Of a stretch of DNA of 44,681 nt, positions 1 through 44,681 are shown piece after piece (within the stretch, counting starts at the first letter, position 1; each line of letters opens with the position of its first letter). The position numbers and the translations under genes are program-made. This stretch comes from Candidatus Woesearchaeota archaeon. Its GTDB lineage: Archaea > Nanobdellota > Nanobdellia > SCGC-AAA011-G17 > GW2011-AR17. The notes under the pieces are model-generated. The model saw only the letters and a list, made by a program, of their open reading frames with translations, did no database searches and was not told the origin of the DNA. The stretch covers positions 1 to 44,681 of the forward strand of contig JACRKH010000060.1 in assembly GCA_016235495.1 (NCBI GenBank). The letters are read 5' to 3'.

Positions 1-23
1 ACAACAGCTTTGGACATAGACCA

Positions 24-53
24 TTATGAAACGCCAAATTCGGCGTTCATAAC
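24..53. repeat. Imperfect hairpin with one extrahelical base (attC-like)
   Basis: TTATGAA(A)CGCC-aaattc-GGCGTTCATAA followed by C; 11-bp stem with one bulged A. Confidence 0.5.
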
Positions 54-122
54 AAAATTACCAAACCTGTTTGATTTATTTTGGAAAAGGACAGAAAAAT
101 GAAATATTTAAAAACACGAAAA

Positions 123-141
123 AATATCCGGACATTACAGT
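123..141. repeat. 19-bp sequence identical to 36230-36248
   Basis: AATATCCGGACATTACAGT read at both positions, both intergenic. Confidence 0.8.
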
Positions 142-155
142 AGAGAAGTTTTTGG

Positions 156-467
156 TTAAGTGTTGTTTGTCAAAAAAGTCTGCATGATTAAAATAGCTAA
201 TTGAATCAAACCAAATATACCCATAACAATTGTTAACCACATAATCCACCTTGTTAAGTTGATCATGACTTCTGATTGTTTTGAAGAACCAACATTAAAT
301 TCTTCTACTTCTTGTTTAAGCCTTCTACTCATTTCTAAGGCAATGTCCTGTCTTCCACACTCATTGTTAGTTGATTTATATTTATGAACCAATTCTTTAT
401 CCGAATATGTCTCAAATCCTGTTTCAAAAGAATCAGATATTCCTTTATATTCATCTGTTTTTGACAT
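156..467 (-). CDS. Hypothetical protein with C-terminal transmembrane helix
   Basis: 103-aa ORF; hydrophobic WIMWLTIVMGIFGLIQLAILI; GAGG upstream. Confidence 0.7.
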   Translation of the reverse strand: MSKTDEYKGISDSFETGFETYSDKELVHKYKSTNNECGRQDIALEMSRRLKQEVEEFNVGSSKQSEVMINLTRWIMWLTIVMGIFGLIQLAILIMQTFLTNNT

Positions 468-588
468 TTTTCCTCTATCCCTAATGGATAATCACTTTTT
501 TATAATTTTATTCTTTAAGAATTTAATCTAGCCTGACACACGGCACGCCCCCGCAGACTTTATAAACAATTACACCCTAAACACAAAA

Positions 589-1254
589 GTGAAAGCAATC
601 AAACTCTCTCCCTCCAGCATTAACCTTTTCTCAGAATGCCCTAAATGCTTCTGGCTCAGTATAATCAAAGGAATAAAAAGACCCTCTGGTGCTTTTCCTT
701 CATTACCTTCAGGCATGGATAAAATTCTCAAAGAACATTTTGACAGATTCATGAAGAAAGGAGAACTTCCTCCAGAATTACAATCCCTCCAAGGCTACAA
801 ACTCTTTGATGATGAAGAACTCCTCAAAGTCTGGAGAAATAACTTCAAAGGCATATCCTACACAGAAGAAAAAACAGGAATAGTTCTGCATGGAGCAATA
901 GACAATATTCTTGTGAAAGGAAAAAAACTAGTAGTTTTGGATTACAAAACAAGAGGATTCCCATTAAAAGAAGATACACCTGAACATTATCAGGCGCAGA
1001 TGAACCTCTATAATTTTCTTTTACGAAAGAATGCCTATGAAACAGAAGATTATACCTATTTGCTCTTTTATCATCCAAATAAAGTTTTAGAGACAGGAGA
1101 AATTATCTTTAATACAGATATCGTGAAGATGAAGACAAATGCGAAAGATGGTGAGAAAGTGTTTATTGAAGCAATAAAAATACTTAAAGGAGAAGAACCT
1201 GAATCCACTGAAGAGTGTAAGTGGTGTATTTGGAGAGGAGACAATGAAAAATAA
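589..1254 (+). CDS. PD-(D/E)XK nuclease family protein (RecB/Cas4-like)
   Basis: LSPSS..ECPKCFW, GAID..LVVLDYKT, QMNLY, C-terminal CKWC; GTG start. Confidence 0.85.
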   Translation: MKAIKLSPSSINLFSECPKCFWLSIIKGIKRPSGAFPSLPSGMDKILKEHFDRFMKKGELPPELQSLQGYKLFDDEELLKVWRNNFKGISYTEEKTGIVLHGAIDNILVKGKKLVVLDYKTRGFPLKEDTPEHYQAQMNLYNFLLRKNAYETEDYTYLLFYHPNKVLETGEIIFNTDIVKMKTNAKDGEKVFIEAIKILKGEEPESTEECKWCIWRGDNEK

Positions 1255-2068
1255 TATCCCTTCCTTTGTAAAATGGGCTGGAGGAAAGAAACAACTCATT
1301 GGCCAGTTTGAGAAGTTTTTCCCAAGCAAATTTGAAAGATATTTTGAGCCTTTTGTTGGAGGTGGTGCCGTTGCCTTTCACATACTAAAAAATTATTCTC
1401 CTAAAGAAGCATTTTTATTTGATATTAATAAAGAATTGATTAATTGCTATAATACAATAAAACAAAATCCACAAGAGCTTCTAAAAGATTTACAAGAACA
1501 CAAAGATAAACACAATAAGGAGTATTTTTACCAAATTAGATCCAAAAGTTTAGGAGAAATGAACAAACTTGAAAGAGCTGCAAGATTTATCTACCTAAAT
1601 AGAACTTGTTTTAATGGTTTATATCGAGTAAATTCTAAAGGTATTTTTAATGTCCCCATGGGAGATTACAAGAACCCTCTCATAGTTCCTAAGGAGGATA
1701 TAACTGAGATTTCATCGTTATTAAAGAAGGCAAGCCTAAAATGTTCCTCTTTTGAAAAAGTTTTAAACCTTGCAAAGAAAGGTGATTTTGTATACCTTGA
1801 CCCTCCATATTATCCATTAAAGAAGGGAACAAGTTTTACAGCGTATACCCAAGGAAACTTCTTAGAGAAAGAACAAATAAAACTGCAAAAAGTCTTCTCA
1901 CAATTAAATAAAAAAGGCTGCAAAGTTATGTTATCAAATAGTGACACAGAATTCATTACAGATATTTATAAGAGTTTTCATATTAATAAAGTTAGAGCAA
2001 CAAGGATGATTAATTGCAATGGAAATGAAAGAGGGAAAATAACTGAAGTAGTTATTACGAATTACTAA
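1244..2068 (+). CDS. dam: DNA adenine methyltransferase, Dam/D12 class
   Basis: KWAGGK, EPFVGGGAV, FNGLYRVN, DPPY motifs. Confidence 0.93.
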   Translation: MKNNIPSFVKWAGGKKQLIGQFEKFFPSKFERYFEPFVGGGAVAFHILKNYSPKEAFLFDINKELINCYNTIKQNPQELLKDLQEHKDKHNKEYFYQIRSKSLGEMNKLERAARFIYLNRTCFNGLYRVNSKGIFNVPMGDYKNPLIVPKEDITEISSLLKKASLKCSSFEKVLNLAKKGDFVYLDPPYYPLKKGTSFTAYTQGNFLEKEQIKLQKVFSQLNKKGCKVMLSNSDTEFITDIYKSFHINKVRATRMINCNGNERGKITEVVITNY

Positions 2069-2619
2069 TCTACTTCTGGTTCTGGCAAACCCAATATCTT
2101 GAAAGGAAGATTCTTAATAAAATAGTCACATCCTGCCAACTTAATGAACTCTTTTACATCATCATATTTAGATTGGTCAAACCATTCATTTAAAATATAA
2201 CAGTACTCTACCTTAATGCCTGTTTCCATAACAAGCCTTTGATATTGTTGCCTTTTGTATTCACATGTTTGGAGTTTCTCATCAACTGAACCAGATTTTT
2301 GCTGAAACTTCATTTCAATAATATAAAGTCTATTTGTCTGAATGATAAACAAAGCTTGATCCGGGAGTAGCTGGGTAGATAAATGTTTCTTCCAATCCAC
2401 TTGGTACTCTTCTAAGAATATTTTGTAAAAACTATATTTCTTGTAGACACGGGCTACTTCCTTATCCTTGAAGAAGAGTTGATGCCAAATATTATTCTCA
2501 GTTTTTCTTTCAACAACCTTATAGCCTTTTAAGTTTTGAAAAGAAGCAATAAGATCAGCTCTGCCTTCAAATTTCAATCCTGAGAGTGTATTTGCTCCAC
2601 CTTCTCCGCCTTCTTTCAT
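2065..2619 (-). CDS. Putative type II restriction endonuclease (PD-(D/E)XK)
   Basis: PD..IIEMKFQ..GSVDEK; convergent with and overlapping the methyltransferase. Confidence 0.7.
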   Translation of the reverse strand: MKEGGEGGANTLSGLKFEGRADLIASFQNLKGYKVVERKTENNIWHQLFFKDKEVARVYKKYSFYKIFLEEYQVDWKKHLSTQLLPDQALFIIQTNRLYIIEMKFQQKSGSVDEKLQTCEYKRQQYQRLVMETGIKVEYCYILNEWFDQSKYDDVKEFIKLAGCDYFIKNLPFKILGLPEPEVD

Positions 2620-2885
2620 AAAAAGAGAGAATAGCTTCGAATTTAAAAGTTTAACTTTTATTCATTCTTTGTATAGGACAGAGACAAATGTCCCTAGCCT
2701 ACACATGGTCTGCAATTTCGATACTTTTAAACAGGAATGAGATTGAAAAAGGATGAATAAAAAAGGACAATTGGGGTGCATTTAATATAATCGATCAAGT
2801 TTAGGCCAGGTTATAGGAATAAAAAGACACGAGAAAGCCTACAAAAGGAAAGCCTTATAAGTAACATATTACTCATATAAGTAAA

Positions 2886-3440
2886 ATGATACTTAACTCT
2901 TTAATCATGGAAGAATTCCTAAGAGACTATGCAGGAGCCTATACAGGCAGTTTTATTTCCCAAAAGAAAGGATTAAACCAAAAAACAGTTTCAAACTACT
3001 TAAATATTCTTGAAAAAGAACATATCCTGCGAAGTGTAACAGAAGGAAAAAATAAAAAATATTCCCTCAATAAAGAAAACAAAGAAATACTCAAGCATTT
3101 TATTCTTGCAATAGAACACTTGAGAACAATAGACTTTTACAAAAAATACCCTCTTATAAAAGAAGTAGCAGAAAAGATACAAAAACACATTCAAGGAACT
3201 GCATTGCTATTTGGCAGTTATGCGAAAGGCATAGCCAAAAAGGATTCAGATATAGACATCCTCATCATAGGAACTTGCAATGAAAAAGAAATAACAAAAA
3301 TAGAACTAATTTATAATGTTGATATAAATCTAAAGATATACAACAAGATAGAAAAAGATATACTTTTCAAAGAAGCAATAAAAAACCATATCCTTCTAAA
3401 AAACTTCGAAACATTTACTGAGGATATGCTCCATGAATAA
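2886..3440 (+). CDS. HTH plus minimal nucleotidyltransferase (MNT antitoxin)
   Basis: LFGSYAKG..SDIDIL motif; N-terminal winged HTH. Confidence 0.85.
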   Translation: MILNSLIMEEFLRDYAGAYTGSFISQKKGLNQKTVSNYLNILEKEHILRSVTEGKNKKYSLNKENKEILKHFILAIEHLRTIDFYKKYPLIKEVAEKIQKHIQGTALLFGSYAKGIAKKDSDIDILIIGTCNEKEITKIELIYNVDINLKIYNKIEKDILFKEAIKNHILLKNFETFTEDMLHE

Positions 3441-3900
3441 CATTGAATGGTGTTTAAAACAGAAAAATGGTATTGAAATAATAGAACCAAATGATGATTT
3501 AGCAAAAGCATACATACAAAAAGCAGAAGATGCACTCCAAGCTTCATCTCTTTTAGAAGCACATAGGGATTGGAGAATTTCTTCCCTTTATTATTCGATG
3601 TATTTTGCGGTATATGCCATTCTTATGAAAATAGGAATAAAATGTGAGATTCATTCTTGTACAATTACGTTTATGGAAGAGATATTAAAAGATTATTTTG
3701 GCCAAAAGGAGAGAGAATTATTGAAGAAATCTATGAAAGCAAGAATTGATACCCAATATTATACAGATAAGAATATTTCTGAGGTAACATATCATACTAT
3801 GGTTGAAAATGCACCAAAGTTTCTGGTTACATGCAAAGAGATATTGTATCAAATAAATGAAATAAAAATTAAAGAAATAAGAAATCGCATATCAAAATAA
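3433..3900 (+). CDS. HEPN domain protein (toxin of MNT-HEPN pair)
   Basis: YYSMY..AIL, H and R..QYY motif; overlaps MNT stop. Confidence 0.85.
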   Translation: MNNIEWCLKQKNGIEIIEPNDDLAKAYIQKAEDALQASSLLEAHRDWRISSLYYSMYFAVYAILMKIGIKCEIHSCTITFMEEILKDYFGQKERELLKKSMKARIDTQYYTDKNISEVTYHTMVENAPKFLVTCKEILYQINEIKIKEIRNRISK

Positions 3901-3935
3901 TTTTATGTTCCTCTTCCAAACAGGTATATTTCATT

Positions 3936-4472
3936 CTACCCCAACAGCTCTTTCTTCAGGGTCTTGTGTGCAATATTAATCTTCTGAAAGGTCTCCAAAT
4001 CCCCGCCCATATCCGGATGATGTGCCTTAGAAAGATCCTTGTACTTCTTTGTAATCATATCAAAATCAAAACTATCATGAGAAACCCCTAACAGCGCTCG
4101 TGCCTCTTTCCTCTGCACTTCCACATCCTTATCCTCATTGAACACAGCAATACATTCCTCTCGCGTTTTCTCGCCAGAAAGCACAGCATTGACTTCGTGT
4201 TCAATCACCTGTAGAATAACATGCAGGTTCTCTATGTAGCGCAAAGAAGTATAGGAATAGTAAAGATTCTGCCAGTCCATATACCAGCTCACAGAAGCAG
4301 CAGCTCGCTTAATCACCATAGCCTCATCTTTGAAAGAAATAGAATCTTCTTCCACACCCAGCTTTTTCAGCTGAGCAGTAATCATATTCTTCAGCTGCAC
4401 TGCCTTTCTGTTGGAAGCCTGCTTCATATCAAACTGAGGAATATCATATCCTCGCACTTTTATCGTTGCCAT
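3936..4472 (-). CDS. C-terminal J-domain protein
   Basis: ARALLGV..KKYKDLSKAHHPDMGGD..FQKINIAH (HPD motif). Confidence 0.85.
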   Translation of the reverse strand: MATIKVRGYDIPQFDMKQASNRKAVQLKNMITAQLKKLGVEEDSISFKDEAMVIKRAAASVSWYMDWQNLYYSYTSLRYIENLHVILQVIEHEVNAVLSGEKTREECIAVFNEDKDVEVQRKEARALLGVSHDSFDFDMITKKYKDLSKAHHPDMGGDLETFQKINIAHKTLKKELLG

Positions 4473-4565
4473 AGCTCTTTTGCCGAAGAGCTCCTTTATA
4501 AAGCTATGGATGCGAAAAGAGAAAACTTTATATCTTATATAAACTTTAAAACTTATAGAAAAACC

Positions 4566-4700
4566 ATGGAAACAATAACCATCCCGAAAAGAGAATATGA
4601 AACTCTAAAAAAGCAGGCACAAATTGATATGGATGTACTGCATCAGTTCATGAATAGCCTTGCCGATATTAAGGCTGGAAGAATAAAAAAAGTTAGGTAA
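4566..4700 (+). CDS. Small antitoxin-like protein (44 aa)
   Basis: METITIPKREYETLK..SLADIKAGRIKKVR; TATA-like element upstream; 3' part of track ORF 4221-4700. Confidence 0.7.
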   Translation: METITIPKREYETLKKQAQIDMDVLHQFMNSLADIKAGRIKKVR

Positions 4701-5019
4701 TTTTCTGATTCTTAAGAATGTCCTTTATTTCCTGCCCAAAATTGTTCAAAAGTAAAAAAAGAGTATTAATGACTCTTTGTTGATCCTTCTTTTCACTTAT
4801 TGCCACGAGATACACAGCTTTCATATCATCATAAATAAGATAATAAACTCGGATCTTATGATGTTTCTTTTCCCTTAACCAAGGAACTCGTATAGAATCA
4901 CCAACATAAGGATTCTCAAAAAGTTGATCCTCAATCTTTTCCATCCAATCCTGAAATTCTTTGGGGTACTTATTCAGCAGTTTATCAAATGATTCTGAAT
5001 GATAGACAGCATAGGCCAT
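4693..5019 (-). CDS. RelE/ParE-family toxin
   Basis: YAVYHSESFDK..NPYVGD..LREKK..RVYYLI..VYLVAISEKKDQQ. Confidence 0.75.
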   Translation of the reverse strand: MAYAVYHSESFDKLLNKYPKEFQDWMEKIEDQLFENPYVGDSIRVPWLREKKHHKIRVYYLIYDDMKAVYLVAISEKKDQQRVINTLFLLLNNFGQEIKDILKNQKIT

Positions 5020-5132
5020 AAAATATTGTTACCTAAAGGATTTATAAATATTTTCTAGGAATAAACTTTAAAGTTTAAAGAGATACACACCCATAGCACA
5101 ATTTTATAAACTTCTATACTCCCCCAAAAGAA

Positions 5133-5243
5133 ATGAATGACATAGAATTAGCAGAATCCATTGCAAAGACACATAAAAGACTATCAGATTTTGAACAAAA
5201 CATTCAAACGAAAAAATATACTAGAAAAGACTTGGGTTTCTAG
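5133..5243 (+). CDS. Small ORF, possible antitoxin (36 aa)
   Basis: MNDIELAESIAKTHKRLSDFEQNIQTKKYTRKDLGF; TTTATAAA about 22 nt upstream. Confidence 0.45.
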   Translation: MNDIELAESIAKTHKRLSDFEQNIQTKKYTRKDLGF

Positions 5244-5305
5244 AAGTGCCTCATATTTCCCTACTAAAAGAAACACTTATTAAGAACCACACTTCCCTAA
5301 AAACA

Positions 5306-5719
5306 ATGAATATCCTCGCACAGAAAGGAACAGAAAAGACTTGTCCAACAGCAGTATTTCTCAAAGAAGGAAAAGTTCTTTCAGGATTAAGGCATTACAC
5401 TCCTGACAAATGGAAAGCAATCTCTGTCTGGACCTTTCCAGGGGGAAGATGTGATGCAGGAGAAACCATAGAACAAACTTTAAGAAGAGAAGTAGCAGAA
5501 GAAATTAATATCACAGACTTTCAAATCACAAAATATCTAGGAACTTTTCCAGGTGCAAAAGAAGGAGACCTGGTTCCTGCATTTCTCTGTACAACAATGC
5601 AAAGCCCAAAGCTTATGGAGCCGGAAAAATTCTCTGAATGGAAATGGTTTCCCGCAAAAAAACTCCCAGAAAATTTTATCAATCCTCATGTACGCAGCTA
5701 TCTGCTTGAAAAAGTATAA
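5306..5719 (+). CDS. NUDIX hydrolase
   Basis: Nudix box GGRCDAGETIEQTLRREVAEEINI; ATG 5306 preferred over GTG 5246. Confidence 0.88.
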   Translation: MNILAQKGTEKTCPTAVFLKEGKVLSGLRHYTPDKWKAISVWTFPGGRCDAGETIEQTLRREVAEEINITDFQITKYLGTFPGAKEGDLVPAFLCTTMQSPKLMEPEKFSEWKWFPAKKLPENFINPHVRSYLLEKV

Positions 5720-5731
5720 ACCATTCTAAAC

Positions 5732-6250
5732 TTATTTAATTTTTCTAATAATTTCCTTATCTACATAATCCGTAAGATCTTCCCAAGCTTTCTTGCAATT
5801 CTCTCCAAGGGAAAAAGGTTCAATATCAAGCTTACTATGTATGCTATGTCTACAAACCAACTCATCAAGTTCGTCTCGATAGATTGTGCTAGGAGAGAAT
5901 TCAATGATCAAACGTAGAGGATAGGCATTTTTGCATTCCTCGAAAATATCTTCCAGAGCAGTAGAAAGTCTTCTGCCATCTTCTAATCTGCCAGTAGTGG
6001 AAATATAAGAGTGAAAAGGACTTGGCGCATCACTAAAAAAATCATAAAAAAAGAGACTATCCCCATAGCGAGAATCACTATAAAACAGAGCAACAAAACG
6101 AAGACTAGAAGATTCTCCAATTCTCTCTAGCCTTCTCCAAAAAGTCTGAAGCGATGCAGAGCTTTGCTCAAAGGGAGCCATCCCATCAAGAAAAAGAGGA
6201 ACAAAGGAAGTATTCACCACAACAAGAGCATCTTTTCCAAAATAATCCAT
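5732..6250 (-). CDS. Hypothetical protein
   Basis: 172-aa ORF filling the gap; no motif recognised. Confidence 0.6.
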   Translation of the reverse strand: MDYFGKDALVVVNTSFVPLFLDGMAPFEQSSASLQTFWRRLERIGESSSLRFVALFYSDSRYGDSLFFYDFFSDAPSPFHSYISTTGRLEDGRRLSTALEDIFEECKNAYPLRLIIEFSPSTIYRDELDELVCRHSIHSKLDIEPFSLGENCKKAWEDLTDYVDKEIIRKIK

Positions 6251-6292
6251 CGAAAAAGGAATAAACAGAGCATTAATAAGAATTTCTGTACT

Positions 6293-6376
6293 CTAAGCCA
6301 GCTTTACTTTGCAGATATTGCCCTTGCACACCATCTTCGTTTCCTTCTTCTTCACCATTTTCTTTTTCACAGCCAT
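6293..6376 (-). CDS. Small basic peptide (27 aa) with two Cys
   Basis: MAVKKKMVKKKETKMVCKGNICKVKLA; SD GAGGTG 5 nt before ATG; follows VKOR gene. Confidence 0.55.
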   Translation of the reverse strand: MAVKKKMVKKKETKMVCKGNICKVKLA

Positions 6377-6386
6377 ACAAACACCT

Positions 6387-6809
6387 CTACAAAGCAGAAT
6401 GCATTTTTCTATATAAAACTATTGCTAAAATAAAAGTGACTAAAACCAAAACATGTACACTCGTGCACCAGAGGCAAATGGCTTCCAAAACAATTTCCCC
6501 ATAAATGAAATAAATCAGAGAAAGCAAGCCTAAAGAACACCAGACAAAAAAAGGCATTTCATATTTTCTCTTTTTTAGAAGAAAACTAAATCCAATCAAT
6601 CCTAAAAACCAAACGACTCCAAAGAATGCAACAGGCACATGATAAATTTCTGAGTACATGCTGGTGTTCACCGTGGAGCAGGAAATCAAAGCATTCACAT
6701 CACAGAATGCTGGCTCAGGAATATAATGATGCTTCACTAAATACAAAGAAAGAACCAATCCAATAATTCCAATAATCAAAAACAAATACCGAAGAGTTTT
6801 TCTTTGCAT
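6387..6809 (-). CDS. Vitamin K epoxide reductase (VKOR) family membrane protein
   Basis: FCD..SCSTV..S.YS, TM helices, CLWC redox motif. Confidence 0.9.
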   Translation of the reverse strand: MQRKTLRYLFLIIGIIGLVLSLYLVKHHYIPEPAFCDVNALISCSTVNTSMYSEIYHVPVAFFGVVWFLGLIGFSFLLKKRKYEMPFFVWCSLGLLSLIYFIYGEIVLEAICLWCTSVHVLVLVTFILAIVLYRKMHSAL

Positions 6810-6883
6810 AGAGAAAAGAAAATAAAGGCAAATTATAAACTTTTCCTGCTTTCGCAAACTTTATATGCTTCAGAGTAGTATGT

Positions 6884-6999
6884 CGCTGGAGCTGGGATTT
6901 GAACCCAGAAATGCTAGGGAGCATCATGGTTTCCTCAGACCTCTCACCCCTTATGAGAGGCTTTTGAGACCCTGCCATACCAGATTTGGCGACTCCAGC
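6884..6999 (-). tRNA. tRNA with anticodon CAA (nominally Leu) and a 31-nt intron at 37/38 (6932-6962); atypical, Ser-like body
   Basis: Acceptor GCTGGAG/CTCCAGC, T arm CTGGG-TTCAAAT-CCCAG, long variable arm, BHB GGT-CTCA-AAA / TGAG-GAA-ACC. Confidence 0.8.
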
Positions 7000-7083
7000 A
7001 TATTCCCTTCCAAATAAATCCTCTTCAAAAACTTTTCCCAGAAATTTCCAAAGATTTTCAATAAATACTTAAAGACAAAGGAT

Positions 7084-7338
7084 ATGAAAGAAGAGATGAA
7101 GAAAAAAGAATTCCCCATTAAAGGCTGGAAATGGATTTTTTATATCATTGGCTGGCTCGGTGTTCTCAATGTTGCATTCTGGATATACCAGGTAGTTGCC
7201 TATGCACTCTATAACTCAGAAGATAAATTTTTTACCAATCACTTTCACAGAAGAGTATTCAATTGGGGAATTCTCATAACAATAACTATAGCCCTAGCAT
7301 TTCTCATCGCAGCTGCCTTTGCCATTTTTGTAGGCTGA
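7084..7338 (+). CDS. Small membrane protein
   Basis: Two hydrophobic segments, 84 aa. Confidence 0.65.
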   Translation: MKEEMKKKEFPIKGWKWIFYIIGWLGVLNVAFWIYQVVAYALYNSEDKFFTNHFHRRVFNWGILITITIALAFLIAAAFAIFVG

Positions 7339-7377
7339 TACAAAACTCTTAAGAACTCTTTTTCATTTCTTTTTGAC

Positions 7378-8034
7378 ATGAACACAGAAACCCTCCTCAA
7401 AGTGTACAACATTCTCGAGAAAGAAGTAAAGAATTACAAAGTGCCTATTATCACATTAATAGCACAGACAAAAAAAGATCCCTACAGAGTATTGATAGGC
7501 ACAGTACTTTCATTACGAACAAAAGATGAAGTCACAGCAAAGGCATGTGAGAGATTGTTTGCACAAGCAGACACTCCTGAGAAAATGATAAAATTATCAG
7601 AAGCAGAAATTGAAAAACTCATCTACCCCACTGGCTTCTACAAAACCAAAGCAAAGAACATAAAGATTATTTCTCAAAAACTAATTAATGAATATAACTC
7701 TAAAGTTCCAGACGAAATTGATACACTATTGACATTTCCAAATGTAGGAAGGAAGACTGCAAACTTAGTAGTCATTGAGGGTTATGACAAACCAGGAGTT
7801 TGTGTAGATGTACACAACTGGCGAATTTTAAATAGATTAGGCTATCTCAAAGCAAAAAATCCGGAAGAAACAGAATTCGCAATACGAAAAAAACTTCCAC
7901 AAAAGTATTGGAACAAACTCAATTACATCCTCGTCGCATTTGGCCAGAATACCTGTGTTCCAGTATCACCCCTTTGTTCAAAATGTCCTGTCTACAAATA
8001 CTGTGAAAGAAAAGGCGTGAAAACGCAGAGATAG
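7378..8034 (+). CDS. nth: Endonuclease III
   Basis: HhH LLTFPNVGRKTAN, VDVH, Fe-S motif C-x6-C-x2-C-x5-C. Confidence 0.93.
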   Translation: MNTETLLKVYNILEKEVKNYKVPIITLIAQTKKDPYRVLIGTVLSLRTKDEVTAKACERLFAQADTPEKMIKLSEAEIEKLIYPTGFYKTKAKNIKIISQKLINEYNSKVPDEIDTLLTFPNVGRKTANLVVIEGYDKPGVCVDVHNWRILNRLGYLKAKNPEETEFAIRKKLPQKYWNKLNYILVAFGQNTCVPVSPLCSKCPVYKYCERKGVKTQR

Positions 8035-8253
8035 CTAAAAATAAAGTTTCTTCTTTCTCTGCACAGCATGCTCCAAAGCAGGTCGCATTTTTCTCCCTGT
8101 CCTCCAGAGCCAGCCTTTCTCATACGTATTGCATGCAGGAAGCACTTCTCTGCTCACATGATACGCAACATCTTGTCCTAACACTCGTGGCACAGAAAGA
8201 ATACCAGAGAATAATCCATCTTTTCCTCCATGAGCACCATCCAAACATTTCAC
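8035..8253 (-). CDS. Hypothetical protein, possibly a continuation of 8250-8579
   Basis: 72-aa ORF whose GTG overlaps the upstream TGA. Confidence 0.3.
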   Translation of the reverse strand: MKCLDGAHGGKDGLFSGILSVPRVLGQDVAYHVSREVLPACNTYEKGWLWRTGRKMRPALEHAVQRKKKLYF

Positions 8254-8579
8254 AAAGCCAGGAATATAATCCCAGAATAAAGAGTGCCATTTGTATATTT
8301 TTCAACACGAAGCAAGTCATCAATCACTTCAGGAAAAGCAGTTCTTCTTTTTGTTCTCGTTCGGTACCACTGCCAATGCTCCCAGACAAGAGAGGAAAAA
8401 TGAGCTCCTCCAACTTCACCAGAAGTATACAATGGCCCTTTTTTTCCTCCAATACTGTGTACAAGCACATCGGAGAATATTCCTAGAATTTCTAAACTCT
8501 CTCGAGGAAAATAAAACTCCCCTTGTTCTGGTCGGGTAGAACAATACAGCACTGCAGACACAAAATCTTTTTTATCCAT
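8250..8579 (-). CDS. Hypothetical protein
   Basis: Non-overlapping part of track ORF 8250-8888, from MDKKDFV. Confidence 0.4.
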   Translation of the reverse strand: MDKKDFVSAVLYCSTRPEQGEFYFPRESLEILGIFSDVLVHSIGGKKGPLYTSGEVGGAHFSSLVWEHWQWYRTRTKRRTAFPEVIDDLLRVEKYTNGTLYSGIIFLAL

Positions 8580-8657
8580 AAAAAAGCATATTTCCATCTC
8601 TTTAAAAGATTTTAGCAAGTCCATAACACTTATAACTTCTTTTAACTTTCCTTCAGC

Positions 8658-9227
8658 GTGCAAAAAGACTGTATTTTGATACTTGGAGCAGGGCTCACGG
8701 CAAGTGGAGAACTCACTGCAATAGGGAAGTCCCGAGTGGAAAAAGGACTGGACTGCTACAAGAAAGCCTTGGCTTCTCGTATACTTCTTTGTGGAGGCAA
8801 TCATGCAAGACTGCAAATAAAACCCCCCAAGACAGAAGCCCAGGCAATGTTTGACTACCTTATACAAGAAGGCATATCCATACAGCACCTCTACAAAGAA
8901 GAAAATTCACAGGAAACATTGGGCAATGCATTCTTTGCAAAAAAATTTTTAGAAAAGCAGGGCTGGAAAAATATTATTATTATCACTTCAAATTTTCATG
9001 TTGCACGCACACAATACCTCTTCAAAAAAGTATTTGGGGCAACAGAATATAATATAGAAATAATTCCTTCATTAACATTTCTCAGCCCAGAAGAAATCTT
9101 GCAAAGGATAGAATCAGAAGCAGAAAAAATCCAGGAATCAAAACGCCAGCTGAGTCACATTGAAAATGGAGACAGCAAAGCAATTCAAGAAATAATTTCT
9201 CAGCTCCCACAATATAAAAAACTATAA
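8658..9227 (+). CDS. YdcF/DUF218 (SanA-like) protein
   Basis: ILILGAG, LLCGG, TEAQAM, EENSQETLGNA, ITSNFHVAR. Confidence 0.88.
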   Translation: MQKDCILILGAGLTASGELTAIGKSRVEKGLDCYKKALASRILLCGGNHARLQIKPPKTEAQAMFDYLIQEGISIQHLYKEENSQETLGNAFFAKKFLEKQGWKNIIIITSNFHVARTQYLFKKVFGATEYNIEIIPSLTFLSPEEILQRIESEAEKIQESKRQLSHIENGDSKAIQEIISQLPQYKKL

Positions 9228-9251
9228 AAAGAAAAGAAGAATCCTAAGCAT

Positions 9252-9602
9252 ATGCAAATCATCAGCAGAGAAGAACTAAAAAAAGCTATTGATCATAAAG
9301 AGAATTATGTACTCATTGATGTGCGTCAGCCTGAAGAATTAAGTTATGGTATCATTCCTACTGCACACAATATTCCTCTTCCTGAACTCCCAGCAGCACT
9401 AAGCATGGATGAGACTTCATTTGAAAAGAAATACCACTTCAAGAAGCCGGCAAAACAAGACAATATTGTATTCTATTGCCGCTCAGGAGGAAGAGCAGCA
9501 CAAGCCACACACTTTGCAGAGCATCAAGGCTACCATGCAAAGAATTATGCTGGCTCCATTTTAGACTGGTCAGAGATTGACAAGAATGTACATGTGTATT
9601 AG
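9252..9602 (+). CDS. Rhodanese-like domain protein
   Basis: LIDVRQPEE..IPTAHNIP, FYCRSGGRA, YAGSILDW. Confidence 0.92.
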   Translation: MQIISREELKKAIDHKENYVLIDVRQPEELSYGIIPTAHNIPLPELPAALSMDETSFEKKYHFKKPAKQDNIVFYCRSGGRAAQATHFAEHQGYHAKNYAGSILDWSEIDKNVHVY

Positions 9603-9641
9603 TACAAAAACTATATAAATCAATAAAGTCAATAAAGAAAT

Positions 9642-9881
9642 ATGTTTATCCTTGCATCACTCATGTTCTTCATGATGTTCATTTTTATCATTCTTGGAGT
9701 GCTTACATTAATATTCTGGATTTGGATGTTTGCTGATGCAATAAAGAAAAAAGACACGGCATGGATAATACTTTTGATCATAGCATTATTTACAGGTTTC
9801 TTCGCATTAGTCTTTGCGCTCATCTATTACTTTACCCTATACAAGAAAAATCCTAGATTGCATAAAAGAAGAAAGAAATAA
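9642..9881 (+). CDS. Small membrane protein (PLDc_N-like)
   Basis: FWIWMFADAIKK..AWIILL..LIYYF pattern. Confidence 0.7.
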   Translation: MFILASLMFFMMFIFIILGVLTLIFWIWMFADAIKKKDTAWIILLIIALFTGFFALVFALIYYFTLYKKNPRLHKRRKK

Positions 9882-9913
9882 CTATTTAAAGAGAGCTTTT
9901 TCCCAATCCTAGC

Positions 9914-10360
9914 ATGAAAGAATGTATCATCCCATGTAACTCTGCACTTGCAATCATGGATCGCGCACTGAAAGCAAAGGCTCTCAAGCCAAACTATCTT
10001 CTTGTGAAATATTATGATACCATAACCAGAGAAAAAAGGGAAGGTATTCTCCTCGAAAGTATAGATGGCTTTCCACTAAGCTGTGCACAAGAGCATCTCC
10101 CTTTTCTAGGTATCCTTGGATTCGTCAACGGCAAAGAACCAGCAGAAGGAACAATCCCTCTTCATGAAGTTTTACCAAAAGAAAATGATGAACTTGCCTT
10201 GGCATACATTATCGAAGGGGTCTACAAAGGAAACTTTGGAGAAGCGAACCCGCAAGGTTGCCAAACAATTCTTCAGAATCACAAAGTAAAGAAAACAGAC
10301 CTTGAAGAAAAAGAATATACCCTTCAAGTGCAAACAAAGCCATTACTTTCTAAAGAATAG
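9914..10360 (+). CDS. Hypothetical protein
   Basis: 148-aa ORF with TATA-like element upstream. Confidence 0.6.
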   Translation: MKECIIPCNSALAIMDRALKAKALKPNYLLVKYYDTITREKREGILLESIDGFPLSCAQEHLPFLGILGFVNGKEPAEGTIPLHEVLPKENDELALAYIIEGVYKGNFGEANPQGCQTILQNHKVKKTDLEEKEYTLQVQTKPLLSKE

Positions 10361-10769
10361 CTCTCTTCTTTCGAGCTTCCTTATCATCTGGCTCATGCAA
10401 TTTATGCGTTTCTTCCTGCCATGCATATAAATCTGCATTATTTTGTGTATTTGTAGTATAATCACCACCAAACTGCCCGCCAGCCCCATACTCTTTTTGT
10501 TCCTGCACTGCAGGCTTGAAACTTTCTGCGTAGGCAGCCACTTGATTTTCTAAGGGATTGTTTTTCTCCCTTTCTTTTCTCAGCACCTCAGATTCATCTT
10601 TTATTTTTTGTTCAATAGCTATAGACTTTAGAATAACTTTCTGCTCTTCCTCAGCAGCAGCTTCAGGAGCATCCTCATTATCCTCTCCACTCTTCGGAGT
10701 CTCTTCCTTCTCCTCTAAAAGCCTCCTCAGGAGCTCTTTCTCATCCAGTGGTCTTGCTGAAAAATCCAT
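10350..10769 (-). CDS. Hypothetical acidic protein
   Basis: 139-aa Glu/Lys-rich ORF. Confidence 0.6.
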   Translation of the reverse strand: MDFSARPLDEKELLRRLLEEKEETPKSGEDNEDAPEAAAEEEQKVILKSIAIEQKIKDESEVLRKEREKNNPLENQVAAYAESFKPAVQEQKEYGAGGQFGGDYTTNTQNNADLYAWQEETHKLHEPDDKEARKKRAIL

Positions 10770-10799
10770 GCTTATATAGTGTCACCCAGCCTTAAAAAG

Positions 10800-11078
10800 C
10801 TATTCCCACTGGCATTTTCCTGAGAAACAGCCGCAGGAGACTCCAGCAGCCTGAGCATCATAACAATCCCTATATTCGCAGGTGCTCACAGAGGGCTCAG
10901 CAGAAGCGGACTGGCATATTTGCGAGGAGCAGCCCCCCACAGCACAGTCGCTATTCCGACTGCAGTCAGCCAGAGAAGAAGTCCCGCAGAATGCAGAACT
11001 ATTTTTTTCTTCAACAACAGCAGGGCTGCTGCATGCCACAAGAAAAATACCCAGAAAAAGAAACAACAAGTTTTTCAT
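10800..11078 (-). CDS. Secreted cysteine-cluster protein (eight-cysteine-cluster-like), lipoprotein-type signal
   Basis: FLVAC signal; C..DC..GGCSSQIC..STCEYRDCY..CGC..GKCQW. Confidence 0.8.
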   Translation of the reverse strand: MKNLLFLFLGIFLVACSSPAVVEEKNSSAFCGTSSLADCSRNSDCAVGGCSSQICQSASAEPSVSTCEYRDCYDAQAAGVSCGCFSGKCQWE

Positions 11079-11150
11079 ACGAATACTAACCTTTACCACT
11101 TAATAAAATTTGTGGGAAACAATTAAATAGCATGAAAAGAATGTCTAACT

Positions 11151-11594
11151 ATGAAAAGAGTCATGCTCAAAAGCAAAGATCTCAACAAACTTCTTGAAGA
11201 ATATCATTTTGAAGCAAAAAAGAAAGATATAGTAGAATGTGTGGAAAACAAAGTCATACTTATCAATAAAATCCCTTCATTTTTCTACTATGAAAAGAAG
11301 CTTATCCCAACAGTAAGAATGCTTGCACAAAAAAGTCTCTTAAAAGAAATAATAGTAGACATGGGTGCAGTAAAATTTGTTATTGGAGGAGCAGACATCA
11401 TGCGCCCTGGGATAATAGAAATGGACTCAGAAATCAAAGAAGGAGAAGCCGTAGTCATTCTCGATGCAAACAATAAGAAACCTTTGGCAGTAGGTATCGC
11501 ACTCTTTGACGGAAAGACAATGCAATCCATGAGTTCAGGAAAAGTAATAAAGAATATCCATCAAGTGGGTGATGAAATCTGGAAAACTATTTAG
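11151..11594 (+). CDS. PUA-domain RNA-binding protein (MCT-1/Tma20-like)
   Basis: VDMGAVKFVIGGADIMRPGI..GKVIKNIHQVGDEIW. Confidence 0.9.
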   Translation: MKRVMLKSKDLNKLLEEYHFEAKKKDIVECVENKVILINKIPSFFYYEKKLIPTVRMLAQKSLLKEIIVDMGAVKFVIGGADIMRPGIIEMDSEIKEGEAVVILDANNKKPLAVGIALFDGKTMQSMSSGKVIKNIHQVGDEIWKTI

Positions 11595-12373
11595 TCAAAA
11601 GAAATAGGATTTGCCTTTTCCTTCGCTGTAACTAAGTATGCCAATCCTTCTTCACCAAATCTTCCCTCAACACTTCTCCTCCAGAATTCATAAGGATAAT
11701 ATCCTGTGTCTTGATGTATTGAATCGCTAGTATGAGGATTTCCATGAATGAGAATACGCGCAAGATTTTGTCTTGTAGGAAGAATTTTTGTTTCCATAAG
11801 TGAAGCAAGATGTTCATGCTCTTGGATAAATCGTTGTATTCTTTCAACATAGGTGTTTGCAGCTTCCAAAAAGTGTGGATTTCCTGCATAGACTTCGTGT
11901 AGAGCCTCACCAAAACCATCTAATTTATCTGCAAAGGCGACCAATTGTGCTTCAGCTTTTTTTTGTTCACAAGCCAGAAAAAGAAGATGTCCATAAACAA
12001 AACCATTGATACTGCCTTGATTATATCTCTGAGATAAGCTAAAGATTTCTCTTTTTCTCTCCATTTGCAAAGCAGAAATTTCTTCTAAAGAAAGTCGTTC
12101 TTTATGCTTAGAAGTCTCCTCACCCTTTATCATCTCTGTATCATCATGGATAACAGCAATCGCTCGAGCAAGAGAGACATTGAGAGGCAGAGGATAGTCG
12201 CTTTGAAGAAGAGGAAGAAGATCATCAACAAGACCCAATACTTTTCGAGTATGAAAAAGAACATTTGTTCTATAAATCATGGGGCTCTTGCCATGGAACC
12301 TTTTCAGACCGCCAAGAATAGCCTCTCTTTGACCACAGTTCTGTACTTCAACAGAAGGATATGCATTCATCAA
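11591..12373 (-). CDS. HD-domain phosphohydrolase (YfbR-like)
   Basis: LKRF..NVLFH..IHDDTE..FADKLD. Confidence 0.8.
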   Translation of the reverse strand: MMNAYPSVEVQNCGQREAILGGLKRFHGKSPMIYRTNVLFHTRKVLGLVDDLLPLLQSDYPLPLNVSLARAIAVIHDDTEMIKGEETSKHKERLSLEEISALQMERKREIFSLSQRYNQGSINGFVYGHLLFLACEQKKAEAQLVAFADKLDGFGEALHEVYAGNPHFLEAANTYVERIQRFIQEHEHLASLMETKILPTRQNLARILIHGNPHTSDSIHQDTGYYPYEFWRRSVEGRFGEEGLAYLVTAKEKANPISFD

Positions 12374-12462
12374 GCAAACAAAAAAGAACTGCCTTAAAAA
12401 ACTTTCCTTTTTAAAGACACTGAGGAGAAAGTATAAAAACAGAAGTATATGCCAAAGTATCT

Positions 12463-14562
12463 ATGTGCAGCATCATTGGAGCAATACAAAGCAGAGAAGC
12501 ATTTACATTTGTTCAGCAAGGACTATCTATAATGCACGAACGAGGAAGGGATGCATCAGCATACTTCGACGGGAAAATGCATTACGCGCAAAATCCCATT
12601 ACACTTCCCCCCTCTACTGCAGAAACTATTATAGGCCATGGCCTGCATGCAATAGTCAGCACATTGCCACAACCTTTGCAGGAAGCAAATGCAGTCTTCG
12701 CAGCAAACTGTGAAATCTACAACTGGAAAGAGCTCGCAAAAGAGCACAAACTCACTGTACGCAACGATGCAGAACTGCTTTTCAAACTGCTTCAGAAGGA
12801 AGGAATAGAAAAAACACTTCCCAAAATTCGAGGAGTCTATGCTTTTGTCTACCTTCAGAACAATACTCTCTACCTTGTAAGAGACATTCTTGGAATCAAA
12901 CCATTATTTTACGAGAAAAAGAATGGATTTCGTTTTGCATCAGAAAAAAAAGTACTTTCTTTAACAGCAACAGAACTCAATCCAAGAACAATACTGGCAT
13001 ATAACCTGAAAACAAAAAAACTTTCAACAAAAAAACGCCCTTTCTTTGCACTCAAACCTTTGCTCACAAAAGATATTCTGAATCAAGTAGAGAAGAAATT
13101 AAAAGAAGCAGTGATGATAAGAATACCTGAACAAAAATTCGCATTGCTTTTCTCTGGAGGTTTAGACTCAGTCCTCATTGCAAAATATCTCCAGGAATCT
13201 GGAAAAGATTTCACCTGTTACACCGCAGCAACGGATGAAAAAAGTCCTGACCTTCTCGCAGCAAAAGCAGCTGCAAAAGAAATGAAATTAAAACTAAAAT
13301 ATACACTCATTTCCAAAGAAGAGACAAAAAAATATCTTCAGAAGATTATCCCTCTCATCGAAGACAACAATGTTGTCAAAGTTGGAGTAGCACTTCCATT
13401 ATATATTGCTGCAGAACAAGCACAGAAGGATGCTAATAAAGTTATTTTCTCAGGCTCAGGTGCAGATGAACTCTTTGCAGGCTACCATCGCTACAAAGCA
13501 AGCGCTCTAGACAAGCTCAACAAAGACTGCTATTCTGATATTCTCAAAATATACGAAAGAAATTGTTACAGGGATGATGTTATTACGATGAACAATAATT
13601 TGGAGCTTCGCGTCCCATTCCTTGATAAAGAACTTGTTGCTTTGACATTGCGTATTCCTCCTGAATGGAAACTGCATGAAGGAACAGAAAAATATATTCT
13701 GAGAGAAATAGCAAAACAGAAAGGGATTCCAACACAGTTTGCAGAGAGAAAAAAAGTAGCAGCACAGTATGGTTCTGGCTTTGATAAAATTCTTGAAAAA
13801 TTAGCAAAGGAAGAAAAGAAAAACAAATCAGCATACCTTGCACAGTTCTCCTCAGTAAAAAATCTAAAGCTAGGAGCACTCATCAGCGGTGGAAAAGACA
13901 GTCTGCTTGCAGCATACATTATGAAGCAGCAAAACTACGAACTCTCCTGTCTCATCACCATAAAAAGTAAGAACACTGCGTCCTATATGTTTCATACTCC
14001 AAATATTCATCTTGCAGAACTCCAAGCAGAAGCAATGCAAGTACCAATTATTATTCAGGAGACAAAAGGAAACAAAGAAGGAGAGCTAAAAGATTTAGAG
14101 AAAGCATTGAAAGAAGCAAAGAAGAAATATAAGATTGAAGGAGTTATTTCTGGAGCACTCTATTCTAATTATCAGCGAGAAAGAATAGAAAGAATTGCAG
14201 ATAAATTAGGATTAAAGATCTTTTCTCCATTATGGCACATGGATCAGGAAAAAGAACTACAACAGCTCTTAGATCTAAAATTCCATTTCATACTCAGTGC
14301 AGTAGCAGCAGAAGGGCTAAATCACTCCTGGCTAGGAAGAGAGATAACAAAGAAAGACTTAGAAAATTTAAAAGAATTAAATAAGAAATATGGCATAAAT
14401 ATTGCCGGTGAGGGAGGGGAATATGAGTCCCTCGTTTTAAATTGTCCACTCTTTCATAAAAAAGTTCAAATTAAGGATGCAGAAATAATAATGGAGAATG
14501 AAAACACTGGGGTGTATAAAATTAAGAAAGCAGCGTTAAGTTTAAATAGATGCTTTACATAG
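12463..14562 (+). CDS. Asparagine synthetase B-like domains fused to diphthine--ammonia ligase (Dph6)
   Basis: N-terminal Cys2, NCEIYN, SGGLDS, GADELFAGY, RVPFLD; then SGGKDS, YMFH, GEGGEYES. Confidence 0.9.
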   Translation: MCSIIGAIQSREAFTFVQQGLSIMHERGRDASAYFDGKMHYAQNPITLPPSTAETIIGHGLHAIVSTLPQPLQEANAVFAANCEIYNWKELAKEHKLTVRNDAELLFKLLQKEGIEKTLPKIRGVYAFVYLQNNTLYLVRDILGIKPLFYEKKNGFRFASEKKVLSLTATELNPRTILAYNLKTKKLSTKKRPFFALKPLLTKDILNQVEKKLKEAVMIRIPEQKFALLFSGGLDSVLIAKYLQESGKDFTCYTAATDEKSPDLLAAKAAAKEMKLKLKYTLISKEETKKYLQKIIPLIEDNNVVKVGVALPLYIAAEQAQKDANKVIFSGSGADELFAGYHRYKASALDKLNKDCYSDILKIYERNCYRDDVITMNNNLELRVPFLDKELVALTLRIPPEWKLHEGTEKYILREIAKQKGIPTQFAERKKVAAQYGSGFDKILEKLAKEEKKNKSAYLAQFSSVKNLKLGALISGGKDSLLAAYIMKQQNYELSCLITIKSKNTASYMFHTPNIHLAELQAEAMQVPIIIQETKGNKEGELKDLEKALKEAKKKYKIEGVISGALYSNYQRERIERIADKLGLKIFSPLWHMDQEKELQQLLDLKFHFILSAVAAEGLNHSWLGREITKKDLENLKELNKKYGINIAGEGGEYESLVLNCPLFHKKVQIKDAEIIMENENTGVYKIKKAALSLNRCFT

Positions 14563-14981
14563 CAAAAAGTGTGGTAGCAGGCTCAGTTTATGGGGGTAGA
14601 GACTCAATTGATTCCTATTTGGATATATTGAGACAAAGCTATGCAGGAATAGAAAGGATACTCAGAAGAGTACAAGAACACCAAGAAAGAATAAGAAATT
14701 TCAGTCCTGAGAATGCAATAGAAGATTTCTTACCAAAAGGAAATATTGAAGCAAAAACTGAAGAAACAATTCCTTACACAGAAAAAGGAAATACCAGAGA
14801 ATATCTAGTATCTAACTCAGAAGAATATAAGAGAGCAATAAGAGAAAGTGGTGCTTTCATTCGCGCAAGGGCAATAAGTCATGGTTCTGCAAAGGTTACA
14901 ATAAAGATGAAAGAAAATTCCCAAGATTCTAATATGACAACACAGAGCTATACAATTGAGTTATGGGTAAAAGATTTGTGA
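14550..14981 (+). CDS. Hypothetical protein
   Basis: 143-aa ORF overlapping the upstream stop. Confidence 0.55.
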   Translation: MLYIAKSVVAGSVYGGRDSIDSYLDILRQSYAGIERILRRVQEHQERIRNFSPENAIEDFLPKGNIEAKTEETIPYTEKGNTREYLVSNSEEYKRAIRESGAFIRARAISHGSAKVTIKMKENSQDSNMTTQSYTIELWVKDL

Positions 14982-14983
14982 AA

Positions 14984-15289
14984 CTAAAATCGATATAAAC
15001 ACTTCTTTAAATTCACCTTCCCATTCTCAAAAGCAACACCTTCATTTTCTAATAACATTCTTTTCTCTTCAATTTCAATGCCACTCTTTTTTCCTTTAAA
15101 TCCACCTAAAGAACCATTAGAAGCAACAACTCTATGACAGGGTACTTCTGGTGCATAAGGATTTTTTTTCAGTGCTTGGCCTATTGCCTGGTATGCCTTC
15201 GTATGCAAAGCTTTTCCTATCTCCTTGTATGTGCTTACTTTTCCAGAAGGAATTTTTTTACAGAGAGTATAGACTTTTTCCGCAAGCAT
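14984..15289 (-). CDS. ogt: Methylated-DNA--protein-cysteine methyltransferase (MGMT family)
   Basis: IPSGKVSTYKEI..NP..VPCHRVV..LGGF. Confidence 0.9.
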   Translation of the reverse strand: MLAEKVYTLCKKIPSGKVSTYKEIGKALHTKAYQAIGQALKKNPYAPEVPCHRVVASNGSLGGFKGKKSGIEIEEKRMLLENEGVAFENGKVNLKKCLYRF

Positions 15290-15366
15290 AAGAGGAGAAT
15301 AGTCTTGATAAATAAAAGCTTTTCACTTCCTAAATACTTATAAATTTAAATTCTAAAAAAATAACC

Positions 15367-15702
15367 ATGCAATCAGAAGGAGGAACATATAATCCCTTTG
15401 GAAATCAAAAAGTAGGTCTGCGAGAGAGAGCATACTTAACAGGAATTCTTGGGAGTAATGGCTTCAAACAATACACTTCTCCAGAGCATTCAGGAAAAAT
15501 TCTCCTCGCATATAGGCCTTATAGGAACGAAGATCTTCTTCTGAAAACAGAGGGATGGATTGATATAAAAACGGGAAAAGTCTTCACAACAGGAAAAAAC
15601 CTTGCAGCATTGATGGGTAGGCTAAATGAAAGAACATTTATTCAAGGTCTAGAGAAATCCCTATCGGACAATGGTCAGAACCCTGCACTTCATCCTGAAT
15701 AA
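15367..15702 (+). CDS. Hypothetical protein
   Basis: 111-aa ORF; 3' end overlaps xth. Confidence 0.5.
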   Translation: MQSEGGTYNPFGNQKVGLRERAYLTGILGSNGFKQYTSPEHSGKILLAYRPYRNEDLLLKTEGWIDIKTGKVFTTGKNLAALMGRLNERTFIQGLEKSLSDNGQNPALHPE

Positions 15703-16399
15703 AAGCACTTTTTACTTTCTTCATCAAATCCTTGCTCACATAGAAATAATCAATGCGCCAGCCAACATTTCTCTTTCGTGCACCCGCACGCTGTGACCAC
15801 CAGGAGTATTGTACTCTCTCAGGATGCATCATTCTAAAACTATCCACCATGCCTTCCTTTTCAAATGTATCTAACCAATCTCTTTCTACCCTCATAAACC
15901 CAGAAATATCCTCATTATCTTTTGGCCGTGCAAGATCAATTTCATTGTGCGCAGTATTCACATCACCACAAACAATGAGATGCTTTGTATGTTTTTTACA
16001 GAATTTTAGAAACTCTTCATAGAACTCCAACTTATACTGCAAACGCTCTTCTCGTGCCTTTCCATTAGGGAAATAAATATTCATAAGAATAAATTGTTTG
16101 AACTCCAAAACAAGAATCCTTCCTTCAGTATCAAACTTTGTATGCCCTCCAAAACCAGACACCACAGACAAGGGTTTTTCTTTAGTATAACAGGCAACAC
16201 CACTGTATCCTTTTTTTTCAGCGGCAGAAAAGTACACATGATAACCATCAACCTTTGTAAGTTTCTCACCCAATTGATCCGGATGTGCCTTTGTTTCTTG
16301 CACGCAAAGAATGTCTGGTTTTTCTTTATGAAAATAATCCAAGAAACCTTTTTTCTCTACAGCACGAATGCCATTCACATTCCATGAAATAATTTTCAT
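15638..16399 (-). CDS. xth: Exodeoxyribonuclease III / AP endonuclease
   Basis: SWNVNGIRA, QETK, GDVNTAH, GWRIDY, SDHCP. Confidence 0.96.
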   Translation of the reverse strand: MKIISWNVNGIRAVEKKGFLDYFHKEKPDILCVQETKAHPDQLGEKLTKVDGYHVYFSAAEKKGYSGVACYTKEKPLSVVSGFGGHTKFDTEGRILVLEFKQFILMNIYFPNGKAREERLQYKLEFYEEFLKFCKKHTKHLIVCGDVNTAHNEIDLARPKDNEDISGFMRVERDWLDTFEKEGMVDSFRMMHPERVQYSWWSQRAGARKRNVGWRIDYFYVSKDLMKKVKSAFIQDEVQGSDHCPIGISLDLE

Positions 16400-16745
16400 C
16401 TTTTTTAGATAGAACTTTTGCTATATAATCGTTTCTGAAAATCTTTCCGTTTTTTCTAGTAAAAGTTTATGAATGCAACCTAACCCATTCTCTTTGGAGG
16501 GGGCTCTGTAGAAAACTTCAATAAAACCCCATTAGGAGCCTTAAAATTGCTCTACTTCTTATAAATAGGTATTGTTTTATAAAACTAATTTTTATGCAGA
16601 GATATTTTCCCGAGGATGAAAACAATTTTTGAAATTATTAGGAGGTTTGTTTAGTGAGCATATGGCCTAGATCTATCAAATCTGGAACATTTCTACAGAG
16701 CCTCAGTAAGGAAAACCTTAAATAAACAGGAGCTACTAGAAGGTC

Positions 16746-17318
16746 ATGCCTATTGGATTTGGAAGAAAGAGTGAACCTCAAAAAGATATAACCCTTGAAA
16801 GCTTGAAAGATGTAGAAAAGTTTTTTATTGTTGAAATAAGGGCATTTCAAGAGTTTGAAGGTGACCTCCTCATAGAACTCAGAGAAATAAAAGATCTTGA
16901 GCATAATTTTAGAACTATACTTCTCCAAATGGAATCATTAGAGAAACTTGCCAAAGCAAGGACAGAAATTTTTCAGAACCTCCTTACAGAGATACAAAAA
17001 GACAAGACCAAAGTGAATATTGAATATTGTCAAGAAAGATTTCGTATGATTGAAGCCATCGATAAACAATTAGGCCCAATGCTTGGATCTGTAAATGCTA
17101 AGCTTGATGAACTAACTTTAACTCAAACACATGCACTATATGCTAAAAATAAAGAGAATCATAAAAAAATGCAAAAGATTGATGAAGATGCAAGAAAGCT
17201 TCGTTCCTGGGTATATGCAATTCAGACAAATATGAATTCTTATAAAGAAAGTCTTATGGATATGACCAATCGAGTGCAAAGACTATTCTTTGAAAGGCAA
17301 CGAAGAGAAATGAAATGA
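16746..17318 (+). CDS. Hypothetical coiled-coil protein
   Basis: 190-aa helical ORF; AAGGT upstream. Confidence 0.7.
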   Translation: MPIGFGRKSEPQKDITLESLKDVEKFFIVEIRAFQEFEGDLLIELREIKDLEHNFRTILLQMESLEKLAKARTEIFQNLLTEIQKDKTKVNIEYCQERFRMIEAIDKQLGPMLGSVNAKLDELTLTQTHALYAKNKENHKKMQKIDEDARKLRSWVYAIQTNMNSYKESLMDMTNRVQRLFFERQRREMK

Positions 17319-17446
17319 CCAAACAAAATATTATGGAAGAAACAGAGCTTACAGAGTACACCAAAAGAGAATTAAAAAGAACCAGAGCAACACCAAAAAG
17401 CAAGTATGTTTCTAATGACGAATTACGAAAAAAGCTTTTACAATAA
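17315..17446 (+). CDS. Small antitoxin-like protein (43 aa)
   Basis: MTKQNIMEETELTEYTKRELKRTRATPKSKYVSNDELRKKLLQ, directly upstream of a RelE frame. Confidence 0.65.
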   Translation: MTKQNIMEETELTEYTKRELKRTRATPKSKYVSNDELRKKLLQ

Positions 17447-17697
17447 GTTTTACTGCAGAGTGGTCTCCTAAGGCTCAAAAGAATCTTGCTTCCCTAGCAA
17501 AAGATATCCAGCTAAAAATTACAGAGAAAATAAAGTTTATAGAAGAAGACCCATTCAAATATGTAGAACATTTTGAGAAAGAAGGTCTTTACAAACTTAG
17601 ATTTGGGAAGTATAGAACTTTGCTAAGCATAAATTTCAAAGAGAAAATTCTTTTTATTGAGATATTTGATAAAAGAGGAAGAGTCTACAAGAGGTAG
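17443..17697 (+). CDS. RelE/ParE toxin with ATA at the expected start (non-canonical start or pseudogene)
   Basis: Open 84-aa frame (I)SFTAEWSPKAQKNL..DPFKY..LYKLRFGKYR..IFDKRGRVYKR; no in-frame ATG/GTG/TTG near the 5' end. Confidence 0.75.
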   Translation: MSFTAEWSPKAQKNLASLAKDIQLKITEKIKFIEEDPFKYVEHFEKEGLYKLRFGKYRTLLSINFKEKILFIEIFDKRGRVYKR

Positions 17698-17732
17698 AAA
17701 CCTTTATATTTCCCCAAAAAATCCACATCTGT

Positions 17733-18620
17733 ATGACGCCAAAAGAAGCATACCTGAGAGCAGGAAAAATACACTATGAAGTCTGTGAACGCTCGAAATC
17801 GCTCATCAAGCCAGGAGCATCTCTTTTAGACATTGCCCGCAAGATAGAGTCTTACATTGCAGAACACCCAGAAGCTTCGCTCGCATTCCCAATAAACTTA
17901 CAACTCAACAATGAAGTGCACTATTCTCCAGTTCCCAACGACACAAGAACAATCACAAAAGAAGATATCATCAAAGTGGATGTTGGTGTGCACGTCGAGG
18001 GATACATTGCAGATGGAGCATACACAATCGCACTGAACAAAGACTACCAAGATATGGTAGACTTCACAGAAGAAGTCCTTAGAAAAACTATCACAGGGTT
18101 AAAGCCAGGCATGAAAGTCTCAGAAATAGGAAAACGTCTTGACAAACTCATGGAAGGATCAAAATATAAAATCATTAAAAACCTCATGGGGCACCAGGTT
18201 CAGCAATGGGACTTGCATTCGACAAAATCTGTATTCGTGTATGAAAGCAGCTCGCCAAACACAATGGAGCCAGGCGAAGCATTTGCTATAGAAATTTTTA
18301 TCACAGATGGTGCAGGGCATATCAAATCAAGCCCGACGGGGATGATTTATGCAATGAAAAAGAAACTGCTTCCAGTCAGAGATACAAAAATAAGAAAACT
18401 CTGTCAAATAATTACAGAAAAAAGAAAATCACTTCCATTTACAGAGAGGTATGTCACAGAGCACTTAGGCTACAGCAGAGTAGACTTTCTCAACCTCAAG
18501 CGCTCAAATAATCTCAATGAATATGCACACCTCTTAGAAATTCCAGGCTCAAAAATTGCACAGTTTGAAGATATTATATACATGGACAAAGACAAAGTAA
18601 TTATTACGACCAAACCTTAA
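17733..18620 (+). CDS. map: Type II methionine aminopeptidase
   Basis: AFPIN, HYSP, DVGVHVEGYIAD, GH, AIE, AQFE metal ligands. Confidence 0.95.
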   Translation: MTPKEAYLRAGKIHYEVCERSKSLIKPGASLLDIARKIESYIAEHPEASLAFPINLQLNNEVHYSPVPNDTRTITKEDIIKVDVGVHVEGYIADGAYTIALNKDYQDMVDFTEEVLRKTITGLKPGMKVSEIGKRLDKLMEGSKYKIIKNLMGHQVQQWDLHSTKSVFVYESSSPNTMEPGEAFAIEIFITDGAGHIKSSPTGMIYAMKKKLLPVRDTKIRKLCQIITEKRKSLPFTERYVTEHLGYSRVDFLNLKRSNNLNEYAHLLEIPGSKIAQFEDIIYMDKDKVIITTKP

Positions 18621-18652
18621 TATTTAAATATCCAGAACATCTTCTTATTCCT

Positions 18653-19048
18653 ATGATTACACGCTTCAAAAGGATAACCATTGTTCGCATTCGTGCGCCA
18701 GCACAGGAGATTACCCCAGAAATTCAATGGTTGTCTGAATCCCTTGGTTTGTTCTCAGAAAGAGATAAGGATCGTTCCTGTTTTCGTTTATTTCTTGCAA
18801 TAGTCCAGGCAAAGAGGCCAGTATCATCGGATGAACTGGCATACAAACTCAATCTCAGCAGAGCAACAGTAATTCATCACTTAACAAAACTTATTGCTTC
18901 TGGCATTGTCGTGATAGAAGACAGCAAATATGCATTGAGAGCAAAGAACCTCGAATCTACTTTAAAGAAAATGAAGCAGGATGTGCTTTCTGCCTATGAA
19001 GAAATGGAAGACATAGCAAAAAAAATAGATAAAGAGTTGCACATTTAA
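18653..19048 (+). CDS. Winged-helix (ArsR-like) regulator
   Basis: SSDELAYKLNLSRATVIHHLTKLIASGIV. Confidence 0.85.
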   Translation: MITRFKRITIVRIRAPAQEITPEIQWLSESLGLFSERDKDRSCFRLFLAIVQAKRPVSSDELAYKLNLSRATVIHHLTKLIASGIVVIEDSKYALRAKNLESTLKKMKQDVLSAYEEMEDIAKKIDKELHI

Positions 19049-19052
19049 AAAA

Positions 19053-19544
19053 TTAATACAAATGTACGTCGTGCACATTCGTGTAGGAAAACAATTCTTT
19101 CGCACTGAACCACAATGCAACTTCATGTGCAGCATCCTTCGCATCACCTGAAGCATGGATAATATTCTTCACTGGTAATTTTTTCGCATCTGCATAGGCA
19201 TAAGACACATGTGTGTAGTCCCCTCGAATAGTTCCAGGCACTGCTGTTCTTGGTTCCGTTCCGCCAACAATCTTTCGCACCACTTCAATTGCAACAACAC
19301 CTTCCCAAACCATCGCAACAACAGGCCCTTCAACCACATAGTCAAGCAGCATATTCCTTACAGCCTCGCCTCTTCGCACAGTAATATCCTCAGTATAATG
19401 CTTCTTCGCAAAATCCTTATCCACATGCAGCATTTTCATGCCAATCAATTTCAGGCCAGAATTTTCAAACCTTCGAATAACTTCCCCAATCAATGCTCTT
19501 TTCACACCATCAGGTTTTATCATGACAAATGTTCGTTCAATCAT
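19053..19544 (-). CDS. ndk: Nucleoside diphosphate kinase
   Basis: ERTFVMIKPDGV, PGTIRGD, NIIHAS. Confidence 0.97.
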   Translation of the reverse strand: MIERTFVMIKPDGVKRALIGEVIRRFENSGLKLIGMKMLHVDKDFAKKHYTEDITVRRGEAVRNMLLDYVVEGPVVAMVWEGVVAIEVVRKIVGGTEPRTAVPGTIRGDYTHVSYAYADAKKLPVKNIIHASGDAKDAAHEVALWFSAKELFSYTNVHDVHLY

Positions 19545-19568
19545 TTTTCCTCCATAAAAATAAAAAAA

Positions 19569-19754
19569 TTATTTCTTGCTCTTATCCTTTCCAGCAGAAG
19601 TAACCCACTTCATATTTTGTGGCTTTCGCTTCAAAAACAAAGTATGTTTCTCACACTTTCGAGAACAAAAATGGGTAATCTTCCCAGTCTTGTACACAAA
19701 GATAAGACCAGTGCCAGGCATCAATTCATTTCCGCAAAAACCGCATTTTGCCAT
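19569..19754 (-). CDS. rpl24e: 50S ribosomal protein L24e
   Basis: CGFCG..PGTG..FCSRKC..KW. Confidence 0.96.
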   Translation of the reverse strand: MAKCGFCGNELMPGTGLIFVYKTGKITHFCSRKCEKHTLFLKRKPQNMKWVTSAGKDKSKK

Positions 19755-20051
19755 TTATCGTTTCCCCTTATTGAGCCTTCTTGCCTCAATTTCTGTTTCT
19801 CTCAGCATAAGAATATCTTTCAAACGCACAGGGCCTTTTACATTCCTGCTTAGAATCTTGTTTGCATCTCTGCCCTCAAGAATCTTGCATCGCACTTGGA
19901 TGATTTCCCCTCGTGTGCCAGTTCTTCCCATGATTTCTTCAACACGAGCAGGAACAGCTTCGCTAAAAATAGTTTTCCCAGCAGTTTTTACCTCTGCTTT
20001 TTGTTCCTCTCCCTTTTGAGGAGCCTTTTCTTCTTTTTTAGCTGCTGCCAT
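19755..20051 (-). CDS. rps28e: 30S ribosomal protein S28e with N-terminal extension
   Basis: GRTGTRGEIIQVRC..RNVKGPVR..ETEIEARRL. Confidence 0.95.
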   Translation of the reverse strand: MAAAKKEEKAPQKGEEQKAEVKTAGKTIFSEAVPARVEEIMGRTGTRGEIIQVRCKILEGRDANKILSRNVKGPVRLKDILMLRETEIEARRLNKGKR

Positions 20052-20388
20052 TTTCGACCTGGAGACTGTCACTTATCTGCTTAATAATATTCTTTGCTTC
20101 GCCTTCTTGTATAATTGCAATGGAGCTCGTTCCAATACCCATTCCAGCTGCTGTTCCCAATTCTATTTTACTAGGAACATTGACAAGAGGAACCTTCTTC
20201 TCTTTACAGAGCGGGCCAAGATGCATGATAATCTCAGCAGGATTCGTATCCTTTGCAACAACAACAAGCTTGGCAATGCCTTTTTCAATAGCTTTAGTAG
20301 TTTCGTTTGTACCTTTTCGTAGTTTCCCAGAAGTCTTTGCTAACTCAACGGCTTCATAGGCTTTCTCGACCAATTGTTTTTCATCCAT
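20038..20388 (-). CDS. rpl7ae: 50S ribosomal protein L7Ae
   Basis: KGTNETTKAIEKGIAKLVVVAKD..ELGTAAG. Confidence 0.96.
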   Translation of the reverse strand: MDEKQLVEKAYEAVELAKTSGKLRKGTNETTKAIEKGIAKLVVVAKDTNPAEIIMHLGPLCKEKKVPLVNVPSKIELGTAAGMGIGTSSIAIIQEGEAKNIIKQISDSLQVENGSS

Positions 20389-20623
20389 GTATAAACCTCC
20401 AAACCTGTCATCGGTTTCAAGAAAGGATAAAAAAGAGGCTGTTTATAAAGGTTTCTGTGCATGCCAAGACATTTCGGATAGTGCTCATTTTTTTGTAAAA
20501 ATATATAGGCAAAAAGCCTTGAATTCTACCATTTTAGCCCATTCGAGAAGGTACATAAAAGTATTGGGATTAAGTATATATACTACGATATAATAACTAC
20601 ATAAATCCAAGGTTTGGGAAAAA

Positions 20624-21171
20624 ATGAAAGTAGAATACTATTTCGAAAATCCCTTATGTCATTATAAAACTCTTGAGAGGGTATTATCTAGACAATTTTT
20701 TATTATTGAACCTGTAGGGCCTGGTTGTACTTCGGGTTGTCCACTTTGTTTTGCAAAAAGAAGTAATAGTGATAAAATACTCGTTTCAAATACAACTTTT
20801 CCTGATTTAGAAGATAAGATGTTTATTAATGAAACAACTGAATCAACAATTCCTGGAATGGAAGAAGAAGTTAGCACTTTTTACAAAAGACTGCCATTCC
20901 TATTGTTGAAAAGGAGGATAGAGAACTCTTGAAATATTTTGATTTTAGATTATTCTTTGGCGAATATTATTTAAGGAAGGATGTTAGAAATGAAATGTTG
21001 AGTTGGGTGGTAGATGGTGGAAGAGATAAGGGGGTCGATGTCGGACTTTGTTTGGAATGTAATAGTTGTCATGAAATTTCTTCACAAGTAAGAACAAATA
21101 TTCTTTGTGAAGGGATATCACGAAATGTTATTAAAATTGTTCAAGAATTGAGGGGGCTAAAAAGAAAATGA
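20624..21171 (+). pseudogene. Split or degenerate radical SAM-like gene (ORFs 20624-20932 and 20929-21171)
   Basis: ORF1 has GCTSGCPLCFA (CxxxCxxC); ORF2 has YL..R..VGLCLE resembling SPL-like rSAM C-termini; about 180 aa combined. Confidence 0.45.
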
Positions 21172-21764
21172 AACTTATTTTGGTAAGGCACGGTCAGAGT
21201 GAACATAATGTAAAAGGAATAATGCAGGGTCATATATCCAGCAAACTCACCGAACAAGGAAAAAAACAAGCACAAGATGCAGCAGATATTTTGAAAAATG
21301 AAAGGATTGATGAAATTTATGCCAGCGATCTTGGACGAGTAATTGAAACAGCAAATATAATTAACACATACCATCAAAATAAGATTAAATTTACACCAGT
21401 CCTGAGAGAGAGATCTATGGGAAAATTTGAAGGGCAACCTGCGGAAATTTTAGAAAATGCTGTTAAAGAGAGTGGTGAAGCGTATCATCTCTTTAGGCCG
21501 GATGGAGGAGAATCCTGTTTAGATACGAGAAATAAAATGATTATTTTTTTGAATGAGATGATTGTAAAACATGCCCATCAAACAATTTTATTAGTCACTT
21601 CAGGAGGAAATATCTTAGAGCTGTTATTATACTTATTAAAAGCTCCCAGAGAAGATTATAAGAAATATAATCCTCCAAATTGTGGTGTTAGCATCATAAA
21701 CTGTAGTAAAAGCAATAATTGTAAGTTGTTAATGCTTAATTCAAAAAAGATTGAGAACGAGTAA
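21168..21764 (+). CDS. Histidine phosphatase family protein
   Basis: LVRHGQS..SDLGR..LRERSMG..GGES. Confidence 0.9.
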   Translation: MKLILVRHGQSEHNVKGIMQGHISSKLTEQGKKQAQDAADILKNERIDEIYASDLGRVIETANIINTYHQNKIKFTPVLRERSMGKFEGQPAEILENAVKESGEAYHLFRPDGGESCLDTRNKMIIFLNEMIVKHAHQTILLVTSGGNILELLLYLLKAPREDYKKYNPPNCGVSIINCSKSNNCKLLMLNSKKIENE

Positions 21765-21948
21765 AACATGGAAATGCCACAAAGATTTGAAGATTTAGAA
21801 GCATCGTATCCTCATTTTTCCAAGCTAGAGCTTCATTTTTTTAATTTAAAATATTGTGGCATAACTAACTTATAAATATTTTTATTACTTATTAGAAATA
21901 AATAGTTAATAAAAAGATTTATATCTTAAGAAAGAAAAAAGAAGAAAC

Positions 21949-22590
21949 ATGAAATTAATCTTTGGAGGGGGAGGATCTGGAGAGCAAAGCCTAGCTACAG
22001 ATAAGGTCTTTCTCAGCTTACTAAAAGAAAATGCAAAAATTCTGTATATTCCTATAGCACTAAGACACAAATATAGCCCTGAAGAATGTTTAAAATGGTT
22101 CAATGGTCAGTACCCTACACTCAAGACACAGACTACATTAGCAGATAACCTTAATGAAATAAACTCCTTAAATGATTTTGAGGGAATATATATTGGTGGA
22201 GGCAACACTTTTTCTCTCTTACAAGAAATTAGAGAAGCTAATTTTGATAAAAAGTTAATAGCATTTGCAAAAAAAGGAGGAATAATTTATGGAGGAAGTG
22301 CAGGAGCAATAATCCTTGCTGAGACTATTTTATCCAGCACAGATAAAAACATAAGCTCTCTTAATAATTTCGAAGCTTTGAGATTACTTAAAAATATTGC
22401 AATATGGCCACATTACAAAAAAGAACAAGATCAGAAAATTTATGAGTTTACTAAACAACACAAAGTATCAATATTAAGCATCTCTGAAGAAGGAGGCCTC
22501 TATTTTGATGGAAATATCCTTAAGATATTAGGAGATAATGTCTGCCTTTTTTTCAGTGAACAAAAAATAGAATTAAACCCTTCTCTCTAA
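21949..22590 (+). CDS. Peptidase E (S51) / class I GAT-like
   Basis: IYIGGGNTF, GGSAGA nucleophile elbow, WPHY. Confidence 0.88.
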   Translation: MKLIFGGGGSGEQSLATDKVFLSLLKENAKILYIPIALRHKYSPEECLKWFNGQYPTLKTQTTLADNLNEINSLNDFEGIYIGGGNTFSLLQEIREANFDKKLIAFAKKGGIIYGGSAGAIILAETILSSTDKNISSLNNFEALRLLKNIAIWPHYKKEQDQKIYEFTKQHKVSILSISEEGGLYFDGNILKILGDNVCLFFSEQKIELNPSL

Positions 22591-22851
22591 AACCTTTATT
22601 CTATAAACTCTGATTTGACATACTTATGCAAAATGGGTGGAACCTTTACTTTACCATCCCTAGTTTGATAGGTTTCAAGCAGTGCTACCATAAGCCTTGG
22701 CGTAGCAAGACCAGAACAATTAATAGTATTAACATAAGCTGTTCCATCATCAGTTCGATACCTTATATTTGCACGTCTTGCTTGAAAATCAGTACAATTA
22801 CTCCCAGAGGAAACTTCAGAAAATCTTCTTGTCTACCCCTCTGTCCGCAAA

Positions 22852-23565
22852 CTAATGCACTGCCACGCCAAACAGCGCACCAATGCCAAAGCCGGCCAAT
22901 GCAGCAAGCATGCCAATGAGCATCATCTGCAGGCCAGACTTCCAAGGACTGCCCACAGTAGTCTTCGCCTTATACGCGCCCACAAAGAACAATATCACAG
23001 AGGAAAGCACAAGGCTCGTCCAGACAGCAACATGTACAGGCAAAAAGAAGAAAGGAAATATAGGAATTAATGAACCAATCAATGCAGACAATCCAACAAT
23101 CCATGCAATATGCAATGGGCTTCTCTTCGGTGCACTCAATTTCAATTCTTGTGCCATCATCACATCTAACCATCTTTTTTTATTCGAAACAATATGCTCA
23201 ACCACAGTGTTCAGAAGACTCCCTTTGAATCCCAGTTGAGAATAAATTTTTCGAATCTCCTTTTTCTCTTCATCAGGAACATCTTTAATTTCTCGTGCTT
23301 CTTTATTCCTCTCACTCTGATAAAAATCTGCCTCAGCAGTGAAAGAAGTATACGCAACTGCACCCATAGAAATAGACTCAGCAAAAGTAGCCGCAAATGC
23401 AGCAGTGAGAATAATCTTCAAATCAGAGGTCGCAGTGGCAACACCCAGAGTAACCCCCAAGACATTGACAAGCCCATCCTGCCAGCCAAGAATAAAATCT
23501 CTCCAGCCTGAACTTCCAAGATGCTTTTCCATATGCTTCTTTCTGAGAAAAGCCTGTCTTGCCAT
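22852..23565 (-). CDS. VIT1/CCC1 Fe/Mn transporter
   Basis: RDFILGWQDGLV, AESISMG, multiple TM helices. Confidence 0.92.
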   Translation of the reverse strand: MARQAFLRKKHMEKHLGSSGWRDFILGWQDGLVNVLGVTLGVATATSDLKIILTAAFAATFAESISMGAVAYTSFTAEADFYQSERNKEAREIKDVPDEEKKEIRKIYSQLGFKGSLLNTVVEHIVSNKKRWLDVMMAQELKLSAPKRSPLHIAWIVGLSALIGSLIPIFPFFFLPVHVAVWTSLVLSSVILFFVGAYKAKTTVGSPWKSGLQMMLIGMLAALAGFGIGALFGVAVH

Positions 23566-23575
23566 AAAAGAAAAA

Positions 23576-23854
23576 TTATCTCCTCTTCTTCGCAGCTTTT
23601 CTAGCTATCTTCTTCACTTTTCTTGTTTCAGCTTCAAGCTTTTTCAATTCTCTTTCAAGCATGGCAAGACTCTTTTTTGAAATAACAATAGCTTCTCTCC
23701 CCACAATATGTGCATCACGGGAAAGCGTTCGTTCAAAGCTATGCAAGCTCTTCTTTTCATCCTTCGCTACTTTCTTGCTAAACTTTTTCCCAAAACTTTG
23801 CACCTTCGCCTTGATTGTCCCAGCAAGGCTTACTCTTCGTACTTTCTTTTTCAA
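23576..23854 (-). CDS. Hypothetical highly basic protein
   Basis: Lys/Arg-rich ORF; SD GGAGGTGA precedes TTG at 23854 (track start 23890). Confidence 0.6.
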   Translation of the reverse strand: MKKKVRRVSLAGTIKAKVQSFGKKFSKKVAKDEKKSLHSFERTLSRDAHIVGREAIVISKKSLAMLERELKKLEAETRKVKKIARKAAKKRR

Positions 23855-23923
23855 CCACTTCACCTCCTTTTCTAAAATGAAGATCAACAAGCATACAATG
23901 AAGAAGCAAGTTTAAAAATCTTT

Positions 23924-24568
23924 TTATTTAGAAGCTGCAAGTAAATCATCCAAAGTCTCATAAGGCGCCTCTAAAACCCTGTACATTTTTCTAAGAATCT
24001 CAGATCTAGGAAAACTTCGTGCATGGATATAGGAAGAAATAGTACTCCCAGCAAGGCCTACTCTTTCTCCTAATTGTACATAAGTTAAACCCAATTCTTT
24101 TAGCCTCAAAGAAAGAAAAGCACTAAGCTCTTTGTATGGAGATTGTGTTATTCTTTGTGTTCCCAAATATGTTCTATACTCTCTGGTATTCCTAAAAGGA
24201 GCTCCTGTTTCAGGATGAGTAAGTCTTTGCACTAAAGAGTTATGATATTCATCACAGGATCGAAAAGCCTCTCCATTTTTATTTTTTCTTCGCTGTATCC
24301 CAAATTTTTGATATTCTGCTCGTGAAGCAAATGCTTGTTTAGTTTTAGGATTTATCATAAGAGAAAGACGATAGTCTTGATATTCTCGATAAGAACGAAA
24401 TGCTTCACCTGTCTGAGGATTTATTCTTTCAACCAATCGCACATAGCCATAAACAGTAGAATAAGAAACACTAACACTACTTGCAATATCCCTCACAGAA
24501 AGTCCTTCTTGAGCAAGTTTTTTTATTTCCTCCTTAGTCTCATCGCTAATAACATGCCCCATAAGCAA
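23924..24568 (-). CDS. Double-HTH protein (N-terminal HTH, C-terminal XRE) with four internal repeats
   Basis: GLSVRDIA..VSYSTVYGY; repeats NPxTGExF.S..EY; LTYVQLGERVG..STISSY..SFP. Confidence 0.8.
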   Translation of the reverse strand: MLMGHVISDETKEEIKKLAQEGLSVRDIASSVSVSYSTVYGYVRLVERINPQTGEAFRSYREYQDYRLSLMINPKTKQAFASRAEYQKFGIQRRKNKNGEAFRSCDEYHNSLVQRLTHPETGAPFRNTREYRTYLGTQRITQSPYKELSAFLSLRLKELGLTYVQLGERVGLAGSTISSYIHARSFPRSEILRKMYRVLEAPYETLDDLLAASK

Positions 24569-24601
24569 AGGGAGAAATAAATTTCTAATATAAAAGTTTT
24601 T

Positions 24602-25210
24602 CTACAGCCCTAAAGGAAGAACATAACCCAAAATTAGAAGAAGCACTGCAAAGCCTATAGTGCAGAAGTACACAGTCCTGCTCCACGCCAGCACTTTCTT
24701 CCCATCAAGCACCCAGAAGGGCAGCATATTAAAGAGGGCAAGCCAGGTATTAATAATAAAGCCATAGGAAAAGATATTCCCTAACAAACCGAGAGGGGAA
24801 AGAAAGACAAAAGCAGCTAAAAAGAGCAAAGCTAAGACAATATTCACTAAAGGACCAGCAAGAGAAATCTTCCCATACTTTTCTTTGCTCACATGCCCCA
24901 TAATCATCACCGCGCCGGGAGCAGCAAAGACAAAGCCTAAGAAGGAAATAAACACCGCAAGGATAAGCATGCTCATATCCGCACGGAACTCTGCAAAGCA
25001 TCCATATCTTTGTGCAACAATCTTATGCCCCATCTCGTGCAATAAAAATCCTGTACCCACAGCTATTGCAGCAATAATAAAACTCTGAAGAAAATGTGCT
25101 TGTCCAATCCCAAATATCCCTCCAGAGAGCACAATGGCAAAGGCAATGGAAACAAAAAACCATGCTCTGGATAAATCTCGTATTTCAATCCTTGAAAATT
25201 TTATCTGCAT
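24602..25210 (-). CDS. Site-2 protease (M50) membrane metalloprotease
   Basis: HEMGH, AGPLVN, FNMLP..LDG. Confidence 0.92.
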   Translation of the reverse strand: MQIKFSRIEIRDLSRAWFFVSIAFAIVLSGGIFGIGQAHFLQSFIIAAIAVGTGFLLHEMGHKIVAQRYGCFAEFRADMSMLILAVFISFLGFVFAAPGAVMIMGHVSKEKYGKISLAGPLVNIVLALLFLAAFVFLSPLGLLGNIFSYGFIINTWLALFNMLPFWVLDGKKVLAWSRTVYFCTIGFAVLLLILGYVLPLGL

Positions 25211-25268
25211 ACTTCTAAAAATCAGTCCATCTATATAAATTTTATCCTTAGGTATTCATGAAGAAAAA

Positions 25269-26906
25269 TCAGTCGTGGGCATACACAAAGAGCATTTTCT
25301 TTTTATTATCAAGGCGGCAGAAGAACATCCTTTCAAACTGAATAATATCCCCTTCCTTCAAATCTTTCAGTGCCTTCTCCCCATGCCCCTCAAGAACAGA
25401 CCCATCATCCATAAGCACCTGCACAGGAACAGCATCCTTTACAGGCACACAATGAATAATTTTTGCTTTAAGTGAGGCATCATAAGCTTCTGAAACATAT
25501 GCTCCATTCTCAAAGTTAAACAGATGCATAAATCGATACATTTGCCCTCGAGGAATATCATCTTGTACATAAAAATCTGTATCAAATGCAACAGTTCGTG
25601 TTCCCATCTCTTTAAACTCAGGATGCAAAGGAACTGTAGCTTTTTTTAAGTCATTCTTCACTGTAATAATCTTCCCGCCCTTGACAAAAAAATATCTTCT
25701 CGCAATAGGATCAATAAGTTTTCTATTGATCGCCGCAACTTGGCTCCAATCGAGATTCGTTGCAGTTGCAGAGAGACCAACTTCAAGAACAAGCTCATAA
25801 AAAGTTTCAGGAACAATCCCTCTTCGTCGCAGCGCCATTAAAGTCATCAGCCTTGGATCATCCCAGCCATCTACCTCTCCCTTTTCAATTCTCTCTCGGA
25901 TAACCCTTCCCTGCGTATCAAATCCATTCACAGAAAATCTTCCATATTGTAATACTTCCTGCTTTTTGAAACCCAGCAAATCTTTGATATAATTCTGTAG
26001 TTCAACTCGCATGCTGCCAAACTCAATGCTTCTGAGAATATGTGTTACCCCAGCAATCTCTTCGCCAATCACTGTTTCGAAATCATACATAGGCCACACA
26101 AGATATTTATCTTTGACAAGAGGATGTGCATGATGAACAATCCTAAAGAGAACAGGATCGCGCATGGTTGCATTCAGGCTGTCAATCTCTCCAACGAGAC
26201 GAAGCGTAGCTTCACCAGCCTTGTACTTCCCTGCAAGCATAGCATTCCACTCCTCCATGTTCTTTCGTTCATGTTGTACTCTGTGGTCGCAAATCTTCGC
26301 ATGTGTTCTGTAGTCGCTAATTTTTTCTTTATCACAAAAACAAACATAAGCAGATTCTTTTTTTATAAGTTCTTCAGCATATTTGTAAAAAGTTCCCATC
26401 TCTTCAGAAGCAACAATAATTCTATCAGGTTCAATGCGCAGCCAGACTAATGCATCATGAATGGCATCATAATATTCTTTCTTTGCTTTTTCGGGATTCG
26501 TATCATCAATTCTCAGAACGCATTTCCCATGATACTTCTGTGCATACATATAATTCAGAAGAAAAGACAAAGCATGCCCTAAGTGGGGATACTTGCTCGG
26601 TTCCGGAGGAATTCGTGTGACCACAGGGCCAGTAACATGCGGTAACTCTGCAAGTTCTCTTTTCTTTTTTTCCTTCTTTTCATGAAGCAGTTCCGGTGCA
26701 ATGCTTTCCAATGCTTCTTTTTGTTGCTCAAGAGACATACTATTCACTTTTTTAACCGCTTCCTGCACTTTCTTAGAAATTTCTTTAATCTCATTCTTTA
26801 ATTTTGGATTCTCAGAAAAAAGCTGCCCGAGAACAGCACCTGGATTCGCCTTGCCATCAAACTTCAAAGCATTAAATAAGGCAAACTTTTCAATCTCTCT
26901 GTCCAT
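25269..26906 (-). CDS. gltX: Glutamate--tRNA ligase, archaeal type
   Basis: TRIPPEPSKYPHLGHA, DDTNP, RDPVLFR, GWDDPRL, QFER. Confidence 0.96.
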   Translation of the reverse strand: MDREIEKFALFNALKFDGKANPGAVLGQLFSENPKLKNEIKEISKKVQEAVKKVNSMSLEQQKEALESIAPELLHEKKEKKKRELAELPHVTGPVVTRIPPEPSKYPHLGHALSFLLNYMYAQKYHGKCVLRIDDTNPEKAKKEYYDAIHDALVWLRIEPDRIIVASEEMGTFYKYAEELIKKESAYVCFCDKEKISDYRTHAKICDHRVQHERKNMEEWNAMLAGKYKAGEATLRLVGEIDSLNATMRDPVLFRIVHHAHPLVKDKYLVWPMYDFETVIGEEIAGVTHILRSIEFGSMRVELQNYIKDLLGFKKQEVLQYGRFSVNGFDTQGRVIRERIEKGEVDGWDDPRLMTLMALRRRGIVPETFYELVLEVGLSATATNLDWSQVAAINRKLIDPIARRYFFVKGGKIITVKNDLKKATVPLHPEFKEMGTRTVAFDTDFYVQDDIPRGQMYRFMHLFNFENGAYVSEAYDASLKAKIIHCVPVKDAVPVQVLMDDGSVLEGHGEKALKDLKEGDIIQFERMFFCRLDNKKKMLFVYAHD

Positions 26907-26959
26907 AGGAAAGAAGGGGAAACAGGAATATATAAATATATCCCCAGCTTCACAGAACT

Positions 26960-27421
26960 ATGCAAACTGTCCAGTTCTTAAATACGAGAGAAAAAAAAGA
27001 AATCTATAAGACTTTGGAAGAACAGTTTGGAAGCACAGAAAAATTAGACTATGCCTTTTTTCAGAATTCGCAGGATAAAATATTTTTTATGAGTAATGAC
27101 TATGCAAAGTTAAACACAAATGGTTTAAGAATAAATAATAGGGGCATGTACTTTGCAACAAAAGAAAGAGATGGGATAAGGCTAAGCATTGAAGGTGCCC
27201 AGCTCATAAAACCAACAAAAAATGTTATTCATTTAGATAAAAAACAAGTGGAGCTTTGGATGAAAGGAGAAGATATCCCTATGGAAGGGAGCAATGGCTA
27301 TGTCATTATTCAACATGAGAAGGATATTCTCGGATGTGGCATGCTAAAAAACAATACACTGAGAAACATGGTGCCAAAGGAAAGAAGACTGCATAGCATC
27401 ACAGAATCTTCTGAAGAATAG
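26960..27421 (+). CDS. NIP7/RsmF C-terminal-like PUA protein
   Basis: GMYFA..IRLSIEGAQL..WMKGEDI..GCG..NMVPKERR. Confidence 0.8.
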   Translation: MQTVQFLNTREKKEIYKTLEEQFGSTEKLDYAFFQNSQDKIFFMSNDYAKLNTNGLRINNRGMYFATKERDGIRLSIEGAQLIKPTKNVIHLDKKQVELWMKGEDIPMEGSNGYVIIQHEKDILGCGMLKNNTLRNMVPKERRLHSITESSEE

Positions 27422-27447
27422 GCGTAATTTTTAAAATCAAAAAGAGA

Positions 27448-28014
27448 TTAGCTGATAGTCTTCTGATTAGTCCTATAATCCAGAACATTAAAATGGTCAT
27501 CTAACTCAAAATAAGTCAATGCACAGAAGTCTGATTTGTAGTTCTTCCTTTCTTCTTTTGATTTCTTTAATAGAATAACTACAATATTTGAAATGAACCC
27601 TGCATGTGATATTATGAGTATATTCTGTTCCTTTTGTTTTTTCAGTTTCTGCACAAATCTTTCTGCTCGATGATAGGCATCACTTTCATTTTCCCCTCCT
27701 TCAGGCCTGAATTCTTCTTTGGTTAAGCCTGATTCACGCAGAGCAGTTCTGTATTCCTCTGCAGTCCTGCCTTGGAGAATGCCATTTTTCTGCTCAATAA
27801 CCTCATCTGTGAATTCTACAGGAACATGAAGTATAGCAAGAGTTGGCTCCACAGTTTTTCTAGTCCTATTTAGACTACTACAAATAATTTTATCAATCTC
27901 AAATTTGCAAAGATACTTCGCCAATTTCTGAGCCTGTTCAACTCCTTCCTCTGTCAGTGTATCTTGTTCTTCCCCATATCCTCTTTGTGCATGTCGAATA
28001 AAGTAGAGTTTCAT
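27448..28014 (-). CDS. Histidine phosphatase family protein (cluster A)
   Basis: FIRHA, SSLNRT, PEGGE, SHAG; ATGA overlap with kinase. Confidence 0.88.
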   Translation of the reverse strand: MKLYFIRHAQRGYGEEQDTLTEEGVEQAQKLAKYLCKFEIDKIICSSLNRTRKTVEPTLAILHVPVEFTDEVIEQKNGILQGRTAEEYRTALRESGLTKEEFRPEGGENESDAYHRAERFVQKLKKQKEQNILIISHAGFISNIVVILLKKSKEERKNYKSDFCALTYFELDDHFNVLDYRTNQKTIS

Positions 28015-28832
28015 ATTTTCTTTTCCATGATTTCATTTAATTCCCTTTTAGTTCTTTCAATTGTCTTTTGTGGTCTATGCCTCAAAGCAAAACCTAAGTT
28101 ATAAAGGCTTCTATAAAAAATCCCTGATCTCAAAAATCTTGCAGATTGTTCTTCATTAATATTTAATGGATTTCCTAAATTTTCATAGGTAGCTTTAGCA
28201 AGTTGTTCTAAAATGCCAGTCTTGTTCCTTTTTTCCATATACAAAAAAGCAATATCATACCATGGATTTGCAATGGCAGTAAGTCCAAAGTCTATAAAAT
28301 ATAATCCTTCAGATGAAGGAATACAATGTAGCGACTTAAGGTCTCCATGCACAACACAAAGTGGTGATGAAAGGTTATACTCCCCCCGCATAAATTGCAA
28401 TGCCCTTTCTAATATGTCTTCCTCTTCTATGTTACTCTTAGCAAACTCTTCATTTAAATAAGAAAGTCTATGAAATATTTTTTCTTTACTTAAGTCTATC
28501 CTGGGTAATAAAAACGAAGGGACATCATCCAAAGTTTTGAGATATAATTTACTTATTTCAGCTATGCTCTCTACATCTGTAGGCTCTCTTATTTTTTCGA
28601 TAAATTGAAATTCCAAAAAATCATCGCCAAACATAAATAGTGATGGTATTTTAATGACCTCTTGTTTAGCCAGATATCTATAAGCGAGTTCTTCTCTTGC
28701 TCTCTCTAGTGGACTTGGGAATTTTTTGCAGACTATTCGGAGATTATCTCTTTCAACTGCAAAAGTTTTGCTTTGTTCGGTTTGGCAGAGTAATGCCGTC
28801 TCATAAATTTGGAGATATTCCTCAAAATTCAT
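28011..28832 (-). CDS. APH/choline-kinase-like phosphotransferase (cluster A)
   Basis: VCKK, VVHGDLK, FIDFG, WYDIAFL. Confidence 0.85.
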   Translation of the reverse strand: MNFEEYLQIYETALLCQTEQSKTFAVERDNLRIVCKKFPSPLERAREELAYRYLAKQEVIKIPSLFMFGDDFLEFQFIEKIREPTDVESIAEISKLYLKTLDDVPSFLLPRIDLSKEKIFHRLSYLNEEFAKSNIEEEDILERALQFMRGEYNLSSPLCVVHGDLKSLHCIPSSEGLYFIDFGLTAIANPWYDIAFLYMEKRNKTGILEQLAKATYENLGNPLNINEEQSARFLRSGIFYRSLYNLGFALRHRPQKTIERTKRELNEIMEKKI

Positions 28833-29895
28833 AAGTTTCCCTCAAATCTTTTTGAATTTCTTCTAACAATGCTTTTCTTCCACTACAATAAAATGACCTA
28901 TGTTTTATATCCCCATAAAGCAAAAATGATTCTTGAGGGCAGCCGCCATTGCACTGATTCCAGAACTCACAATTTTTGCATTGACCTTCTTTGAGAGAAT
29001 CAGTTCTTTCTTTCATTCTCTTTTGTGCAGAAGTCTCATGATCTCTCAATGGTTTATCATTAACATTGCCAATAAAATTATTTTTATCTATGCCCCGCAG
29101 GCAAGTATAAAAATCACCATTTGTTTTCACTCCAATCACTGAAAAGTTACAGGTCTGTTGAGAGTATAAACAACCTCCGCATTTACCTTTGACTAGCGCC
29201 TTAATAAATTCAGTTATTGGTTTTATTTCTATAGGCTCAGGATCTTCTTTCCAAATTCTATAAAACTCTTTAATAGACTGTGTATATTCTTGTGATGTTG
29301 GCATTAACGGATCCATAACTTTTTGATTAGCAGCTGATCTTTTCCTAGGGAAATATTCAGAAATTCTAAATCCTCTAACCTGTTTTTTCATTTCATAGTA
29401 GATTTCTTTTTCTTTTCCTAGAACTTCTTTGGTTAAAACCATTACTGCATAAGGTTTTTTATTTAATCCAGAGATATTTTTAATGACTCTATCAAATGAA
29501 GGATTGCCATTTTTATCAACTCTTGAATGGTCATGTATATTCCTTGTTCCCTGTATACTCGTTCCAATTGTGAAACCTTCCTTCTCAAAAAAAGTTATAA
29601 ATTCTTTAGTTAGCAAGGTTCCGTTAGTTTGAATATCATTCAGTATCTTTAAATTATTCGGATTATACTTGCTTTGAAATTCTTTTATTTTTTTAAAGAA
29701 ATCAATGCCTGCAATTAATGGTTCTCCACCATGCCACACAAAATCGACTCTATCTTCACTAGCCTCTAAAATATATGAAATCACTTTTTCAAGAGTCTCT
29801 ATTGACATAATTGGTATTTCAAAAGTTGGTCTAAGACAAAAAGTACAACTAAGATTACAACTCTCAGTAATCTCAATCACAGGTGTCAGATTCAT
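28822..29895 (-). CDS. Radical SAM/SPASM enzyme, anSME-like (cluster A maturase)
   Basis: CNLSCTFC, WHGGEPL, QTNGTLL, SPASM C..C..GDFYTC..CKNCEFWNQCNGGCP..YC. Confidence 0.93.
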   Translation of the reverse strand: MNLTPVIEITESCNLSCTFCLRPTFEIPIMSIETLEKVISYILEASEDRVDFVWHGGEPLIAGIDFFKKIKEFQSKYNPNNLKILNDIQTNGTLLTKEFITFFEKEGFTIGTSIQGTRNIHDHSRVDKNGNPSFDRVIKNISGLNKKPYAVMVLTKEVLGKEKEIYYEMKKQVRGFRISEYFPRKRSAANQKVMDPLMPTSQEYTQSIKEFYRIWKEDPEPIEIKPITEFIKALVKGKCGGCLYSQQTCNFSVIGVKTNGDFYTCLRGIDKNNFIGNVNDKPLRDHETSAQKRMKERTDSLKEGQCKNCEFWNQCNGGCPQESFLLYGDIKHRSFYCSGRKALLEEIQKDLRETYEF

Positions 29896-29944
29896 AGTTG
29901 AATTTCCATCCAGTACTTTATTGCACTAATACCCCATTAAAAAT

Positions 29945-29969
29945 AAAAAAACTTACTTTCTGAAGTTTT
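29945..29969 (-). terminator. Weak hairpin plus T-tract after the precursor ORF
   Basis: AAAACTT-cagaaagt-AAGTTTT running into a T7 tract on the minus strand. Confidence 0.4.
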
Positions 29970-30066
29970 AGTAGCTTTCTGCACCATAATGATCACTATA
30001 AGAAGCTAGTATCTCCTTATCGGACAATGCCTCTAAAACTACCGCCTTTACATTTTCGTTTTTCAT
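29968..30066 (-). CDS. Candidate RiPP precursor A (32 aa)
   Basis: MKNENVKAVVLEALSDKEILASYSDHYGAESY; GGGGG SD-like; first ORF after a TATA box, upstream of rSAM. Confidence 0.75.
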   Translation of the reverse strand: MKNENVKAVVLEALSDKEILASYSDHYGAESY

Positions 30067-30111
30067 TTTATTTTAACCCCCAACAATGCTAAAAATAGAA
30101 TTTAATAAGAA

Positions 30112-30126
30112 TATATAAACTTTTTG
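30112..30126 (-). promoter_or_regulatory. BRE/TATA promoter of cluster A
   Basis: CAAAAAG-TTTATATA on the minus strand, 45 nt above the precursor ATG. Confidence 0.6.
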
Positions 30127-30182
30127 ATAAGTTAGTCCATCTTGGGTGTGAAACGTACTCTCTTTTTAAAAAGGTATATAAA

Positions 30183-30812
30183 TTATTTCTTAAAATCCCC
30201 TAACAAGGGATCACCAATACCATAGGGCTTCTTTGAATAATATTTCTTCGCATGTGCGACAAACAACGCATGATACTCCTTAAACAGTTCTACATCTCTT
30301 GGTAATTCTTTATGAAATAAATTCTGCACTTCTTCGTAAGAAGCATGAGCTTTGATGATTTTATAATGCTCTAAAATTCTCTTCGTATATGCATCCACAA
30401 CAAAGTAAGGCTGCTGATACGCATACAGCAGCATGGAGTCCACAGTCTCCGGCCCTATCCCCCACACAGCAAGCAAATTCTCTCGGTCCACTTCTTTTTT
30501 CGAAGCAAGAAAATCAAGGAAGCAGTGAATCTTTTTTGCTTTCTGATTAAAATACCCTGCAGGCTTAATCAATACTGCAAGTTTCTCTTGTGGCATACGC
30601 AAAGCTTTCTCATGTATTTTTCCAGACAATTGCGCAAGAGCCTTCTCCACATTCACCCAGGAAGTATTCTGCGTGAGTATTGCACCAATGCAAATTTCTA
30701 GTTGTTCTTTTTTATTTGGCAGTCTTCCATCGTACACACCTTGTATTGGCCACCACCCCTGCTTCCCATGCAAAGCAAAGAGTTCTTCATATAACTTAAA
30801 TACTTTTTTCAT
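30183..30812 (-). CDS. Endonuclease III-related HhH-GPD protein
   Basis: GWWP, GAILTQNTSW, LLAVWGIGPETVDS, VVDAYT. Confidence 0.9.
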   Translation of the reverse strand: MKKVFKLYEELFALHGKQGWWPIQGVYDGRLPNKKEQLEICIGAILTQNTSWVNVEKALAQLSGKIHEKALRMPQEKLAVLIKPAGYFNQKAKKIHCFLDFLASKKEVDRENLLAVWGIGPETVDSMLLYAYQQPYFVVDAYTKRILEHYKIIKAHASYEEVQNLFHKELPRDVELFKEYHALFVAHAKKYYSKKPYGIGDPLLGDFKK

Positions 30813-30813
30813 C

Positions 30814-31227
30814 TTATGCAATACGAACAATCTCAAAAACTAATTCCAATTTTCTATCATCAGACTTAAACACAATTTTATCACCAGACTTAAGTCCAAA
30901 TCTTTCTTTTGCTGCTAAAGGACTTTCACTCTCTCCAAGAAAAAATATTTTCACACGCACAAAAGCCCTATGGAATTCATTTTTCCTGAGCCGTGAATAA
31001 TCTATGTACACATAACCGCCCCTTTCTGTCCTTTGAAACTCTCCCTGTTTTTCCTCAATAAAATAATATTTCCTTTCCATAATCTCTGGCAGAAAACTCT
31101 TTGTTCCAGGATTTCTTCCAAAGCTAAAACTATCAACACTATCAGGAATTCTCATCTCTGCAACAAAATTCCCCTTATTTGCCAGAGCAAGAGGAAGGTT
31201 TCGTTCATACACATGAAGGATAAGCAT
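30814..31227 (-). CDS. Hypothetical protein, possibly degenerate FHA-like
   Basis: SFGR..QGEF..YID..LKSGDKIVF pattern. Confidence 0.5.
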   Translation of the reverse strand: MLILHVYERNLPLALANKGNFVAEMRIPDSVDSFSFGRNPGTKSFLPEIMERKYYFIEEKQGEFQRTERGGYVYIDYSRLRKNEFHRAFVRVKIFFLGESESPLAAKERFGLKSGDKIVFKSDDRKLELVFEIVRIA

Positions 31228-31261
31228 AAAAGAAAGAACGCACAAGGAATTATAAAACTTT

Positions 31262-32254
31262 TTATTCTCTATGCCTCAGAGACCAGTCATAATCTTTAAT
31301 TTTATCCTTTGCAAAGAATGTAGGGTGATGCCCTTTTTTGCCAACAAGACCCCAAAGAAGAATTTCCTTCTCAGCTTTATTGAGTTTTCGTATTTTGTCT
31401 TTGCTCTCAAGCTCTTCATCATGAACTAACACACTGTCACACAATCTTTTATAGAAATCTACTGTGAGTGGAGTAGGCAATGCAAATTGTGACATCTGCA
31501 GAGGAACTTTATTCCCTCTTTCATTCAATGTTCGTATCACTGCAAAGTACCCGGCAATCTCATGAGCGCACCAGTTAAAGACACCAGTATCTTGTTTGGC
31601 AAAGCGGATATTAAGATATTCTCCTCGCAGACAGTCATGTCCTTGTGTCATTGTTGCCCATGCAATGCCCCATTTATCAGCATTATCAATAACAGGAACA
31701 TGGTTGATATTAAATTGATACCTTCTCATACCCTTTATTCTTCTTGGAACATGCACATGAAATATAGCTCCATCTTTTTTTACAGCACCTGCACGGGAAT
31801 ATTCTTCAATGCCAACATGTGCAGCAGGAACTTGGTGAACATAAGCATCAATTCTTGCACCTTCAAGGCACTCAACAAGACTCACACGCCTTTCTCTGGT
31901 ATCTCGATGAACATAAGGAACAATAGTTAATGGACTATAGGCATATCCAGCATATGCTTGAGATTCAAGTGCACCAAAGGAATCTATTCTGAAATCAACA
32001 GGAACCCTTGCACCCTTGACAAAGGAAGTAACTCTCTCTCGCAATCCAGCCCGCACAAAAGGACCATGCCTAAGAAAATTCCAGCTGCTGGGATATTTTT
32101 CTGGGACTAATCCTTTAGGAAGAAGAATATAATCACTTTCAGCAATAGAAAGAATAGTTTCTACTAAGTCTTTCTCCACTTCAACAGCATGAAACTCTTG
32201 AATCTCTGTCTTTATAGGCTCTCTAAAAAATCTTTTTTTCTCGTACATAAGCAA
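31262..32254 (-). CDS. Hypothetical protein with possible SWIM-like Zn site
   Basis: 330-aa ORF; HDC..WCAH. Confidence 0.7.
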   Translation of the reverse strand: MLMYEKKRFFREPIKTEIQEFHAVEVEKDLVETILSIAESDYILLPKGLVPEKYPSSWNFLRHGPFVRAGLRERVTSFVKGARVPVDFRIDSFGALESQAYAGYAYSPLTIVPYVHRDTRERRVSLVECLEGARIDAYVHQVPAAHVGIEEYSRAGAVKKDGAIFHVHVPRRIKGMRRYQFNINHVPVIDNADKWGIAWATMTQGHDCLRGEYLNIRFAKQDTGVFNWCAHEIAGYFAVIRTLNERGNKVPLQMSQFALPTPLTVDFYKRLCDSVLVHDEELESKDKIRKLNKAEKEILLWGLVGKKGHHPTFFAKDKIKDYDWSLRHRE

Positions 32255-32322
32255 AAAAGAAAAACTCCCTTTTTATAAAACTTCCCAAAACATTTATAAG
32301 CATTCTTCACCATAGAACGCCT

Positions 32323-33333
32323 ATGAAAGAGCTGATGGAACTGATGAACTTGGAAGCAGTAAGTGGTGATGAAAACACTGTTCGTTCCTACCTTCTCAAG
32401 AAAATTACTCCCCATTGTAAAGATGTAAAGGTGGACAAATCTGGAAACCTCATCGTGCACAAAAAGGGAAAAGGTCCTTCAGTAATGCTTGTTGCACACA
32501 TGGATGAAATAGGTTTAATAATTAAGTCCATAGAGAAAGAAGGAACTATACATGTGGCATTCCTAGGTGATATCGACCCCATAACCTGCATTGGGCAGGA
32601 AGTAGAAATTGCCATAAATAAAAAAAAGAAAATAAAAGGAGTAGTTTCAACCATAAAAATCAATGCGGGAGAGGACATGGAAGCCCTTCCCAAAGAAGAG
32701 GATATCATTGTCGACACAGGTTTGACAAAAGCAGAATTAAAAAAGAAAGGGGTTGACATTGGAAGCTTCTTGGAATTCAACAGGAAATCCACCTTTCTTG
32801 GTTCAGAAAATATTATTGCAGGAAAAGCAGTGGATGATCGCGTAGGTTGTTTTATGCTTTTAGAAAGTATTCGAAGAACAAAGAAATCTCCCGCAGATAT
32901 ATATTATGTGTTTACAGTGCAGGAAGAACTAGGAATGTATGGAGCAAAAACCTCTGTATATAATATTAATCCGGAATGGGCAGTGATTCTAGACACCACC
33001 GAAGCAAAGGATTTCACTGAGGAAACAAATCTGCTTGGAGCTGGTCCAGTCTTGACAATTATGGACTCGGATCAGCTGACAGACAGTCGTCTCAACAAAC
33101 ACATAGAAACTATTGCAAAGAAGAAAAAAATTCCCTTGCAGAAAGAAGTCAATGAAATCAATACTACTGATGCTCTCTTCATTTCTTTGGCAAAGGGAGG
33201 CATACCCGCTGCAGTCCTAAACCTTCCCGTACGCAACCTGCACACCGCGGTAAGCATCGTGCACACAAAAGATATAACAGACCTCTGCAGCCTCTTAGAA
33301 TCACTGCTTAAAAATCCAGCGAGAATAAAATAA
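32323..33333 (+). CDS. M42 family aminopeptidase (TET-like)
   Basis: AHMDEIG, DDRVG, QEELG, RNLHT. Confidence 0.93.
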   Translation: MKELMELMNLEAVSGDENTVRSYLLKKITPHCKDVKVDKSGNLIVHKKGKGPSVMLVAHMDEIGLIIKSIEKEGTIHVAFLGDIDPITCIGQEVEIAINKKKKIKGVVSTIKINAGEDMEALPKEEDIIVDTGLTKAELKKKGVDIGSFLEFNRKSTFLGSENIIAGKAVDDRVGCFMLLESIRRTKKSPADIYYVFTVQEELGMYGAKTSVYNINPEWAVILDTTEAKDFTEETNLLGAGPVLTIMDSDQLTDSRLNKHIETIAKKKKIPLQKEVNEINTTDALFISLAKGGIPAAVLNLPVRNLHTAVSIVHTKDITDLCSLLESLLKNPARIK

Positions 33334-33334
33334 A

Positions 33335-34198
33335 CTAATTCTCTTCATCGCCTTGGAAAGCAATAAGGTCTTCAGTCGTTAAAACCTTCCTTCCCTTGCT
33401 CTTTATCTTTTCTTCAACCTTCTCTTTTTTCTCTTCAATCTTTTTATTATCCATCTCTTTTCTATTTTGCTGAGCCTTTTCTTTTTTCTTCTGGTTATCT
33501 CTCTTGACCACATTCACCTTCTTCACTTCTTCCTTGAAGCCCTTGTTTGCCTCAGTAAATGCTTGCTTAAATGTTATAAACTTTTCAAAAGCATCCTCTT
33601 GTTCTTTCTTCACTCTATTAATTTCCTTTGATAAGCGTGTAAACTCTTTGTATGCATCTCTATTTTCTTTCGCCAAACTGCTCATCTGCATATGAATAGC
33701 CTCAGCCTTTCTCTTTTCCTCATCAATTTTCTTAGACAGCCCATAGGCTTCTTTTCCAGCATCAGCACTCAGCTTCACAGTTTCATATTCTTTTTTCAGC
33801 TGCTTTATCTCTTTCATAATTTTCTTTTCATCTTCAAAAGAAACAGCGCCAGTTTCAATGCGCATCTGCTGCTGTTCTATTCTCTTTTGTATCGCCTTAG
33901 GATCTTTATGTTCAGAAGGAGAGCCCTTCTTTTGGTTAATTTGCTTAATAGAATCAATAAGTTTTCGCACCTCAAGGTTCTGTGCATCCCTCTTCACCTT
34001 GAGTTCTTTTATATTCTGAGAAAGACTGTCATTCTTTGCCTTGACAGCACGCACATCTTTGATGAGATCAGCAATCTTCTGCTTCAGCTCTTCTTTTTTT
34101 GCAAACCACAGTTCTTTTTGGGTATTGAGAGAATCGAGAGTTTCTTTAATCTGAGAAATATCCTTTGCTTTTTCTAGTGTTTTTTCTTCCTCTCCCAT
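33335..34198 (-). CDS. Archaeal coiled-coil protein (COG1340-like)
   Basis: Long heptad pattern, ET..SFEDEKKIMKEIKQLKK, C-terminal LTTEDLIAFQ; downstream of rpl12. Confidence 0.75.
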   Translation of the reverse strand: MGEEEKTLEKAKDISQIKETLDSLNTQKELWFAKKEELKQKIADLIKDVRAVKAKNDSLSQNIKELKVKRDAQNLEVRKLIDSIKQINQKKGSPSEHKDPKAIQKRIEQQQMRIETGAVSFEDEKKIMKEIKQLKKEYETVKLSADAGKEAYGLSKKIDEEKRKAEAIHMQMSSLAKENRDAYKEFTRLSKEINRVKKEQEDAFEKFITFKQAFTEANKGFKEEVKKVNVVKRDNQKKKEKAQQNRKEMDNKKIEEKKEKVEEKIKSKGRKVLTTEDLIAFQGDEEN

Positions 34199-34313
34199 AA
34201 AAATTCCTCTGTTGGTTTGATACGCCTTAACTTTCCTGAAAATTCACTCCTTTAAATAACTTTTGCCTCATTTTCCGAGGATTTTTCAGAAAAAAATAAA
34301 TAAAAAATAATGT

Positions 34314-34610
34314 TTAACCGAACAAACTACCAAGTCCAGCAGCTGCATCTTCAGAAGGCTTCTTTTCTTCTTTCTTCGCTTCTGGTGCATGAGCAGCATG
34401 TCCACTCGCAGCAGCTGGTGCAGCTACGGAAACTACTGCAGCTTCTTTGATAGCCTCGTCAATATTCACTCCATCCAATGCAGCAACAAGAGCTTTCACT
34501 CTTCCTTCATCAACTTTGATGCCTGCAGCTTCAAGAACTTTCTTGACTCCATGCTCATCGATAGCTTTCCCAGCTCGATACAACAACAGTGCACTGTACA
34601 CGTATTCCAT
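34314..34610 (-). CDS. rpl12: 50S ribosomal protein L12 (P1)
   Basis: [28 protein letters not shown]. Confidence 0.97.
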
Positions 34611-34625
34611 GGTCTTTTCCTCCTT

Positions 34626-35480
34626 CTATTCGATATGTGCTTTTTTCTTTAAAGCGTTAGCCTGTGCATCAGCCTTAGCTAGGAGTTTTGCAATATTATC
34701 ACTAGTCATGATATCTTTCGAATCAGCCAGTGCACTTGCATCTCCATGTGCTTTTCTGATCAGGATCTTTATAGTGTCTTTGGATGCGTAGCCAATCTTC
34801 ACAGCAAGATTCAAAGCTTCTGTGTGTAATCTGATTAAATCAGCAACATACTTCTTCTCATCAATATCCAATGTTTTTCTGTCAAAGATAACGCCATTTT
34901 CAAACACTGCAACAACATTCAGCCCTACTTCCATAGGAAGAATATTCAGTCGTGTCAAAGCCTCAGCAATTTTTGGAGTAAAAACTTCTCCTTCCTTTAC
35001 CAAGAGTTTGTCTTGTTTGATTGCAACCTTTCCATCTTCAATCCCTGCTTTAATTCCCAACTGTCCTAATTCCCCAATAATTGGTCCTGGTGCAAATCCA
35101 GTCTTTCCAGCAGGAACCACAACATCTTTCGGAGCAGTCTGTCCAGCCTTTGCAGGTGCAGGACTCTTGCTTGCAGACAATGTTTTATACAGCTTGAAAG
35201 GATTATCTTTAGTAAAAAGGAGTGCAGGCATACCTCTGCTTCGTTCAGCAAGTGTAGCAAGATTCTTAGGGGACTGCTTCAAAGCAAGTTTGATAAGGCT
35301 ACCCTTTGCCATGCGGACAACAACTCTGCCTCGCAGACTCTGTTTCATTTTTTGCAGTTGTGGAGCAGAGAGATTTTCCATATCCACAAGCCCAATGATA
35401 GGATATTCAGCAATCAAAGCAAGAAGTTCTTTGACAACCTTTTTCTTTGTATCACTCACGAAGGCTTTTGGCTTGTTCAT
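34626..35480 (-). CDS. rplP0: 50S ribosomal protein L10 (P0)
   Basis: LLFTKDNPFKL..APAKAGQ.AP.D..TGFAPGP. Confidence 0.96.
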   Translation of the reverse strand: MNKPKAFVSDTKKKVVKELLALIAEYPIIGLVDMENLSAPQLQKMKQSLRGRVVVRMAKGSLIKLALKQSPKNLATLAERSRGMPALLFTKDNPFKLYKTLSASKSPAPAKAGQTAPKDVVVPAGKTGFAPGPIIGELGQLGIKAGIEDGKVAIKQDKLLVKEGEVFTPKIAEALTRLNILPMEVGLNVVAVFENGVIFDRKTLDIDEKKYVADLIRLHTEALNLAVKIGYASKDTIKILIRKAHGDASALADSKDIMTSDNIAKLLAKADAQANALKKKAHIE

Positions 35481-36142
35481 TTTTTACCTCCGAGAACAAC
35501 TGCTTTGCTCATAGTAAGTTTGAGAAGCACAGACTTAACATTTTGTTCGTGCTGCGGGAGTCCCTGAACAAGTCCATTGTATGCTGCAAGAATATTTTCT
35601 GCAACCTCATCATCTTTCATAGAATCCTTTCCAATAGGACAGCGCACTGCCATTTCATTATTTTTTATAGCCAAACGAACAGTTTTCTGCAGTTTTTCCA
35701 CAATGGGCTTTGTAGACCCTTTGAGAGGAACAATAGCCCCAGCCTTGGGATTGGGCATTCTTCCTTTCGGACCTAAATATCGGCCAAAAGTGCTTGCAAT
35801 AGACCCCATGATGTCTGCCTGTGCAATAAAGAAATCATATTTCCTTGCCAACTTTTTAAGCTCTTTGCCATTTCCAGCAAGGCTCTTAAACTCATCCTGG
35901 CCAATAGTGTGATCACAGTTTGCCTTTGCATCGTTGTATAATGTTCCACCAACTAAGCCGCAGACACTGAGTTTTCTGCCAAGAGTATGAGGAAGAGAAA
36001 TGAACACATCTACTTTATTTTCATTTTTCTTAGGATCAAAATTTTGTAATTTCACGAGAAAATCATAACTCTGAGCGAAATTTCTTTTTGGAGAATCTTT
36101 CTTCAGTTGTTGTATTGCTTCTAAAACGTCTTGTTTTTCCAT
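35477..36142 (-). CDS. rpl1: 50S ribosomal protein L1
   Basis: KRNFAQSYD, GRYLGPKGRMP, KLTM. Confidence 0.96.
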   Translation of the reverse strand: MEKQDVLEAIQQLKKDSPKRNFAQSYDFLVKLQNFDPKKNENKVDVFISLPHTLGRKLSVCGLVGGTLYNDAKANCDHTIGQDEFKSLAGNGKELKKLARKYDFFIAQADIMGSIASTFGRYLGPKGRMPNPKAGAIVPLKGSTKPIVEKLQKTVRLAIKNNEMAVRCPIGKDSMKDDEVAENILAAYNGLVQGLPQHEQNVKSVLLKLTMSKAVVLGGKK

Positions 36143-36211
36143 AATGCTCTCCTACTGAACGTAGTGATACGAGTAGCTTCTGGGATTTTCTGGGGATTTA
36201 TAAAGGTTTTG

Positions 36212-36261
36212 GTGGTTTAAATATACTGTAATATCCGGACATTACAGTGGTTTAAATATAC
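36212..36261. repeat. 24-bp near-palindrome (36225-36248) between 15-bp direct repeats
   Basis: GTGGTTTAAATATAC at 36212-36226 and 36247-36261; ACTGTAAT-ATCCGGAC-ATTACAGT. Confidence 0.85.
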
Positions 36262-36443
36262 CATAAAGTTCTATTTCTTCATCAAAATAAAAAAGCTCAC
36301 GCCAAATAAGTTATTCATCTTGTCATTTTGAATGACCCACCATCCTCACAAATTTAATTCATAGCTTTGTTTAAGTAAGAGTTATTCTAAAATGGATATA
36401 AATAATTTTGAAGAATAAGGAGGTGATTTTTGTTATAATGAGC

Positions 36444-36944
36444 TCAGATGCAATTTTTATACATTAATTCTAAAATTCTAAGGATTTTATCATTGTCTTT
36501 ATAAGCTATACAGTATTTTTCGTATAATTTTTTTAAAACCCTTTTTCCTTGTTCCTTTCCTTCAGAATTAAGAATAAACTGGGCGGCTATAGGATGAAAT
36601 AATGAAAGACCATCCGCATATCTAAATATTTTTCCTTCTGGGGTTAAAGGTTTACCAGAAGATCCATGATTCACTATACAATCTTTTTCAATGGCGCCAA
36701 GTTTGTATTTCTTTTCCAAAATCTCTAAGCTGAGTTGGGCATGGTTTTCTTCGTGAATGACTTTTCCAACATCATGAATATAGACTAAGGGCTCCAATTT
36801 TCCAATCTCTATGTTCTCCTCAATTGAGAGTGTCTCTAATAGAGCAAGGACACACCTAGAATGAATAAAATTCCAATCATAATCTTGCTTAGGCAAGATT
36901 TTGAATTTTTCTTTTGCAAATTCTTCTGCTTCTTTTATATTCAT
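36444..36944 (-). CDS. HD-domain phosphohydrolase (cluster B)
   Basis: HSRCV, IHDVGK, HAQLS, NHG, ADGLS. Confidence 0.85.
   Translation of the reverse strand: MNIKEAEEFAKEKFKILPKQDYDWNFIHSRCVLALLETLSIEENIEIGKLEPLVYIHDVGKVIHEENHAQLSLEILEKKYKLGAIEKDCIVNHGSSGKPLTPEGKIFRYADGLSLFHPIAAQFILNSEGKEQGKRVLKKLYEKYCIAYKDNDKILRILELMYKNCI
36540..36564. repeat. 25-bp direct repeat, copy 1
   Basis: CCTTTTTCCTTGTTCCTTTCCTTCA, identical to 40997-41021. Confidence 0.85.
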
Positions 36945-37750
36945 GTTGTTATCGGTCGTGTTTGGAGTATATAAATTTCATTTTTGACAATTCCCCATTC
37001 TATATCCTGAGGAACTCCAAAGAATCTTTCTATTTGAATTCCTTGTTGCATAAGCTCAAATATTTGGTATTTTTGAAGAACAGGTTCTGTATTCATAACG
37101 ACTCTTTCTTCAAGTTTACTTCCCCTAAGAAATAATCCTTTTTCTTGGTTTCCCCTTGTGTAATTATATCTTTTTTTTCCTTTGGCAGCTTCAATATGAT
37201 CTGGATTGACAATACCAGAAACGATATATTCCCCAGTACCAAATATTGCTTCAATAATGATTTCGCCTTTCTCCTGTGAGACAGGATTTTTTGTGAACAT
37301 TATTCCTGAGACATCACAGGGAAGCATCTCTTGAATGAGTATTGCAATATCCGCAACTGCATGTTGACCAGCATAATCCGCATATCTTTGTACTTTAGCC
37401 TTCTCTGGTGAAGAAATAACTTCCATACACGCATCTGCAAGCTCAGTATAAGATACTCCACATTTCGTGAGGAATTGTCCTGCAAAAGAATAGTTTCTAG
37501 AATCTTCACAAGTTGTTGAAGATCGTACAGAAAACGCTACGGCCTTTATGTCTTCTACTGCACTTTCAAGTTTTTCCTGTAAAATTTCTTTGTCGATTGT
37601 TTTTTTTATATATTGCGCTGCTTTGACAGGGATAATTATTCCCTTTGGAATAAGGAACTGAGGATAAAGCTGAAGAAGATTATAGGCTTTATTTCCTATT
37701 TCTTCCTTGCTTAATTCTTTTGCCTTTTGATAGCTTACCATTAATTCCAT
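36941..37750 (-). CDS. Stand-alone PEP/pyruvate-binding (PPDK_N, ATP-grasp) domain
   Basis: GNKAYNL, VRSS..ED..SFAGQF, QEM..SGIMFT, GEYIVSG..PD, DIEW, LQTRPIT. Confidence 0.92.
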   Translation of the reverse strand: MELMVSYQKAKELSKEEIGNKAYNLLQLYPQFLIPKGIIIPVKAAQYIKKTIDKEILQEKLESAVEDIKAVAFSVRSSTTCEDSRNYSFAGQFLTKCGVSYTELADACMEVISSPEKAKVQRYADYAGQHAVADIAILIQEMLPCDVSGIMFTKNPVSQEKGEIIIEAIFGTGEYIVSGIVNPDHIEAAKGKKRYNYTRGNQEKGLFLRGSKLEERVVMNTEPVLQKYQIFELMQQGIQIERFFGVPQDIEWGIVKNEIYILQTRPITT

Positions 37751-38676
37751 TATTCTATCTTATAGACTCTCCCAGCATCTGCATCAAGGTAAACTTTGTC
37801 ACCTGTACGAAGGCGTTTTGTCGCATTATTTGTTCCAACTATACAAGGAACTCCAATCTCCCGAGAAACAATTGCTGCATGGCAAAGGGTTCCTCCTTGA
37901 TCAGTTATAATTCCTTTTGAAGAAATCATATTAGGAGTCATATCAGGATCAGTTCTTGGTGCTACTAAAATCTCACCATCTTGAAAATCTGCAGTATATC
38001 CTTGGATAACTCTGCACAGACCTTCGACCTCTCCTAAAGATGCCTTTAAACCCTTAACTGCTAGAGTTAAATGATGATTATTCCGTTTTCGAAGTGAAAT
38101 AAAATTTTTCATATAACTAATCTCCATGACCTCAGTTAATTCTTGAGTAGAGTATTTCATAAGACCGGCAATAGGATCTGCAACAAGGATCTTACCTTCA
38201 TTTTCTCCATAAATAACGACATGATGAGTACAATCATCTGTAGGATATTTTATTTCAAGAATAGGAATTCTTCCTTCATTTAGCTCTTCAAGAAGTTTTT
38301 GAACAGTAAATTCTTTTCTCACATATTGAAAATGAGAGTTAGGTTCAAGTGATTTAATAATAGGCAGAAATTCCTTCATATATCTGCTCCATTTTGTTCT
38401 GGACATGAATTCTGGTTGCCCTATCCTAGGGATTTGCAACTTTACTTCAAGACCAAGACGCAGAGAATGCCGTGCAAGTTTTGGATAGCTTCCATACTCC
38501 CCATCACCGCCTTTCCAAAACCTAATTTTATCATGAAGGTACATTTCTTCTTCTTCTCCAAGAGGGAAAGTCTCTGGGAAGAAGTGGTGTAATACCATTA
38601 GGTATGATGATGCGACACATGTATAAGGTGTGCTTTGTATATACGTTTCAATATTTTCCATGTTTTTATCCTCCAA
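37750..38676 (-). CDS. C39-like cysteine peptidase fused to a PEP-utiliser mobile (phospho-His) domain
   Basis: QSTPYTC, HHVVIYG, VADP triad; C-terminal TDQGGTLCHAAIVSREIGVPCIVG. Confidence 0.88.
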   Translation of the reverse strand: MEDKNMENIETYIQSTPYTCVASSYLMVLHHFFPETFPLGEEEEMYLHDKIRFWKGGDGEYGSYPKLARHSLRLGLEVKLQIPRIGQPEFMSRTKWSRYMKEFLPIIKSLEPNSHFQYVRKEFTVQKLLEELNEGRIPILEIKYPTDDCTHHVVIYGENEGKILVADPIAGLMKYSTQELTEVMEISYMKNFISLRKRNNHHLTLAVKGLKASLGEVEGLCRVIQGYTADFQDGEILVAPRTDPDMTPNMISSKGIITDQGGTLCHAAIVSREIGVPCIVGTNNATKRLRTGDKVYLDADAGRVYKIE

Positions 38677-39571
38677 TTAATCTAAAAAATTCTTTTTGAT
38701 TTATCTCCAAGCAAAAATGATATACCTTAAGTTCTGGTATACTCTCTTTATATGTTTGAAAAACCAATTCTCTAAAAAGATAATCTACTATTCCTCCTTC
38801 AATGCTATAGCGTTTTCTCGGTTCTTCAAATCCTGCCCAATGAGACAAGCGCAGAAACCTATGAAGTAAAGTTCTTGTTTCTAAATCTGCTTTTTTAGAG
38901 CATAACCTTTCTATTTCTGTAGAAAATTTTTTTCTCGTGTCTTCTCTATTCTTTCTTATCCGTTCCAAGAGTGCTTCTTGTTTTGGATTGTAGAGCCTTT
39001 TTTGTTCCTGTTCAGCCATTGTAAAATCCCCATAGCTATATCTCTCTGCAAATTCCTCTACAGTTCTTTCTTTGGCTTCTGTTATAAGAAATAGCTCAAA
39101 TGAATCAATAGGGGGTATAATTTCCCTTCCTGTTAAATCCTCTAAGTTTGTTCCTAATTTTTGTAAGATTTGGGGAAGATTATTAGAAACATAAACTCTA
39201 ATTCCTCTATCATTATCCAAAAACCTTTTTGCTGTCTCTCCTATTCTGCTCTTTTCTTCAACAATCTCTGTTATGTCCTCTGCAGTATCGTAGGCAAATT
39301 TATCATGTGCATACCAGCTTGCAAAATAGATATTAATCCCTAGATCCAAACTCAGCTGTGATGTTAATTGTTCCTGGATTCTGGATTCAGAATCTTCTAA
39401 GGTACCATGCTGTTCCGCATAAAGAATTTCTTGCCGTATTTGGGCATAGCCTTTACCCACTCTTCTCACTAGTCCATTAATAACCGAAAATCGCTTCTTT
39501 TGGTCTAATGAGCTTCGCCAAGCATGATAGTGCTCTTCTTCTTTTAATGGAGTGAATTGTAATTCTTTCAT
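38666..39571 (-). CDS. Hypothetical helical protein, probable substrate-binding subunit of a split dikinase
   Basis: EEFAERYSY, E.RK, LFREL..VYHF.LE recall the middle domain of rifampicin-phosphotransferase-like enzymes (by eye). Confidence 0.6.
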   Translation of the reverse strand: MKELQFTPLKEEEHYHAWRSSLDQKKRFSVINGLVRRVGKGYAQIRQEILYAEQHGTLEDSESRIQEQLTSQLSLDLGINIYFASWYAHDKFAYDTAEDITEIVEEKSRIGETAKRFLDNDRGIRVYVSNNLPQILQKLGTNLEDLTGREIIPPIDSFELFLITEAKERTVEEFAERYSYGDFTMAEQEQKRLYNPKQEALLERIRKNREDTRKKFSTEIERLCSKKADLETRTLLHRFLRLSHWAGFEEPRKRYSIEGGIVDYLFRELVFQTYKESIPELKVYHFCLEINQKEFFRLIGG

Positions 39572-39582
39572 GTTTCATGTTA

Positions 39583-39602
39583 GGAGGGGATTTCTCCCCT
39601 CC
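39583..39602 (-). terminator. GC-rich stem-loop after the precursor (attenuator or mRNA stabiliser)
   Basis: GGAGGGGA-GAAA-TCCCCTCC, perfect 8-bp stem, GNRA loop. Confidence 0.7.
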
Positions 39603-39608
39603 CAAATC

Positions 39609-39686
39609 TTAATTTTCTTCCTCGTCAAGGCTTCCACTAATCCCGCCACAAGCAAGGCAGGAAAACTGCCATAATACTTTTTCCAT
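39609..39686 (-). CDS. Candidate RiPP precursor B (25 aa)
   Basis: MEKVLWQFSCLACGGISGSLDEEEN; SD GGAGGT about 7 nt upstream; 3 nt after the rSAM stop; followed by a hairpin. Confidence 0.75.
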   Translation of the reverse strand: MEKVLWQFSCLACGGISGSLDEEEN

Positions 39687-39689
39687 TTT

Positions 39690-40748
39690 CTAGACCTCCT
39701 TCACCATTTTTTCAACAAAAAAAGAACAAATAGGATTCTCTGCAAACAATTTCTTTTCTTTCCAATATCCATATGCACAGCAACCGCCACAAAGCTTGAG
39801 ATAGGTACAATGAGCACATCTGCCACCCATATTCCTTTTCCTCATTTGAACAAATTCTGGGCAGCTATCCCATACATCTTTGATATCTCTATTTCCCAAG
39901 TCTGCTATCTCTAAGTTATTAAGCATTGGACAGAAAGAAACATTTCCTTTATTGTTAATGTACATATAACTAATTCCCACACTACAGCCTGAATAAACAT
40001 CTAATGACCCATATCTTCTTTCTATTTCTGCAACTAATTCTGTATTTGCAACAAGAGCTAGAGGATCACCAGAAAAATAAGGCATATCATATTTTTTGCT
40101 TAATGTAGGAAGTTTTTTTAATATTTCTGCATAAGACTCTTTATCCAGAGAGAGTTCATCATAATTATTCTCAGCATTTGCAACATAAATACAACCTCTG
40201 AGACCGAGTTCTACAGCTCCTTTTTCTTTTCCGAATTTAAAGAATCTTTCTATTTGATCCTGATTTCTCTTATTAATTGTCATTCGAAGAACAAAATCAA
40301 TATTATTCCTTTTTGCAATATCAATAGCTCTAAGTACCAGTTCAAAAGAGCGATTATTCTGCCTTAACCAATTATGTGTTTCTGCATTTACCCCATCCAA
40401 GGAAAATTGAATTCGTGTCATACCAGATGCTTTAAGCTTTTTTGCATAGCCCTCCGTAAATAGAGAGCCATTACTTACAACTATAATCTTCACATCTTTA
40501 TCTTGTGATTTTATGAATGCAAGAATTGCAGGAAGATCTTTATGTAACAATGGCTCACCTCCACCAATCTCTAACCATTTAAGATCACTCTTCCAATGCA
40601 AAAATATATTTTTTAAGATTTTCTTGGTTTTAGATAATTCGAGCATATCTTCTGAGAAACGTCCTCTGCAATGAAGGCAAGTAAAGTTACACTTCCCCGT
40701 AATATCAATATGTATTACCCTTGGGACGAATTCATTGTCTTGGAGCAT
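39690..40748 (-). CDS. Radical SAM/SPASM enzyme, PqqE/NirJ-like (cluster B maturase)
   Basis: CNFTCLHC, GGGEPLL, SNG, SLDG, SPASM CSVG..GNVSFCP..CAHC..LCGGCC..PIC. Confidence 0.93.
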   Translation of the reverse strand: MLQDNEFVPRVIHIDITGKCNFTCLHCRGRFSEDMLELSKTKKILKNIFLHWKSDLKWLEIGGGEPLLHKDLPAILAFIKSQDKDVKIIVVSNGSLFTEGYAKKLKASGMTRIQFSLDGVNAETHNWLRQNNRSFELVLRAIDIAKRNNIDFVLRMTINKRNQDQIERFFKFGKEKGAVELGLRGCIYVANAENNYDELSLDKESYAEILKKLPTLSKKYDMPYFSGDPLALVANTELVAEIERRYGSLDVYSGCSVGISYMYINNKGNVSFCPMLNNLEIADLGNRDIKDVWDSCPEFVQMRKRNMGGRCAHCTYLKLCGGCCAYGYWKEKKLFAENPICSFFVEKMVKEV

Positions 40749-40996
40749 ATTACTAAAAGATAGATGGAAGTATAAATACTTTACTTAAGAAGAATAGCTT
40801 TTTCACTCGGAAGTAAAGTGAATTAGATTTATATACTTATAAATAATCTTTAAAATTTTTGGGATTACGGAACTCCTCAAAATATGTTTTTGGAGAAAAA
40901 TTAAAGTCATAATGCTTCAGGCTTTTCATTTTTCAGGGTTCAAATTTATTCAGTAGGCTCATAAGAAATTTTATTATCTTAGAATACTACCCATTT

Positions 40997-41021
40997 CCTT
41001 TTTCCTTGTTCCTTTCCTTCA
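40997..41021. repeat. 25-bp direct repeat, copy 2
   Basis: Identical to 36540-36564; intergenic. Confidence 0.85.
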
Positions 41022-41090
41022 AAGAGTTTTCCAGCATCAATAAAAGAAGTTTTATAAAATGAATGCAAAGGTCATCCGCTGCCAACCCAC

Positions 41091-41603
41091 TTAACGGAGA
41101 GAAAGCAAATACACGCCCAGCTCCTCAAAGAACAGCTTTTCATTTTCTAAACACTTCCAGCTATAATCTTTAAATAATTTTTCAGGCTCTCCAGTAAGGT
41201 CGCTCATCACCAGCAGAATATTCCCTTTCTCTGTTAAATGCTCTTTTGCCAGCACAAGAAATGCAGTGAGTATCTCATCTCCCACAAGACCGCCAGTCGT
41301 TGCCAGCTTCGAGTCTTCAGGCTCATCAATATCTTCCGGCAGGTACGGAGGGTTAAAAATAATCCAGTCAAACTTCCCTGGAACATGAGAAAACAAATCA
41401 CTCTCTAAAGCAGAAACACCTTTCTTCTGCACAAAAGCAACACACTCTGGATTCACATCAACTGCAAGCACGTCTTTCGTATTTTCTAAAGCAGCCAAAG
41501 CCTGAATTCCAGAGCCAGTCCCCATATCCAGCACTTTACCTTGTACTAATTTTCGCACCCACCTCTGAAGAAGCTCTGAATCCTCTCGTGGCTCGTAAAT
41601 CAT
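41091..41603 (-). CDS. HemK2/Mtq2-type methyltransferase
   Basis: YEPREDSELL, LDMGTGSG, FNPPYLP. Confidence 0.92.
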   Translation of the reverse strand: MIYEPREDSELLQRWVRKLVQGKVLDMGTGSGIQALAALENTKDVLAVDVNPECVAFVQKKGVSALESDLFSHVPGKFDWIIFNPPYLPEDIDEPEDSKLATTGGLVGDEILTAFLVLAKEHLTEKGNILLVMSDLTGEPEKLFKDYSWKCLENEKLFFEELGVYLLSLR

Positions 41604-41660
41604 GAGAAAAAAGATATTAAAATGTTTATATACCTATTGTTATGCTGAAAATTCTTCCAA

Positions 41661-41858
41661 ATGAACAAGAAAAAACTTATAAAGATAAAAAGCCTTAGAA
41701 AAAAGATGAAAAGTAAGCTAATAGGGAAAGAATCTCATCTTGACAGACTCATTGGAATTATTCCTAATAATGGAAGAAATTCAGTCAATGAAGTGAGAAA
41801 AATAAGAAAAAAACTTTCCAAAGAGCCTTTTGACATAGAATATATCAATTCCTTGTAA
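41661..41858 (+). CDS. Small antitoxin-like protein
   Basis: 65 aa, LIGII..NSVNEVRKIRKKL; adjacent to a PIN gene. Confidence 0.55.
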   Translation: MNKKKLIKIKSLRKKMKSKLIGKESHLDRLIGIIPNNGRNSVNEVRKIRKKLSKEPFDIEYINSL

Positions 41859-42279
41859 ATTCTTCTGGTTTTATGGCAAAGACACCCTCAGCATCTGCAA
41901 TAAGGAGAAGCTGTTTATCTCTTGTAACAAGGACTGCTCCTATACGTTCTGTAATACAAAGATGGACAAGATCATAATAGCTAATAGAAAAATTATATTT
42001 CACCTCTAATTTTCTTGCCTTATTTTTATCTTCTAAGCTAACCTCTACTCTTTGAAAAGTCTGTAATTCTTCAAGAATGAGAAAATAATCCTTTTTTTCA
42101 AGCTTAATATCTAGTTCTCTTAAAACAATGCCAGAATAAACGATATCATCATAATGAGAACCTTCAACACAATGAAGAAAATCTCTTGCAATTTCCCAGT
42201 AGGGCTTTCCTTTACGAGCATCCCCTTCTTTCTTAAAAAGATTCAGCCAAATGCAGGTATCTACATAGTAAAGAGTCAT
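41845..42279 (-). CDS. PIN-domain (VapC-like) ribonuclease
   Basis: YYVDTCIW, LREL, YYDLVH, LVTRDK. Confidence 0.88.
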   Translation of the reverse strand: MTLYYVDTCIWLNLFKKEGDARKGKPYWEIARDFLHCVEGSHYDDIVYSGIVLRELDIKLEKKDYFLILEELQTFQRVEVSLEDKNKARKLEVKYNFSISYYDLVHLCITERIGAVLVTRDKQLLLIADAEGVFAIKPEEFTRN

Positions 42280-42358
42280 AAGTGGTGAAGAGAAAAAAGC
42301 CTTAATAAAAGTGAACAAAGAAAATCCGAAAATCTTTCAGGTTTTAATATCTAAGAAT

Positions 42359-42805
42359 CTACTTCAGCTCCCGTAGATACTCCTTCACCCGGGAAACAAT
42401 ACCCAATAAATAAAATTTCTCTATCTTTTCTTCAAACAAGCAAACCATATCATCCTCATTCTCATGAATGCGATAATTATTTCGCACTTTCTCCACAAAA
42501 TAAAGATCTCTCAATCGTTTCACCTGCCTTCGGATATTTGATGCAGCAATGCCATGCAAAGCTAATTTTTCCTCTTTTCTTTTTGCAACAACAAACTCCT
42601 GAATTTCATCACAGCTCATCTCCCTCTTTTGCTCTAAAAGAACCTGAAAAATATCCACAATCACATCTCTCGAATCACCCGGCTGCAGAAGTCCAGTAGA
42701 AAGACAAATCTTTCGTATCAAATCCCTCTTGGGCATGTTATAAGGTTTTTCATACTTTCTCAGCGTCAGTTCTGCCAAGGGGATATCTTTAGAGATTTTT
42801 GTCAT
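42359..42805 (-). CDS. Winged-helix-type protein
   Basis: CLSTGLLQPGDSRD, SNIRRQVKRLRDL; layout similar to 18653-19048. Confidence 0.75.
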   Translation of the reverse strand: MTKISKDIPLAELTLRKYEKPYNMPKRDLIRKICLSTGLLQPGDSRDVIVDIFQVLLEQKREMSCDEIQEFVVAKRKEEKLALHGIAASNIRRQVKRLRDLYFVEKVRNNYRIHENEDDMVCLFEEKIEKFYLLGIVSRVKEYLRELK

Positions 42806-42816
42806 TTTTTGCCTCC
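42788..42816. repeat. 29-bp direct repeat, copy 1 (SD plus first 6 codons)
   Basis: TTTAGAGATTTTTGTCATTTTTTGCCTCC, identical to 43620-43648. Confidence 0.9.
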
Positions 42817-43637
42817 AGTTTTTTCATTCCAGTATCTTTTGTAAGAAGACTCATTTGTTCTATTGCAATTTCATTTAATTTTACTAACCTTTTTGCTTTG
42901 TCTAATTTCTCTTTTATAAACAAAGCATTGAGATTCTCTAAGTTGGATAAACAAACGAGCTGGCAAACATCAGCATAATCCCTCATATTACCTTCAAATG
43001 TAGGATTCTTATTTTTCCATTCTTTTGCAGTCATCCCGAAAAGTGCTAAATTAAGTATATCAGCTTCTGTGGCATAAATAAGCATTTCTTCAGAAGCAGT
43101 AATTTTCTCAGGAATTAAATTATTCTTAATAGCCTCAGTATGAACCCTATAATTTATTTTTGTTAAATTTCTTTTGATATCCCAATCCAAAGATTTTCTT
43201 TCACTTTCTTCATTTTTGAGCCTCTGAAACTCTTTTATTAAATAGAGTTTAAATTCTGCAGAAATCCATGAAGCAAATTCAAATGCTATGTCCTTATGTG
43301 CATATGTCCCACTATCATATCTTCCACTTTTTGAAACTATTCCTATTGCACGAGTTGTTTCTATCCATTTTTGTGGAGCTAATACGAAGGCATTTGAACC
43401 AGCTTCATTTCTAAAGGAGTCGAATTCGATCCCTTTAAACAAAGGATTATTTATTTTTTCCCATAAACCTAAAAATTCTATGGTGCTTTTTGCCCGCATC
43501 CAATTTCTAACTACATCTTTAGGTTCTTCTGGATTCTTATACCTTGCAATATCAGTAAGAGAAATATAATCTTCTTTATCTTTGTTATAGAGACTTATTT
43601 CCTTATGTAAAACATTCATTTTAGAGATTTTTGTCAT
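42789..43637 (-). CDS. KilA-N domain DNA-binding protein
   Basis: DYISLTDIA, NWMR..TIEFLGLWE, GTYAHKDIAFEFASWIS.EFKLYLIKEFQRLK. Confidence 0.92.
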   Translation of the reverse strand: MTKISKMNVLHKEISLYNKDKEDYISLTDIARYKNPEEPKDVVRNWMRAKSTIEFLGLWEKINNPLFKGIEFDSFRNEAGSNAFVLAPQKWIETTRAIGIVSKSGRYDSGTYAHKDIAFEFASWISAEFKLYLIKEFQRLKNEESERKSLDWDIKRNLTKINYRVHTEAIKNNLIPEKITASEEMLIYATEADILNLALFGMTAKEWKNKNPTFEGNMRDYADVCQLVCLSNLENLNALFIKEKLDKAKRLVKLNEIAIEQMSLLTKDTGMKKLEAKNDKNL

Positions 43638-43648
43638 TTTTTGCCTCC
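43620..43648. repeat. 29-bp direct repeat, copy 2
   Basis: Identical to 42788-42816. Confidence 0.9.
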
Positions 43649-43767
43649 TATCCAATATCTAACAGTATCAAATCTGTCATGGTTAAACTATTTCTTCGAA
43701 TCACTGCTTAAAACTTATAAGAAAAAGACTATTTAAAGCTGGCGCGGGGGCATGCCGGCTGTCCAAG

Positions 43768-44604
43768 CTACAGCGTATCCCAAGGGCTTTTAATTCTAGA
43801 GATATCCTTTGTACTCACTTTTGTATATATTTCAGTGGTCTTCAAGTCACTATGCCCTAATAGTTTTTGGATATAGCGTATATCAGTTCCTTGCTCCAAA
43901 AGATGTGTTGCAAAAGAATGGCGAAGCATATGAGGGTGAAGCTGAATACCTGCTTGTTTTCCTGCATTCTTAAGAACTGCCTGCACAGGCTTTTTCGTAT
44001 ATTTCCCTTCTCTCCCTTCTAAAACATATTCTGTCTTAAAGCTATACTCACTGTAATATCGCAGCAAATCCCTCTGTAAAGATGCAGACATGAGTGTCAC
44101 ACGATCTTTAGCTCCCTTTCCTTGCCGCACAAAAAGAAGATTTCTGTCAAAATCCAAATCCTTTCTTTTCAGGTCAATGAGCTCAGAAAGCCGAAGACCG
44201 CTGGAATAAAGAAGTTCAATGATAATCTTATGTTTGAGATTCTTTGTTGCAGATAAAAGCTCTTTTATCTTCTCTTGACTGATGACTTTTGGCAGCTGTT
44301 TTATTCTCTTTTTTACAGGAACCTTTTCCGCAAATGCTGTTTGTTGTAATATTTCCATAAAGAAGAATTTGAGTGCTGCATAGAGAAGCCGTGAAGAGTT
44401 GACAGAAATATTTCTGAGTAGGAGATAGGATCTAACACTCTCAGGGTTGAGGCAAAGCGAACTTTTCTCACAGAAGTCTAAGAATTTCCCTGTGTGAAAA
44501 ACATATGCTTTCTTTGTTTGAGGGCTGTATCCCTTTAAATCACACAGATCCTTGAGTTCTTGCAGGTATGCTTCCTTTTTTAGGGTATAATCCAATTGTT
44601 CCAT
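43768..44604 (-). CDS. Tyrosine recombinase (Xer/IntI-related, lacking the IntI insertion)
   Basis: GYSPQT..Y N-terminal domain; SGLRLSE, GKGAKDR, HMLRHSFATHLL, LGH, TTEIY, C-terminal IKSPWD; alternative start 44622. Confidence 0.93.
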   Translation of the reverse strand: MEQLDYTLKKEAYLQELKDLCDLKGYSPQTKKAYVFHTGKFLDFCEKSSLCLNPESVRSYLLLRNISVNSSRLLYAALKFFFMEILQQTAFAEKVPVKKRIKQLPKVISQEKIKELLSATKNLKHKIIIELLYSSGLRLSELIDLKRKDLDFDRNLLFVRQGKGAKDRVTLMSASLQRDLLRYYSEYSFKTEYVLEGREGKYTKKPVQAVLKNAGKQAGIQLHPHMLRHSFATHLLEQGTDIRYIQKLLGHSDLKTTEIYTKVSTKDISRIKSPWDTL

Positions 44605-44681
44605 ACCAGTCTTACCACGCATGGGATTATAAGCCTATAGCCTGTAAAACCGCAAATCTTTCGGAATCAAAGCTCTAAAAC

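What the first reader, a model, noticed from the sequence alone, without database searches (positions are those of the whole stretch)
27448..30126. Second candidate RiPP cluster: Tyr/His-rich precursor, SPASM rSAM, kinase and histidine phosphatase
Seen: BRE/TATA, then an unannotated 32-aa ORF (29968-30066, MKNENVKAVVLEALSDKEILASYSDHYGAESY), a hairpin/T-tract, then overlapping rSAM, APH-like kinase and phosphatase genes. LEALSDKEI resembles the ELSxxEL leader motif; all aromatic residues are in the last 10 positions. Known: anSME-like SPASM enzymes include cyclophane-forming maturases (triceptide, darobactin and dynobactin types) acting on Trp/Tyr/His/Phe. No sulfatase gene is nearby. Inference: an aromatic cross-linked, possibly phosphorylated peptide.
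Basis: partly seen in the sequence, partly recalled or inferred. Interest (0 to 1): 0.85.

Follow-up and report, generated by a model that had tools for sequence, protein, structure and literature searches.

The report
Tyrosine-peptide radical-SAM operon with kinase
A tiny-genome archaeon carries a compact, rare four-gene set (a short peptide, a radical enzyme predicted to grip it, a dedicated kinase and a phosphatase) that looks like an undescribed family of enzyme-modified peptides.

Summary
On the minus strand lie a BRE/TATA promoter, a 32-aa ORF, a hairpin/T-tract, then overlapping radical SAM/SPASM, APH-fold kinase and histidine-phosphatase genes.

The small ORF is a real, conserved gene. 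13 of 13 loci with a close rSAM homologue carry an ORF just upstream that ends in the same motif. 48 of 48 distinct peptides end in Y-[S/T]-[E/D]-x-Y-x-G/A-E plus 0-2 residues, behind an N-V-x-x-V leader box. Codon usage shows protein-level selection.

A complex model places the leader box on invariant enzyme residues (score 0.84, best control 0.01).

The kinase (29 proteins in 5.8 billion) and the phosphatase are small families seen only with this rSAM.

The rSAM is a distinct clade near DynA and anSME, below both curated cut-offs. The genome has no sulfatase.

The operon is rare: 0 of 400 other genomes of the phylum have it, and it sits in a variable region.

The chemistry (tyrosine cross-link, phosphorylation) remains inference. 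His-richness and the ELSxxEL-like leader motif are not family features. I found no description in print.

The parts
30112..30126 (-). Archaeal promoter: BRE-like CAAAAAG followed by TATA box TTTATATA, 46-60 nt upstream of the peptide ATG
   Evidence: Read directly. In 10 of 11 AT-rich related loci a TTTAAA/TTTATA box lies about 26-30 nt before the peptide ATG, which suggests leaderless transcripts there.
30076..30081 (-). Shine-Dalgarno-like GGGGGT, 9 nt before the ATG of the peptide gene
   Evidence: Read directly. Its function is inferred.
29968..30066 (-). Precursor peptide gene, 32 aa (MKNENVKAVVLEALSDKEILASYSDHYGAESY), stop codon included
   Evidence: ORF listed. It is homologous to upstream ORFs in 12 other loci. 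A profile search gave 40 small-ORF representatives out of 42 hits. It matches no NCBIfam or Pfam family.
30028..30054 (-). Leader box, residues N5-A13 (NVKAVVLEA); family consensus N-P-N-V-R-x-V-A-L-x-A
   Evidence: N5 is invariant and V6 and A13 are at least 90% conserved in A2. The box is present in 47 of 48 peptides. N5, V6, V9, V10 and A13 are the residues with the lowest predicted error against the rSAM.
29977..30000 (-). Core motif, residues Y23-E30 (YSDHYGAE); family Y-[S/T]-[E/D]-x-Y-x-G-E, followed here by S-Y
   Evidence: 48 of 48 peptides carry it at the C-terminus. Y1, Y5 and E8 are invariant, and position 7 is Gly in 47 of 48. Ser is encoded by both TCN and AGY codons and Gly by all four GGN codons.
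29923..29975 (-). Hairpin with a U-rich run (UUUUUUUAUUUUU at about 29939-29951) between the peptide and rSAM genes; a possible attenuator
   Evidence: -18.3 kcal/mol, z = -3.39. It is not conserved: the spacer is only 6-40 nt in the other 12 loci.
28822..29895 (-). Radical SAM/SPASM peptide maturase, 357 aa. It has CX3CX2C (C13, C17, C20) and eight further invariant Cys (C242, C249, C265, C306, C309, C315, C319, C337).
   Evidence: Best NCBIfam matches are DynA at 245.5 bits (cut-off 450) and anSME at 220.3 bits (cut-off 349.45). The closest PDB entry is anSMEcpe 4K36-39, E = 2e-33.
28011..28832 (-). Dedicated APH-fold kinase, 273 aa. Invariant residues are K36, E47, H162-G-D164-x-K166-x-x-H169 and D181.
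   Evidence: The AF2 model has pLDDT 95.1. The top folds are APH(2''), macrolide phosphotransferases and corramycin phosphotransferase.
27448..28014 (-). Histidine phosphatase (branch 1), 188 aa. Catalytic R7, H8, E74 and H137 are invariant, and there is no signal peptide because the catalytic RH motif is at residues 7-8.
   Evidence: CobC-like, but below the CobC cut-off (80.9 against 162.9 bits).
27433..27443 (-). Oligo-T tracts (TTTTT, TTTT) just after the phosphatase stop codon; the likely end of the operon
   Evidence: Read. A convergent PUA-domain gene ends at 27421. The terminator function is inferred.

Best explanation
This is a self-contained peptide-modification (RiPP-type) operon of a Woesearchaeota-type DPANN archaeon.

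Shown or computed:
- A promoter drives a 32-aa precursor made of an N-terminal leader box (N-V-K-A-V-V-L-E-A) and a C-terminal core (Y-S-D-H-Y-G-A-E-S-Y).
- The radical SAM/SPASM enzyme is predicted to dock the leader box on an invariant patch (F211, Y212, W215, K216, D218, I231, I347, D350) and to thread the core into the barrel next to the SAM site.

Inferred by analogy with its nearest characterised relatives, DynA, DarE and anSME:
- The 5'-deoxyadenosyl radical removes a hydrogen from a side-chain carbon of an invariant core residue.
- An auxiliary cluster takes the electron.
- The result is most likely an intramolecular cross-link involving one of the two invariant tyrosines.

Also inferred:
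- The dedicated antibiotic-kinase-fold kinase puts a phosphate on a hydroxyl of the (modified) peptide, at Ser/Thr2 or a Tyr.
- The cytoplasmic histidine phosphatase removes it again. The phosphate would then be a transient activating, protecting or self-protecting group.

My odds: about 0.85 that this is a dedicated peptide-modifying system with this ORF as substrate, about 0.5 that the radical step is a Tyr-based cross-link, and about 0.5 that the kinase and phosphatase act on the peptide itself.
For: Precursor peptide:
- An upstream ORF with the same C-terminal motif is present in 13 of 13 close loci.
- 48 of 48 distinct peptides carry the core and 47 of 48 carry the leader box.
- Codon turnover at Ser (TCN and AGY) and Gly (all four GGN) shows selection on the protein.
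- Independent gene callers predicted 40 such small ORFs.

Enzyme-peptide fit:
- The complex model scores ipSAE 0.84 (runs 0.80, 0.84, 0.86) against a best control of 0.01.
- That mark was reached by 58 of 80 solved complexes and 2 of 110 mismatched pairs in the tool's calibration.
- The runs share at least 37% of their contacts and the partner pLDDT is at least 61. My own alignments were used, so the calibration counts hold only roughly.
- The contacted enzyme residues are invariant in 43 of 43 family members.

Gene linkage:
- The kinase lies downstream in 10 of 10 loci with room for it.
- The phosphatase is present in 7 of 8 loci with room.
- Neither occurs in the 110 distant loci.
- The kinase family has only 29 proteins at E <= 1e-5 among 5.8 billion. 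11 of the 28 non-self hits share a longest-contig length with an rSAM-family hit.
- The phosphatase family has 23 proteins at E <= 1e-10.

Enzymes look active:
- The CX3CX2C motif is present in 42 of 43 rows (the remaining row is gapped there) and eight auxiliary-cluster Cys are invariant in 43 of 43 and align with those of anSMEcpe.
- The kinase and phosphatase catalytic residues are invariant.

Not a sulfatase maturase:
- The genome has no sulfatase.
- The rSAM scores below the anSME cut-off.

Precedent for the chemistry:
- DarE is an anSME homologue that makes ether and C-C cross-links, and also makes formylglycine on Ser variants (PMC10705402, passages read).
- An APH-fold kinase inactivates the peptide antibiotic corramycin (PMC10996006, title and start of abstract from the listing; fold match 8agy).
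Against: - No modified product, transcript or protein has been observed.
- The conserved set has no protease, exporter or RRE domain, so release and export of a product are unexplained.
- The kinase and phosphatase resemble small-molecule enzymes (APH and macrolide kinases, CobC), so they may not act on the peptide.
- A kinase and a phosphatase acting on one substrate in one compartment would form a futile cycle unless they are ordered by the radical step.
- The three-residue rule of DynA and DarE (recalled) fits Y1-x-E3 but not Y5-x-G7, because glycine has no beta-carbon.
- The complex score is a model's confidence, not a measurement. Solved rSAM-peptide complexes exist, so part of the pass may come from likeness.
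- One locus (L046, 62.7% GC) has the kinase but no detectable phosphatase.
Confidence: 0.6

Rival explanations
1. The system is the same, but the radical step is anSME-type oxidation of the invariant Ser/Thr at core position 2 to formylglycine or a beta-keto residue, not a cross-link. The kinase and phosphatase would then handle the hydroxyl, enol or hydrate chemistry around it.
For: - The closest solved structure is anSMEcpe (E = 2e-33).
- The anSME HMM scores 220 bits, and all 43 family members match it at E <= 1e-40.
- Core position 2 is Ser in 40 and Thr in 8 of 48 peptides, with no other residue.
- DarE converts introduced Ser residues to formylglycine (PMC10705402, passage read).
Against: - The position aligned with anSMEcpe Asp277 is Leu, Ile or Met in 43 of 43 members. 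That Asp277 is the proposed catalytic base is recalled, not checked: searches found no text.
- The best HMM match is DynA, a cross-linking enzyme, for all 43 members.
- This reading does not explain the invariance of Y1, Y5, G7 and E8.
Confidence: 0.17
2. The peptide is the scaffold of a small intracellular molecule, such as a peptide-derived redox cofactor or signal in the manner of PQQ or mycofactocin. The rSAM would link Tyr and Glu side chains, general proteases would excise the product, and the kinase and phosphatase would work on the excised small molecule.
For: - The core sits at the extreme C-terminus, and its invariant residues are Tyr and Glu. These are the residue types joined in PQQ biosynthesis (recalled).
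- All three enzymes appear cytoplasmic, and the conserved set has no exporter or protease.
- The kinase and phosphatase have small-molecule-enzyme folds and relatives.
- Some loci add a SAM methyltransferase and a second phosphatase, as a tailoring pathway would.
Against: - A cofactor would be expected to follow its dependent enzymes through a lineage. Instead the close rSAM is found in 0 of 400 other genomes of the phylum and 0 of 10 congeners, and it lies in a variable region.
- No PqqB, PqqC or PqqD, and no MftB, MftD or MftE counterpart was seen in the loci.
- No candidate dependent oxidoreductase is conserved nearby.
Confidence: 0.13
3. The kinase is an immunity (self-resistance) enzyme against a toxic mature peptide, as antibiotic kinases are, and the phosphatase reactivates the product. 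Phosphorylation would not be part of the structure of the final product.
For: - The top structural neighbours of the kinase are resistance kinases: APH(2''), Mph and the corramycin phosphotransferase ComG.
- ComG inactivates a peptide antibiotic (PMC10996006, listing).
- The patchy, island-like distribution fits a conflict system.
Against: - The phosphatase has no signal peptide, because its catalytic RH motif is at residues 7-8. Reactivation outside the cell, as in the streptomycin pathway (recalled), is therefore not possible as encoded.
- There is no exporter in the conserved set.
- This reading refines the main one rather than replacing it.
Confidence: 0.2
4. The small ORF is not the substrate. 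The three enzymes would remodel a phosphorylated sugar or nucleotide, as earlier scan notes proposed for kinase-phosphatase-rSAM/SPASM cassettes of CPR bacteria, and the ORF would be a regulatory or unrelated micro-protein.
For: - Earlier notes e1-987320 and e1-1888147 (unchecked) describe superficially similar cassettes without a precursor.
- The kinase and phosphatase are of small-molecule type.
Against: - The ORF is present in 13 of 13 loci, always directly upstream and on the same strand.
- The complex model scores 0.84 against 0.01 for controls, and conserved residues meet conserved residues.
- All top rSAM family matches are peptide or protein maturases.
- The cassettes in those notes use other families (ComB phosphatase, Gfo/Idh/MocA oxidoreductase), and neither the rSAM nor the kinase matched any earlier window by sequence.
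Confidence: 0.05

Closest known systems
DynA / dynobactin maturase (NCBIfam NF041298)
   Same: It is the best-scoring curated family for the window protein (245.5 bits, full-length alignment 4-353 to 2-355) and for all 43 family members. It is a single rSAM/SPASM enzyme without an RRE domain that acts on a short peptide encoded just upstream. Its cross-links involve aromatic residues including Tyr (recalled).
   Different: The score is far below the 450-bit cut-off. The precursor is unrelated: the core has no Trp or Asn and there is a different leader. The host is an archaeon rather than a Gram-negative bacterium. A dedicated kinase and phosphatase are present. No bona fide DynA sequence was available for my tree.
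DarE / darobactin maturase and DarW (NF038005, NF041300)
   Same: It is an anSME-homologous rSAM/SPASM enzyme that abstracts beta-hydrogens in a short C-terminal core and forms ether and C-C cross-links. It also yields formylglycine from Ser variants (PMC10705402, passages read).
   Different: Scores are 147.9 and 152.7 bits against cut-offs of 650. The core is Trp-free. No ABC exporter genes are conserved here.
Anaerobic sulfatase-maturating enzyme (anSME; TIGR03942; PDB 4K36-4K39)
   Same: It is the closest solved structure (E = 2e-33). The CX3CX2C motif and all eight auxiliary-cluster cysteines align.
   Different: The score is 220.3 bits against a cut-off of 349.45. The genome has no sulfatase. 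The Asp277-equivalent is hydrophobic in 43 of 43 members. The family forms its own branch away from source-named anSMEs, with SH-like support of 100.
Antibiotic kinases of the APH fold, including corramycin phosphotransferase ComG (PDB 8agy)
   Same: They share the fold (Foldseek TM 0.59-0.70, E from 6e-11 to 4e-9) and the catalytic H-G-D ... D motifs. ComG shows that such a kinase can take a modified peptide as substrate (PMC10996006, listing).
   Different: Identity is only 10-19%. The family has its own invariant H-G-D-L-K-x-x-H loop, with His where APH enzymes have Asn (the APH motif is recalled). It is genetically coupled to a rSAM and a phosphatase.
PQQ and mycofactocin systems (PqqA/PqqE, MftA/MftC)
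   Same: Each has a short precursor with the reactive residues at or near the C-terminus and an rSAM/SPASM enzyme. Tyr and Glu (PQQ) or Tyr (mycofactocin) are the residues transformed (recalled).
   Different: There is no PqqD/MftB-type RRE partner and no downstream PQQ or Mft genes. The rSAM is much closer to DynA and anSME than to PqqE or MftC, neither of which is among the 25 families listed (of 68 matched). The distribution is far patchier than a cofactor's.

Membership tests
Anaerobic sulfatase maturase (TIGR03942) | Score at or above the curated equivalog cut-off (349.45 bits) | tested here: not met
   220.3 bits. The best E-value among the 43 members is 7e-70.
Anaerobic sulfatase maturase (TIGR03942) | A sulfatase substrate encoded in the genome or beside the gene | tested here: not met
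   PF00884 gives 0 matches in G000 (100% complete) and rings in 10 of 14 control genomes. The neighbours in the close loci are a kinase, phosphatase(s) and a methyltransferase.
Anaerobic sulfatase maturase (TIGR03942) | Asp next to the third auxiliary-cluster-I cysteine (anSMEcpe Asp277; its role as base is recalled) | tested here: not met
   The aligned position 266 is Leu in 23, Ile in 15 and Met in 5 of 43 members.
DynA (NF041298) | Score at or above the curated cut-off (450 bits) | tested here: not met
   245.5 bits. The best E-value among 43 members is 2.8e-74.
DynA (NF041298) | A dynobactin-type precursor beside the gene | tested here: not met
   The 13 precursors match no NCBIfam family beyond chance (best E = 0.041, unrelated families). 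None of the 48 cores has Trp. The composition of the dynobactin core is recalled.
DarE (NF038005) | Score at or above the curated cut-off (650 bits) | tested here: not met
   147.9 bits.
Radical SAM/SPASM peptide maturases (general class) | CX3CX2C radical SAM cluster motif | tested here: met
   C13, C17 and C20 are present in 42 of 43 rows, and the remaining row is gapped there. PF04055 scores 52.6 bits.
Radical SAM/SPASM peptide maturases (general class) | C-terminal SPASM domain with cysteines for two auxiliary 4Fe-4S clusters | tested here: met
   Eight Cys are invariant in 43 of 43 members and align with anSMEcpe C255, C261/263, C276, C317, C320, C326, C330 and C348. The Pfam SPASM model PF13186 itself did not reach E <= 0.01.
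Radical SAM/SPASM peptide maturases (general class) | A conserved cognate precursor peptide encoded beside the enzyme | tested here: met
   Present in 13 of 13 loci. The 48 distinct peptides share the core and 47 of them the leader box.
Radical SAM/SPASM peptide maturases (general class) | The enzyme binds and modifies the peptide | tested here: inconclusive
   The model supports binding (0.84 against 0.01 for the best control). Modification cannot be tested with these tools.
APH / protein-kinase-like phosphotransferases (PF01636) | HMM score above the cut-off, the kinase fold and the catalytic residues | tested here: met
   37.4 bits against a cut-off of 23.2. The AF2 model has pLDDT 95.1 and its top folds are APH(2'') and Mph. 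K36, E47, D164 and D181 are invariant in 29 of 29 sequences.
Histidine phosphatase superfamily branch 1 (PF00300) | HMM score above the cut-off and the catalytic Arg-His ... Glu ... His residues | tested here: met
   112.6 bits against a cut-off of 21.7. R7, H8, E74 and H137 are invariant in 9 of 9 sequences.
Alpha-ribazole phosphatase CobC (TIGR03162) | Score at or above the curated cut-off (162.9 bits) | tested here: not met
   80.9 bits. Two sources name relatives 'alpha-ribazole phosphatase', which looks like name transfer.
Class V lanthipeptide-type kinase/lyase pairs (recalled) | An APH-like kinase paired with a phospho-Ser/Thr lyase and a cyclase, with a Cys-containing core | not tested
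   No lyase-like or cyclase-like gene was seen in the loci and the core has no Cys. No reference sequences were compared.

The most novel reading that the evidence does not exclude
A new class of ribosomal peptide product, in which an anSME/DynA-like radical enzyme joins the invariant Tyr and Glu side chains of a C-terminal Y-S-E-A-Y-x-G-E core. A dedicated kinase/phosphatase pair would run an obligatory phosphorylated intermediate. The outcome would be a small Tyr/Glu-derived molecule (quinone-like cofactor, signal or toxin) that ultra-small DPANN archaea use in dealing with their hosts. Neither this chemistry nor this enzyme combination has a described precedent.
Probability: 0.2. Interest if true: 0.85.

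Novelty: new variant of a known kind. Interest (0 to 1): 0.62.

Why it matters
Radical SAM/SPASM peptide maturases near anSME have recently given darobactin and dynobactin, so each new clade with a defined precursor is a lead to new cross-link chemistry.

This clade comes with a clean, testable substrate: an 8-residue invariant core, a defined leader box and a predicted docking patch. It also has two partner enzymes, an orphan APH-fold kinase and a histidine phosphatase, which I did not find described with any rSAM RiPP.

It sits in an 867-kb DPANN archaeal genome. Such organisms are thought to shed most biosynthesis, and archaeal RiPPs are little explored. That a rare accessory operon is kept there suggests a role in interaction with hosts or competitors.

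The system is small enough (about 2.7 kb, four genes) for direct heterologous reconstitution.

Tried and rejected
- Expression data: no RNA holder was listed for the stretch. Only DNA runs of one groundwater study were listed, one of them the probable source.
- Distribution among relatives: the phylum-wide and relatives searches for more copies found none. 0 of 400 other genomes matched at E <= 1e-70, and 2 of 60 relatives had only 31-32% identical paralogue-like genes. The genome-contig scan gave one close locus, L004.
- Literature, all without a description of this system: 'radical SAM + RiPP + DPANN' gave 5 papers, none relevant by title or abstract. 'radical SAM + precursor peptide + histidine phosphatase + kinase' gave 0 papers. 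'SPASM + RiPP + archaea + phosphotransferase' gave 1 irrelevant paper. 'YSEAY' gave 11 papers, none relevant among the 10 listed.
- anSMEcpe Asp277: searches for text on its role found nothing usable, so that role is recalled.
- Earlier scan notes: nothing at this place and nothing by rSAM or kinase sequence.
- Tree: it could not include authentic DynA, DarE, XyeB, GrrM or FxsB sequences because no tool supplied them. Curated HMM scores were used instead.
- ELSxxEL-like leader idea: rejected as a family feature.
- Conserved attenuator: rejected, because the hairpin exists only in this window's longer spacer.
- Supplementary files of papers were not consulted.

Full report
**What is there**

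- A BRE-like CAAAAAG plus TATA box TTTATATA lies at 30126-30112, and a GGGGGT box lies 9 nt before an ATG.
- A 32-aa ORF occupies 29968-30066.
- A 72-nt spacer follows. It folds into a hairpin with a U-rich run (-18.3 kcal/mol, z = -3.39, 2 of 200 shuffles as good).
- Three translationally coupled genes come next:
  - a radical SAM enzyme, 28822-29895, 357 aa, PF04055 at 52.6 bits;
  - an APH-family kinase, 28011-28832, 273 aa, PF01636 at 37.4 bits, with an 11-nt overlap;
  - a branch-1 histidine phosphatase, 27448-28014, 188 aa, PF00300 at 112.6 bits, with a 4-nt ATGA overlap.
- Oligo-T tracts follow the last stop codon, and a convergent PUA-domain gene ends at 27421.

The window is contig 43 of an 867-kb, 67-contig genome that is 100% complete by markers. 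Source names of homologues and earlier scan notes place it among Woesearchaeota-type DPANN archaea.

**The radical SAM enzyme**

Against NCBIfam the best matches are:
- DynA, the dynobactin maturase: 245.5 bits, cut-off 450;
- anaerobic sulfatase maturase: 220.3 bits, cut-off 349.45;
- then DarW, DarE and other peptide maturases, all far below their cut-offs.

All 43 aligned family members behave the same way, with best E-values of 2.8e-74 for DynA and 7e-70 for anSME. The closest solved structure is anSMEcpe (4K36-39, E = 2e-33).

The CX3CX2C motif and eight further cysteines are invariant. They align with the eight auxiliary-cluster ligands of anSMEcpe, so this is a two-auxiliary-cluster SPASM enzyme even though the Pfam SPASM model itself does not fire.

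The residue aligned with anSMEcpe Asp277 is Leu, Ile or Met in 43 of 43 members. That this Asp is the proposed base is my recollection. Searches found no text on it.

The genome contains no sulfatase: PF00884 gives 0 matches here and rings in 10 of 14 control genomes. A sulfatase-maturase role is therefore excluded here.

**A discrete family**

In 5.8 billion proteins the search listed about 50 relatives at 47-71% identity. There is then a cliff to 34% identity and below.

I built a FastTree of 84 sequences. These were 23 of the 43 family members, 26 proteins read from loci, and 35 of the more distant hits. In it the family is one side of a branch with SH-like support of 100 and length 0.67, and source-named anSMEs lie elsewhere.

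**The small ORF is a conserved precursor**

The genome and metagenome scans gave 12 further loci with a close homologue (49-56% identity): L004, L044-L053 and L075.
- In all 12 loci and in the window (13 of 13), the reading frame that ends 6-72 nt upstream of the rSAM start codon terminates in Y-[S/T]-[E/D]-x-Y-x-[G/A]-E plus 0-2 residues.
- The same pattern occurs once, non-terminal and 3 kb from the enzyme, in the six-frame translation of the 110 more distant loci.
- The alignment (A2) shows an invariant Asn and a leader box N-P-N-V-R-x-V-A-L-x-A. A spacer that varies in length and sequence follows, and then the core.
- At the DNA level Ser2 is encoded by TCT, TCC, TCA, AGT and AGC, and Gly7 by all four GGN codons. 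Tyr and Glu alternate between their synonymous codons. The conservation is therefore on the protein.
- A profile of the 13 peptides, run against 1.84 billion cluster representatives, found 42 hits at E <= 1e-3. 40 of them are 32-75-aa ORFs that other pipelines had already called. The other two are large proteins that match only the leader part.

Pooled, there are 48 distinct peptides:
- 48 of 48 end in the core;
- position 1 is Tyr in 48;
- position 2 is Ser in 40 and Thr in 8;
- position 3 is Glu in 44 and Asp in 4;
- position 4 is Ala in 40, Ser in 6, Gly in 1 and His in 1;
- position 5 is Tyr in 48;
- position 6 is Gly in 18, Gln in 15, Ser in 14 and Thr in 1;
- position 7 is Gly in 47 and Ala in 1;
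- position 8 is Glu in 48;
- 47 of 48 have the leader box.

The window's peptide is the outlier at positions 4 (His) and 7 (Ala). The peptide is therefore Tyr-based but not His-rich as a family.

In 10 of 11 AT-rich loci a TTTAAA/TTTATA box lies about 26-30 nt before the peptide ATG. This fits a promoter that serves the peptide gene first. No NCBIfam or Pfam family covers the peptides.

**Predicted enzyme-peptide fit**

I ran a complex prediction with my two alignments.
- The scores were 0.80, 0.84 and 0.86 (median 0.84), against 0.01 for the best of three controls.
- The runs share at least 37% of their contacts, and the partner pLDDT is at least 61.
- In the tool's calibration this mark was reached by 58 of 80 solved complexes and 2 of 110 mismatched pairs. 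Those counts hold only roughly with my own alignments.

The best-determined contacts join leader residues N5, V6, V9, V10 and A13 to enzyme residues W215, K216, D218, P221, I231, K232, V235, I347, D350 and L351. W215, K216, D218, I231, I347 and D350 are invariant in 43 of 43 members.

Core-proximal residues 19-25 touch barrel residues 2, 4, 6, 51, 53, 87, 151, 177 and 179. They also touch the family-specific C242-x-Y-S-Q loop.

This supports binding but does not show it. Solved rSAM-peptide complexes exist, so some of the pass may come from likeness. The anSME structures, however, hold only short substrate peptides without a leader (recalled).

**The partner enzymes are dedicated**

Gene presence:
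- tblastn finds the kinase directly downstream in 10 of 10 loci with enough sequence. L052 holds only the first 45 codons, a weak match. L053 and L075 end inside the rSAM gene.
- It finds the phosphatase in 7 of 8 loci with room. The exception is L046, which has 62.7% GC against 28-36% for the others.
- Neither gene occurs in the 110 distant loci.

The kinase family:
- It has only 29 proteins at E <= 1e-5 in the 5.8-billion set, all at least 40% identical.
- 11 of the 28 non-self hits share their longest-contig length with an rSAM-family hit.
- Its invariant residues are K36, E47, H162-G-D164-L-K166-x-x-H169 and D181.
- The AlphaFold model has pLDDT 95.1.
- The nearest folds are APH(2''), macrolide 2'-phosphotransferases and, at rank 21, the corramycin phosphotransferase. 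TM scores are 0.59-0.70 and identities 10-19%.

The phosphatase family:
- It has 23 proteins at E <= 1e-10.
- R7, H8, E74 and H137 are invariant.
- Its nearest structures are CobC-type phosphatases.
- It scores 80.9 bits, below the CobC cut-off of 162.9.

Two loci (L047 and L051) insert a SAM-dependent methyltransferase and a second histidine phosphatase between the rSAM and the kinase. No protease, exporter or RRE protein is conserved.

**Distribution**

- The close rSAM was found in 0 of 400 other genomes sampled across the phylum, all at least 90% complete. It was found in none of 10 congeners.
- Three congeners keep the flanking GluRS and PUA genes and the w33335, L10 and L1 genes, but have other content in between.
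- In one congener (G003) the PUA gene is followed at once by a homologue of window gene 30814-31245.
- The HhH-GPD gene next to the operon was also not found in 5 congeners at E <= 1e-20.

The operon is thus an accessory element in a variable region. One high-GC copy indicates spread beyond AT-rich DPANN genomes.

**How it most likely works**

Shown or computed:
- a conserved precursor with a leader and a C-terminal core;
- an intact rSAM/SPASM enzyme predicted to bind it;
- two intact, dedicated phosphoryl-transfer enzymes.

Inferred:
- The enzyme abstracts a hydrogen from a side-chain carbon in the core and forms a cross-link that involves an invariant Tyr. This is by analogy with DynA and DarE, which are anSME homologues that couple an aromatic residue to the beta-carbon two residues on. 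The anSME homology and the ether and C-C cross-linking of DarE are supported by PMC10705402 (passages read). The DynA chemistry and the two-residue spacing are recalled.
- Y1-x-E3 fits that rule. Y5-x-G7 does not. Tyr5 as the hydrogen donor with Glu3, Glu8 or Ser2 as the partner is an alternative.
- The kinase then phosphorylates a hydroxyl, or does so beforehand, and the phosphatase removes the phosphate.

The main chemical rival is anSME-type oxidation of Ser/Thr2 to an aldehyde or ketone. DarE performs this on Ser variants. The missing Asp277 equivalent and the DynA-first HMM ranking speak against it.

Other rivals are a PQQ- or mycofactocin-like small molecule, an immunity role for the kinase, and a non-peptide substrate. 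The last is made unlikely by the 13 of 13 linkage and the complex model.

**Novelty**

The kind of system, an rSAM/SPASM-modified ribosomal peptide, is known. Three things appear undescribed:
- this enzyme clade;
- its Y-S-E-A-Y-x-G-E precursor family;
- the obligatory pairing with an orphan APH-fold kinase and a histidine phosphatase, in DPANN archaea.

No curated family covers the enzyme above its cut-off, and none covers the peptide. Four literature searches found nothing. Large mining studies and their supplements, which I could not see, may list it without comment. I therefore rate it a new variant of a known kind, with interest 0.62.

Noticed in passing
It holds an rSAM/SPASM gene (39690-40748; PF04055 and PF13186), an unknown 301-aa gene, a C39-like peptidase fused to a PEP-utilising mobile domain (37750-38676), a PPDK_N ATP-binding domain protein (36941-37750) and an HD-domain protein (36444-36944).
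   Followed up: no
L056 3177-3338; L002 1284-1475; L058 3671-3970: Sister rSAMs of 30-35% identity also have upstream small ORFs with Tyr- and acid-rich C-termini. One of them, L002, comes from a genome of the same family as the window's. L056 ends ...YSDGYGDDKYGDYADSESYSDDGD. L002 ends ...RPYDLSSAGPYPDY. L058 is rich in K-Y-x-D-Y. This hints at a wider radiation of Tyr-peptide maturases without the kinase or phosphatase.
   Followed up: partly
L046 (7251 nt, 62.7% GC): This is a high-GC copy of the system with peptide, rSAM and kinase but no detectable phosphatase. The next gene is a PMT_2 glycosyltransferase-like membrane protein. It presumably belongs to a different lineage from the AT-rich DPANN copies.
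   Followed up: partly
L047 5064-6309; L051 5098-6366: This is a variant operon with a SAM-dependent methyltransferase (PF13649) and a second, 23-28% identical histidine phosphatase inserted between the rSAM and the kinase.
   Followed up: partly
window 27422-33334: This is a variable region between conserved blocks (the GluRS and PUA genes on one side, w33335, L10 and L1 on the other). Congeners G001, G003 and G004 carry different content here. The HhH-GPD glycosylase gene at 30183-30836 was not found at E <= 1e-20 in 5 congeners.
   Followed up: partly
P0208 (1701 aa) and P0214 (1581 aa), hits: Two very large proteins match only the leader part of the peptide profile, in 5 and 4 separate stretches (E = 1.8e-6 and 4.6e-4). 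Whether this reflects repeats of a leader-like helix or a compositional artefact was not examined.
   Followed up: no
window 30814-32254 (minus strand): Two genes with no Pfam match (143 aa and 330 aa) lie next to the operon region. The 330-aa one has a 57% identical homologue in congener G004.
   Followed up: no

Follow-up and report, generated by a model that had tools for sequence, protein, structure and literature searches.

Results

Layout of the cassette

The window, by which we mean the whole 44,681-nucleotide stretch of Candidatus Woesearchaeota contig JACRKH010000060.1 that was analysed, carries on its minus strand a tightly packed operon of six genes (36444-40748), in which neighbouring genes overlap by 1-11 nt or are spaced by gaps of 3-37 nt. 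The initial annotation had drawn a three-gene unit at 36941..39571, with ORFs at 36941-37750, 37750-38676 and 38666-39571. All three ORFs are present on the minus strand as described, but the unit is wider, as it also takes in the HD, radical-SAM (rSAM) and peptide genes. The features are the following:

39690..40748, minus strand: radical-SAM/SPASM enzyme, 352 aa (Radical_SAM and SPASM domains)
39609..39686, minus strand: candidate precursor peptide, 25 aa (ORF with homologues in three other cassettes)
39580..39605, minus strand: G/C-rich hairpin with an 11-bp stem, in the gap separating the peptide and 301-aa genes
38666..39571, minus strand: 301-aa protein, all-helical in its AlphaFold2 model, from a family without a name
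38077..38676, minus strand: residues 1-200 of the fusion protein, a cysteine peptidase domain of the C39 (double-glycine) type (Pfam, structure)
37750..38076, minus strand: linker, phospho-His swivel domain (PF00391) and stop codon of the fusion gene
36941..37750, minus strand: stand-alone ATP-grasp subunit (PPDK_N, PF01326), 269 aa
36444..36944, minus strand: HD-domain protein (PF01966), 166 aa, the operon's final gene
36540..36564, plus strand: 25-nt direct repeat, copy 1, within the 3' part of the HD gene
40997..41021, plus strand: 25-nt direct repeat, copy 2, in the spacer 5' of the rSAM gene

The repeat copies are perfect. Their starts are separated by 4457 bp, and the cassette lies between them apart from the terminal ~100 bp of the HD gene; genome-wide, these two are the only copies when up to three mismatches are allowed. 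The hairpin folds at -20.9 kcal/mol (z -5.16; 0/200 shuffles as good), and its counterpart at the equivalent place in a second genome, G142, is weaker (z -1.75; 13/200 shuffles as good). The host is a DPANN-type archaeon with a genome of 867 kb.

A conserved Gly-Gly peptide beside a radical-SAM/SPASM enzyme

The ATG of the candidate precursor peptide, MEKVLWQFSCLACGGISGSLDEEEN, lies 3 nt past the rSAM stop codon, and GGAGG precedes it by 8 nt. Small homologous ORFs occur in the cassettes of G142 and two further genomes, G393 and G291. The four cassettes have in common the motif [WY][QE][FL]xC[LV]A[CY]GG[IL], of which a six-frame translation of the 867-kb host genome contains a single instance. 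Gly-Gly closes the conserved part of the peptide, and the tail beyond it varies. A peptide substrate had been invoked at the outset, and a conserved peptide of this form is indeed encoded in every cassette. Compared with G142, the first 30 nt of the gene are identical; of the five non-synonymous differences, four fall past the Gly-Gly and the remaining one is L11V. Only one Cys, one Ala and the Gly-Gly are invariant in the four peptides. None of them shares a conserved Ser, Thr, Tyr or His with the other three, and a phosphoryl acceptor is therefore not obvious.

The adjoining enzyme has the motif CNFTCLHC (CxxxCxxC), a Cys-rich SPASM C-terminus and no N-terminal extension, and it matches Radical_SAM (PF04055, E 5.3e-24) and SPASM (PF13186, E 3.2e-7). 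Among NCBIfam models it scores highest with AhbD (164 bits) and NirJ2 (156 bits), families of tetrapyrrole enzymes, far below the 500-bit cut-offs. Profile matches in the PDB were MoaA (5e-13), SkfB (8e-10) and anSME (8e-6). Orthologues are found in all of the other cassettes (73, 51 and 38% identity). We found no recognizable peptide-recognition domain in the enzyme, and no cassette protein gave a Pfam or NCBIfam match to an RRE/PqqD-like domain, although sequence models miss many RREs.

Distribution of the cassette

The cassette with the conserved peptide motif is present in four genomes, with different flanks in each. Our survey gave four strong matches among 401 genomes of the phylum, 2/240 in the window's own order and 1/401 in the order of G291. 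The six-gene set is rare and mobile. G142 and G393 also carry the fusion gene; the cassette of G291 consists of the peptide, the rSAM enzyme, a member of the 301-aa family, a stand-alone 198-aa C39-like peptidase and the HD gene, and contains neither a swivel nor an ATP-grasp gene. Elsewhere in G291, PF01326/PF00391 match nothing but two long frames, at distances of 21 and 42 kb. This dikinase-less form is known from that one locus. None of the four cassettes contains a transporter or immunity gene.

A peptidase fused to a phospho-His swivel domain

The fusion gene (37750-38676) encodes 308 aa from a TTG start or 303 aa from an ATG at 38661. Residues 12-182 match DUF3335 and Peptidase_C39-like models (E 7e-6 and 1.3e-4), with bit scores just above the cut-offs (Pfam C39, 22.2 against 22; DUF3335, 26.1 against 25). 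Residues 231-302 form the swivel, or PEP-utilizers mobile domain (PF00391, E 2.7e-26), which contains GGTLCHAAIVSRE; a profile search of the host genome placed it at 37771-37986. The carrier, His266, lies in TDQGGTLCHAAIVSRE, within the motif GGxx(S/C)HAA. It is invariant in 10 fusion proteins and nearly so in the family. On the peptidase side, all 11 aligned sequences, the stand-alone G291 form included, have Q14, C20, H151 and D167. Domain matches, conserved residues and structural matches confirm the swivel at the C-terminus of a Cys-His-Asp peptidase that was originally proposed.

The predicted structure of the fusion is confident (pLDDT 94.2, pTM 0.91). In the VIA structural search, the peptidase domain matched double-glycine proteases, with 6mpz_A best (Z 16.0, rmsd 2.2, 135/142 residues), followed by PCAT1 (8vp3_A, Z 15.6) and 5xe8_A (Z 14.3), and its profile retrieved 6mpz (0.0042) and 7n87 (0.0079) from the PDB. 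The swivel profile matched PEP synthase (1.5e-29) and RPH, the rifampin phosphotransferase (5.4e-25). In structure, the swivel domain aligns with residues 761-867 of RPH 5hv1_A (Z 18.9, 38% identity), with Z 18.9-20.2 across RPH and PK swivel domains, and Foldseek gave RPH 5fbs at E 5.6e-11.

The architecture is not peculiar to the window. Apart from G142 and G393, it occurs in at least nine other metagenomic protein clusters among the 120 of 184 matches listed. In an 81-row tree, the eleven fusion swivels cluster together (95/73; 94% of bootstrap trees) and are sister (90/77) to P0015, P0034, P0053 and P0078, two of which carry Pfam's Rph_4th. Our literature search found no report of a swivel domain fused to a peptidase.

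At Z 9-10.5, the peptidase model also matches proteases of the Ufm1 and ubiquitin types and papain-fold amide synthases such as CcbD and CtaG, and ubiquitin-like modifiers are processed by cutting after Gly-Gly. These likenesses raise the alternative of an ATP-driven peptide ligase or cyclase. Here, the C39 domain would cut after Gly-Gly, His~P would convert the new C-terminus to an acyl phosphate, and this would be captured by the papain-like Cys or by a peptide thiol or amine. Such a scheme fits a peptide whose conserved part closes with Gly-Gly ahead of a variable tail and which has no conserved hydroxyl residue, and it would account for the covalent joining of peptidase and phosphoryl carrier, which wants explaining. 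Acyl-phosphate chemistry has precedent in ATP-grasp ligases and Pup ligase; however, the known acceptors of PEP-utilizers are enolate, hydroxyl, phenol and amide nitrogen, and we know of no family member reported to phosphorylate a carboxylate. Moreover, in structure the domain comes closest to hydrolytic leader peptidases (Z 14-16), and the dikinase-less cassette of G291 would require another route. We regard a ligase or cyclase as very improbable.

A stand-alone ATP-grasp subunit dedicated to the cassette

The ATP-grasp start codon overlaps the stop codon of the fusion gene by 1 nt. Its product matches PPDK_N (PF01326) at E 1.8e-43 and 149.6 bits against a 27-bit cut-off, over profile positions 75-311 of 328. 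The Pfam scan found no domain besides PPDK_N, in line with the stand-alone gene first described. The columns G19/K21, R76-S77, E82-D83, Q140, E167 and D249-W252 are invariant in seven relatives. NCBIfam gave partial matches to PEP synthase, PigC and RPH models; the RPH-model scores in the cassette were 116 bits, for the ATP-grasp protein, and 77.5 bits, both far below the cut-off of 999. Orthologues occur in G142 (53%) and G393 (41%) and are lacking from the G291 cassette, and other relatives are likewise short and stand-alone (203-290 aa). None of the six cassette proteins matched PF02896 (PEP-utilizers_C, the PEP/pyruvate TIM barrel) at E <= 0.1, which bears out the earlier statement that no pyruvate barrel is present.

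The HD protein (PF01966, E 9.2e-7) is encoded by a gene that overlaps the ATP-grasp gene by 4 nt. Its orthologues were found in the cassettes of G142 (53%) and G291 (46%); with the window's HD protein as query none was found in G393, whose cassette carries a His_Phos_1 phosphatase gene (E 1.1e-29) at its far end. Because an HD gene is also part of the dikinase-less G291 cassette, it cannot be read simply as a phosphatase undoing the dikinase.

A long PEP-synthase-like frame is found separately in the host genome, on a different contig, and the dikinase parts at this locus are dedicated to the cassette: in all three genomes having both, the fusion and the adjoining ATP-grasp gene are confined to the peptide cassette. 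That confinement speaks against a dikinase whose target is a small molecule or a protein other than the peptide, with the fusion merely serving co-localisation or regulation, for example phospho-His control of leader cleavage. So does the tethering of the swivel to no small-molecule-binding domain. This alternative draws on the peptide's lack of a conserved phospho-acceptor side chain and on the phosphatase-type genes that occur in 4/4 cassettes, with or without the dikinase. The characterised RPH-type dikinases named in PMC12167813 all use small molecules, and a PPDK-derived regulatory kinase, VadK, is described in PMC13400623. On balance, we consider a small-molecule or other protein target quite unlikely.

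The 301-aa helical protein

The protein encoded at 38666..39571 matches no Pfam or NCBIfam family; the Pfam set used did not include PF27448 (Rph_4th), as the scan of P0015 and P0034 showed. Its AlphaFold2 model is all-alpha (pLDDT 91.2), in keeping with the helical ORF of the initial annotation. Among 1.84 billion representatives, the family has 23 matches. The 22 members at E <= 3.8e-10 are 85-341 aa long and always stand-alone, and the weakest match (E 1.5e-4) is a 713-aa protein with short matching stretches. H89, N120, D121, E250, R254, D263 and R267 are invariant in 21/21 members, D90 in 20/21, and E159 and E249 in 19/21; these conserved polar residues sit on five helices. The G291 member retains every invariant polar residue.

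The initial annotation had divided the dikinase among three genes and had made this protein the third piece of a three-subunit enzyme. On that model, the ATP-grasp protein, an RPH-like substrate subunit of 301 aa and a peptidase-borne swivel would work together, with phosphoryl transfer taking place on the 301-aa protein. The gene lies directly 5' of the peptidase gene in 4/4 cassettes, their ends overlapping or nearly touching, and (near-)invariant H, D, N, E and R residues on five helices are what an active site would have. The best VIA match among 48,161 chains was residues 343-717 of RPH 5hv1_A (Z 7.4, rmsd 5.6, 233 aligned; next match Z 5.8), although by the tool's own note this Z at this rmsd is a level that helical models attain by chance. 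The matched stretch falls inside the rifampin-binding domain of RPH (residues 327-754, PMC4844700), but that domain has an alpha/beta subdomain according to the same source, and the 301-aa model is all-alpha. The match to RPH is weak. Foldseek returned nothing at E <= 0.001, and profile comparison gave it no support: hhalign probabilities for the family were 0.1-0.5%, both with two Rph_4th-bearing proteins and with 16 swivel-domain proteins represented by their N-terminal parts, and there was no profile similarity to the sequences tried. In an ESM Atlas neighbour cluster (score 0.94), 21% of the members have Rph_4th, and the fusion swivels are sister to Rph_4th-bearing proteins; the G291 orthologue did not repeat the ESM signal, its best score being 0.87 and Rph_4th absent. 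Against the third-piece role, G291 has the family intact in a cassette without swivel or ATP-grasp. It follows that the 301-aa protein predates the dikinase and is independent of it. We judge the three-subunit enzyme unlikely; a peptide-binding or a phosphotransfer partner are candidate roles for the protein.

Discussion

Among swivelling phospho-His dikinases there are enzymes for pyruvate, starch, rifampin, phenols and prodiginine precursors; a member directed at a ribosomal peptide did not turn up in our literature search. RPH is a single chain of ~865 aa with an antibiotic as substrate, and PpsAB is phenylphosphate synthase.

The swivel domain studied here is structurally closest to that of RPH. 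In RPH, the swivel domain is seen docked on the rifampin-binding domain (PMC4844700). HpeH combines a swivel and a RIF-binding-like domain in one protein, the ATP-grasp part being a separate protein, HpeI, and CreHI and PpsAB are homologous two-component dikinases (PMC12167813). The genes in the window follow the same plan, with a separate ATP-grasp subunit, the swivel on a second subunit and no pyruvate/PEP barrel. They differ from HpeH in joining the swivel to a C39 double-glycine peptidase rather than to a rifampin-binding-like domain, and from HpeHI, CreHI and PpsAB in belonging to a peptide/rSAM cassette instead of a pathway of aromatic catabolism. By the pattern of RPH and HpeH, in which the swivel stands next to the substrate domain, the C39 domain would be the acceptor-binding domain, and may occupy the place of the substrate-binding domain in RPH, HpeH and PpsA.

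With the C39 domains of LahT, PCAT1 and ComA, the peptidase shares its fold (Z 14.3-16.0, rmsd 2.2-2.4), the Gln/Cys/His/Asp residues and an adjacent Gly-Gly peptide. Unlike the C39 domains of PCAT and AMS proteins, it is placed nearer DUF3335 by Pfam and is fused to a phospho-His domain, not to an ABC transporter, of which the cassette has none. Sactipeptide/ranthipeptide, mycofactocin and PQQ systems likewise bring together a short precursor gene, an rSAM/SPASM enzyme and a peptidase; in contrast to these, an ATP-dependent dikinase and a helical protein of an unnamed family are added here, and there is no recognizable RRE/PqqD.

The six-gene set appears to modify the 25-residue peptide. The reading that we favour, at roughly even confidence, is that of a RiPP-like peptide-maturation cassette of DPANN-type archaea onto which a two-component, PEP-synthase-type dikinase was grafted in one branch. 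The conserved core would be the precursor peptide, the rSAM/SPASM enzyme, the 301-aa protein, the C39-type peptidase and the HD protein. The graft, in the branch that includes this window, would be the swivel fused to the peptidase C-terminus and the ATP-grasp gene directly after it. In such a pathway, the ATP-grasp subunit would load His266 of the swivel from ATP, releasing AMP and Pi as other dikinases do. The swivel would then return to the tethered C39 domain, which would hold the conserved N-terminal part of the peptide that ends in Gly-Gly, and the phosphoryl group would pass to the peptide or to a cleavage product, so that the Gly-Gly cut and the transfer would take place on one polypeptide. 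The rSAM enzyme would modify the peptide, most likely at the invariant Cys, six positions ahead of the cleavage site, and the 301-aa protein would be a conserved partner older than the dikinase.

A bolder proposal, which we put forward as a long shot, is that the fusion is a new kind of ATP-driven peptide-activating machine that brings PEP-synthase phospho-His chemistry to bear on a ribosomal peptide in a papain-like site. In one version, the cleaved Gly-Gly C-terminus would become an acyl phosphate, a ubiquitin-like activation without adenylation that would lead to ligation or cyclisation. In another, the rSAM enzyme would oxidise the invariant Cys, which stands in a C-x-A context that we take to resemble the anaerobic sulfatase-maturase motif, to an aldehyde or enol, and the dikinase would phosphorylate the enol, giving a peptide-borne PEP analogue for cross-linking.

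If the dikinase does act on the peptide, the chemistry of peptide natural products or cofactors would gain a new ATP-dependent activation step, and the cassette would be a natural case of re-tethering, with a new acceptor domain for the swivel. The 301-aa family, with just 23 representatives in 1.84 billion proteins, has a confidently predicted, unassigned helical fold. For an 867-kb genome, a 4.3-kb accessory cassette is a large investment.

A six-gene cassette surrounds the dikinase-like genes

Pfam and NCBIfam profiles assigned domains to most products of six minus-strand genes lying between a methyltransferase gene and a block of ribosomal-protein genes.

Features of the six-gene set and its flanks (domains from Pfam/NCBIfam)
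41091-41603: HemK-type methyltransferase gene, one flank
39690-40748, minus strand: radical-SAM/SPASM enzyme, 352 aa; Radical_SAM and SPASM
39609-39686, minus strand: small ORF (peptide), 25 codons; starts 3 nt past the radical-SAM stop codon, behind GGAGG
38666-39571, minus strand: 301-aa ORF; no family
37750-38676, minus strand: 308-aa ORF (fusion); DUF3335/Peptidase_C39 at residues 12-182, PEP-utilizers mobile (swivel) domain at 231-302 (E 2.7e-26)
36941-37750, minus strand: 269-aa ORF (ATP-grasp); PPDK_N (E 1.8e-43)
36444-36944, minus strand: 166-aa ORF; HD
34314-36142: ribosomal-protein genes L1, L10/P0 and L12, other flank

The last four genes overlap by 11, 1, and 4 nt. Downstream of the small ORF comes an 11-bp G/C hairpin (z -5.16; none of 200 shuffles was as good). 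The initial annotation had described an ATP-grasp gene, a peptidase-swivel fusion, and a 301-aa ORF with no PEP/pyruvate barrel. The scan bore this out, as the assignments agreed and no such barrel was found in any cassette protein; the annotated span took in these three ORFs and left the radical-SAM, peptide, and HD genes outside. Assignment of the radical-SAM enzyme to the heme enzymes AhbD or NirJ was rejected: the enzyme's scores of 164 and 156 bits fall short of the 500-bit cut-offs, and the peptide gene is next to its own. We also discarded a defence-system reading, for which PADLOC returned only generic viperin-like matches to the radical-SAM enzyme and a 15.6-bit match to the 301-aa protein. 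Elsewhere in the genome, outside the window, contig C62 holds a long PEP-synthase-like frame (~5210-8116, 1308 aa) with a PPDK_N match in two same-frame pieces ~1.5 kb apart (profile 3-118 and 116-326); an intein-like insertion would produce this split.

The cassette is rare, and one copy lacks the dikinase

Genomes were searched with a profile of the 301-aa family. Strong matches were found in four: the window's own genome (867 kb, 100% complete), G142 from the same order, and G393 and G291 from the same class. Across the phylum, 401 genomes gave these four and two weak matches (long ORFs in G411 and G417, E 1.7e-4 and 7.3e-4). The ribosomal-protein genes in the window's genome are archaeal, and its small size, together with a Nanobdellota label on ESM Atlas neighbours, suggests a DPANN-type organism; among sequence datasets, the stretch had a strong match only in a groundwater metagenome, which may be its source, and no RNA dataset was listed for it. 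The class sample yielded three of 401 and the order of G291 one of 401; in the window's order, two of 240 genomes (all that it contains) matched, with none of ten in the genus and none of 36 in the family.

G142 carries the same six genes in identical order, with the peptide MEKVLWQFSCVACGGISGNLEEECD. G393 has the order peptide, 301-aa family, fusion (335 aa), ATP-grasp, radical SAM, a 216-aa ORF, and a His_Phos_1 phosphatase (E 1.1e-29); a search with the window's HD protein found no orthologue there. In G291 the order is radical SAM, 301-aa family, a C39-like peptidase of 198 aa that stands alone and has the catalytic residues of the fusion, the peptide, and an HD orthologue (46% identity) in convergent orientation. 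This cassette contains no swivel or ATP-grasp gene, and G291 matches PF01326/PF00391 only in two long frames, of 863 and 882 aa, which lie 21 and 42 kb from it. This cassette, the one dikinase-less form among four loci in all, shows that the peptide, radical-SAM enzyme, 301-aa protein, peptidase, and HD protein make up a unit in the absence of a dikinase. A stand-alone C39-like protein in G050 (L160 1456-2106, 216 aa) was judged irrelevant; its catalytic Cys is replaced by Ser (YTSAAS) and its unrelated neighbours include no cassette gene; by eye from the translation, a TnpB/IS200-605-like ORF adjoins it.

Each of the four genomes has different genes around the cassette. The window holds two perfect copies of a 25-nt direct repeat, CCTTTTTCCTTGTTCCTTTCCTTCA: one (36540-36564) falls within the HD gene, in its 3′ portion, the other (40997-41021) in the spacer upstream of the radical-SAM gene, and their starts lie 4457 bp apart; no further copy was found in the genome at up to three mismatches. 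Cassette insertion may have left this repeat as an att-like or recombination footprint. Taken together, the patchy distribution, the differing flanks, and the repeat point to a mobile accessory cassette. No integrase was found within the cassette.

Several neighbouring genes were noted by inspection. The window has a tyrosine-recombinase-like ORF at 43768-44622. By eye from translations, the region adjoining the G393 cassette (L168, 9182-17001) holds one integrase-like and one Fic/RhuM-like ORF, along with a methylase/helicase gene pair resembling a type III restriction-modification system; on these labels, the context is a mobile or defence island. Small PIN-domain/antitoxin-like gene pairs, also recognized by eye, lie near the cassette in the window (41845-42318 and 41661-41858) and in G142 (L167, 137-786).

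The peptides share a conserved segment ending in Gly-Gly-[IL]

The four peptides have in common the motif [WY][QE][FL]xC[LV]A[CY]GG[IL]; after it comes a tail, 10-19 residues long, that is variable and highly charged. In a six-frame translation of the whole genome, the motif was found once. The first 30 nt of the peptide gene are identical between the window and G142, while identity between neighbouring proteins is only 53-73%. Of five non-synonymous differences, four lie beyond the Gly-Gly and the other is L11V. C39 domains recognize and cut conserved N-terminal parts ending in Gly-Gly. Either the conserved part is a leader and the charged tail the product, or the conserved part is the modified core and the tail a follower. 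Because its Cys and Ala are invariant, we favour chemistry on the conserved part, as judged from the peptide sequences.

The fusion joins a leader-peptidase fold to an RPH-like swivel domain

The fusion is not confined to this contig: it occurs in the G142 and G393 cassettes, and we aligned nine metagenomic relatives (229-324 aa, 41-65% identity) with the window protein. In all ten, the N-terminal domain retains Q14, C20, H151, and D167, and the C-terminal domain the motif TDxGGxxCHAAIVxRE. A confident AlphaFold2 model (pLDDT 94.2, pTM 0.91) was used for structural searches, in which the N-terminal domain resembled the double-glycine protease LahT bound to a leader peptide (6mpz_A; Z 16.0, rmsd 2.2, 135 residues), PCAT1 (Z 15.6), and ComA (Z 14.3), and the C-terminal domain resembled the swivel domain of rifampin phosphotransferase (RPH; Z 18.9, 38% identity) along with other swivel domains.

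Among the 120 matches listed (184 had E <0.001), the peptidase part was covered by just the top ten, counting the protein from the window; the remaining listed matches spanned 23-51% of the query, that is, the swivel domain alone. All 158 loci kept from a search of genomes and metagenome contigs with the fusion alignment matched the C-terminal part only: the query match began at residue 153 at the earliest, most covered only ~190-308, and the swivel pattern dominated. The roughly ten contigs of the other metagenomic fusions may also carry the 301-aa family, to judge only from longest contigs of equal length (4663, 4995, 6064, and 11474) in the match lists for the two families. In the full-text search, DUF3335 turned up in one paper, a classification of papain-like peptidases (PMC10318531), which describes its members as often joined to GNAT domains.

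The 301-aa protein is predicted to be helical and matches RPH only weakly

The 301-aa family is very small: an exhaustive profile search across 1.84 billion representatives returned 23 proteins. All except the weakest, a 713-aa protein matching in short stretches only (E 1.5e-4), are stand-alone (22 matches, E <= 3.8e-10; 85-341 aa, several of them fragments). H89, N120, D121, E250, R254, D263, and R267 are invariant in 21 of 21 aligned members, and D90, E159, and E249 are kept in 19-20. Since seven polar residues are invariant and three nearly so, they look like an active or binding site.

The initial annotation had proposed a dikinase in three subunits, the ATP-grasp protein, the fusion, and the 301-aa protein. 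The 301-aa model is entirely helical and of high confidence (pLDDT 91.2). In a Foldseek-independent search of 48,161 chains, RPH was the top match, over residues 343-717 of 5hv1_A (Z 7.4, rmsd 5.6, 233 aligned), a weak match that the tool's own note places in the range open to helical models by chance; the second-best reached Z 5.8. The matched segment lies inside the rifampin-binding domain, residues 327-754 (PMC4844700). That the top match of a predicted model should be the very family suggested by gene context is striking. However, the rifampin-binding domain includes an alpha/beta subdomain that the 301-aa model lacks, and Foldseek found no PDB match at E <= 0.001. Profile-profile comparison gave 0.1-0.5% probability against the N-terminal parts (~480 aa) of 16 swivel-domain proteins and against two proteins bearing Pfam Rph_4th. 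An ESM Atlas neighbour of the 301-aa protein had Rph_4th in 21% of its members, a lead absent when the G291 orthologue was the query. Searches with the family found only AcrIIA6 among PDB sequences (E 0.37) and only scattered matches of single members in Pfam at E <= 10. The three-subunit model must also account for the family persisting unchanged without a dikinase in G291, and we consider it rather unlikely.

A dikinase may have been grafted onto a peptide-maturation cassette

In PEP synthase and PPDK, the swivel and second-substrate-binding domains lie on one polypeptide. The same holds for RPH and HpeH, and the two-component systems HpeHI, CreHI, and PpsAB have their ATP-grasp part on a protein of its own (PMC12167813, PMC4844700). 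Because the swivel is tethered to the second-substrate domain in RPH and HpeH, we infer by analogy that the C39 domain is the acceptor-binding domain here. The phosphoryl group would then pass from ATP to His266 and on to a peptide lying in the cleft of the C39 domain.

In a swivel-domain tree (81 rows, 105 columns), the 11 fusion domains all fell into one group (95/73, present in 94% of bootstrap trees), whose sister (90/77) comprised four proteins, two with Rph_4th; the alignment is short, so we treat this result as a lead.

A full-text literature search, with most subscription journals outside its coverage, found no paper linking PEP-utilizer/dikinase domains with RiPPs, precursor peptides, or C39 peptidases, nor dikinase or phospho-His terms combined with leader peptide. 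We rate the parts, a radical-SAM/C39 peptide cassette and a two-component dikinase, as known in kind and their combination, with the helical 301-aa protein at its centre, as not previously described. The dikinase-less unit in G291 and the single fusion swivel group suggest that the peptide-maturation cassette came first and that an RPH-type two-component dikinase may have been grafted on once, when the leader peptidase became fused to the swivel domain of that dikinase.
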